From an uncultured Gammaproteobacteria bacterium (GTDB taxonomy: Bacteria > Patescibacteriota > Patescibacteriia > Patescibacteriales > GWC2-42-12): a stretch of DNA of 40,292 nt. This document shows, piece after piece, positions 1 through 40,292 of the stretch. Numbering within the stretch: the first letter of the stretch is position 1; each line of letters begins with the position of its first letter. The position numbers were made by a program, and so were the translations under genes. The notes beneath the pieces are model-generated. The model was not told the DNA's origin. It made no database searches and saw only the letters and a list, made by a program, of their open reading frames with translations. Where the stretch lies: contig CAZKKV010000004.1 in the NCBI GenBank assembly GCA_964553705.1, positions 1-40,292 of the forward strand, written 5' to 3'.

Positions 1-28
1 AAAAAATTTCAATTCTTCTCTTATAAAT

Positions 29-343
29 TTAATCCCTTTTCCGTGTGCACAGTTCACATACATCACAAAAGATTTTATCTATGCCTTCAACTTTTTTTAC
101 AAAATCCTTTTCGCTATTGGAAATTGGAAAGTGGGCGTTATTTTTAACATTTGGAACTTTACACCATAAATAATCCAGTGCTGAACGTATATTTCCAATA
201 CAGCTCTTTACATCAACAAACAAACTGTCTGGCACTGTATGTTTATTTAAACAATCTTGATATTGTCCTTCAATGCCAAGTAGATCTTTTTCTGCCTTTA
301 CTATAACTGCCTCTATGTCGCTATACTTGGAATACTTAATCAT
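29..343 (-). CDS. Hypothetical protein (NIRSALDYL...HFP motif), possibly truncated; translationally coupled to hsdM
   Basis: 104-aa ORF with a 4-nt ATGA overlap with the hsdM stop. The C-terminal CELCTRKRD looks out of character. Confidence 0.65.
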
Positions 344-1896
344 ATATCAAATCCAACTTTTTTTAATTGTTTTTTAATTTCCGCATTCATTTTTCCCTCC
401 TCCGCTATCTGTTCTTTAAGGGTAGAGGTAAGACGTTTCATTTTTTCTTCAAATGGTTCACTATCTTTTTCTCCGTCAGTTATACCGACGTATCGCCCCG
501 GGGTAAGCACGTAGCCTTGCTTCTGCACCTCTTTCACATTAGCGGATTTGGAGAAACCTTTTATGTCTTTATACTTGCCATCTTTTTTTCTCCACTCGTG
601 ATAAGTATTTGCGATTGTAGCAATATCCTCTTTCGTAAACTCACGGTGAGTGCGATCTGCCATAAAACCCGTCTCCGAAGCATCTATAAATAAGATTTCT
701 CCCGTGCGTTTCCTGTCGCCATTACCAATGCGCTTACGAGAGATAAACCAAAGGCAAGCAGGAATGCCAGTATTGTAGAAAAGTTGTTTTGGCAGTGCCA
801 CAATACAGTCAACTAAATCTTCACTTACAAGGTTCTGCCTAACTTCTCCTTCACCACTTTGATTGGAAGATAAAGAACCGTTGGAAAGAACGGTCGCCAT
901 TACACCTTTTGGTGAGAGGTGATAAATCATATGTTGCATCCAAGCGAAGTTGGCGTTACCGCTTGGTGGTAACCCATATTTCCATCTCGCATCTCTTTTT
1001 AAAATATCCCAACCCCAGTCGCTCTGATTAAAAGGCGGATTGGCTAAAACATAATCAGCTTTAAGATCTGGGTGCGCGTCCTTTAAGAATGATCCTTCGC
1101 TATTCCAAGCCACCTGTGAGCCGTCTATGCCTCGGAGTGCAAGGTTCATTCGGCATAAACGATAAGTAGTGTGATTACTCTCCTGTCCGTAAATAGAAAT
1201 GTCTTCCAGTCGTCCACGGTGCGCTAAGACAAACTTCTCTGAAATAACAAACATACCTCCTGAACCGCAGGCGGGATCATATATACGTCCAGAAAGTGGT
1301 TCTATCATTTCCACCATTAATTCAACAATACTTCGTGGAGTATAAAACTGTCCCCCTTTCTTTCCTTCAAGAGAAGCGAACTCACCCAGAAAATATTCGT
1401 AAACACGTCCAATAAGATCTCGTGATTTTTCTCCTTCCTCACCAAGAGCAATGTCTCCAATAAGATCTATAAGCTCTCCGAGAGATTGCTTATCTAGATT
1501 TGGTTTTGCATATTCTTTTGGCAATATGTTTTTGAGAGTTGGATTTTCTTTTTCTATGGCTTCCATTGCATTATCCAAATCCTTACCTATACTTGGAAGC
1601 TTTGATCGTGAATGTAAAAAATCCCACCTTGCTTCACTTGGAACATAAAAAACATTCTCTGCTTTATATTCGTCTTCGTCCTCCGGATCTGCGTTAGCAT
1701 ATTCACCTTCACCGGCTAATAGCTTTTTATGGAGAACCTCAAAAGCGTCTGAAATGTATTTCAAAAAAATAAGACCAAGAACAATATGCTTATACTCGGC
1801 TGCGTCTATATTTTTTCGGAGTTTGTCAGCGGCCTTAAAAAGTTGAGTTTCAAAATGTCCGTTCGCTTGATTTTTAGTTATTTCTTTTGTTCTCAT
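340..1896 (-). CDS. hsdM: Type I restriction-modification system methyltransferase (M subunit)
   Basis: N-terminal AADKLR...[23 protein letters not shown], motif I DPACGSGG, motif IV NPPF (m6A) and C-terminal [11 protein letters not shown] at 1896 preferred over TTG at 1908. Confidence 0.95.
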
Positions 1897-1947
1897 AATT
1901 TTTAACAAACTTATAAATATGGGCTATTTATTGAGTAATTATTATTT

Positions 1948-1976
1948 ATAATACTCTCAAAAAGTCAATAAGTCAA
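1948..1976 (-). promoter_or_regulatory. Putative sigma70 promoter of hsdM
   Basis: TTGACT-17 nt-TATTAT on the minus strand, about 50 nt upstream of the ATG. Confidence 0.55.
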
Positions 1977-2016
1977 AAGGGTTTTAGCTTATTTTAACTT
2001 ATACACTCGCTTATTA

Positions 2017-2045
2017 TTGACATAGTTTTAAGGATTTGATAAAAT
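2017..2045 (+). promoter_or_regulatory. Consensus sigma70 promoter of the element's small-gene/rep operon
   Basis: TTGACA (2017-2022), 17-nt spacer, TAAAAT (2040-2045) with extended -10 TG. Confidence 0.75.
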
Positions 2046-2051
2046 AAAAGT

Positions 2052-2289
2052 AGATTAATAATTTAATAAATCTTTTCTTGTCTATATTCACCGATAGATG
2101 CAATATAAATAAGATCTGAACTTAATTTTCGGAGATTGTGTTTTTCCGCCAGAAATGGTGAGGCCAACGTAAAAGTTGGAAGCCCGATAATTGAGCGTTA
2201 AATAAGACGTTTTGCGTCCTGTTTAGCACTTGATTACCGGGTTTTTTATTTGGGCTAAATGCAGGATCGCAAATATGCGACTTGCTTTT
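2052..2289 (+). ncRNA. Candidate structured leader/attenuator RNA
   Basis: Series of hairpins: CGCCA-GAAA-TGGTG at 2147-2160, CCAAC/GTTGG at 2164-2179, a long stem at 2181-2243 followed by a T-run, and GCAGGATCGCA/TGCGACTTGC at 2261-2285. Confidence 0.55.
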
Positions 2290-2481
2290 ATGCTATCCAA
2301 TAAACAAATAACTAAATACCAGATCCTCTATAAAAAACGCTTCGGCAGGAGAATTAGTCGTGAAGAAGCGTATGAGCAGGGCGCGAAACTTATCAGATTG
2401 ATTGAGCTGATTTATAGACCGATGACAGAGGAAGAAAACCGCCGACTTCAAAAACGCAGACGGGAAACTGATAATCTATAA
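2290..2481 (+). CDS. Small basic hypothetical protein (63 aa)
   Basis: MLSNKQITKYQILYKKRFGRRISREEAYEQGAKL...; ATG at 2290 lies directly after the leader hairpin, and the upstream TTG start falls inside RNA structure. Confidence 0.75.
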   Translation: MLSNKQITKYQILYKKRFGRRISREEAYEQGAKLIRLIELIYRPMTEEENRRLQKRRRETDNL

Positions 2482-2489
2482 AAAAATCT

Positions 2490-3026
2490 ATGACAGAGCA
2501 ATTTAAAATCAGAGATATGCGGAAAAAGGAAAAGTATTTTGTTGATGACGCTTATTTGAATGGGTATGCACGACTTTGCAGTGTATATGCCACTGCTGTC
2601 TACAATTCGTTGAGCCGACACGCTAATTTTCATAATCAAACTTGTTTTCCTTCCATAGAAAGAATAGCCAAACAACATAATATTTCTCGGCCATCAGTGA
2701 TTAAAGCATTAGCCAAATTAGAAAAATATAAAATTATCAGACGGGATAAACAGAAGGATAAAAAAGGACGGTGGAAAAACAATTTTTATACGCTATTAGA
2801 CAAATCAGAGTGGCTTCCGAAAAACGACCAAATAAACGACATTGACTTGGAAAACCAAGTAAGCCATATTTCAAAACCGAGTAAACGAGATTTCAAAAAC
2901 CAAGTAAATGACATTGACTGTAAGGATAATAAAGAGATTAAGGTTAATAAATGTAATGATAACAAGAAAATGCTTAAAAAAATAAGAAAAGAATTATCAG
3001 ATAAACTTGGTTGGCGATTAAAATAA
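2490..3026 (+). CDS. Winged-HTH (HTH_36-like) protein, phage-type replication initiator-like
   Basis: AVYNSLSRHA...CFPSIERIAKQHNISRPSVIKALAKLEKYKII...NFYTL pattern, with direct repeats in the 3' half. Confidence 0.75.
   Translation: MTEQFKIRDMRKKEKYFVDDAYLNGYARLCSVYATAVYNSLSRHANFHNQTCFPSIERIAKQHNISRPSVIKALAKLEKYKIIRRDKQKDKKGRWKNNFYTLLDKSEWLPKNDQINDIDLENQVSHISKPSKRDFKNQVNDIDCKDNKEIKVNKCNDNKKMLKKIRKELSDKLGWRLK
2827..2919 (+). repeat. Four imperfect direct repeats (iteron-like) inside the HTH gene
   Basis: ACCAAATAAACGACATTGACT (2827), ACCAAGTAAGCCATATTTCAAA (2854), ACCGAGTAAACGAGATTTCAAAA (2876), ACCAAGTAAATGACATTGACT (2899); spacing 27/22/23. Confidence 0.7.
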
Positions 3027-3054
3027 AAAGAGTATATACCCATAACTTACGCTT

Positions 3055-3408
3055 ATGATTAAATCAAGAATTATAAAAATAGAAAAAAGTATTCCTACAA
3101 ATGATCGTCCTTTAAGGGAGCTTTCAAATGTCCAATTGGCAAATACTGCCTTAAAATTGCGTCTTGTTATTTATAAGCGAATGAATGGAGAAAATACAAT
3201 GCGCGAATATAAGGAACTATTTATAGACAACCCGACAATGTTTGAGATGTTAGACCAAACCGATAAAACACACTCTGAAATGCTTGTTTTATTAGGGAAG
3301 CAAAAAGAATGGGAGATAAATCACGAAAAATCCCAAGAACTTAAAGATGAGATTGCCGAACAATACGACAAAATTATAAAGGCATATAAGTTTTTTAAAA
3401 AAGTATGA
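3055..3408 (+). CDS. Hypothetical protein
   Basis: 117-aa ORF in the operon with an ATGA overlap with the next gene. Confidence 0.7.
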   Translation: MIKSRIIKIEKSIPTNDRPLRELSNVQLANTALKLRLVIYKRMNGENTMREYKELFIDNPTMFEMLDQTDKTHSEMLVLLGKQKEWEINHEKSQELKDEIAEQYDKIIKAYKFFKKV

Positions 3409-3761
3409 GGTGTGAATATATAAAAATTGATAAAAAACAATGTTCTGCCAATGCAATGAAAAACAGTAAGTTTTGTTTTACACATAATCCTGATATGAAA
3501 GAGCAAAAGAGAGCAGCGGTCATCAAGGGTGGAAAAATGTCAAAGAAAAACCACAGCTTTCTCCCGTCAGTTACTCTCAATCAATCAAAAGACGTTGTTG
3601 ATTTATTGGCGACAACTATAAATGAAATAAGAGGCGGGTTGGTTGAAGTAAAAATTGCAAATTGTATAGGATATTTATCCGGTCATTTAATTAAAGCCTT
3701 TGAAATTGTTGACCTAGAAGAACGAGTTTCAAAAATTGAACAAACCCTTAATAAAAAATAA
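3405..3761 (+). CDS. CCCH zinc-finger protein, terminase-small-subunit-like architecture (tentative)
   Basis: C-x9-C-x10-C-x2-H, then KGGK and a helical C-terminus ending LEERVSKIE. Confidence 0.6.
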   Translation: MRCEYIKIDKKQCSANAMKNSKFCFTHNPDMKEQKRAAVIKGGKMSKKNHSFLPSVTLNQSKDVVDLLATTINEIRGGLVEVKIANCIGYLSGHLIKAFEIVDLEERVSKIEQTLNKK

Positions 3762-3786
3762 AATTATATTAAAAATATTCCATAAG

Positions 3787-3795
3787 TGTTATAAT
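3787..3795 (+). promoter_or_regulatory. Extended -10 promoter of the recombinase
   Basis: TGtTATAAT; the predicted +1 near 3801-3802 coincides with the start of the long hairpin. Confidence 0.65.
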
Positions 3796-3800
3796 AATAA

Positions 3801-3927
3801 CGTTGCCTATATTACAATTAAACCCGAAGTTTTATTATTGCTTCGTTGCCTTAAAGGGGCGGCTATTCTAATGAAGCAATCCTTCGGGAAAGTGTAATTA
3901 GGCAACGGTAGCCGCTCCTTTAAGTTT
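3801..3927 (+). ncRNA. Candidate structured 5' leader RNA (long hairpin plus loop-to-3' pairing)
   Basis: Nested stems 3801-3809/3899-3907, 3811-3816/3893-3898, 3823-3829/3882-3888 and 3837-3847/3870-3880; loop 3850-3866 is complementary to 3908-3924. Confidence 0.7.
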
Positions 3928-5589
3928 ATGAACCAACCAACAACTAAAATTAAATACTTTCTTTACGCCAGAAAATCATCAGAAAGCGAAGACCGACAAG
4001 TGCAGTCCATTGACGATCAAACAAATCGGCTGAAAAAATTAGCCAATGATTTAGGTTTGGATATTAAAAAAATCTACGTTGAGGCGAAGTCAGCCAAGAA
4101 ACCAAACAATCGGCCGATTTTTGATGAGGTCATACAAAGAATTGAAAACGGAGAGGCAGACGGTATTTTATGCTGGCAAATAAACCGACTTTCTCGTAAT
4201 CCTATTGATAGCGGTAGATTAAGCTGGCTTTTACAAAGAGGGGTTCTTAAATCAATTCAGACCATAGACAGACAATATCTCCCAGAGGATAATGTTTTAC
4301 TTTTTAGTGTTGAAAGTGGCGTGGCCAACCAATACATTCTTGATTTAAGCAAAAATACTAAACGAGGTATGCTTTCCAAGATAGAAAAGGGCTGGCAAAC
4401 CGGTATAGCACCGCTTGGCTATCTTAACGACAAGGAAAATAAAACTATTATAAGCGATCCGGAGCGTTTTAATGTTGTTAGAAAAATGTGGGACTTAATG
4501 CTAACCGGCAACTACACACCACCAAAGATTTTAGATAAAGCAAATAAGGAATGGGGGTTTAGGACAAGAAAGTTTAAGCGTATCGGTGGTGGTGAATTAT
4601 CACGAAGTGGTATTTATAAAATCTTTACAAGCTTGTTTTACGCCGGCATTATTGAAAGTGGCGGAGTTCAATATGAAGGAAAACACGAACGAATGATTAC
4701 TCTTGAAGAATATGACCGAGCACAAATACTTCTTGGCAGAAAAGGCAAACCAAGACCAAAGCACCACGAGTTTGCTTTTACCGGTTCAATTCGTTGCGGT
4801 GTTTGCGGTTGTCTTTATACTGCCGAAACAAAAAAGAAAATCTTGAAAACAACTGGGGAAGTAAAAGAATATACTTATTATCATTGCACAAGAAAAACAA
4901 CAAAGATTAAATGCGATCAAAAAAAGAATATTCCAGTTGAAGATTTAGAGTTATCTATTGAGAAAGAAATAGAAAAATATACTATTTTGCCAGAGTTTTT
5001 AGAATGGGCGCTGGAAGGCTTGAATAAAAAGAATGATACCGAGATTGACGACAGATCAAAGATTTACGAAATGCAACACAAAACTTTAACTGAAACGCAA
5101 AAAGAATTAGATGAACTTACTAAAATGAGATATCGCCAACTTATTGACGACGAAACTTTTATTAAAGAAAAAAATGCACTTCAAGTTAAAACCTCCCAGC
5201 TCAAGGAAAACTTGCGAGAAACGGAAACACGAGCTGATAAATGGCTGGAACTAACTGAAAAAACTTTCAACTTCGCAACTTACGCTCGCAAGGCATTTAT
5301 AACTACGGAAGGAGAAGCAGGGTTAGAACTGAAAAAAGAAATATTATTAGCGTTAGGAAAAACGCCGATAATTAAAGACGAAAAACTCCTTATTGAGCCG
5401 AATGAATGGTTTGTGCCAATCAAAAATAACTATTCTGCTTTAGAGAAAGAATACGTAGGGTTAGAACTAAACAAAATACCTTTAAATAAAGCAAAAACAG
5501 AAGCTCTCACTTCTGTTCGTGCACAATGGCTCCGGGGCAGGGATTCGAACCCCGATCAGCTGGACCAGAACCAGCTGTCCTACCATTAG
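3928..5589 (+). CDS. Large serine recombinase (integrase)
   Basis: YARKS catalytic motif, RLSRN, recombinase domain APLGY, Zn ribbon CGVCG...YYHC...C and a coiled-coil C-terminus. Confidence 0.95.
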   Translation: MNQPTTKIKYFLYARKSSESEDRQVQSIDDQTNRLKKLANDLGLDIKKIYVEAKSAKKPNNRPIFDEVIQRIENGEADGILCWQINRLSRNPIDSGRLSWLLQRGVLKSIQTIDRQYLPEDNVLLFSVESGVANQYILDLSKNTKRGMLSKIEKGWQTGIAPLGYLNDKENKTIISDPERFNVVRKMWDLMLTGNYTPPKILDKANKEWGFRTRKFKRIGGGELSRSGIYKIFTSLFYAGIIESGGVQYEGKHERMITLEEYDRAQILLGRKGKPRPKHHEFAFTGSIRCGVCGCLYTAETKKKILKTTGEVKEYTYYHCTRKTTKIKCDQKKNIPVEDLELSIEKEIEKYTILPEFLEWALEGLNKKNDTEIDDRSKIYEMQHKTLTETQKELDELTKMRYRQLIDDETFIKEKNALQVKTSQLKENLRETETRADKWLELTEKTFNFATYARKAFITTEGEAGLELKKEILLALGKTPIIKDEKLLIEPNEWFVPIKNNYSALEKEYVGLELNKIPLNKAKTEALTSVRAQWLRGRDSNPDQLDQNQLSYH

Positions 5590-5600
5590 ACGACCCCGGA
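5527..5600 (-). tRNA. tRNA-Gln (anticodon CTG) with encoded CCA
   Basis: Reverse complement TCCGGGGTCGTCTAATGGTAGGACAGCTGGTTCTGGTCCAGCTGATCGGGGTTCGAATCCCTGCCCCGGAGCCA forms a full cloverleaf. Confidence 0.97.
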
Positions 5601-5625
5601 ATACATAAAATAAAACTTTCTAACT

Positions 5626-6462
5626 TTATAAACTTTCTGACTTTTTACTGTATTCCTCTATTCTTTTTTTAATCTCTGGAATTTTTTCCTCTGCTGCTTT
5701 CTTACCGATATCAAAAAATCTTTCCATACCGTAGAACTTAAAACTTTCAATTATCCCACCCATTTCCGGTCTAATAATAATGGCTGAACCATTTACTTTG
5801 TCAACATTATATTTAACTGCCTGTGTCCTAATAATATCATACGCTTGTAAAAGCGTTGTGATAACAGTTGGCTTCTCTGTTATATTAAGATTTCTTTTTG
5901 GTATCAAATCTACACCGATAATAATGTCAGCGCCAAACTCTTTTACTTTATCAACTGGTGTTGGATTGACGACTCCGCCGTCTATTAGATATGTCCCATT
6001 CCATTCTACTGGTGGAAAAATTCCTGGTACACTCATGCTGGCTCTAACAGCCTCTCTAACACTACCTTGGTTCAGAATAACTTCGCTACCATCTGATAAA
6101 TTCGTAGCCACGATATAAAGTGGGATTTTTGTATCAGAGAATTGTTTATCATTGAATAATTCTTCTAAATATTTTTGTACCTTTTTGCCCTTCATGAGCG
6201 AACGTTTAGGATTGGCAATGTCCATCAATTTTTTTATCGCTTTTGTTTTGCTGTAACCTATGAAAATAGCTTCCATGTCAGTAAAACTCATACCTAGTGC
6301 ATAACAAGCGCCAGCCATCGCTCCGCTACTAGTACCGACGATAAAATCAACATCAATTTCAGCACCGTGTAGAGCTTTTAGTATTCCAATGTGAGCAACT
6401 CCTCGTGCGCCACCACCACCCAAAGCTATACCAATTTTTGGTTTTTTATTTGTCATAGTCAT
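5626..6462 (-). CDS. Patatin-like phospholipase (RssA/NTE family)
   Basis: GGGGARG, GTSSG nucleophile motif and DGG. Confidence 0.92.
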   Translation of the reverse strand: MTMTNKKPKIGIALGGGGARGVAHIGILKALHGAEIDVDFIVGTSSGAMAGACYALGMSFTDMEAIFIGYSKTKAIKKLMDIANPKRSLMKGKKVQKYLEELFNDKQFSDTKIPLYIVATNLSDGSEVILNQGSVREAVRASMSVPGIFPPVEWNGTYLIDGGVVNPTPVDKVKEFGADIIIGVDLIPKRNLNITEKPTVITTLLQAYDIIRTQAVKYNVDKVNGSAIIIRPEMGGIIESFKFYGMERFFDIGKKAAEEKIPEIKKRIEEYSKKSESL

Positions 6463-8084
6463 TAGACCACTTTCCCGCCAAAAGTTTTGAGTAAATTATC
6501 TATTGTTCCTTGGTTAGCCTCATCTTCTTTTTTTATGTTTTTCTCTGTTACCGCTACTTCAGAGTTTAAATTAGCCGGCTCATCGCTAACCAATTTATTG
6601 GAAGCTACTTCAATAGTTTCGTCGACTATCGGATTAATCATAATTTGCACGCCGTAAACTTGAGCAATCACCTGCTCAACTATATTTTTTATATTCACTT
6701 CACCAACTCTCTCTTTGTGAAATTTGTATTTGAAAGCGATATTTAATTGATTGCCAGAAATATTTCTCGGTTGACAGACACGCAGTATAAATGACAAGGA
6801 GTGGTTGTGCTGTTTTATTTTGGCTAAAACTTCATTCCACTTGGCCATGATTTGTTCAATTGACAAATTCACTTCATTATCAGTATTAACAAAATTATCA
6901 ACAGGTTTATTTATAGGCATTTTATTGATAATTGGCGTATCATTAGGTGTCTTGGTTTCAGCAACTTTTGGTATAAAATTGACAGTTGATTGTGATGAAC
7001 ATATTTCAGCGATAACTAATTCTATCGGCAATTGTTCGATAAAATAATCTTTCAGGCTACTTTTGGCCAAAATAAATTTTTCTGTATAATCAATAATCTG
7101 TTCCAAAGAAAATAGCTTTGCTGATTCGTTGATTCTTATTTCTAACGCTTCGCCATATTCATTAGTAAATTGAGTCGATAAACTTGGGCTAATTTTTATC
7201 AAAAGAAGTTTTCGGAAAAATTCGATACAATCATTTAAAAATGTTTTAAAATTTACGCCTTCGCCAATCAGTTTATTGATTAAACGAATAGCATTTGCCG
7301 CGTCTTTTTTCGCCAAATAAGACAAGAGATTCAAAACTTCGTTTAAATCGTTTCTTGGTATAACTAAATCTGCTTCTTCTTGAGTAATTTCTTTTTCACC
7401 AATAGCCATAATTTGCCCAAGCATGCTTTCGGCATCGCGCATATGTCCTTCAGCCTGTCTGGCAATAGATTCCAAAATTTCTTTGCTAACAATTATTTTT
7501 TCATTTTTCACGACATAAGACAACTTTTTTAGCATGTCTGACGTATTAATTTTTTTGAAATCAAATCTTTGACATCTGGATATGATTGTCGTCGACACTT
7601 TATGTATTTCGGTTGTACATAATATAAACACAACATATTTCGGCGGTTCTTCAATTATTTTCAACAGAGCATTAAAAGCAGAAGCAGATAGCATGTGAAC
7701 CTCATCAATAATAAACACTTTGTATTTATAGCTAGTTGGAATCACTAACGCATTAGCGATTATATTTTCCCGAACGTTTTCTACGCCAGTATGACTAGCA
7801 GCGTCAATTTCAATAATATCAAGAGCTTTGCCCGCGGTTATGTCAATGCAAGTTTTACATTTATTACACGGGTCAGCTGAATTTTCTTTTTTCTGCGTAC
7901 AATTAATTGCTTTGGCAAAAACTCGCGCTAAAGTCGTTTTGCCGACCGCTCTTGGTCCGCAAAAAATATAGGCATGAGCAGTTTTGCCTGAAATAATTTC
8001 TTGCTGCAATGTTAATTTAATATGATTTTGACCAACCACTTCTTCAAAATTTTGTGGTCGATATTTTCTATATAATGTTGCCAT
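6462..8084 (-). CDS. dnaX: DNA polymerase III subunit gamma/tau
   Basis: LYRKYRP, GPRAVGKTT, Zn cluster, EIDAAS, IIDEVHML and SRCQRF. Confidence 0.97.
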   Translation of the reverse strand: MATLYRKYRPQNFEEVVGQNHIKLTLQQEIISGKTAHAYIFCGPRAVGKTTLARVFAKAINCTQKKENSADPCNKCKTCIDITAGKALDIIEIDAASHTGVENVRENIIANALVIPTSYKYKVFIIDEVHMLSASAFNALLKIIEEPPKYVVFILCTTEIHKVSTTIISRCQRFDFKKINTSDMLKKLSYVVKNEKIIVSKEILESIARQAEGHMRDAESMLGQIMAIGEKEITQEEADLVIPRNDLNEVLNLLSYLAKKDAANAIRLINKLIGEGVNFKTFLNDCIEFFRKLLLIKISPSLSTQFTNEYGEALEIRINESAKLFSLEQIIDYTEKFILAKSSLKDYFIEQLPIELVIAEICSSQSTVNFIPKVAETKTPNDTPIINKMPINKPVDNFVNTDNEVNLSIEQIMAKWNEVLAKIKQHNHSLSFILRVCQPRNISGNQLNIAFKYKFHKERVGEVNIKNIVEQVIAQVYGVQIMINPIVDETIEVASNKLVSDEPANLNSEVAVTEKNIKKEDEANQGTIDNLLKTFGGKVV

Positions 8085-8147
8085 AAATTATTAGCACTAC
8101 GGATTTTTATTTAGCTTTTATTTACTAACTCATCTTACCATCAAACT

Positions 8148-8175
8148 AAAATAAATCAAGCCGTTTTGGCTCGAT
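8148..8175 (-). terminator. Possible intrinsic terminator overlapping the dnaX promoter region
   Basis: Minus strand ATCGAGCC-AAAAC-GGCTTGAT followed by TTATTTT. Confidence 0.45.
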
Positions 8176-8200
8176 CTATTTCTAATGTTTTTATTTTTGC

Positions 8201-8857
8201 TTAAAGATTTTTTACAATATTTTCTACTGCTGCCCACTTTGATTCACCATTTTTTGGAACCAAAATTACTGCTTCATCGCCCGATTCTCCTCGAAAATAA
8301 GTAACACTAGCAGTAAGTAAACGCCATTTATTCCCGTCAGCGATTGCAAAAAACTCATTGTCTACAGTTTTTTCCAATATAGCTACTACCCTGGAACGTT
8401 CAATCGGACCAATTTGTTTATAGACAAAAGTTCCTTTGCCAGTGATAGTTAATTTTAAAATATCGCCTTCAACCAGCTTTGACTTAGAAGCATAATTAGC
8501 TGGTACACTGTATTGTTTACCGTCAGGTCCAATCATGTTTTCGCCATCAAACACGCCTTCAATTATTTTGGCTTCACCAGTCAAGGCACTATCTTCATCA
8601 AATCCGTCTTCGCTGAGCTGACTTATGTTAATACTTAGTTCATCTTCGCTAGTAATAAAACCGGATAAAACCTGCATTAGCCGATCATTATTTTCTTTGA
8701 TATTGGCTAATAATTTTTTAACTAATATCATTTTTGATTTTGATATACTGATTGTTTCTTCGTTTTTGTCTTGATTTTTTATTTCTTCTTCGTTGTCTTC
8801 TAGTAAATCCTGCTCATCTAAAAAATCCTCATCATTTTTTTTGTTTTTATTAAACAT
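8201..8857 (-). CDS. Conserved CPR-type hypothetical protein (acidic N-terminus, beta-rich C-terminus)
   Basis: EGVFDGENMIGPDGKQYSVPANYASKSKLVEGD motif. Confidence 0.85.
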   Translation of the reverse strand: MFNKNKKNDEDFLDEQDLLEDNEEEIKNQDKNEETISISKSKMILVKKLLANIKENNDRLMQVLSGFITSEDELSINISQLSEDGFDEDSALTGEAKIIEGVFDGENMIGPDGKQYSVPANYASKSKLVEGDILKLTITGKGTFVYKQIGPIERSRVVAILEKTVDNEFFAIADGNKWRLLTASVTYFRGESGDEAVILVPKNGESKWAAVENIVKNL

Positions 8858-8904
8858 ATTTTTTATTTTAAAGCTTATTTTTGTTGTTTTATTCTACCCC
8901 ATTT

Positions 8905-11463
8905 TCATTCTTTTGTAAACCCCGTAGTCAGTTTCGCTCGTTTCATTATTTCTGCTTCAACTATATTGCGATCCTGACCATATTTTAGTCGACTTAATTG
9001 TTTTATTTTTTCAACCACTCCTGGATTATTTATTCCTGGTAAAGGCCAAGTAGTCATCATGGAAAAAGGACGAGTGGCTGAATTATCAACTAGCAATTTA
9101 ACATAAGCTGTATATTTTTCTATATTAATTAAATCATATTCATTAAACACTGGCGCAAATTCCTTGGACATAGTCTCTGCATCTTCAGAACCAATTTTGA
9201 AACTAATCCATGTGCCGACATTACCAAAAACAGCATCTCGAATTGAGGAGTCTTGGTTTTTTACTAATTGCCCGAGGTATTGATGAGCGATAATTAAATT
9301 CAAATTGTATTTTCTAGCTTCAGATAAAATTGAACAGATTGAATCGGTTGTGAAATTTTGAAATTCATCAATATATAAATAAAAATCTTTTCTTTGTTCT
9401 TTTGGTGCGTCAGCTCGGGAAAGGGCGGCCATTAAAATCTTGCCAACTATAATCATACCTAGAAGATGTGAATTCATTTCACCGATTAAACCTTTGGACA
9501 AATCAACCAATAATATCTTCTTATTGTCCATAACGTCACGTAAATTAAAAGAGCTTTTTTGTTGGGCGATAATCGGTCTCATTGTATCATTGGAAATAAA
9601 TTGGGTTAATTTTGACGTCACGTAAGGTACTACATTAGCTAATGCTGCGTCGCCACCAGCTTTTTCTGCTTCTTTTCGCCAAAAATCAACGACAGTCGGG
9701 TCTGAACATTTATCCAGTTTCATTTTTCTAAATTCAGGATCAGCCAATACTTTTGGTATCTCCATCAAAGTTGAGCCCGACTCCGAGTGAGACATAATTA
9801 GCAACATAGCATTTCTTATATATTGCTCGAAAATCGGTCCGCCAGTTTGTTTCAAGTCATACAGCTTATCAAAGATATTAATCATTTCATTAATAACAAA
9901 AGTTTTTTGTTCTGGATATTTAGGGTCATATTCAAGCAGATTTAGGGCTAATGGTCTAGTCATGTCCGATGGTGCAAACAAAATCACATCTTCAGCACGT
10001 TCAGATGGTATTTTTGCCATGATATCGGCGATAAGATCTCCGTGCGGGTCAACTACGCAAACTCCCTCGCCATTAATTATGTCCTGTATCGCCATTGAAG
10101 CGAGTAAGACAGATTTACCAACACCAGATTTACCAATAATATAGGTATGCCTTCTCCTGTCTTCTCTTTTGATTTTAATTTTTTTTGCTACTCCACGATA
10201 ATTATTTTCACCAAGTAAAATACCTTCCTCGGGCAGATTGGCTGGTGCGGCAGCGTATTTAGCAAACAGCCATAAAATATTTGGAGTCTCAGTACCACTT
10301 AAAGGTAGGTGAAACAAACTAACCAGTTCTTCGGTGTTCAGCAGTATGCTTATGTTTGGTTTGAATCTTCGATAAATAAAATCTTTTACTATAAGTTTTT
10401 CTTTAAGTTTATTATAGAAGGCGCTTCTACCTTTCAAGATATTGCCGTATTCATAATAATTATACTGACTAAAAGCGCTTATCATGTCGTTTAAACATGA
10501 CCTAGCTCTGGCTTTATTTTTTGCGCTAACGATTATTCTGATATTTGTGTCTAAACCGGCCTTACTGTTTTTTTCTTCAACTAGTTTCATTACCTCCTGC
10601 TCCATATCAGTCATTTTGTATAGTTTTTCTTGGTTGTCTTCGTTTGACACAGGTGGTTTTGCTGATTTTACAATATCTGAAAGACCTTGAAAAATCTGAC
10701 TGATTATACCAGTATTCAATACTTCAGAGATTTTTTTGCCTTGATTCACCTCTCGAGCTACGGCAGTAGATTTCTTGTGCCAGCTAGCCTTGGCACTTCT
10801 GGTGACATATTGTACCGAGATTCCTTCGTCTTGATCCAGTTTTGACATCACATTAATCAATGTGTTTAGCGGATCGGTCTCGAGTTTATTGTATGTCTTT
10901 AATGGAAAAATTAAATTTCTAGTAGTTTTTAAATAGCCTGCAACTATTTCACCTTGGGGGCTAAAAATATTATAATCTTCAACTTCTTCCATCACTGCTT
11001 CTGGATAATGAGCTTGAATTTGTTGTTCTAAATATCTCCCCATATGCCTCGGCGCAGTGGCATAAAATGAAATTATTTTATCATTAGCTACTATTTCAAA
11101 AGAAAAATGATCATTTCGACCAAATAGCCAAGACATTTGGCTATGCCATTTTTGCGGTTTCAGGCCTCCGATAGCCTGAAAAATTGTCTCTCCTCTGGAT
11201 ATTTCTTCTCGCAAATTCTGTAAAGTATTTTGAGATTCGGTCTCTTTTTGTCCGGGTTTTTCTTTTGGAATACGAATCAAATAAATTATATGATCATGAT
11301 GTTTTGAATTATAAACAAAAGATTGAAAAATTTTTTTAATTAGTAAGAATAAAATTACCAATCCCAGGATTAACAATAAATAAATAAGCCAACTGTCTAT
11401 AAAGATAGCTAGGTCAAAATTATAATTTGTCGATTGTTCCTCAAGAAATTCGTAATTGTCCAT
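8905..11463 (-). CDS. Membrane-anchored VirB4/TraD/HerA-like P-loop ATPase (CPR-type)
   Basis: N-terminal TM helix, RRHTYIIGKSGVGKS Walker A, DPHGDL, YIDEFQNF Walker B, EARKY and AHQY. Confidence 0.9.
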   Translation of the reverse strand: MDNYEFLEEQSTNYNFDLAIFIDSWLIYLLLILGLVILFLLIKKIFQSFVYNSKHHDHIIYLIRIPKEKPGQKETESQNTLQNLREEISRGETIFQAIGGLKPQKWHSQMSWLFGRNDHFSFEIVANDKIISFYATAPRHMGRYLEQQIQAHYPEAVMEEVEDYNIFSPQGEIVAGYLKTTRNLIFPLKTYNKLETDPLNTLINVMSKLDQDEGISVQYVTRSAKASWHKKSTAVAREVNQGKKISEVLNTGIISQIFQGLSDIVKSAKPPVSNEDNQEKLYKMTDMEQEVMKLVEEKNSKAGLDTNIRIIVSAKNKARARSCLNDMISAFSQYNYYEYGNILKGRSAFYNKLKEKLIVKDFIYRRFKPNISILLNTEELVSLFHLPLSGTETPNILWLFAKYAAAPANLPEEGILLGENNYRGVAKKIKIKREDRRRHTYIIGKSGVGKSVLLASMAIQDIINGEGVCVVDPHGDLIADIMAKIPSERAEDVILFAPSDMTRPLALNLLEYDPKYPEQKTFVINEMINIFDKLYDLKQTGGPIFEQYIRNAMLLIMSHSESGSTLMEIPKVLADPEFRKMKLDKCSDPTVVDFWRKEAEKAGGDAALANVVPYVTSKLTQFISNDTMRPIIAQQKSSFNLRDVMDNKKILLVDLSKGLIGEMNSHLLGMIIVGKILMAALSRADAPKEQRKDFYLYIDEFQNFTTDSICSILSEARKYNLNLIIAHQYLGQLVKNQDSSIRDAVFGNVGTWISFKIGSEDAETMSKEFAPVFNEYDLINIEKYTAYVKLLVDNSATRPFSMMTTWPLPGINNPGVVEKIKQLSRLKYGQDRNIVEAEIMKRAKLTTGFTKE

Positions 11464-11467
11464 ACTA

Positions 11468-11953
11468 TTAATTCTCTAATTTTATTTTGACTATTTCGTC
11501 AGCTTTTATTTTTGCTTCCTGCTCCAGAAAAAAAACATTAACTCCGGGAATGATTAAAAGCCATTTTCTTATTAGGTTAACTATTTTTTTTATATTTATT
11601 TTTGTTTTATTCAACAGTTGGTTTATTTTTGCTGCTGTTTTTTCGCCTTCGTACTTAAATTTATGTTTCATACTTTCAGGCATCTTCAAGTATATTTCAT
11701 CTAATCTATCCTCTAGAACACACTCGATTTTTTTAGTCTGTTGTTTTTGCTCGGTAGCCTGCCCACCAATAGCCTGAGCAACTGAAGTTTGGGAAATACT
11801 ATCGTTTACAGTCTCTCTTTTTTCTTTTATTATATCTAAAACTTTTTCTCTGCCACGCTCAATCTGTTTTTCGATGTTATCTTCGGATTCAATGTTTTCT
11901 TTTGTCTCGCCAACCGATTTAATATTTTCTATAGCATTTTGTTTTTCCGTCAT
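11468..11953 (-). CDS. Conserved hypothetical protein
   Basis: 161 aa with C-terminal WLLIIPGVNVFFLEQEAKIKAD; stop is 4 nt from the ATPase start. Confidence 0.8.
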   Translation of the reverse strand: MTEKQNAIENIKSVGETKENIESEDNIEKQIERGREKVLDIIKEKRETVNDSISQTSVAQAIGGQATEQKQQTKKIECVLEDRLDEIYLKMPESMKHKFKYEGEKTAAKINQLLNKTKINIKKIVNLIRKWLLIIPGVNVFFLEQEAKIKADEIVKIKLEN

Positions 11954-11990
11954 ACCGATTTTATTTATAAAATTATTATTTATCTACCAC

Positions 11991-12025
11991 TATTATAACA
12001 TAAATTTAAAATTTATGTTATAATA
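11991..12025. promoter_or_regulatory. Perfect 17-bp inverted repeat forming back-to-back extended -10 promoters
   Basis: TATTATAACATAAATTT-A-AAATTTATGTTATAATA between divergent genes; each strand reads TGTTATAAT. Confidence 0.65.
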
Positions 12026-12053
12026 AATCTATAAATTTTTAAACTAACCTTAT

Positions 12054-13022
12054 ATGCTAAGTTATAAACAAATTTCCAAAAACATCCAAGAAGCTACTAT
12101 TGATAATCCAAAAACTCCAAATGACAAATTGGTCTGGTTGAATATAAATAATGCCAGCAAACAGGAGATTGCTTATTTACGAAAAAAATATAAATTTGAC
12201 ATTCAGTATCTACACGCATCATTGGCAAAAGCGCAAGCGCAGAGACCGACCATAAGACAAGAAAAAGATTATCTTTTTATAATCCTCCATTTTCCAATTT
12301 TTAAAAATGAGACTATTGTTGCGGCAGAAATAGAATTTTTTATTGGGCATGGTTATCTAATAACGATCCATAACAATAATCTGATTGCTTTAAATGATTT
12401 TTTTAATATCTGCAAAAAAGACAGTGGTTCGGTTTTGGCGTACGAATTTGAATCATCGGCAATTCTTTTGTATGAAATTTTGGAAAAATTAATGGATGAC
12501 TGTTTTCGTTTACTTGATAAAAATAGTATTGCCATAAACAATGTGGAAGAAATTATTTTTGCCCAGAAACAAAAAAAAGCAGTATCAAATATTCTGTCGC
12601 TTCGTCATAATATTATCAATTACCGTAAAATTATGCAGAACCACAAAAACATAATGAAGAAATTAGCAGAAATGGAAAGCGGATTGGTTCCCTCAGTAAA
12701 AATAAAAAACTATTATAATCGACTATTGGAAAAGTCAAAAAGAATTTGGGAAAATTTAGAAAATCAAAAAGAAATGATTGAAGTTTTGAATAACACTAAT
12801 GAATCACTTTTGAATTATCGTTTGAGCGACATTATGAAAACCTTAACAATTTTTTCCGTTATTGTTTTTCCTCTGACATTACTAGCCGCTATCTTTGGCA
12901 TGAACACTATGAATGGTATGCCGTTCGTCAATCATCCCCTTGGTTTTTGGGTAATAATTGGCATTATGTTAGTTGGCTGTTTTGGAATGTTACTTTTATT
13001 CAAGAAGAAAAAATGGTTGTAG
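12054..13022 (+). CDS. corA: CorA family Mg2+/Co2+ transporter
   Basis: MKTLTIFS...IFGMN motif and two C-terminal TM helices. Confidence 0.93.
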   Translation: MLSYKQISKNIQEATIDNPKTPNDKLVWLNINNASKQEIAYLRKKYKFDIQYLHASLAKAQAQRPTIRQEKDYLFIILHFPIFKNETIVAAEIEFFIGHGYLITIHNNNLIALNDFFNICKKDSGSVLAYEFESSAILLYEILEKLMDDCFRLLDKNSIAINNVEEIIFAQKQKKAVSNILSLRHNIINYRKIMQNHKNIMKKLAEMESGLVPSVKIKNYYNRLLEKSKRIWENLENQKEMIEVLNNTNESLLNYRLSDIMKTLTIFSVIVFPLTLLAAIFGMNTMNGMPFVNHPLGFWVIIGIMLVGCFGMLLLFKKKKWL

Positions 13023-13044
13023 AAGTATAAAATTTTTAATTTTT

Positions 13045-13977
13045 TTAAAAAACTTTTTTTATATCGCTAATATTGTTCGCTTTAATCAGTTCTGCTCGCA
13101 TTTTCCTTGCTCCTGAAAATCCTTGGACATACCAACATAGATGCTTGCGCATTTCAATAATCCCCTGTTCGCCCTTTATTTTTTCTACCAATTTTGCATG
13201 CTCTAAGATTATTTTTTTAATCGCATAAAGACTTCTATTGATGTCTTGACCGGTTCGGATTGCCTTAAAAATCTACGGTTGACCTAAAGTGCCCTGGCCA
13301 ATACTTAGACCATCAGCTCTAGTCTCATCCAAAAGCTTTTGTGCGCTTTCATAATCTCTTACGCCACCATTAGCTAAAATTATCCCGTCAAAATAGTTAC
13401 GGGCTTTTTTTATAATTCCGCAATCAACCGAACCAGAATGGCCTTGCGCTAACGTCCGCCCATGTATCATCACGGCTTGGATGTCTAAATTTTTTACGCC
13501 TTCTAAAAATTTTAAGGCATCAATATTGCCGACTTTACTTCTAATCTTAATTGAAACAGGCAAGTTTGTATTATCCACAACACTTTTTATAATTTCCCTA
13601 GCTAATTTTAAGTTATTCATCAAAACCGCGCCTGCGCCCTGTTTAGCAACTTTTTTTACTGGACAGCCAAAATTAATATCAATTCCGTCTGATTTAATCT
13701 TGTTTTGAATTAACTTCGTCGCTTGAACAAAGTGCTTTGGTTCACTACCGAATAACTGAACGATATATGGTCGTTCAACTTTTGAGAATTTAAGCATCTC
13801 TAATGTTTTTTTCGGATTATAGATCAGGGCGATAACACTAGCCATCTCACTATAAACAATATCAACGCCGAATTTTTTACACATTTGTCGAAAAGCTGAA
13901 TCAGTAATTCCAGCCATCGGCGCCAAGGCATACATGGGTTTATTTAGTTTTTTCCAGAAATATTGACTTTTTTTCAT
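13045..13977 (-). pseudogene. dusB: tRNA-dihydrouridine synthase (DusB-like) interrupted by an in-frame TAG at 13273-13275
   Basis: LAPMAG, DINFGCP, IHGRT and NGG motifs. After GQP-TAG the frame continues IF...EMRKHLCWY...F to TAA at 13045-13047. Confidence 0.8.
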
Positions 13978-14050
13978 AATTTAATCATACTTCAAAAAAT
14001 AAAAAAGAGGAAACAAATAAACAACAAACATTAATCTTTTCCTCTTGATT

Positions 14051-15472
14051 TTATTTTTTATAAACCCTCTGACCTTCCGCCGTATCTTCGACAACATAGC
14101 CCTCGGCTCCAATCTCCCGTCTTACCCTATCTGCTTCTTTCCATTCTTTTTTATCTCTAGCTTCTTGTCTTGATTTAACTAATCTTTGAATTTCTTTAGG
14201 CAATTCTTCACTTTCTGCTGATTTATTCAAATTCAAACTAAAAATTTTGTCAAAATCCAACGCTGTTGCCAACTTATCTTCTTTGGAAATATCTGATTTT
14301 AATAATTCCTGCAGAACCGCTAAAGCTTGTGGAGTATTCAGATCGTCGCCTATAACCTCTAGAAAATTATTTTTGAATTCATCATTGACGACACCTTTTT
14401 TATTGCCCAGTTCTCTAATCTGATTCTGTAAATGCTCCAATCCATTTTTTGCACCTTTAAGCGCTTCCCAAGTAAAGTTTTGTTTAGACCTATATTGAGC
14501 TTGTAAAAAGAAATACCTCAAGGCTATCGGCGAAAAACCCTTGTCTTTAATTTCTGACAAACTATAGCTTGTACCTTCAGATTTAGCCATTTTGCCACCA
14601 TTTACCAATAAATGCTCATTATGTAGCCAATAATTTACGAATTTAACATCATTAGCCGATTCTGACTGAGCGATCTCATTAGTATGATGAACAGAGATAT
14701 GTTCAACTCCGCCCATATGAATATCAATAGTATCACCTAAATATTTTTTACTCATAGCCGAGCACTCAATGTGCCAACCAGGAAAGCCATCACCATGCTC
14801 TTCTAATGACGAATCCGGAGGCAGGGGTGAAGGTGAGGGCCAGTGCTGCAAGGCGTTTTTATGATTACCGGCTTTAAAAAACCAAACGGCAAAATCAGCT
14901 GGATGCTTTTTTTTCGGATCCGACACCTCGGCCTTGCCAGCCCCGCTGATATTTTTATCAAAATTCTGACCGGATAATTGATTATAATTTTTCGCTTTAG
15001 AAACATCAAAATAAATTGCTAACTCAGTTGCATAAGCAAAGTCTTTGTCCATAAGAGTTTCTATCATACTTTTTATTTCTTCTATGCATTCTGTTGCTCT
15101 CGGCTTGTGGTCTGCTGGTAAAATATTTAATTGGACAAGATCTTCTTCAAAAATTTTTATATATTTTTCAGCTATTTTTTCGGGCAAAAGATTATCTCTT
15201 TTGGCTGCTTTTTCCATTTTGTCTTCTCCTTCATCTTCATCAGAAGTAAGATGTCCGACATCAGTATAATTTTTTACATGCGTAACTTTATAACCAAAAT
15301 ACTTCAGGGTTCGCACAACAATATCAGCGCAAAACATGCCCCGTAAATTACCGATATGCTGAGTCCAATAAACAGTCGGCCCGCAATGATAAAAAGTAAT
15401 TTGACCTTTTTGAAGCGGTTTTAATTCTTCTTTCTTTCGCGTCAAAGTGTTGTGTAGAAATATTTTTTTCAT
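14051..15472 (-). CDS. cysS: Cysteinyl-tRNA synthetase
   Basis: CGPTVY, HIGN, PGWHIECSAM and KMAKS. Confidence 0.97.
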   Translation of the reverse strand: MKKIFLHNTLTRKKEELKPLQKGQITFYHCGPTVYWTQHIGNLRGMFCADIVVRTLKYFGYKVTHVKNYTDVGHLTSDEDEGEDKMEKAAKRDNLLPEKIAEKYIKIFEEDLVQLNILPADHKPRATECIEEIKSMIETLMDKDFAYATELAIYFDVSKAKNYNQLSGQNFDKNISGAGKAEVSDPKKKHPADFAVWFFKAGNHKNALQHWPSPSPLPPDSSLEEHGDGFPGWHIECSAMSKKYLGDTIDIHMGGVEHISVHHTNEIAQSESANDVKFVNYWLHNEHLLVNGGKMAKSEGTSYSLSEIKDKGFSPIALRYFFLQAQYRSKQNFTWEALKGAKNGLEHLQNQIRELGNKKGVVNDEFKNNFLEVIGDDLNTPQALAVLQELLKSDISKEDKLATALDFDKIFSLNLNKSAESEELPKEIQRLVKSRQEARDKKEWKEADRVRREIGAEGYVVEDTAEGQRVYKK

Positions 15473-15508
15473 AGTTTAATTTTAATCTATTATCTAATTT
15501 TGGGCAAG

Positions 15509-15543
15509 AAAAAAGACCTTAGTGAATTACTAAAGTCTTTTTT
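15509..15543 (-). terminator. Intrinsic terminator after the M23 gene
   Basis: AAAAAAGACCTTAGT-GAATT-ACTAAAGTCTTTTTT hairpin flanked by A/T runs. Confidence 0.7.
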
Positions 15544-15560
15544 AAAATATATGAGCTTGA

Positions 15561-18500
15561 TTAATCTAAATAGTCTTCTGGGTCAACCGCTACATTATTC
15601 AAGAGCACCTCAAAATGTAAATGCGGTCCATTAGAATATGTGCCAGCGCCAGGAGTACCTGGTTCACCGCCAGTAAGACCGATTATTTGTCCTTGAATAA
15701 CTTGTTCGCCAACTTCAACATAAATAGCTGACACATGACCATAGGAAGTTTTTAAGCTATCACTATGTTTGATTGTAATGTAACTATAGCTGTAATCACC
15801 ACCATCATAAGCGCTTATTACTACGCCGTCAGCAACTACTGCTAGTTCCGTGCCTTGATCAACTTCAATATCAATACCCGAATGTTCAAAATAATCAGCA
15901 TAAGGATAATCAGGATCGTGAAAGCCATAGGTTATATCACCATCAACCGGCCAAATAAATTCAAGGCTGTCATCAATAATATCATTATCGCTAGTAGTAT
16001 TATATTCATCTTCGTTATCAACAACATAGCTACTAACACCACCGGCAACTTCAACATTCTGAGATTGCCCAATGGATAAAGTAAATTTAATCTTTGAACT
16101 TTTACCCTGAATTTCTAATTCACTGAAATAAGCCTGAAAGCTAGATGTCGGCACGTCTTGATCAGCATCAACATAGATACTGAAATTGGCTGATTCGCCT
16201 ATACCTAACTTATAACCACCCATGCTGATTTTATTAGACCCGGCGACAGGATTTGTTTTTTTGCCGATTTTCTTTTCGTCTTCATTGCTAACAATCTTCA
16301 AATCACTATAGCCCAAACTATGGGAAAAGGCGTCACTATAAGTTTCAAGAGTCAAATATTTTAATTTTATAATTTCATCACCGGTATTTCTCACCCTAAA
16401 GACAGACACCAAATTGTCATCTTCACCAGCAGAGACACTACCGCCAGACAGAACACTTAATTCAACATTAAGTTCGCCAAAAGTAGCTGTGTGACTAGTA
16501 GTATTTAAGCCATGAATGTTAGAAGCTGTGCCAGAGGTATACTCATTAGCAACTAAATTTACCACTTTTAATTGAGTTTCGCTAACCTTCAAGTTACTAT
16601 CAATATCAGCATAAACCTTAAGCTCAACTATTCTTTCCGCTTTTAACTTGTAGGAAAATCCTTCAAAAGAAAAACTATCGCCATAAGGTTGCTTGATAGT
16701 AGCACCTATTTTTTTAGAACCGAGATAAACTTTTAAATTACTAAAACCGTTGGTATAAGTTACTGAGCCAGAGGTGTTACCCATAGCCAAGGTCAAGGAG
16801 GTGATCACAGAATCTGCCCCAGCCGAAGATTCAATCATAAAACTGGCAATTTTTACTTTTTCTTCACCGTTAGTGAAATTATATTCTTCCTCTTCGTTGT
16901 TGGCATAAATATATATATCAGATTTGCTAATTACTAATGTTTTGCCAGCAGCATTAACCTCGTCAGAATAATATTCATTATTAGATGCTCGATAAGTTAC
17001 ACTATTAATAGTAATTTTGTAAGTATCCCCATCATCAGCTGATTCAGAAATTTCAGTGACAAAAACCAATGTTATTTCATCTCTTGAATCCAATGCAAGT
17101 TCATTTGTTCCGAAAACGACTGAACTGCTATTTAATCCGCTTCCATTTAAATAACTAATAACATTGCCTGTCTCATAATCAATTAAATAAATTGTTTCGG
17201 TTAAGTCGGGGGTAAAAGAGCTTTTTGTTAAGCTTACCTGAATATCTTCTAGTGTTATATCTTGATTGTTATTTCTAATTTCAAATAAACCAATTATACT
17301 TCCTGTCTGTTGGCTGAAAACGTTACTATTACTTTCTATTTCTAGGGCAATAACACTCAATTCTTCTCGAGTTACACTTATTGTTTCACTGATATTAGAT
17401 ATTTCTGATGGCAAGCCAAAGTTATTCTGACTGCCATAAGCTTTGATTTCATATAATTGTAGCTTAATTGTTTTTCCCTCACCACTAACCACATCGCCAT
17501 AAACCTCAAAATAATCATAACTATCTTCACCAATCAAATAATTATCAAGTTCAAAGGTTATTTCTCCGTTCACCATTTCGTTAGTTTGGGAAATACTTTG
17601 GTTTGCTTTATTTTTTAATTGAAAGTTTATTATTTCTGAATCAACAATTGAACCATAGTTTTTAAAAACTAACTTAGTTATCAGAATATCTTCATTGCTG
17701 GAAATCTCGCTAATTTTATATTTAACCAATAACTGATCAGTATTACCGATAACCGCTGTTTGACCATCTGACGCCAAGCTTTGCTGTTGGGCTTCAATCT
17801 GACCTAGAATATCCGTGCCGTCAATTAGCCTCACTGTCCCGGCCTCAAGAGGAAAACCACCAGAAACTTCAACGTTAGCATTGATAGAATTTGTATTATC
17901 AATTATCACTTGGAAGTTGTGATAGGTCACATCGTCCGTACTAGAACCTAAATCAATATAAACGCCTACGTTTTTTTCGCTATTAGCAGAAACTACTAAT
18001 TGGTCACTAGACAAATTAAAAGTAGCTGATTGATTATTGACCAATACTCCATATCCATATTGAATACCACTACTGTCTTTTAAATAAACTTTTTCTATCA
18101 CTTCGCTGTTAAATACACCTTCAAAATTAATTGTCAGACTACTAATTTCAACCAATTCGTTGCCAGCTTGAAAATTAAAAGTAGCTGCTAGGTTATCCTT
18201 AGTATTTAAAGAAAGATATTGTTCGGCTGATTCGGAAATATCATAACTAACCAAAAGACTGTCCGATGTTATTGAACTGTCGTTACCGCCAGCAACTGCA
18301 AAATCAGCTAAAATATAAGAAGATAAATCCGTATCACTTACGGTGATTATGTCTGCCCATTTGAATCCATGTGAATTAAACTCTTCTTCGTTAGTAATTA
18401 ATGATTTTTTATTACTATTGATATAATAAACAGCCGGATTTAATTTTGTTTTTACCAGATGAGCATTAGTCCATTTATTCAAATCGTCTTGGCTAACTAT

Positions 18501-18740
18501 TTTTACGTCACTCCATTTATTGCCATAAGACAAAAAAGACGCTTCGCTAATGTAAGCTTTTTTTATTCCTTTAGTGTGATCAAGATAAAAAACCGCTAGG
18601 CTATCAGCTGTTTTTACCTGCTTAATGCTAACATCTATACCATTAGCAGCCGTAGCAAAATTAACACCAAAATAACCAACCAAAAATAATACAATGGCAG
18701 ATATCAACAATATTTTTAATGATTTTCTAAATGAAATCAT
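15561..18740 (-). CDS. Large secreted/surface protein with beta-rich repeats and a C-terminal M23 peptidase
   Basis: Signal peptide, acidic Ser-rich beta domains, HSGID, YGH and GPHLHFE. Confidence 0.9.
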   Translation of the reverse strand: MISFRKSLKILLISAIVLFLVGYFGVNFATAANGIDVSIKQVKTADSLAVFYLDHTKGIKKAYISEASFLSYGNKWSDVKIVSQDDLNKWTNAHLVKTKLNPAVYYINSNKKSLITNEEEFNSHGFKWADIITVSDTDLSSYILADFAVAGGNDSSITSDSLLVSYDISESAEQYLSLNTKDNLAATFNFQAGNELVEISSLTINFEGVFNSEVIEKVYLKDSSGIQYGYGVLVNNQSATFNLSSDQLVVSANSEKNVGVYIDLGSSTDDVTYHNFQVIIDNTNSINANVEVSGGFPLEAGTVRLIDGTDILGQIEAQQQSLASDGQTAVIGNTDQLLVKYKISEISSNEDILITKLVFKNYGSIVDSEIINFQLKNKANQSISQTNEMVNGEITFELDNYLIGEDSYDYFEVYGDVVSGEGKTIKLQLYEIKAYGSQNNFGLPSEISNISETISVTREELSVIALEIESNSNVFSQQTGSIIGLFEIRNNNQDITLEDIQVSLTKSSFTPDLTETIYLIDYETGNVISYLNGSGLNSSSVVFGTNELALDSRDEITLVFVTEISESADDGDTYKITINSVTYRASNNEYYSDEVNAAGKTLVISKSDIYIYANNEEEEYNFTNGEEKVKIASFMIESSAGADSVITSLTLAMGNTSGSVTYTNGFSNLKVYLGSKKIGATIKQPYGDSFSFEGFSYKLKAERIVELKVYADIDSNLKVSETQLKVVNLVANEYTSGTASNIHGLNTTSHTATFGELNVELSVLSGGSVSAGEDDNLVSVFRVRNTGDEIIKLKYLTLETYSDAFSHSLGYSDLKIVSNEDEKKIGKKTNPVAGSNKISMGGYKLGIGESANFSIYVDADQDVPTSSFQAYFSELEIQGKSSKIKFTLSIGQSQNVEVAGGVSSYVVDNEDEYNTTSDNDIIDDSLEFIWPVDGDITYGFHDPDYPYADYFEHSGIDIEVDQGTELAVVADGVVISAYDGGDYSYSYITIKHSDSLKTSYGHVSAIYVEVGEQVIQGQIIGLTGGEPGTPGAGTYSNGPHLHFEVLLNNVAVDPEDYLD

Positions 18741-18799
18741 ATATTTGTTTAATATTAGGTAAATTTTTATAATATAAACCTATTTAAATTTAATATATC

Positions 18800-18828
18800 A
18801 ATATAGCACATATCTGAACTTTTGTCAA
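18800..18828 (-). promoter_or_regulatory. sigma70 promoter of the M23 gene
   Basis: TTGACA-17 nt-TATATT with extended -10 TG. Confidence 0.7.
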
Positions 18829-18861
18829 CTAGACCCCCCTTTTTTTTAAAACTACACGAAT

Positions 18862-18897
18862 AAAAAATACGCCTACGTTTAAACGTGGGCGTATTTT
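18862..18897 (-). terminator. Intrinsic terminator
   Basis: AAAATACGCC-TACGTTTAAACGTG-GGCGTATTTT hairpin with a T-run on the minus strand, directly after the 18903 stop. Confidence 0.75.
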
Positions 18898-18902
18898 GTT
18901 TC

Positions 18903-19211
18903 TTAGCGTGGAGATGCACCGAAGATTATATCTTCTCCTCTCAAATCACGAGACGTTTTTTCTACCAGCTCTTCCAGCCATTCACCGGAACGATCTCTTA
19001 TGGGTTGCGCTGATGTTTCCATGATTTTCTGAATCAATTCCTTTGAAAGACGGCCGTCTTCATTCTGCTTCAGCTCTTGTTGAATTTTGTAAATTACGTC
19101 TTCCAGTACGGCTACATCGCACCCCCGAGGACAAAACCCCTTTTCATTTACACGGGCTCCACAATACTTGCATGAACGCCGCATAATAAAACCCATTTCT
19201 TCTTTTTCCAT
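18903..19211 (-). CDS. Small hypothetical protein with putative Zn finger
   Basis: CKYC...CPRGC; strong SD AAGGAGG upstream of the ATG. Confidence 0.7.
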   Translation of the reverse strand: MEKEEMGFIMRRSCKYCGARVNEKGFCPRGCDVAVLEDVIYKIQQELKQNEDGRLSKELIQKIMETSAQPIRDRSGEWLEELVEKTSRDLRGEDIIFGASPR

Positions 19212-19225
19212 CTCACCCTCCTTTT

Positions 19226-20530
19226 TTATCCGTTAAATTTAAATTTTTGGGCTTCTTTTAATGTGCTTTCTTCATTTAATGTCTTCACTTTTCTATCTCT
19301 CATTATCACTTTACCATTGATAATAACATTGTCAACATCCTCGCTGTTGGCGCAATAAACCAAGTGTGAATACGGATTATGAATCGGCAGAAGATGTGGT
19401 TTATTTAAATCTATCGTGATAACATCAGCTTTTTTGCCTGTTTCCAGAGAACCAATCTGGCTATCCAATCCGAGAACTCTTGCGCCATCAATAGTCACCA
19501 TCTCTACGATTTTTTGTGAACTAACCAAAGCTGGATCAAAATTATTTACTTTATGAAGTAAAGCGCAAACACGCATATCAAAAAACAAATCAAGAGTATT
19601 ATTACTGGCGGCACTATCCGTACCTAAACCAACAGTAATGCCTCGGTCCAACATTTTCGGTAAAACCGCTACTCCTGAAGCTAATTTCATATTACTGACT
19701 GGACAGTGATTTACTTTTACTTTTTTTGCTTGAAAAATATTCAAATCATTATCGCTTAACCAAACGCTGTGGCTAGCGTTAACTCTGTCTGACAAAAAAC
19801 CGATTTCTGCCAGATATTCAACCGGCGATTTACCAAATTTTTGCTTGGCTTCTTCTACTTCCTTTTTAGTTTCGCTTATGTGAATATGAAGTGATAAATT
19901 AAATTTGTCAGCTAAATCTTTGGCTCTAAGCAACGTTTCTTTTGAGCAGGTATAAATCGAATGAGGCGCTAGAGCTATCTTGATCAAATTATCGTCTTTG
20001 AATTGCTTAATTAATTTTTCAATCTTTTGCCAAGCTTCTTCTGTGTTTTTATAACTTGGGGCTGGAAAATCAAGTATAGCCTCTCCAAGGACAGCGCGCA
20101 TCCCCGCTTTGCTCGCTATTTTGCCCAGTTCTTCTTCAAAAAAATACATATCATTAAAACAGGTTATTCCTGACTTTATCATTTCTAGACAGGCTAACTC
20201 CGAAGATGATCTGACAAAATTTGGCTTTATGTATTTTGCCTCAGCCGGCCAAATATAATTATTCAGCCATTCATCCAGCGGTAAATCATCAGCTAAACCG
20301 CGAAAATAAACCATAGCAGAATGAGTGTGCGTATTTATCATGCCGGGCATAACAATACCAAAACCAATATCAATTATTTCTTTGGCTGTAAATTTTTTCT
20401 CTATTTCTTCGGCTTTCCCTGTTTCTTTGATTACGTCACCTACTATCACTACCGCGCCATCTTCAATAATTTGCATTTTTTCATTCATCGGCAACAAATA
20501 TTTTCCCTTGATAATCAAATCACAATCCAT
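19226..20530 (-). CDS. mtaD: Amidohydrolase, 5'-methylthioadenosine/S-adenosylhomocysteine deaminase-like
   Basis: PGMINTHTH, GLADDLPL, APHSIY, HISET, SNMKLASG and GTDSAASNN. Confidence 0.85.
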   Translation of the reverse strand: MDCDLIIKGKYLLPMNEKMQIIEDGAVVIVGDVIKETGKAEEIEKKFTAKEIIDIGFGIVMPGMINTHTHSAMVYFRGLADDLPLDEWLNNYIWPAEAKYIKPNFVRSSSELACLEMIKSGITCFNDMYFFEEELGKIASKAGMRAVLGEAILDFPAPSYKNTEEAWQKIEKLIKQFKDDNLIKIALAPHSIYTCSKETLLRAKDLADKFNLSLHIHISETKKEVEEAKQKFGKSPVEYLAEIGFLSDRVNASHSVWLSDNDLNIFQAKKVKVNHCPVSNMKLASGVAVLPKMLDRGITVGLGTDSAASNNTLDLFFDMRVCALLHKVNNFDPALVSSQKIVEMVTIDGARVLGLDSQIGSLETGKKADVITIDLNKPHLLPIHNPYSHLVYCANSEDVDNVIINGKVIMRDRKVKTLNEESTLKEAQKFKFNG

Positions 20531-20556
20531 AGTTTTTTATTAACTTTACTCTCTTC

Positions 20557-20591
20557 TGTCATTCCCGCCCGCCTTGACATCGAGGATGACA
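20557..20591. repeat. Degenerate REP-like palindrome
   Basis: TGTCATTCCCGC...GAGGATGACA, GC-rich within an AT-rich intergenic region. Confidence 0.4.
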
Positions 20592-20599
20592 AGGACGTA

Positions 20600-21679
20600 T
20601 TAACTTAACAATTTATTTATAATATCTCCTATTTTTTTATTAGCATCAGTTTTGATAACTGTTTGAATATTTTTACTCAGCTGGTCACAGAACGACTTGT
20701 TGTCTAACAAATTTTTTATCTCTTTTATCAATTTTTCTGAAGTTAAATCTTTTTGATTTAAAATAATAGCCGCTTTTTTGTCAGCAAATACTTTTGCGTT
20801 ATCTTCCTGATGTGAATCAGGTATAGGAATTAGTATCGCCGACTTGCCAAAATATGATAGCTCAGTCAGCAAACCCATACCACAACGCGAAACCACAACA
20901 TTAGACTGATATAAAGCTTTAGCCATTTTTTCAGCATCCAAAAATTCAAATTGCTGATAATTTTTTACAGAAGATTGAAAATTAATCTTTTTATTTTTAC
21001 CAGTGATATGGATGATTCGGCAAAATCTTGTTAGCTCATCAATACTTTTATAAACCAAAGCATTGATAGCTTGCGATCCTGTTCCTCCACCAACAACCAA
21101 AACAGATGGCAATACGTTATTTTCATCCGTAATTATTCCGCCTCGGCTCGCCGAGAACGAGACGGGTAATTCATAATTTTTAATTATTGTGGGGTTACCA
21201 ACCCAAATCGCTTTTTTGTAATCTTTCAAAGACTTTTCAAAAGTGACAGTAATAATATCAGCAAACAATGCCATCAATTTGTTAGCTAAACCAGCCCTGG
21301 CGTCCTGTTGATGGATCAAAATTTTAATTCCAAACAGCCAACCGGCCCAAACCACTGGCACGCTGACAAAACTGCCGGCGCTTATTATTAAAGCAGGCTT
21401 ATATTTTAAGACTAACCAGGTTGACTGGGAAAAAGCGCCAAAAATTTTAAAAATATCAACAAAATTATTCCAAGAAAAATATCTTCTTAACTTGCCATTC
21501 AAAATTGGTTGAAATTTAATTTTAGCATTTTTAGCCATTGTCTCTTCTGGTCCACTCTTTGTGCCTAATAACAAATAATCATACTCGGACAACTCCTCGG
21601 CTATAGCCAATAAAGGTGTTACTGAACCAGCTGTACCCCCGCCAGTCAAAAAAATTAATTTCTTATTTTTATTATGCAT
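20600..21679 (-). CDS. murG: UDP-GlcNAc:lipid I GlcNAc transferase MurG
   Basis: GGGTAGS, GKLRRYFS, HQQD...GLANK, GNP and HQEDNA. Confidence 0.95.
   Translation of the reverse strand: MHNKNKKLIFLTGGGTAGSVTPLLAIAEELSEYDYLLLGTKSGPEETMAKNAKIKFQPILNGKLRRYFSWNNFVDIFKIFGAFSQSTWLVLKYKPALIISAGSFVSVPVVWAGWLFGIKILIHQQDARAGLANKLMALFADIITVTFEKSLKDYKKAIWVGNPTIIKNYELPVSFSASRGGIITDENNVLPSVLVVGGGTGSQAINALVYKSIDELTRFCRIIHITGKNKKINFQSSVKNYQQFEFLDAEKMAKALYQSNVVVSRCGMGLLTELSYFGKSAILIPIPDSHQEDNAKVFADKKAAIILNQKDLTSEKLIKEIKNLLDNKSFCDQLSKNIQTVIKTDANKKIGDIINKLLS
21137..21166. repeat. 30-bp GC-rich palindromic element inserted in frame in murG
   Basis: TCCGCCTCGGCTCGCCGAGAACGAGACGGG, encoding PVSFSASRGG on the minus strand. 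Confidence 0.6.
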
Positions 21680-21683
21680 AACT

Positions 21684-22820
21684 TTATCTAGTTTGTTTCG
21701 AGATATTAACTACGATTCCCACAGCCGCCAATGTGGCAATCATCGCCGAACCGCCATAGCTGATAAGTGGCAAAGGCACGCCGGTCATCGGCAAAATATT
21801 TATCATACCGCCGATATTTATCAGGGCTTGCAAGGTTATCCAACTAACCAAGCCAACTGTCAACAAACTACCATAATTGTCAGGTGCTTGCCGAGCAATT
21901 AAAAAACCACGATAAAACAATAATATATACAAAATTACTAAAATGCTACTAAATATCAGCCCAGTTTCCTCGCCAACGATTGAAAAGATTGAATCGTTTT
22001 GTACTTCTGGTAAATACATAAACTTTTGTCTGGAAGCGCCTATGCCCCGCCCAATGATTCCACCTGAACCAACGGCAATTAAGGATTGCTTAACTTGATA
22101 ACAGACATCAGTTGCTGAAAAATCTGAATCTACCAAACATCGGAATCTGTTGGCTTGATAATCGTTGTATTGCAACAGAACAGATAAAACAATTGCGCCA
22201 GATAACACAATATAAAGAAGATGTTTTTTGCTACCACCACCGACAAAATAAACAATTAGAGAGATTAAGCCAATTATAGACAGGGTGCCAATATCTGGCT
22301 GTAAAATCATCAAGAAGGCAATCACCCCTAGAACCAGTACAAATGGGCCAATACCTCGAGAAAAATCATGCAACTCGTCTCTACGGCTCTCTAACCAAGC
22401 TGCTAAATAAATCAAGAAAGTTATTTTTACAAACTCGGACGGTTGTAAATGCATAAAACCTAAATCTATCCAACTTCTGGCTGTTCCCCAATCAGCAGCG
22501 ATTCCTGGAATAAAAACCAAAATAAGTAAAAATACGGAAAAAACTAACATAAAAAAAGCGTATTTTCTCCAAAAATGGTAATCTATACGCGAAAAAATCC
22601 AATAAGCAATTATTCCCAAAAAAAGACCAAATATTTGACGTTTTAAAAAATAATAGCTATCTCCATACTTAGTGTAAGACACAACCAAAGAAGCACTAGA
22701 TAGCATAATTAAGCCAAAGACTACAATTGTACTAGTAATAATCACCAATGGCTTATCACCTTCGTGATCTTTCCTACCTTGCGATAATATATTAGTAAAA
22801 AATTCTTTTAGGGTCGCCAT
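21684..22820 (-). CDS. ftsW: SEDS family peptidoglycan glycosyltransferase FtsW
   Basis: ARSWI...QPSEFVK, QPDIGT, LPE..NDSIF and TGVPLPLISYGGS; located between mraY and murG. Confidence 0.95.
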   Translation of the reverse strand: MATLKEFFTNILSQGRKDHEGDKPLVIITSTIVVFGLIMLSSASLVVSYTKYGDSYYFLKRQIFGLFLGIIAYWIFSRIDYHFWRKYAFFMLVFSVFLLILVFIPGIAADWGTARSWIDLGFMHLQPSEFVKITFLIYLAAWLESRRDELHDFSRGIGPFVLVLGVIAFLMILQPDIGTLSIIGLISLIVYFVGGGSKKHLLYIVLSGAIVLSVLLQYNDYQANRFRCLVDSDFSATDVCYQVKQSLIAVGSGGIIGRGIGASRQKFMYLPEVQNDSIFSIVGEETGLIFSSILVILYILLFYRGFLIARQAPDNYGSLLTVGLVSWITLQALINIGGMINILPMTGVPLPLISYGGSAMIATLAAVGIVVNISKQTR

Positions 22821-22830
22821 TATTTTATTT

Positions 22831-23877
22831 TTACATGGTTTTATCTAACAAAAAAACAATCAAACCAATAGCAGTGGATACGCCGGAAATAACCCAGAGT
22901 CTCATAACTATTTTAGTTTCAGACCAGCCAATCGCTTCTAAGTGATGGTGAAAAGGAGCTGACAAAAAAACTTTTTTGCCTCTCATTTTTTTTGATAAAA
23001 CTTGAACGATAACCGATATTGATTCGGCTACAAAGATCAAACCGATAATCGGCAATATCATAACGGAATTTGTTAACATAGCAATAACACCAAGTGTTAC
23101 TCCTAGACTCATAGCGCCAGTGTCCCCCATAAAAAATCTGGCTGGGTTAATATTAAACCAAAGAAACGCCAAAAGTGCACCGGAAATAACCCCGCAAAAA
23201 GTAGCCAAATCATATTTACCGATAGCAAAAGAAATCACTCCATAGGCGCCAAAACTACATAAAAGAATTCCGCCAGCCAATCCGTCAAGACCATCGGTTT
23301 CATTAACGGAAAAAGCTGTTGCTACAATAACAAAAACAAACAAGACAATATATGTCCAACCAAGCTGGAAATCACCGACAAATGGTACGTGGAATAAATC
23401 CCAATCTAATTTAAAATAAAACCACCATGCTCCAACCAGAGCGATTAAAGTATAAAACAATAAGCGGTCTTTAATTTTTAAACCGCCGCCACCCCAAATT
23501 CCTTTTCCGGTTATATCCAGCCAGTCATCAAATAATCCGACCAGGGCAGTAGCCACCAAAGCGCCAAGCGGTAATAATGTTTGGCTTCTGGTAAGAAAAT
23601 TTAAATTTTGAAATATATCAATCGGTAATTTTGATAAATAAAAAAAGACTACAGCAAATATCAAAACCGTCACCCAAACTAATAAACCACCCATGGTTGG
23701 TGTGCCACTTTTTTTACTATGTAATTTTGTAAAAATTGGAGTAACCCCATTACTGCGTATTTTTTTTCCCATTTTATATTTATAGAGAAAATGAGTTAGT
23801 AGTGGCGTCCAAGCCATTGTAAAAACAAAGGCCAATGTACTTAATAATAAAATCTTTGCTAAATAAAAATTTACCAT
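22831..23877 (-). CDS. mraY: Phospho-N-acetylmuramoyl-pentapeptide transferase
   Basis: GTPTMGG, NETDGLDGL, FMGDTG and APFHHHLE. Confidence 0.97.
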   Translation of the reverse strand: MVNFYLAKILLLSTLAFVFTMAWTPLLTHFLYKYKMGKKIRSNGVTPIFTKLHSKKSGTPTMGGLLVWVTVLIFAVVFFYLSKLPIDIFQNLNFLTRSQTLLPLGALVATALVGLFDDWLDITGKGIWGGGGLKIKDRLLFYTLIALVGAWWFYFKLDWDLFHVPFVGDFQLGWTYIVLFVFVIVATAFSVNETDGLDGLAGGILLCSFGAYGVISFAIGKYDLATFCGVISGALLAFLWFNINPARFFMGDTGAMSLGVTLGVIAMLTNSVMILPIIGLIFVAESISVIVQVLSKKMRGKKVFLSAPFHHHLEAIGWSETKIVMRLWVISGVSTAIGLIVFLLDKTM

Positions 23878-23882
23878 AATTT

Positions 23883-24296
23883 TTATCTAAAATTAACTAA
23901 ATAAACCGACATAGTAGCTGCCAATAAAAATAAATTGGCTAGAATTAAAGAAAAAAACAATAAATGATTAATAAATTTATCTTGTTTGCGAATATTTGTC
24001 ACTAAAACAACGTTTAGTATTATAAAAGCTAATCCCAGAAAAGGAATTGTGTAAATTTTACCGGCGCTACCAATTAAATTAACCCCAAAATTTACATTAT
24101 AATGAAGCACCACTAAATCCTGGCTAACAACTTTATTAATGTAATAAACAAAAACCCAATTTAACAAATTAAGAAAAATTAAAATAGCCAAATATACCTT
24201 AACATAGAAAGGTGTAAAAAAATCAGACAACGTGTCAAACGCCTGACTTTTACTTAAATACAAAAAATCTAATATTTTTATATCCTTTATTTTCAT
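23883..24296 (-). CDS. Hypothetical membrane protein (3 TM)
   Basis: VVLHYNVNFGV motif between hydrophobic helices; first gene of the mraY operon. Confidence 0.8.
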   Translation of the reverse strand: MKIKDIKILDFLYLSKSQAFDTLSDFFTPFYVKVYLAILIFLNLLNWVFVYYINKVVSQDLVVLHYNVNFGVNLIGSAGKIYTIPFLGLAFIILNVVLVTNIRKQDKFINHLLFFSLILANLFLLAATMSVYLVNFR

Positions 24297-24353
24297 AACT
24301 ATAATTTACCACATATTTTATTAAAATAAAACTTTTCTTTGTTCATTAAAATG

Positions 24354-24362
24354 TGTTATAAT
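24354..24362 (+). promoter_or_regulatory. Extended -10 promoter of the pil operon
   Basis: TGTTATAAT about 43 nt upstream of pilB. Confidence 0.55.
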
Positions 24363-24404
24363 ATAGCTACCAATTTTTAAAAGAAAAAAAATAAAAATAA
24401 TTCC

Positions 24405-26129
24405 ATGCTTAAAGAAGACCAAATAAAAAAAATATTGGATAAATCTGGAATTCTTCCAGCTGAAGAATTTAATAATTTTTCAGGAGAAGCAAAGAAGCAA
24501 GGCAAAAAACTTGAAGCCTACTTAATTGAAAAAAAAATTATTGTCGCTTCAGCCCTTTATGAAGCAGCCGCAACGTATTATAAAATACCATTCGTCAATC
24601 TAAAAGATCAAGTCATTCGCAAAGACATCCTGCTGAGTATTCCTGAACCACTAGCCTCAACACATGAATTAATTGCTTTTGACAGTGATGACAACAAAAT
24701 AAAAATAGCTACACTGAATCCGGAAGATCTAGAAATTTTTGAATTCATCAAAAAAACTACCAATCTTGAGCCAGAAATTCATATCACTACCCCTGAAGGA
24801 ATTAGAGATGCTTTAAAACAATATCACAAAAGCTTAAAAGCTGAATTCAAAAATTTATCCAGTAAAAACACCGAAATTGAGGGAGATAAAGATTTGAAAA
24901 AACTATCCGAAAATTTACCGGTAGTTAGAGTAGTTGATACTCTCTTGGAATACGCTATTTTTGAAGGTGCCAGCGATATTCATATTGAACCAGAAGAAAA
25001 AATACTGTCAGTTAGATACCGCCTAGACGGCATACTACGAAACGTTATGTCGTTACCAAAGACTCTTCAGCCAGGCGTTATCGCCAGGATAAAAGTTCTT
25101 GCCAATCTTAAAGTGGATGAACACAGACTACCGCAAGATGGACGTTTCAAAATCGCCAACAATGAATACAAAGTATCTTTTCGTGTTTCGATTATCCCAA
25201 TTTTTAACGGAGAAAAAATTGTCATGCGCCTACTCAACGAAAAAGCGCAAGCTCTAACCTTGGAACAGCTAGGCTTTCAGCCTAAAAGTCTCGACATGGT
25301 AAAAAACTGTGTATCTAAACCACATGGGATGATACTAGTAACTGGCCCAACCGGTTCTGGGAAAACCACCACTCTTTATACTATATTAAGCATACTTAAT
25401 AAACCAGACGTAAATATTATTACTATTGAGGATCCGATTGAATATCGCATGGCGCATGTTAATCAATCTCAAGTAAATCCTAAAATTGGCTACACTTTTG
25501 CTTTGGGTTTACGCGCCTTTTTGCGTCAAGATCCAAACATTATTATGGTTGGAGAAATTCGCGATGAAGAAACAGCTGAAATAGCAGTTCATGCCGCCAT
25601 GACCGGGCACTTAGTTCTGTCCACTCTGCATACTAACGATGCCGTAACAACTCTACCTCGCCTATCTGATATGGGAATTCCGTCATTTTTAATCGCCACT
25701 ACTACTAATATTATCATTGCTCAAAGACTTGTTAGAAAAATTTGTCCAAATTGCATCCAAAGCTACAAACTCGATAAAGAAACAATTAAGGAATTACAAA
25801 ATCAGCTAAACGTTGACATACTTTTGGAAACACTACAAAAAGAAAAAGCTATTGCTGATGCTAAAGCTGGTATTGGTTCCCTATTATTTTATCGCGGTAA
25901 AGGATGTAAACAATGCAATAATACAGGTTACAAAGGCCGAATCGGCATTTATGAAACTCTTGAAATTTCCAAAGAAATATCAGAGTTAATTTTGAAAAAA
26001 GCAAATAGCCAAGAAATCATGGAGCAGGCAAAAAAACAAGGTTTGATGCCGATTGTTAATGATGGTTTTATCAAAGCTAAAAACGGCATTACTACTCTCG
26101 AAGAAGTAATGCGAGTAACTAAAGAATAA
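24405..26129 (+). CDS. pilB: Type IV pilus assembly ATPase PilB/GspE
   Basis: ASDIHIEP, PQDGR, GPTGSGKTTT, LRQDP, GHLVLSTLH and Zn motif. Confidence 0.95.
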   Translation: MLKEDQIKKILDKSGILPAEEFNNFSGEAKKQGKKLEAYLIEKKIIVASALYEAAATYYKIPFVNLKDQVIRKDILLSIPEPLASTHELIAFDSDDNKIKIATLNPEDLEIFEFIKKTTNLEPEIHITTPEGIRDALKQYHKSLKAEFKNLSSKNTEIEGDKDLKKLSENLPVVRVVDTLLEYAIFEGASDIHIEPEEKILSVRYRLDGILRNVMSLPKTLQPGVIARIKVLANLKVDEHRLPQDGRFKIANNEYKVSFRVSIIPIFNGEKIVMRLLNEKAQALTLEQLGFQPKSLDMVKNCVSKPHGMILVTGPTGSGKTTTLYTILSILNKPDVNIITIEDPIEYRMAHVNQSQVNPKIGYTFALGLRAFLRQDPNIIMVGEIRDEETAEIAVHAAMTGHLVLSTLHTNDAVTTLPRLSDMGIPSFLIATTTNIIIAQRLVRKICPNCIQSYKLDKETIKELQNQLNVDILLETLQKEKAIADAKAGIGSLLFYRGKGCKQCNNTGYKGRIGIYETLEISKEISELILKKANSQEIMEQAKKQGLMPIVNDGFIKAKNGITTLEEVMRVTKE

Positions 26130-26157
26130 ACTAACAAGTTAATAAATCTGTAGATAT

Positions 26158-27333
26158 ATGGTCGTACGCCTAGAAGAATTAAATAAAGAAATCAAAGCAA
26201 GCGAGAATAAACAGCTTAAAGAAAATAAACCAGAAATTTCATCTGATGAAAAAAAATCTTTCCTAAAAAAAACGAATGATTTTTTATTGCGTTTTTCTAG
26301 AATCCCGCTTTCTGAAAAATTATTTTTTGTTCAAAATTTAGGTATCATGCTTAAAGCTGGTATAGCTTTGTCTATTTCTTTAAAAACATTGTCAAGGCAA
26401 ACTGACAATAAAAGATTTGCCAAAATAATTGAAGACATATCCGCCAATGTCGAGAAAGGCACGAGTTTCACGGAAAGTTTAAAGCCACATGAAAATATTT
26501 TTGGAGTTCTATTTGTTAATATGATTGAATCTGGCGAAGTTTCAGGAAAGCTTGAAGATGTTTTAGCTCAGCTGTATATCCAGCTGAAAAAAAATCACGA
26601 ATTAATTTCAAAAGTTAAAGGAGCGCTTACTTACCCACTTGTCATATTAGTAGCTATGATCGGCATCGGCACTTTCATGATGGTCTCTATTGTGCCAAAA
26701 ATAACAGATATGTTCAGAGATCTTGACGCTGAATTGCCCATGGCAACAAAAATGATAATCGGCTTAAGCGACGCTCTGGTTAAACATGGGATTTTAGCTT
26801 CCGTCACTCTGATTCTTATTGTTCTATTACTTATCCAAATATACAAAACAAATAAGGGTAAATATTTTTTTCATAATATTCTTTTAAAATTACCTATCCT
26901 TGGACCGATTGTTAAAAAAATTAACATTGCAAAATTTTCTCGTACAGTTAGTTCTCTTTTAAAAACAGATATTATGATTGTAAAAACTTTTGAAATAACG
27001 GCTGGTGTTTTAGGCAATGTCTATTATCGTAAAGCTTTAAATGAAATGAGTGAAAAAGTCCAAAAAGGCGGTTCAATTTATGAAATAATTTCAAATTATC
27101 AAAATCTATTTCCTCCAGTTGTAGTGCAGATGATATCTGTCGGCGAAGAAACTGGCGAACTGGCTTATATTCTTGAAGAATTGGCGCAATTCTATGAAGG
27201 CGAAGTCGATGAAATAATGAATAGTTTGCCATCAATAATCGAGCCCATACTAATTTTGGTACTAGGATCAGCTGTCGGTGTAATGGCCGTAGCAATAATG
27301 ATGCCTATGTACAGCATCGGTTCCGCAATTTAA
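26158..27333 (+). CDS. pilC: Type IV pilus platform protein PilC/GspF
   Basis: GEVSGKL...ALTYP and GEETGEL...IEP. Confidence 0.95.
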   Translation: MVVRLEELNKEIKASENKQLKENKPEISSDEKKSFLKKTNDFLLRFSRIPLSEKLFFVQNLGIMLKAGIALSISLKTLSRQTDNKRFAKIIEDISANVEKGTSFTESLKPHENIFGVLFVNMIESGEVSGKLEDVLAQLYIQLKKNHELISKVKGALTYPLVILVAMIGIGTFMMVSIVPKITDMFRDLDAELPMATKMIIGLSDALVKHGILASVTLILIVLLLIQIYKTNKGKYFFHNILLKLPILGPIVKKINIAKFSRTVSSLLKTDIMIVKTFEITAGVLGNVYYRKALNEMSEKVQKGGSIYEIISNYQNLFPPVVVQMISVGEETGELAYILEELAQFYEGEVDEIMNSLPSIIEPILILVLGSAVGVMAVAIMMPMYSIGSAI

Positions 27334-27350
27334 TTATTCTATAAATTTTT

Positions 27351-27797
27351 ATGAAAATTTCCGCGCCAGGCAGTACTTTAATGAGCTTTCTGGTTGGTTT
27401 AGGAATTATAGCTCTGTTATCCACCATCTCTATCCCCTACATAAAGCAGTATCAACCAAATTTGGAACTTAGCTCCAATGCCAAAATAATAACAACTGAT
27501 TTGCGTTATGCTCAACAACTCACTATCGCTGAACAAGTTACTCATAAAATAATTTTTTTTATTGATTCTAATACTTATAGTATCGTAAAAAATTCTGAGC
27601 CAGCAGAAACTATAAAAACAGTCGAACTTAGTTCAGGAATAACGTTCCAAGAGATAACAGGTTTTACTGACGATGAAGTTGTTTTTAATTATTATGGTGG
27701 CGTTAGTCAGTCAGGCCAAATAATTTTAATTAATTCTAATTCAAAAACAAAAATTATAAACGTTAAACCTTCTGGTTACATACAATTAATGCAGTAA
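27351..27797 (+). CDS. FimT/GspH-like minor pilin with a degenerate N-terminus
   Basis: G-STLMSFLVGLGII hydrophobic helix, DLRYAQQ and C-terminal VKPSGYI. Confidence 0.75.
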   Translation: MKISAPGSTLMSFLVGLGIIALLSTISIPYIKQYQPNLELSSNAKIITTDLRYAQQLTIAEQVTHKIIFFIDSNTYSIVKNSEPAETIKTVELSSGITFQEITGFTDDEVVFNYYGGVSQSGQIILINSNSKTKIINVKPSGYIQLMQ

Positions 27798-27800
27798 TTA

Positions 27801-28247
27801 ATGCATTCTTCAATAAAAAAACTAAAAAAATATTCTAATTCCAATGGCTTGTCTTTATTGGAAATTGTAGTCGCTTTAGCGATAATATTTGTGGCGTTTT
27901 TAGGACTTATACAGACGTTTCCCTTCAGCTTAACAATCAACAAAACTGCCGAAAATATGACTAAAGCGGCTTTTTTAGCGCAAGCAAAAATTGAGCAATT
28001 AAAGTCACTAAGCTACCAGGACGTAAATATTGGTGTTATAGAAGCAAAACATCAATTATCAGAAACACCCGATGATTATTTATATTATTTTCAAAGAGAA
28101 ACTACTGTAAATTATATTGACAATAATTTACAAGATTCAATCATTGATCAAGGTATGAAAAAAATTTCCATCAATGTTTACTATACAAATTCACTATCCA
28201 AAGATGAAAAAATTTATAATCTAACCACCTTTATGAATCAATGGTAA
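27801..28247 (+). CDS. PilV-like minor pilin
   Basis: G-LSLLEIVVALAII and AAFLAQAKIEQLK. Confidence 0.85.
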   Translation: MHSSIKKLKKYSNSNGLSLLEIVVALAIIFVAFLGLIQTFPFSLTINKTAENMTKAAFLAQAKIEQLKSLSYQDVNIGVIEAKHQLSETPDDYLYYFQRETTVNYIDNNLQDSIIDQGMKKISINVYYTNSLSKDEKIYNLTTFMNQW

Positions 28248-28282
28248 AATCCGAATATTTTTTACTTTGAAACAATAAAACA

Positions 28283-28876
28283 ATGGGGTTTAAAAAATAT
28301 TTCATAAAAAATACTGCAAGTAAAAACGGTTTTACTTTGCCTGAAATTCTTATTTCAATGTCTCTTTTTGTCCTTATTATTTTATTAGTTAATTCAGTCT
28401 ATACTCTTTCTCAAAGAGCATATAATAAAAACTCCAACATCGCTGAACTAACACAAAATGCCCGAGTATCACTAGATAGAATCTCAAGAGAAGTCAGGCA
28501 ATCTACAACAGTAGTAACTCAATTGCCTATAGCTAGAGACGATCTTGAAGATCCCCCAGTTGAAGAAATTTTTTTTCAAAACGGACATGTTGCAGATCAA
28601 ATTACATACATTAAATATTATCTGGACAATAATAATTTGAAACGCGAATATTCAGCTTATTATTTTGAAGAAGAGCCAAGTACCTATGTGATATACAATA
28701 GTCTCGATCAATCAGGTGATCCGCCAGAGCATTTGATTTTGGAGGACCGCATTGTCGGCGAATATTTTGATCAACTTTATTTCTGGGGAGAATCTGGTTT
28801 GGTAAATATTTATCTTCGTTTATCCAAAAACCAAAATAATTTTGAAATTGAGACTAGCGTCTTTAGTAGAAATTAA
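28283..28876 (+). CDS. PilW/GspJ-like minor pilin
   Basis: G-FTLPEILIS and NARVSLDRISREVRQ. Confidence 0.87.
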   Translation: MGFKKYFIKNTASKNGFTLPEILISMSLFVLIILLVNSVYTLSQRAYNKNSNIAELTQNARVSLDRISREVRQSTTVVTQLPIARDDLEDPPVEEIFFQNGHVADQITYIKYYLDNNNLKREYSAYYFEEEPSTYVIYNSLDQSGDPPEHLILEDRIVGEYFDQLYFWGESGLVNIYLRLSKNQNNFEIETSVFSRN

Positions 28877-30112
28877 ATGATTCAATTTTTTACAAAAATT
28901 TATTTTAGCAAAAACGGCGTAGCTTTGATTATGACCATTTTATTGATGTCTTTAATTCTATTTTTAGGCATGTATGTTCTAACCTTTTCTCTTACTGAAT
29001 ATAAAATAGCTCAAAGTCAAACATGGGGAGCAAAAACTTATTATTTGGCTGAGGCTGGAATTTCTGAAATGATTTGGAAGTTAAAAAATGATGAAAATTA
29101 TAAAACAAATTTTGAAACCGATCCAACATGGACAGTTCAATTCACTCGAGACAATCCATTTGGGCCAGATAGTGGCTCATACACCATCACTTTAGTCAAT
29201 AGCTCTGAAGCTCATGGAGAAATAACCGCCGTTGGTTCAATCAATATGTCTGGGGAAAAAAGTACTCAAAGAATAGTCAAAACTTATGTTTATCGAGCGA
29301 TGGGTCAAGGTTCGTCAGAAATTGGCGATAATTGCGGTTATGCTGATGGAAACATAGATATATCATACAGTATGGTTAATTTTTATAACGGTAGCTCCTA
29401 CTCAAATAACAATTTTATAGTTAATGGTTTAAGTATAGTTAATATTGATACAGATCTTAAGGCAGCAAATAATTTTAATAAATCATTGTTTTCAAATGTA
29501 ATTGTCGGTGGAGAAATTTATGCAGCCAATTATCCAAATGGTCCAGCCGATGAAGTCGCTATGCCAGCAATTGATTTTGATTCTGACGACCCGTCTTCAT
29601 ACAAAAATATAGCTGATAACGTTTATAGTGAAAATGAATTTAAAGACATGTTAGCTGATAATAATAATTTAACACTAGATGCCCCAATCACTTATGTTGA
29701 CGGCGACATAATGCTTGAAGGCGACCGACTCCTCACTGTCAATGGCCTTTTAGTTGTTGGTCGAGATATCAAGATTGGTCACAGTTGTTGCGGACTTAGT
29801 TCAATAATTATTAATCATACCGAAGGTCAACCATCTGGTATTTTTGCTAAAAGAAAAGTGTATTTTGAATCACTTACTGGCGATGTCAATATTCACGGCG
29901 TCATATACGCTGGCGATCAACTTTATCTAACAAGCCTTCCACTTGGTCATAGTTTTGAAGTTAGCGGTGGTTTAGTCTCGCGAAAATTAACCATTACCAG
30001 TATGTGGTCGATAATAGATATTACTAGAGATGAAGAAATAATATCCTCAACTATCGGTATGTCAGAATTTTCTCCAATTATAACCATCGAACACTGGGAG
30101 GAAGAATATTAA
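28877..30112 (+). CDS. PilX-like minor pilin with an extended beta-rich C-terminal domain
   Basis: G-VALIMTILL, YYLAEAGI and C-terminal WEE. Confidence 0.85.
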   Translation: MIQFFTKIYFSKNGVALIMTILLMSLILFLGMYVLTFSLTEYKIAQSQTWGAKTYYLAEAGISEMIWKLKNDENYKTNFETDPTWTVQFTRDNPFGPDSGSYTITLVNSSEAHGEITAVGSINMSGEKSTQRIVKTYVYRAMGQGSSEIGDNCGYADGNIDISYSMVNFYNGSSYSNNNFIVNGLSIVNIDTDLKAANNFNKSLFSNVIVGGEIYAANYPNGPADEVAMPAIDFDSDDPSSYKNIADNVYSENEFKDMLADNNNLTLDAPITYVDGDIMLEGDRLLTVNGLLVVGRDIKIGHSCCGLSSIIINHTEGQPSGIFAKRKVYFESLTGDVNIHGVIYAGDQLYLTSLPLGHSFEVSGGLVSRKLTITSMWSIIDITRDEEIISSTIGMSEFSPIITIEHWEEEY

Positions 30113-30140
30113 TTCTAAATTAGTCGTAAATACTTTTTCC

Positions 30141-30149
30141 TGTTATAAT
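30141..30149 (+). promoter_or_regulatory. Internal extended -10 promoter upstream of pilM
   Basis: TGTTATAAT in the 63-nt gap. Confidence 0.5.
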
Positions 30150-30175
30150 AAATATAATAAATTAAATTAACGATA

Positions 30176-31315
30176 ATGATATTTACCGCAAAACAAGCCT
30201 ACCCCGTCGGACTTGATATATCAGACTTGTCTATAAAATTAGTGCAACTCAATAACACCAAGGGAAAATTAAATTTCCAGGCAATTGGGCGTATTAGTAT
30301 TGAAAAAGGGATTATTGAAAAGGGTGAAATAAAAAATAAACAAAAATTAATATCGTCAATTAAAAAAATAATAGCCGAACCAATATACGGCAGGGCGACT
30401 TCTGAAGAAATTGTAGCCTGTCTGCCTGAATCAAAAACTTTTATTAAATTAATAGAGCTAGAACCAACACCAAATCCTGTTAAAAACATTATTGAAGTAG
30501 AGATAGAAAAACACATCCCGATGTCAATTAATCAAATGTATTTTGATTGGCAAACAATTGATAACAAAAAAGACAGTCAATGTATTCTAATTGGTGCTGC
30601 ACCGAAAGAAACGGTTAATCAATACACAGAACTGATGGACGAAGCAAAATTAGCACTATCTGCCCTAGAAATTGAACCGATTGCCATCTGCCGGAGTGTT
30701 TTATTGGAAGAAAAACCTAAATTTAATTTTGCTGAAAGCTTAAATTATGCTGTTCTAGATATAGGCGCAAGCCATACCAGTATGATATTTTACTCTAAAA
30801 ATACCATTCTTTTTACGGTCAGCTTACCTTTGTCTGGTGCGGAAATAACCAATGAAATATCTAGTACCTTGAAAATTACTGAAAACCAGGCCGAAAAAGC
30901 AAAAATAATTTGTGGACTAGACGAAGCAAAGGCTGATGGTATTGTTAAAAAAATACTTGCTAATACTGCGAAAAAGCTACTTGATAAAATTAAAAATTCA
31001 ATTGAATATTACGATAGTCAATTTTCTGCTTTTGGTCCAATTAATAAAATAATAATAGGTGGTGGTGGTGGTAATATTCGCAACATTACCGATATTATTA
31101 AAAAGGAAACGTCTATTAATACGGAAATAGCCAATCCATTTATCAATTTATCAGAAACAAAGGAGGGTTTTTCAAAAATTTTAAATAAAAAGGATGCTTT
31201 AATTACAAATAAAAAAGGAAGTGAAATTGTTTCGTTGTCAAAAAGCATTCATTCTAGCTTCGCAACAGCTATTGGCTTAGCTTTACGCGGAATTTTTATT
31301 GATGAAACAAATTAG
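30176..31315 (+). CDS. pilM: Type IV pilus assembly protein PilM
   Basis: GLDISDLSIKLVQL, LDIGA, GGGG and ATAIGLALR. Confidence 0.93.
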   Translation: MIFTAKQAYPVGLDISDLSIKLVQLNNTKGKLNFQAIGRISIEKGIIEKGEIKNKQKLISSIKKIIAEPIYGRATSEEIVACLPESKTFIKLIELEPTPNPVKNIIEVEIEKHIPMSINQMYFDWQTIDNKKDSQCILIGAAPKETVNQYTELMDEAKLALSALEIEPIAICRSVLLEEKPKFNFAESLNYAVLDIGASHTSMIFYSKNTILFTVSLPLSGAEITNEISSTLKITENQAEKAKIICGLDEAKADGIVKKILANTAKKLLDKIKNSIEYYDSQFSAFGPINKIIIGGGGGNIRNITDIIKKETSINTEIANPFINLSETKEGFSKILNKKDALITNKKGSEIVSLSKSIHSSFATAIGLALRGIFIDETN

Positions 31316-31318
31316 ACT

Positions 31319-31855
31319 ATGCTTTATCTCAATTTAGTATCAAATGAATTAAAAAAAGAAATTAAACTCAGACATCTGTATTTTCTAGTTAAGAAAATCA
31401 GCAGTATTGTACTTATTATCACCATTTTTTTGGTTTCGATACTCCTGGTAGCTAAAATAATTTTACAAAACAATTTTAATAAAGTCGTTTCTCAAACAAC
31501 ATTAATTACTAAAAGTAACCAAACCTACAACGTAAAAGTTAGAGAAATTAACAATGAACTCTCTTTTGTTTCTATGATTCAGAATGGTTATATCCCGTGG
31601 ACCGATATATTTAAAGACCTTGCCGTTGCTTCTCCTGATGGAATCAAATTATACTCGCTTAAATTGAACGCTGAAAATAAAACAATAGGAATAAAAGGAA
31701 TGGCCAAAGATCGAACAAGTCTTTTGGTCTTTAAAACAAATATCGAAAATTCATCTTATTATGACGACATAAGCTTCCCTTTGAAAAATATATTGGAAAA
31801 AGAAAATATAAATTTTGAAATTAACGCAACACTTAATCTGGAAGAGATAAAATAA
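31319..31855 (+). CDS. pilN: PilN-like protein
   Basis: N-terminal LNLV motif, TM helix and coiled coil; follows pilM. Confidence 0.8.
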   Translation: MLYLNLVSNELKKEIKLRHLYFLVKKISSIVLIITIFLVSILLVAKIILQNNFNKVVSQTTLITKSNQTYNVKVREINNELSFVSMIQNGYIPWTDIFKDLAVASPDGIKLYSLKLNAENKTIGIKGMAKDRTSLLVFKTNIENSSYYDDISFPLKNILEKENINFEINATLNLEEIK

Positions 31856-31859
31856 TTCT

Positions 31860-32438
31860 ATGAAATTTTCCGCAAATAATATTGTTAAAATCAATTTGAA
31901 AAACAAAATAATAATAATGGTTATCGGATTTTTGACCTTATTTTTATTAATAGTCTTTTTTATTGTTATTCCAACAATACACGACATTTTGGATATGGGA
32001 CAAAAAATTGAAGAACAAAGAATCGATCTTGAAAAAAAATACATAAAAGGCCAAAATCTACGACAATTAACGAATAATTTAAATAAAATAAATTCGCAAC
32101 TTTCAAAACTTGAACAAATTTTCATAAGCGAAAATCGGGAATTAGAATTTATTACAACAATAGAGGGTGTAGCAAGTAAAAATTCGATTGACCAAAGAAT
32201 TAATTTAGGAATTCAGGAGGATATGGCTGAATACAACTACAAAAAAATGGCCCTTCAATTATTTTTACAGGGCAATTTTATTGATATCACAAATTATCTA
32301 CTTGGGTTGGAATCGTTGGAATATTATCTTAATATTAAAAGTATCGAATTAACATCAAATTTAGTAAAACAAGAAATAGATGCTTCCTCTAATACTATAA
32401 TTAACACGTTTCTCTCAGTAGAAACATTTTGGAAATAA
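31860..32438 (+). CDS. pilO: PilO-like protein
   Basis: TM helix and GNF..ITNYLLGLE pattern; follows pilN. Confidence 0.8.
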   Translation: MKFSANNIVKINLKNKIIIMVIGFLTLFLLIVFFIVIPTIHDILDMGQKIEEQRIDLEKKYIKGQNLRQLTNNLNKINSQLSKLEQIFISENRELEFITTIEGVASKNSIDQRINLGIQEDMAEYNYKKMALQLFLQGNFIDITNYLLGLESLEYYLNIKSIELTSNLVKQEIDASSNTIINTFLSVETFWK

Positions 32439-32443
32439 TAAAT

Positions 32444-32725
32444 ATGGAAAATAAAATAAAAAACATTAATTACAGCCCAAAAAAAATAATGCGCTGGTTT
32501 TATATTTCAATATCTGTATTAACACTCATCTTTCTTGCTTGTATTAGTGTATTTTTGTATAAAAATTTTTATCAAATAATAACCCAGTCTGAAGAAATTT
32601 TATTACTACGACAAAAAGTTGTCATTGAAACTGTTGATATGGATATATTTGAAGAAGTTATAGAAAAAATAGAAAAAAAAACCAATTTTAAAAAACCAAT
32701 TAACATTAGGAGTTTATTCGATTAA
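32444..32725 (+). CDS. Small single-TM protein at the PilP position
   Basis: ATG at 32444, one TM helix; last gene of the operon. Confidence 0.7.
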   Translation: MENKIKNINYSPKKIMRWFYISISVLTLIFLACISVFLYKNFYQIITQSEEILLLRQKVVIETVDMDIFEEVIEKIEKKTNFKKPINIRSLFD

Positions 32726-32790
32726 TAATAAAAACGGCAAACAATATCGTCCACATGAGTCATTTTGTTTTATAAAAAATTTATTGATAA

Positions 32791-32818
32791 AAAAACCAGC
32801 AGATAGCCGCTGGTTTTT
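32791..32818. terminator. Bidirectional terminator between the pil and isc operons
   Basis: AAAAACCAGC-AGATAGCC-GCTGGTTTTT. Confidence 0.75.
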
Positions 32819-32836
32819 GTTTATCGTTGTAAAAAA

Positions 32837-34060
32837 TTATAAATCACTTGGTGCTATTTTACGTAATTTTTTTACAATACCTGGTAATATTTTTAAAACG
32901 CTTTTAATATCATCGTCTGTATTATCTTTTCCCAGAGTAAATCTAATGGAGTTATGAGCTAATTCATGTTTGACTCCCATGGCAACTAGTACATAGGAAG
33001 GCTTTAAATCACCAGAAGCACAGGCTGAACCAGTAGAAACGGCTATTCCTGCCAAATCAAGGCTAATCAGTATCGCCTCGCCTTCAACTCCACTAAATGT
33101 AAAATGAGCATGAGCTGGTGTTGCATTATTTATATCAGTATTCAAAATTACATCTGGAATATCACGCAGAATTCCCTCCACTAATTTTTCTCTTATCTTT
33201 TTTATTTTTTTATTATTTTTGTCTTTGTTCTTTTCTACTAATACCATCGCTTGCCCAAGTCCAACTATACCTGGAACATTCAACGTCCCGCTACGTAAAT
33301 TATTTTCATGATGACCACCTAATTGTACGCTATCAATTAAAGTGCCTTTCTTCACAAATAACGAACCAACGCCTTTGGGTCCGTATATTTTATGGCCAGA
33401 TATTGACATTAAATCAACGTGCAAATATTTTGTATTACAATCCAAAAAATTAACAGCCTGTGTCGCATCAGTGTGAAAAAGAGTGGGTAGTGGTTTTTTC
33501 TTGCCGAATTTAGCACCTTTTTTTTGCCAATTTTTAAATCTTTCTTCGTTAATTTTTTTTATAATTTTACCGATTTCTCTAATCGGCTGAACAGATCCAA
33601 CTTCACTATTTACGTACATTATTGAAACCATAAAAGTGTTATCTTGAATGACACTTTTTAATTTTAATATGTCAATTGTCCCGTTTTGTTTTGTTGGTAA
33701 ATAAGTCACCTTCACCCCCTCTTTTTCTAATTCCTTTACTGGCTCTAAAACGGCCGGATGTTCAATTTCTGAAGTAATTATGTGTAATTTATCCGTTTTC
33801 TTATAAACTGCCTTATATGCGCCAAAAATAGCTAAATTGTCTGATTCTGTAGCCCCTGAAGTGAAGATTAACTCATTTGATTCGCAATTTAACAAATCAG
33901 CCATAATTTGCCTGGCTTTATCTACGCCAGCCACTGCTTGCTGTCCAAAACCATGTAGAGAAGACGGATTACCAAAATCATTAATAAAATATGGTAACAT
34001 AGCCTCAAAAACTTTTTTGTCTATCGGCGTAGTAGCACTATGATCAAAATATATTTTCAT
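32837..34060 (-). CDS. iscS: Cysteine desulfurase IscS/NifS
   Basis: YFDHSATTP, GNPSS, SGHKIYGPKG and STGSAC; start placed at MKIYFD. Confidence 0.95.
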   Translation of the reverse strand: MKIYFDHSATTPIDKKVFEAMLPYFINDFGNPSSLHGFGQQAVAGVDKARQIMADLLNCESNELIFTSGATESDNLAIFGAYKAVYKKTDKLHIITSEIEHPAVLEPVKELEKEGVKVTYLPTKQNGTIDILKLKSVIQDNTFMVSIMYVNSEVGSVQPIREIGKIIKKINEERFKNWQKKGAKFGKKKPLPTLFHTDATQAVNFLDCNTKYLHVDLMSISGHKIYGPKGVGSLFVKKGTLIDSVQLGGHHENNLRSGTLNVPGIVGLGQAMVLVEKNKDKNNKKIKKIREKLVEGILRDIPDVILNTDINNATPAHAHFTFSGVEGEAILISLDLAGIAVSTGSACASGDLKPSYVLVAMGVKHELAHNSIRFTLGKDNTDDDIKSVLKILPGIVKKLRKIAPSDL

Positions 34061-34082
34061 ACATTTTGTAATTAAATTTATT

Positions 34083-34310
34083 TTAATTAACGTTTTCAAC
34101 TATTTTTACTTCTGGAACATGCTTTCTAATTTCCGCTTCAATCCCCTGCTTCAAAGTTATTTGAGACATCGGGCAACCCAAACACATACCCAACAACTTA
34201 ACTTCAACTTTGCCAGATTTTTCATCCCAACTAACAAATTCGACATCCCCTCCATCGGCCTGTAAAGCCGGTCGAATCTTATCTAGAGTCTTTTGAATTT
34301 TATCTTTCAT
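34083..34310 (-). CDS. NifU C-terminal/Nfu-type Fe-S carrier
   Basis: IRPALQADGGDVE...GMCLGCPMS. Confidence 0.92.
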   Translation of the reverse strand: MKDKIQKTLDKIRPALQADGGDVEFVSWDEKSGKVEVKLLGMCLGCPMSQITLKQGIEAEIRKHVPEVKIVENVN

Positions 34311-34322
34311 GTTTTTATATTA

Positions 34323-34733
34323 TTAATTCTTAATTTTTAATTCGTAATTTTTGATTGCCTTTTCTAGGGCATCTGTCCCTAGCATTGAACAATGTATTTT
34401 TGGCGCTGGTAATCCACCAAGTTCTTTTACTATGTCATTATTACTTACTTTGAGCGCCTCATTAAGAGTTTTACCTTTTACCATTTCGGTCAAAATAGAA
34501 GAAACGGAAATAGCGGCCGCGCAACCTAAAGTTTCAAATTTTATATCTTTTATATATTTAATTTTTTGCGCCTCTTTACCTCTGCCTATTTTTCTCTCAC
34601 CTATTTTTAAATATATTTTCATTGTATCGCCACAAACCGGATTACCCACCCTACCAATCGCATCGGCTTTTTTTATTATTCCCTGATTTCTTGGATTTTT
34701 AAAATGGTCTAAAACTTTTTTTGAATATGCCAT
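34323..34733 (-). CDS. iscU: Fe-S scaffold IscU/NifU-N
   Basis: YSKKVLDHFKNPRN, NPVCGD, GCAAAI and LPAPKIHCS. Confidence 0.95.
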   Translation of the reverse strand: MAYSKKVLDHFKNPRNQGIIKKADAIGRVGNPVCGDTMKIYLKIGERKIGRGKEAQKIKYIKDIKFETLGCAAAISVSSILTEMVKGKTLNEALKVSNNDIVKELGGLPAPKIHCSMLGTDALEKAIKNYELKIKN

Positions 34734-34779
34734 ATAATATTATAATTAATAAATAAATATTCCAAACTGATTATTTTTC

Positions 34780-35181
34780 CTATGTCAAATCGCTTAATTT
34801 AGTTTTTTTAAGTGTACTGTTTACAGCTTGCTGGACTTTTAACAACACTGATGTTGCCCCACAGCTACACTTTGAACTACATTTTATTTTACCTTTTTCA
34901 TCCACACAATGAAATGGCGACAAAGCCCCTTCTAAGGCTGTTATTATTTCAAATACATTTATATCCTTTGAATTTTTTGCTAATTTATAACCACCAGACA
35001 TTCCTTTCTCTGATATTACAAGACCAGACTTCTTTAGTTTGGAAAAAAGTCTTTCTAAATATTTCAAAGAAATATTTTCTTCTCTAGCTATCTCTGGCAA
35101 AGAAATATTATCGACTGCAGACTTTCTTGATAAATTTATCATTGCCCTTAAGCCGTAAGTTGTTTTTGTAGAAAATTTCAT
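34780..35181 (-). CDS. Rrf2 family regulator (IscR-like)
   Basis: STKTTYGLRAM, YLERLFSKL, GGYKL and a Cys cluster; start at MKFST. Confidence 0.92.
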   Translation of the reverse strand: MKFSTKTTYGLRAMINLSRKSAVDNISLPEIAREENISLKYLERLFSKLKKSGLVISEKGMSGGYKLAKNSKDINVFEIITALEGALSPFHCVDEKGKIKCSSKCSCGATSVLLKVQQAVNSTLKKTKLSDLT

Positions 35182-35186
35182 AAAAA

Positions 35187-35246
35187 ATAAACACCTACTG
35201 AATCGGTTGGTATTTATCATGTTATCAAATAATAAGCAATTGTCAA
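35187..35246 (-). promoter_or_regulatory. isc promoter with an overlapping palindromic Rrf2-type operator
   Basis: TTGACA-16 nt-TAACAT (extended TG); imperfect palindrome ATAAACACCTACTGAATCGGTTGGTATTTAT at 35187-35217. Confidence 0.65.
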
Positions 35247-35275
35247 TGCCTCAATAAATACTACAAAATTTCAAC

Positions 35276-35304
35276 TTGACAACGACTGACTAATACCTTA
35301 TACT
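35276..35304 (+). promoter_or_regulatory. sigma70 promoter of rpmA
   Basis: TTGACA-17 nt-TATACT. Confidence 0.75.
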
Positions 35305-35353
35305 CAACCTTAGTTGCTTTTGAGGCAATTTTATTTTTTAATTATAATATTAT

Positions 35354-35638
35354 ATGGCGCATAAAAAAGCGGGTGGATCAACAACTCTTGGTCGCGATTC
35401 AAAAAGCAAAAGACTGGGCGTTAAACTTCAAGATGGACAATATGCAAAAGCTGGATCTATTATTATTCGGCAAAGAGGCACAAAATACCATCCTGGTAAA
35501 AATGTCAAGAAAGGCAAAGACGACACTTTGTTTTCAACTCTTCCTGGCTTTGTTAAATTTTCTACCAAAAAAATAAAAAAATTTAATAATCAGTTAAAAT
35601 CATCCAAGATGGTAAATATCATACCAGAAAAAAAATAA
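35354..35638 (+). CDS. rpmA: 50S ribosomal protein L27
   Basis: [21 protein letters not shown] and IIIRQRGTK. Confidence 0.98.
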
Positions 35639-35645
35639 CACAAAT

Positions 35646-35699
35646 ATTTTCAAATAAAAAAACATCGGTTCTACGCCGATGTTTTTTTTATTTGAAAAT
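35646..35699. terminator. Bidirectional terminator between rpmA and pyrG
   Basis: TTTTCAAATAAAAAAACATCGG-loop-CCGATGTTTTTTTTATTTGAAAA. Confidence 0.85.
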
Positions 35700-35703
35700 T
35701 AAA

Positions 35704-37362
35704 TTATTTTTTACGCCCCAAACAGACCCTAACGAATTCAACAAATAATGGATGCGGGTCAAGAGGTCTGGATATATATTCGGGATGGAATTGAGTACCA
35801 ACAAAAAATGGATGGTCGGCAATCTCTATGGCCTCAACGATTTTACCGTCTGGCGAAGTCCCGCAAATTCTCAAACCGGCTTTTTCAAATTGCGCGCGAT
35901 ATTTATTATTAAACTCATATCGATGCCTATGACGTTCGGAAAAAGTCTTTTTGTTTTTATCTTTCTTCTCGTAAGCTTTGGCCAAATGAGTGTCTTTTAT
36001 AATTTTACACGGCCAACCGCCCAGACGTATTGTACCGCCATATTGCTTTTTTGCTATCAACTCTGCCTGTTCTGGCATAATATGAATGACCGGATAAGGA
36101 GTTTTTGGATTAACTTCTTCGCTATTTGCCCCCTTGAACTTTAAAACATTTCTAGCAAACTCAATAACCGCCATTTGCATACCATAACAAAGTCCCAAAT
36201 AAGGAATGTTTTTTTCTCGACAATATTTTATTGTTTTTATTTTCCCTTCTGAACCGCGCGAACCCCATCCTTGAGGAACTATTATGCCGTCATATTTATT
36301 CAAATCTTTTACCCCATTTTTTTCTATGTCTTCTGCGTTGAGCCAATAAAGTATAGGCTTACATTTATTTACAGCGCCAGCATGTTTAATCGCTTCTATT
36401 ACGGAAATATACGAATCTGTTAAACAAAAATCTCCAGTTGAAAAATACTTTCCCACTATGCCGATATTAGTCTCTTTTTTTGCCGTTTTTATACTGCTTA
36501 CCATTTTTCTCCATTCCACCAAGTCTTTTTTTCTTTTTTCTAAATTTAATTTTTCTAAAATTCGATCACCCAAACCATCCTTTTCAAAATTTAAAGGCAC
36601 ATCATAAATAGAATCTATATCAGGAGCTGAAATAACATCATTCTGATTAATGTTGCAATTTATGGCTATTTTTTTCTTACGAAGATTATCAATCGGTCTT
36701 TCTGATCGGGCAATAATAAAATCTGGTTGAATTCCAGCGCTGTTTAAAGTTCTTATAGCGTATTGCGTTGGTTTGGTTTTCATTTCGCCAATAGTTTTTG
36801 GCACGGGCAAATAACTAACCATAACAGACAAAACATCTTCTGGTTGACGTAATTTCATCATACGTGCCGCTTCTAAAAAAAGAAGGTTTTGATATTCCCC
36901 TACTGTACCACCTACTTCAATAATAACAATTTCAGCTTTTGCTTTTTTAACCGCCTTGTTAATTCTATCTATTACCTCCATTGGAATGTGGGGTACAACT
37001 TCAACGCATTTCCCGTCATATCCAAGGTTTCTCTCTCTTTGGATAACACTTAAATAAACTCTACCAGTAGTTAAATAGTTTTCTCTATAAATATTTTTAT
37101 TTAAAAATCTCTCATAATTACCTATGTCTTGATCAGTTTCATCACCATCTTCGGTAACAAAAACTTCGCCATGCTCTATCGGATTCATGGTGCCAGCATC
37201 AACATTGATATATGGGTCAATTTTAATGGCACTAACATCGTATCCTTTTGATTGTAATATACGAGCAATTGATGCCACAGTAATACCCTTGCCGACTCCT
37301 GACATCACTCCGCCAACAACAAATATATATTTTGTCTTTTTCTTTACTACAGTTTTTTTCAT
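35704..37362 (-). CDS. pyrG: CTP synthase
   Basis: GGVMSGVGKG, DPYINVDAGTM, KTKPTQ, GLCYGMQ, ERHRHRYE and QFHPE. Confidence 0.98.
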   Translation of the reverse strand: MKKTVVKKKTKYIFVVGGVMSGVGKGITVASIARILQSKGYDVSAIKIDPYINVDAGTMNPIEHGEVFVTEDGDETDQDIGNYERFLNKNIYRENYLTTGRVYLSVIQRERNLGYDGKCVEVVPHIPMEVIDRINKAVKKAKAEIVIIEVGGTVGEYQNLLFLEAARMMKLRQPEDVLSVMVSYLPVPKTIGEMKTKPTQYAIRTLNSAGIQPDFIIARSERPIDNLRKKKIAINCNINQNDVISAPDIDSIYDVPLNFEKDGLGDRILEKLNLEKRKKDLVEWRKMVSSIKTAKKETNIGIVGKYFSTGDFCLTDSYISVIEAIKHAGAVNKCKPILYWLNAEDIEKNGVKDLNKYDGIIVPQGWGSRGSEGKIKTIKYCREKNIPYLGLCYGMQMAVIEFARNVLKFKGANSEEVNPKTPYPVIHIMPEQAELIAKKQYGGTIRLGGWPCKIIKDTHLAKAYEKKDKNKKTFSERHRHRYEFNNKYRAQFEKAGLRICGTSPDGKIVEAIEIADHPFFVGTQFHPEYISRPLDPHPLFVEFVRVCLGRKK

Positions 37363-37801
37363 ACACTCGATTTTATATTAATTATTATGAAAACTCGTTT
37401 TCCATTAAAGCTCAATTCTATTTTATGTTTTCCAGTTTTTTTATTGTCTCTTTTATTTTAATTGACTTAAAATCGATATTATAACCTTGCTCATTAAGAA
37501 CTTTTGCTATTTTCTTAACACTTATCTTGGCGTATAAATTACCTTTATCGTCAATTTTTGCGCTAATATCAAATATCTTTCCCGCGAGAGAATCAACTGT
37601 ATTCAAAGTGTCTCCAGCGATTATTATTTTCTGCTTCTCAGTCTTTCTTTTTTGCGATTCCAAAAAAAACAAATCATGTCTTGACGCCTGTTTGGCCAGC
37701 CCTGCAGGAATTAAATGGTTTCTAGCATATCCTTTCTTTACTTCTTTTGTATCTCCTGGTTGACCAAGACCTTTTACTAATTTTAATAATATTATCTTCA
37801 T
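37359..37801 (-). CDS. rplI: 50S ribosomal protein L9, frameshifted at the A7 run (37436-37442)
   Basis: MKIILL..VKGLG..GD..EVKKGYARNHLIP and GNLY; a -1 shift restores IKKTGKHKIELSF...* ending in an ATGA overlap with pyrG (147 aa). Confidence 0.88.
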
Positions 37802-37869
37802 ATATTATCTGTCAATTTTGCACAACAAAAAAATTGACGGCAAAATAATTATATTTTTTATAACCGCTA

Positions 37870-38139
37870 TTATTTAATTTTAAAAACCAAATCACCAACT
37901 CTAGCTTTTTCACTAATCTTTACGCCTATTGAATCGCCTTTACCTGCTTCATTCACAGACTTGTTCTCAATTTGCATTGAATTAATTTCTTGTTCAAAGT
38001 CAGTTGTTGCTCCCTTGAATTTCACTTTATCCCCTACCTTCAGATCACCAGACAAGTCAACAGCCACCACTCCAATTTGACCAAAAACATGAGTAACTTC
38101 CCCAATTTTTTCGCCCTCAATGGCTATGTCTTCTGACAT
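37870..38139 (-). CDS. Small translation-factor beta-barrel-like protein (EF-Tu domain II / U32 C-terminal-like)
   Basis: IGEVTHVFGQIGV...LKVGD...SMQI...GDSIGVK...RVGD. Confidence 0.75.
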   Translation of the reverse strand: MSEDIAIEGEKIGEVTHVFGQIGVVAVDLSGDLKVGDKVKFKGATTDFEQEINSMQIENKSVNEAGKGDSIGVKISEKARVGDLVFKIK

Positions 38140-38157
38140 AATTGATATTTTAATTTA

Positions 38158-39576
38158 TTAACTTGATGGTCCGACCTCTTTCCATAAAGGTAAATTCGGG
38201 CAAGGTTTAACACTTTCAATATTTGACTCCTGATCCTCTACTTGAATTTTATACTGATAACTCGCTCCTGACGAGATATCAGTATCTATATAAGTAAATT
38301 GAGTATTAGGGATATCATCTGCTATTATCATCCAGTAGTTGCTATCTACTCTATTATCATGCATTTTACGCCAAACCTCATAATGATCAACTCCCCAACC
38401 GATTTGTTCCCAATTTAAGTTAACTTCATCACAATTGCATTGACCCAGACTTAGAACTGGCACGCAGTAACTTGTGCCATATTCCTGACCCGAATCATCA
38501 GGAGACCACTCTGAATCACCATCTTCTCCTAATGCTTTTACTCTAAAATAATAAGAAACATTTGGATAAAGACTTGCAGAACAACTTGTTATATCTGGGT
38601 TAACGCTACAAAAATCATCCCAATCAGATATGTCTGTTTTTACTTGAACATTAAACCCAATTTCATTATATGAATTATCAGCCCATTCCACTTTTACACC
38701 ATAACACAAATTATCAAGATTAATAATATCTCCAATTATCGGCATATATGGGAAACATGAAGGTGCTGTGACAAAAATTTCACCAGGAGAAGTCCAATTC
38801 ACCCAAGTGCCTTTATTATCGCCTGCTGTTACTTTCCAATAGTAGGTACTATCAAATTCCAAAGAATCTGCGCAAACCTGATGATAATTAACAGCGGAAG
38901 AAATCGCTCCAGTGTCAAATTCTGGAGACAAAAAATCATCATTGTTGTCAATTTGTAACCAATAAGCAACTTGAGAAGATTCACCAACAGAAGAAAATAT
39001 CCAATTTAAAACTGGTACTGGGAAATCACCATCATAACAATCAGGCTGAGTAACTAAATCTGTGCAAATTTGAAATTCTGACCAAGGAAATTCAGTTGGA
39101 AAAATATCGGGATATGCATTAGGATCACAAGTACAATCCATAGGAATTTCAAAAGATTCTCCTTCAGCCCAATCAGTCCAAGAATAAAAATTATCTTTGA
39201 CTCCAACTCTCCAATAATAAGTCCTGTATTCCTCTAAATACTCTCCTTGAATCGTGTAAAAATTAATTGATGAAATTATTTCTCCAGTGTCAATTTCTGG
39301 AGACAAAAAATCATCATTATCGTCAACCTGTAACCAATAAGCAATTTGTTGTGACTCGCCACTTACTGAAGTAACACTCCACGGAAGCACTGGATTAATT
39401 AAAAAACCACTGCAACAACCATCTTTGTTTATTAGTTCTGTGCAAATTTGAATATCAGAGCCAGGATTATTGATTGGATCCTCTGGTCCAGCGAAAACAT
39501 ACAAACAGCACCAAACAACACTTATTAATGTAAATACAGTTAATATGAGTAATATTTTTGAAATCTTTGAAAACAT
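38158..39576 (-). CDS. Secreted acidic Cys-rich protein with fibronectin type III-like repeats
   Basis: N-terminal hydrophobic segment, duplicated Q.AYWLQ.D.NDDFLSPE.DTG.I..YYW.V domain and W.DNS.NE.GF FN3 motif. Confidence 0.85.
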   Translation of the reverse strand: MFSKISKILLILTVFTLISVVWCCLYVFAGPEDPINNPGSDIQICTELINKDGCCSGFLINPVLPWSVTSVSGESQQIAYWLQVDDNDDFLSPEIDTGEIISSINFYTIQGEYLEEYRTYYWRVGVKDNFYSWTDWAEGESFEIPMDCTCDPNAYPDIFPTEFPWSEFQICTDLVTQPDCYDGDFPVPVLNWIFSSVGESSQVAYWLQIDNNDDFLSPEFDTGAISSAVNYHQVCADSLEFDSTYYWKVTAGDNKGTWVNWTSPGEIFVTAPSCFPYMPIIGDIINLDNLCYGVKVEWADNSYNEIGFNVQVKTDISDWDDFCSVNPDITSCSASLYPNVSYYFRVKALGEDGDSEWSPDDSGQEYGTSYCVPVLSLGQCNCDEVNLNWEQIGWGVDHYEVWRKMHDNRVDSNYWMIIADDIPNTQFTYIDTDISSGASYQYKIQVEDQESNIESVKPCPNLPLWKEVGPSS

Positions 39577-39653
39577 AATAAACCCCTAATTATTCCCTGC
39601 TATAATTATACTAAGATATATCTATTATACTATTTTTTTAAGATTCTTTCCAC

Positions 39654-40292
39654 TTAACTGCTTGCTATCATGCTTTTGACAAAATTCTTTATAAAATTTA
39701 ACGAAGACCCATTCAATAATAACGTTAAAACTACTCCGACAAACATCCATATGGCAAAAGGCATAAACTTATAAGCTTTCACTTCTTTTATATTATTTCT
39801 TAACATTGTCTCTTTTATTTTACCTAATTGTTCTTTATTTAATCCCCTTGGGCTAATTTCTCCCAAATTAACATTTTTTAGACTATTTAATTGTTCTTTT
39901 GTCAGTACAATATTCTGAGTTAGATTATTAACATTAACACTTCTGATAGCCGTTTTATCAATATAAAAATTCATTATACCTTGAAAAAAACTAAAAATAA
40001 ACATAAAAACAACCATAGCTACGAAAGAATTAATAATAGCAAAAAGCGTATAGCTAAAATTAATTACTAAACTATATCCACCTATTAATACAAGCAATAT
40101 TGTTATGATTTTTATAAATATTTTATTTTTTAAAACTTTACTAAATAAATCACTGAATATAATTATCAAGGCAAAAATAATAATCTGTAAATAAAAAATA
40201 TCAAATTCTATATATCGTTGTATTAGGGGCTGAAAAACGGCAAAAAACAAAATAATTAAAAATACAACTAAAAACATCGCGCCCATGCCTTT
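39654..40292 (-). CDS. Polytopic membrane protein, probable A24 prepilin/preflagellin peptidase C-terminal part (5' end outside the window)
   Basis: Multiple TM helices, a soluble loop (GL.KEQL) and terminal MPFAIWMFVG helix typical of A24 peptidases; catalytic GxGD not within the window. Confidence 0.55.
   Translation of the reverse strand, partial: KGMGAMFLVVFLIILFFAVFQPLIQRYIEFDIFYLQIIIFALIIIFSDLFSKVLKNKIFIKIITILLVLIGGYSLVINFSYTLFAIINSFVAMVVFMFIFSFFQGIMNFYIDKTAIRSVNVNNLTQNIVLTKEQLNSLKNVNLGEISPRGLNKEQLGKIKETMLRNNIKEVKAYKFMPFAIWMFVGVVLTLLLNGSSLNFIKNFVKSMIASS

Follow-up and report, generated by a model that had tools for sequence, protein, structure and literature searches.

The window analyzed here is a 40,292-nt stretch of a contig (CAZKKV010000004.1) from an uncultured patescibacterium. 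It carries a large serine recombinase gene, the last 63 nt of which overlap, in antisense, the tRNA-Gln(CTG) gene that serves as integration target, an arrangement repeated in 36 of the 47 complete ORFs of the family. Between an extended −10 promoter element and the recombinase ATG (3928-3930) lies a leader that we report to belong to a family of folded RNAs of ~120 bases, widespread but uncatalogued, which opens serine integrase messages in mobile elements of ultra-small bacteria, the Patescibacteria (Table 1). These elements are plasmid-like and, across Patescibacteria, occupy the ends of many different tRNA genes. The contig begins inside the element; looking for the element's left end, we found the 3′ part of the tRNA repeated nowhere else in the window, nor convincingly anywhere else in the genome.

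Table 1. Features of the leader RNA and of the adjoining recombinase locus (positions in the window)
Feature	Position	Strand	Basis or remark
Extended −10 promoter element TGTTATAAT	3787-3795	+	Read from sequence
Leader RNA, family member	3802-3921	+	Covariance-model match; predicted transcript start ~3801-3802
P1, 5′ arm CGTTGCCTA with 3′ arm TAGGCAACG	3801-3809 with 3899-3907	+	Fold
P2, ATTACA with TGTAAT	3811-3816 with 3893-3898	+	Fold; T3810 bulged before 5′ arm
P3, CCCGAAG with CTTCGGG	3823-3829 with 3882-3888	+	Fold
U-rich asymmetric bulge TTTTATT, separating P3 from P4	3830-3836	+	
P4, ATTGCTTCGTT(G) with (T)AATGAAGCAAT	3837-3848 with 3869-3880	+	Fold
Loop segment A, CTTAAAGGGGCGGCTAT	3850-3866	+	Complementary to stretch just 5′ of start codon
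CTAA, candidate alternative partner of TTAG 3898-3901 (inner P1 3′ arm)	3868-3871	+	
TCC-TTCG-GGA, possible small tetraloop hairpin within P3 3′ arm	3880-3889	+	Alternative fold only
3′ tail GTAGCCGCTCCTTTAAG	3908-3924	+	Pairs with loop; spans −20 to −4 from ATG
Large serine recombinase gene, 553 aa	3928-5589	+	Pfam Resolvase 6.7e-19, Zn_ribbon_recom 4.5e-10, Recombinase 4.1e-06
tRNA-Gln(CTG), integration target	5527-5600	−	ARAGORN; Rfam tRNA 59.1 bits

Four stems, P1 to P4, carry a loop whose segment CTTAAAGGGGCGGCTAT is complementary to the tail GTAGCCGCTCCTTTAAG over 17 pairs, two of them G·U (G3858·T3916 and T3866·G3908); the complementary 17 nt end 3 nt upstream of the ATG, and the start codon itself is unpaired. 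The −10 element, the stems, the loop-tail complementarity, the ATG and a second CGTTGCCT at 3844-3851 had all been read from the sequence in a first-pass annotation and lie where it had placed them. The minimum free energy of the + strand is −44.7 kcal/mol, against −29.3 ± 3.5 kcal/mol for shuffled sequences (z −4.41, 0 of 200 as good).

A covariance model (R1) built from 13 other loci, with the window excluded, matches the leader at 103.8 bits (E 4e-21), while its best match on the − strand of the window reaches 17.1 bits (E 0.51). The structure of the 13 seeds was written by hand, because RNAalifold on the raw, unfitted MAFFT alignment recovered the loop-tail helix only and missed the hairpin, whose variable stems were misaligned. 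A second model (R2) scores the leader at 97.1 bits; its source alignment included 4 antisense rows, which inflates its antisense matches. According to model searches, the leader is the sole copy in its 763-kb genome, and 8 of the 150 other species genomes that we sampled contain the RNA; a metagenome scan gave at least ~100 true copies among the 120 matches listed. Altogether at least 90 distinct relatives were collected, with a search pattern that fixed AAAGGGGCGG and CCGYYYYTTT. In viral contigs, we found no relative of the recombinase, and the DNA pattern returned five stretches, none of them a family member: L041, L042 and L043 failed the P1 test, L040 passed a loose version of it yet had no model match, and L044, which also passed, is by eye identical to L040 and was rejected with it. 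A search of region 3000-6000 against Rfam 15, at E up to 10, gave no match in 3787-3930 and, elsewhere, the tRNA and three weak matches; at gathering score the tRNA is the only match in the whole window. This agrees with the first-pass annotation, which had not recognized a known family in it. Nor did we find a description of it in the literature, a passage search of PMC5737381 included; this survey covered articles rather than the supplementary motif lists of RNA-discovery papers.

The helices are maintained by compensatory changes. Over 96 aligned rows, a tool count that includes the 6 antisense rows left out of our own counts, 93.8% of cells are paired versus 75.3% when shuffled, and covariation, the check that the first-pass annotation had proposed for homologous loci with the loop-3′ helix included, is 0.462 versus 0.150 when shuffled (0 of 500 reach 0.462) and 0.046-0.091 when partners are slid. 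Changes on both sides occur in 39 of 48 pairs, loop-tail helix included, so that the hairpin and the loop-to-start helix of that annotation both hold. P1 is 99.8% paired, with two-sided changes at 9/9 pairs, and P2 is the least regular helix (76.7% paired); P3 (helices 3 and 4 of the alignment) is 87-99% paired and all its pairs covary, while P4 (helices 5 and 6) is 71-93% paired with two-sided changes at 12/12 pairs. The loop-tail helix, 95-99% paired, was left out of the covariance model and covaries all the same (columns 114-186, at its variable end: CG 52, AU 30; columns 116-179: GC 77, AU 9). Even its "invariant" core shows G-C to A-U exchanges in L171, L169 and L172, three of eight whole-genome model matches. 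Contiguous pairing between loop and tail averages 14.0 bp (range 7-16, 86 sequences). The second CGTTGCCT, by contrast, does not stand as a conserved alternative partner; it is with P4, and not with P1, that the 9 nt preceding the loop segment change in step.

Two observations concern the strand and the start of the transcript. Family-wide, G·U pairs outnumber A·C pairs by 170 to 62, and 84 of 90 copies retain one particular G·U. Of the 90 copies, 83 have a −10-like hexamer (at least 5/6 matches, with T1, A2 and T6), and in 80 of these it stops exactly 6 nt short of the first base of the model; 63 hexamers are perfect TATAAT and 35 have the TG extension. The G·U excess and the fixed spacing therefore argue for a plus-strand RNA with its start at the hairpin foot, and the transcript start is predicted from sequence to be fixed at the foot of P1. 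The earlier proposals of an RNA-level, plus-strand structure filling the 5′ UTR of the recombinase gene, and of a promoter that sets +1 at the hairpin foot, are thus borne out by the pair counts, by the weak score of the opposite strand and by the spacing. The same data bear on a DNA-level feature such as an attP site, an operator or a cruciform, a reading to which we attach hardly any probability: nested inverted repeats do adjoin the integrase gene and the − strand of the region also folds (z −3.57), but pairing is strand-asymmetric, with a conserved G·U that on the other strand would be A·C, and the four nested helices vary in sequence and spacing. As to attP in particular, a site of strand exchange that integration would split, the integrated copy has kept its leader whole, and the element meets the host 1.6 kb away, at the tRNA where the gene has its 3′ end.

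The RNA is tied to one kind of gene. A serine recombinase with a Resolvase domain is the first ORF of at least 100 aa downstream in 70 of 75 loci, and in four of the other five the first ORF precedes the recombinase, which follows as an overlapping second gene. The leader also heads recombinases only 25-28% identical to that of the window, the RNA being conserved better than the protein. Such conservation, and the placement of a structured RNA at the 5′ end of a mobile-element recombinase gene as for bridge RNAs (PMC11208158), would suit an RNA partner of the recombinase, either a guide resembling the IS110 bridge RNA or a cofactor of assembly or directionality. We hold this to be highly improbable, and the RNA cofactor suggested by the first-pass annotation finds no backing: the recombinases are too divergent, the variable parts of the RNA show no grouping by target tRNA, and the longest match between an RNA and its own attachment region (7.1-7.2 nt over 36 loci) hardly differs from that with non-cognate regions (7.1 nt), in a test that is blind to split guides of 4-5 nt. 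Moreover, neither a terminator nor a gap separates the RNA from the ORF, and the loops are conserved, not programmable.

What the family conserves is proximity to the start codon. The gap from tail to start codon has a median of 8 nt and is at most 20 nt in 68 of 76 copies, and the conserved helix overlaps the expected ribosome landing region adjoining the start codon, as a sequestering leader would. The host is nearly free of Shine-Dalgarno (SD) sites, an SD-like motif preceding 1 of the 27 long ORFs of the window; its start regions are A/U-rich, and the leader is the only GC-rich upstream region in the window. Because the host hardly uses such sites, we dropped the idea that the loop segment mimics a Shine-Dalgarno sequence. 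In Flavobacterium, which also lacks SD sites, mRNA structure is reported to tune initiation (PMC6847099).

We consider it fairly probable that the leader acts in cis to gate translation of the element's serine integrase by occluding its start region, possibly with the use of two folds. A near-consensus −10 box would direct transcription to begin with the first base of P1, and the nascent RNA would fold into the P1-P4 hairpin, presenting the purine-rich AAAGGGGCGG together with 4-5 variable nt in a 20-nt loop. The pyrimidine-rich tail (..CCGYCCCUUU), once made, would pair with the loop segment into a helix of 14-17 bp that stops a few nt short of the AUG, with about −4 to −20 buried in it. In a host with almost no SD sites and with A/U-rich start regions, such a GC-rich helix would therefore strongly reduce initiation and keep the integrase low; that the helix covers the start region itself points to repression, not activation. 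The loop-tail helix may form as a pseudoknot on the intact hairpin or, alternatively, as part of a second fold that excludes the first and draws in the inner P1 3′ arm as well. The latter version would make an on/off switch, the hairpin being on and the long 3′ helix, with an exposed 5′ end, being off; the translational effect, the two states and any trigger are what we infer from a structure, strand, family and gene association that are observed.

Other ways of controlling the gene from this position were also considered. The long 3′ helix could serve as an intrinsic terminator placed before the integrase gene, and U-rich sequence does follow the GC-rich helix in the window (CCTTTAAGTTT) and in many relatives; we find such a transcription attenuator very unlikely, since a run of at least 4 U after the tail occurs in only 30 of 76 copies, the enclosed loop would measure ~40-50 nt, a terminator scan of 3300-4300 on the + strand called none, and it is the distance to the start codon that is conserved. 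A leader peptide was rejected on alignments read by eye, the window's ATG at 3870 being absent from TCTG-type members. As to an antisense RNA against the leader, a generic promoter scan of the window found no − strand promoter reading into it.

Evidence for a second fold comes from pairs that are specific to it. In 61 of 88 sequences these are 96.2% paired versus 88.4% when shuffled, with covariation of 0.409 versus 0.258 (0/500). The pairing of 3868-3871 with 3898-3901 is present at 98.4% in these 61 sequences, and its CCAA:UUGG consensus is compensated to CUAA:UUAG (window, L157), CAAA:UUUG (L004) and CAAC:GUUG (L084/L137), so that compensated variants occur in three lineages. The tetraloop hairpin in the P3 3′ arm (93.3% paired, same 61 sequences) comes in CUC..GAG and UCC..GGA types, variants that probably reflect few independent events. 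The support thus amounts to 7 pairs with probably few independent changes, and in the model-fitted alignment of 90 rows the second-fold pairs are irregular (columns 124-161: AT 36, GT 13 and GC 8 against AC 9, GG 7 and CC 6). Under nested models, the hairpin state (−42.9 ± 5.2) and the tail-helix state (−45.6 ± 6.3; 86 sequences) are similar in energy. The nested path between them has a barrier of ~37 kcal/mol, a value for a pseudoknot-free path that is uninformative on real kinetics; taken at face value, spontaneous switching would need pseudoknotted intermediates or a factor.

If the leader does not switch, it could be a static, compact pseudoknot at the 5′ end that protects the integrase mRNA from 5′-end-dependent decay or sets a constant low level of translation. 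No nucleotide belongs to both the hairpin and the loop-tail helix, each of which covaries, and the predicted transcript begins at the first paired base of P1 in the 80 copies with fixed spacing. A linker of 0-2 nt joins the P1 3′ arm to the tail, so short a junction that the 5′ end might stack on one uninterrupted helix. We nevertheless judge this reading unlikely, as it does not predict compensated pairs unique to the alternative fold; in addition, by our own reasoning, fitting 15 bp onto a 20-nt loop that P4 closes would cause steric strain, a geometry that we regard as doubtful in the preferred reading too.

The high nested barrier, at which a factor would help, and the near-equal energies would also suit a sensor, in which a protein (the integrase, an excision factor or a host protein) or a small ligand shifts the fold, making the RNA an autoregulatory leader or a new riboswitch class. 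Sequence conservation beyond the needs of pairing fits as well: in the alignment of 88 sequences the T run of the P3-P4 bulge is nearly invariant, and the loop-tail core is conserved far more than pairing requires; the fixed search pattern imposes part of this, and the remainder, on sequence grounds, hints at a further partner of the RNA. We rate a sensor as quite unlikely, however. The only conserved unpaired positions in that alignment are the U run and two C residues of the loop, few for a binding pocket; the divergence of the integrases argues against recognition by a specific integrase surface, and no candidate partner was identified. A signal-reading RNA common to very different integrases, or one bound by the integrase or a directionality factor, would couple integration or excision to the state of the host cell and would explain why the core, the G·U and the U run are conserved across such integrases; to this, too, we give little credence.

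Occlusion of the start region, the reading that we prefer, has partial precedents. In the repZ/repA leaders of IncI-alpha and IncB plasmids, a short pseudoknot activates translation, depends on a leader peptide being translated and is blocked by antisense RNA. The first-pass annotation had drawn this analogy, and its geometry stands, a hairpin loop that pairs beside the ribosome site of the gene it precedes; the rest does not carry over, as the helix here is long and covers the start region itself, the alignments show no conserved leader ORF and the promoter scan gave no sign of an antisense RNA. Two-state mRNA leaders include attenuators, riboswitch expression platforms and the kinetic folding control of the hok type. 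They resemble the present RNA in having two folds of similar energy and an inner P1 3′ arm (YUGG) with competing CCAR partners, one in the P1 5′ arm and one after the loop segment, and differ from it in that no ligand, leader peptide or terminator is evident here. Since the main occluding helix has no nucleotides in common with the first fold, exclusion would be largely steric.

Among mobile elements, the closest relative in kind is IS200, whose tnpA mRNA has a 5′ UTR that sequesters the start site (PMC4513863). There, as we propose here, a cis leader structure carried by the element keeps a DNA-rearranging enzyme low. IS200 does so with a simple stem-loop that acts together with an antisense sRNA and Hfq. 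The present leader differs in being a 120-nt, four-helix hairpin whose loop forms 14-17 bp with the start region; it precedes the gene of a large serine recombinase in hosts that have hardly any SD sites, and it has no known antisense partner. The IS110 bridge RNA and IS1111 seekRNA are also structured RNAs from the 5′ UTR of a recombinase gene, with programmable loops that match target and donor DNA (PMC11208158). They differ in that the bridge RNA adjoins a DEDD recombinase, while here the protein has Resolvase, Recombinase and Zn_ribbon_recom domains and the RNA has no match to the tRNA target and is continuous with the coding region.

Taken together, our findings show a single RNA design, with strong covariation, at the head of integrases from several deeply divergent subfamilies. 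Large serine integrases are workhorses of genome engineering, and to our knowledge the natural control of their own expression is poorly known. The leader RNA gives a marker for finding these mobile elements. As a clean new RNA family, it also invites structural and mechanistic work on its long-range helix, which involves a closed loop, and on what may be a two-state design. It also opens a view on translation control in nearly SD-less, uncultivated bacteria and, if it senses a signal, would link the behavior of mobile elements to the physiology of their hosts.

Upstream of the large serine recombinase gene lies a leader RNA whose sequence elements, as described in the first-pass annotation, are all present where it placed them. 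The leader folds as a hairpin of four nested helices (P1-P4), and a segment of its apical loop pairs with the 3' tail before the ATG (loop-tail helix), in the window through 17 pairs of which two are G.U. Its + strand has a fold energy of -44.7 kcal/mol, against -29.3 ± 3.5 in 200 shuffles (z -4.41; z -3.57 for the - strand of the region). The leader had not been recognised as a known family, and a search of Rfam 15 agrees: up to an E value of 10 the region matches nothing, and the tRNA is the only match in the whole window. A second CGTTGCCT, suggested as an alternative partner, is not kept as a partner across the family.

Features of the leader RNA and its downstream gene (window coordinates)
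Feature	Position	Strand	Remarks
Extended -10 box	3787-3795	+	TGTTATAAT; read from sequence
P1	3801-3809/3899-3907	+	nested helix, leader fold
P2	3811-3816/3893-3898	+	nested helix, leader fold
P3	3823-3829/3882-3888	+	nested helix, leader fold
P4	3837-3848/3869-3880	+	nested helix, leader fold
Loop segment	3850-3866	+	in 20-nt apical loop; pairs with tail 3908-3924
Tail	3908-3924	+	3' partner of loop segment; ends 3 nt from ATG at 3928
Large serine recombinase ORF	3928-5589	+	Resolvase, Recombinase and Zn_ribbon_recom domains
tRNA-Gln(CTG)	5527-5600	-	antisense overlap with last 63 nt of recombinase ORF (5527-5589 +)

Species genomes scanned with the recombinase protein as anchor gave 38 loci. 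The gene start is included in 28 of these, and in 7 of the 28 the hairpin and loop-tail design lies directly upstream, built from visibly different stem sequences. A DNA pattern from the conserved loop and tail was searched in other contigs: five stretches matched in viral contigs, none of them a family member, and at least 120 in metagenome contigs. Among the 131 pattern-bearing loci listed, 109 were retained by a P1-pairing test; they comprise at least 88 unique cores, from which L040 (which stands for four loci) and L055 were removed by eye, and to which L006 and L011 were added. With 13 loci and a structure written by hand, the window excluded, a covariance model was built that finds no match in L040 or L055 and scores the window at 103.8 bits (its - strand at only 17.1 bits). 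The window's genome holds one copy, as do 8 of 150 other sampled species genomes of the same phylum, from many families. Two further loci that include the gene start carry a distant variant (L002 4866-5004, L005 4751-4889) about 1 kb upstream of the recombinase. Its P1 differs (GUCCUACAAG), its loop-tail core has undergone compensated changes, and between leader and recombinase stands an extra ORF (YceG-like in L005, unassigned in L002). Separately, loci L014-L029, whose recombinases form a clade 55-57% identical to the window's, carry another strongly conserved segment (..gacttgcaattaccccacgaagaaggtaacacagcaacacccc..) about 70 nt 5' of the recombinase start and directly after the stop of the upstream ORF, which may be another leader.

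The pairings drawn in the single sequence, loop-tail helix included, covary across the family. In a model-fitted alignment of 96 rows, including six spurious antisense matches, 93.8% of cells in the four helices and the loop-tail helix are paired (75.3 ± 0.4% shuffled), with nested-helix counts biased upward because the alignment was fitted to those helices. Covariation scores 0.462, compared with 0.150 shuffled (equalled in 0/500 shuffles) and 0.046-0.091 with partners slid by 1-3 columns; in 39 of the 48 pairs, both sides change in at least one sequence. The loop-tail helix is absent from the covariance model, yet its variable part covaries (columns 114-186: CG 52, AU 30; columns 112-189: CG 30, UA 7). 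Near-invariance of its AAAGGGGCGG/CCGYCCCUUU core is partly imposed by the DNA search pattern; among eight model-found whole-genome copies the core does vary, with G-C replaced by A-U at two positions (L171, as in L002; L169 and L172) and a U.U pair in L168 and L170, also read by eye in L011. RNAalifold on an unfitted MAFFT alignment recovered the loop-tail helix alone, the hairpin being lost because its variable stems were misaligned. Some copies (L013, L066, L115, L151 and others) lengthen the loop-tail helix by 3-5 further covarying pairs (such as CCCG/CGGG and GCGCG/CGCGC) formed by nucleotides immediately 5' of the loop segment and immediately 3' of the tail, reaching to within a few nucleotides of the ATG.

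The G-U pairs in the stems had been read as a sign of selection on the + strand RNA, and this holds for the family: across 90 rows G.U cells number 170 and A.C cells 62, setting aside one loop-tail G.U pair kept in 84 of the 90. Such asymmetry argues against a double-stranded DNA site, where none is expected; the leader is also intact in integrated copies.

The leader is tied to a promoter and to a gene. Of 90 copies listed, 83 have a -10-like hexamer (perfect TATAAT in 63, TG extension in 35), ending exactly 6 nt before the first model base in 80 of them, so that the predicted transcript start is the first paired base of P1. A downstream ORF is callable in 84 of the 90 and reaches at least 100 aa in 75, of which 70 carry a Resolvase domain (E ≤ 1e-5). 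Among the other five, the recombinase is the next, overlapping gene in L145, L149, L002 and L005, and L064 meets a contig end. These recombinases belong to several subfamilies, and for three of them comparison with the window's enzyme gave identities of only 27%, 28% and 25%; the leader RNA is thus better conserved than its protein.

The conserved tail ends a median of 8 nt before the start codon (interquartile range 6-14; at most 20 nt in 68/76), across a spacer that is 77% A+U with a Shine-Dalgarno-like motif in 2/76. The host genome is nearly without Shine-Dalgarno sites: of the 27 window ORFs that reach 150 aa, just one has such a motif within 20 nt of its start. Upstream regions in the window are A/U-rich, the recombinase leader being the sole GC-rich one, and start regions elsewhere in the organism are unstructured. 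The conserved, contiguous loop-tail helix averages 14.0 bp (range 7-16) plus 1-2 covarying extension pairs and, whatever the exact fold, spans positions of roughly -4 to -20 counted from the start codon. On the simplest reading, a helix over the start region would restrain initiation. An analogy is Flavobacterium, which lacks Shine-Dalgarno sites and in which mRNA structure is reported to tune initiation (PMC6847099).

The leader might alternate between the hairpin and a second fold, in which the loop-tail helix is accompanied by two further elements: CCAR, just downstream of the loop segment, pairs over 4 bp with YUGG in the inner P1 3' arm, and a small tetraloop hairpin forms within the P3 3' arm. 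A nested model gave -45.6 ± 6.3 kcal/mol when the loop-tail helix was enforced and the rest refolded; forbidding that helix left the hairpin at -42.9 ± 5.2, and the hairpin was the more stable in 26 of 86 sequences. In 61 of 88 sequences (27 near-duplicates and length variants excluded by eye), the seven second-fold pairs are 96.2% paired (88.4% shuffled) and covary at 0.409 (0.258 shuffled, 0/500; at most 0.117 when slid). Three lineages with unusual P1 arms have matching changes: CUAA:UUAG in the window and L157, CAAA:UUUG in L004, and CAAC:GUUG in L084 and L137; in L013 the pairing is A.C, and in L093 it is ambiguous. Against a second fold, such changes are few, the pairs look irregular once all 90 rows are fitted to the model, and a refolding path without pseudoknots meets a barrier of about 37 kcal/mol. 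By geometric reasoning, a loop of 20 nt that P4 closes, with linkers of 3-5 and 1-3 nt, would hold a 15-bp helix only under strain, which favours a shorter pseudoknot or mutual exclusion. We lean modestly towards start-region occlusion as the leader's role, acting as either a pseudoknot or a switch.

Other roles were considered. The first-pass annotation had also offered an RNA cofactor of the recombinase. A guide or cofactor finds no echo in the family: variable RNA parts do not sort by tRNA target, the longest match to an RNA's own attachment region (7.1-7.2 nt) equals that to non-cognate ones (7.1 nt; 36 loci), and neither gap nor terminator separates leader and ORF. A terminator reading was likewise rejected: no more than 30 of 76 copies have four or more U in a row after the tail.

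The recombinase ORF ends antisense inside the tRNA-Gln gene, so its last ~21 residues are tRNA-encoded in the integrated state. Among the matches listed, 36 of 47 complete family ORFs have an opposite-strand tRNA at or just before the stop (targets: Gln, Asn, Trp, His, Ala, Arg, Glu, Gly, Ser and Met); no tRNA was seen for the remaining 11, in several of which the locus stops there. This layout spans at least ten tRNA identities, even where the recombinases share 73-82% identity with the window's. Among 8000 scored candidates, 3952 proteins are related to this recombinase at E ≤ 0.001. A conserved hairpin (..acagaagc..gcttctgt-like) at 5490-5526, within the recombinase coding end and directly past the tRNA 3' end, recurs at the equivalent place in relatives and could be a tRNA terminator or an attachment-site arm. 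In L154 the frame downstream of the leader is split into 155-aa and 403-aa pieces, probably a decayed copy.

Leader-bearing elements are plasmid-like and integrative, and the window's contig begins inside one. The window's left part encodes HsdM and an HTH_36 protein; on a 14.3-kb contig where no tRNA follows the recombinase gene, the other products are a methylase, an HTH_17 protein and a Toprim primase-like protein. Short repeats of iteron-like look lie in the 3' part of the HTH_36 gene (2827-2919), namely two copies of a 21-nt unit spaced 72 nt apart and a tandemly repeated 22-nt unit. The leader family is not described in the literature searched, including passages of the 224-motif paper, its supplementary motif tables aside. 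Cis leaders hiding a start region are a known kind of element, whereas neither this RNA family nor the way it is built nor its association with serine integrases is known.
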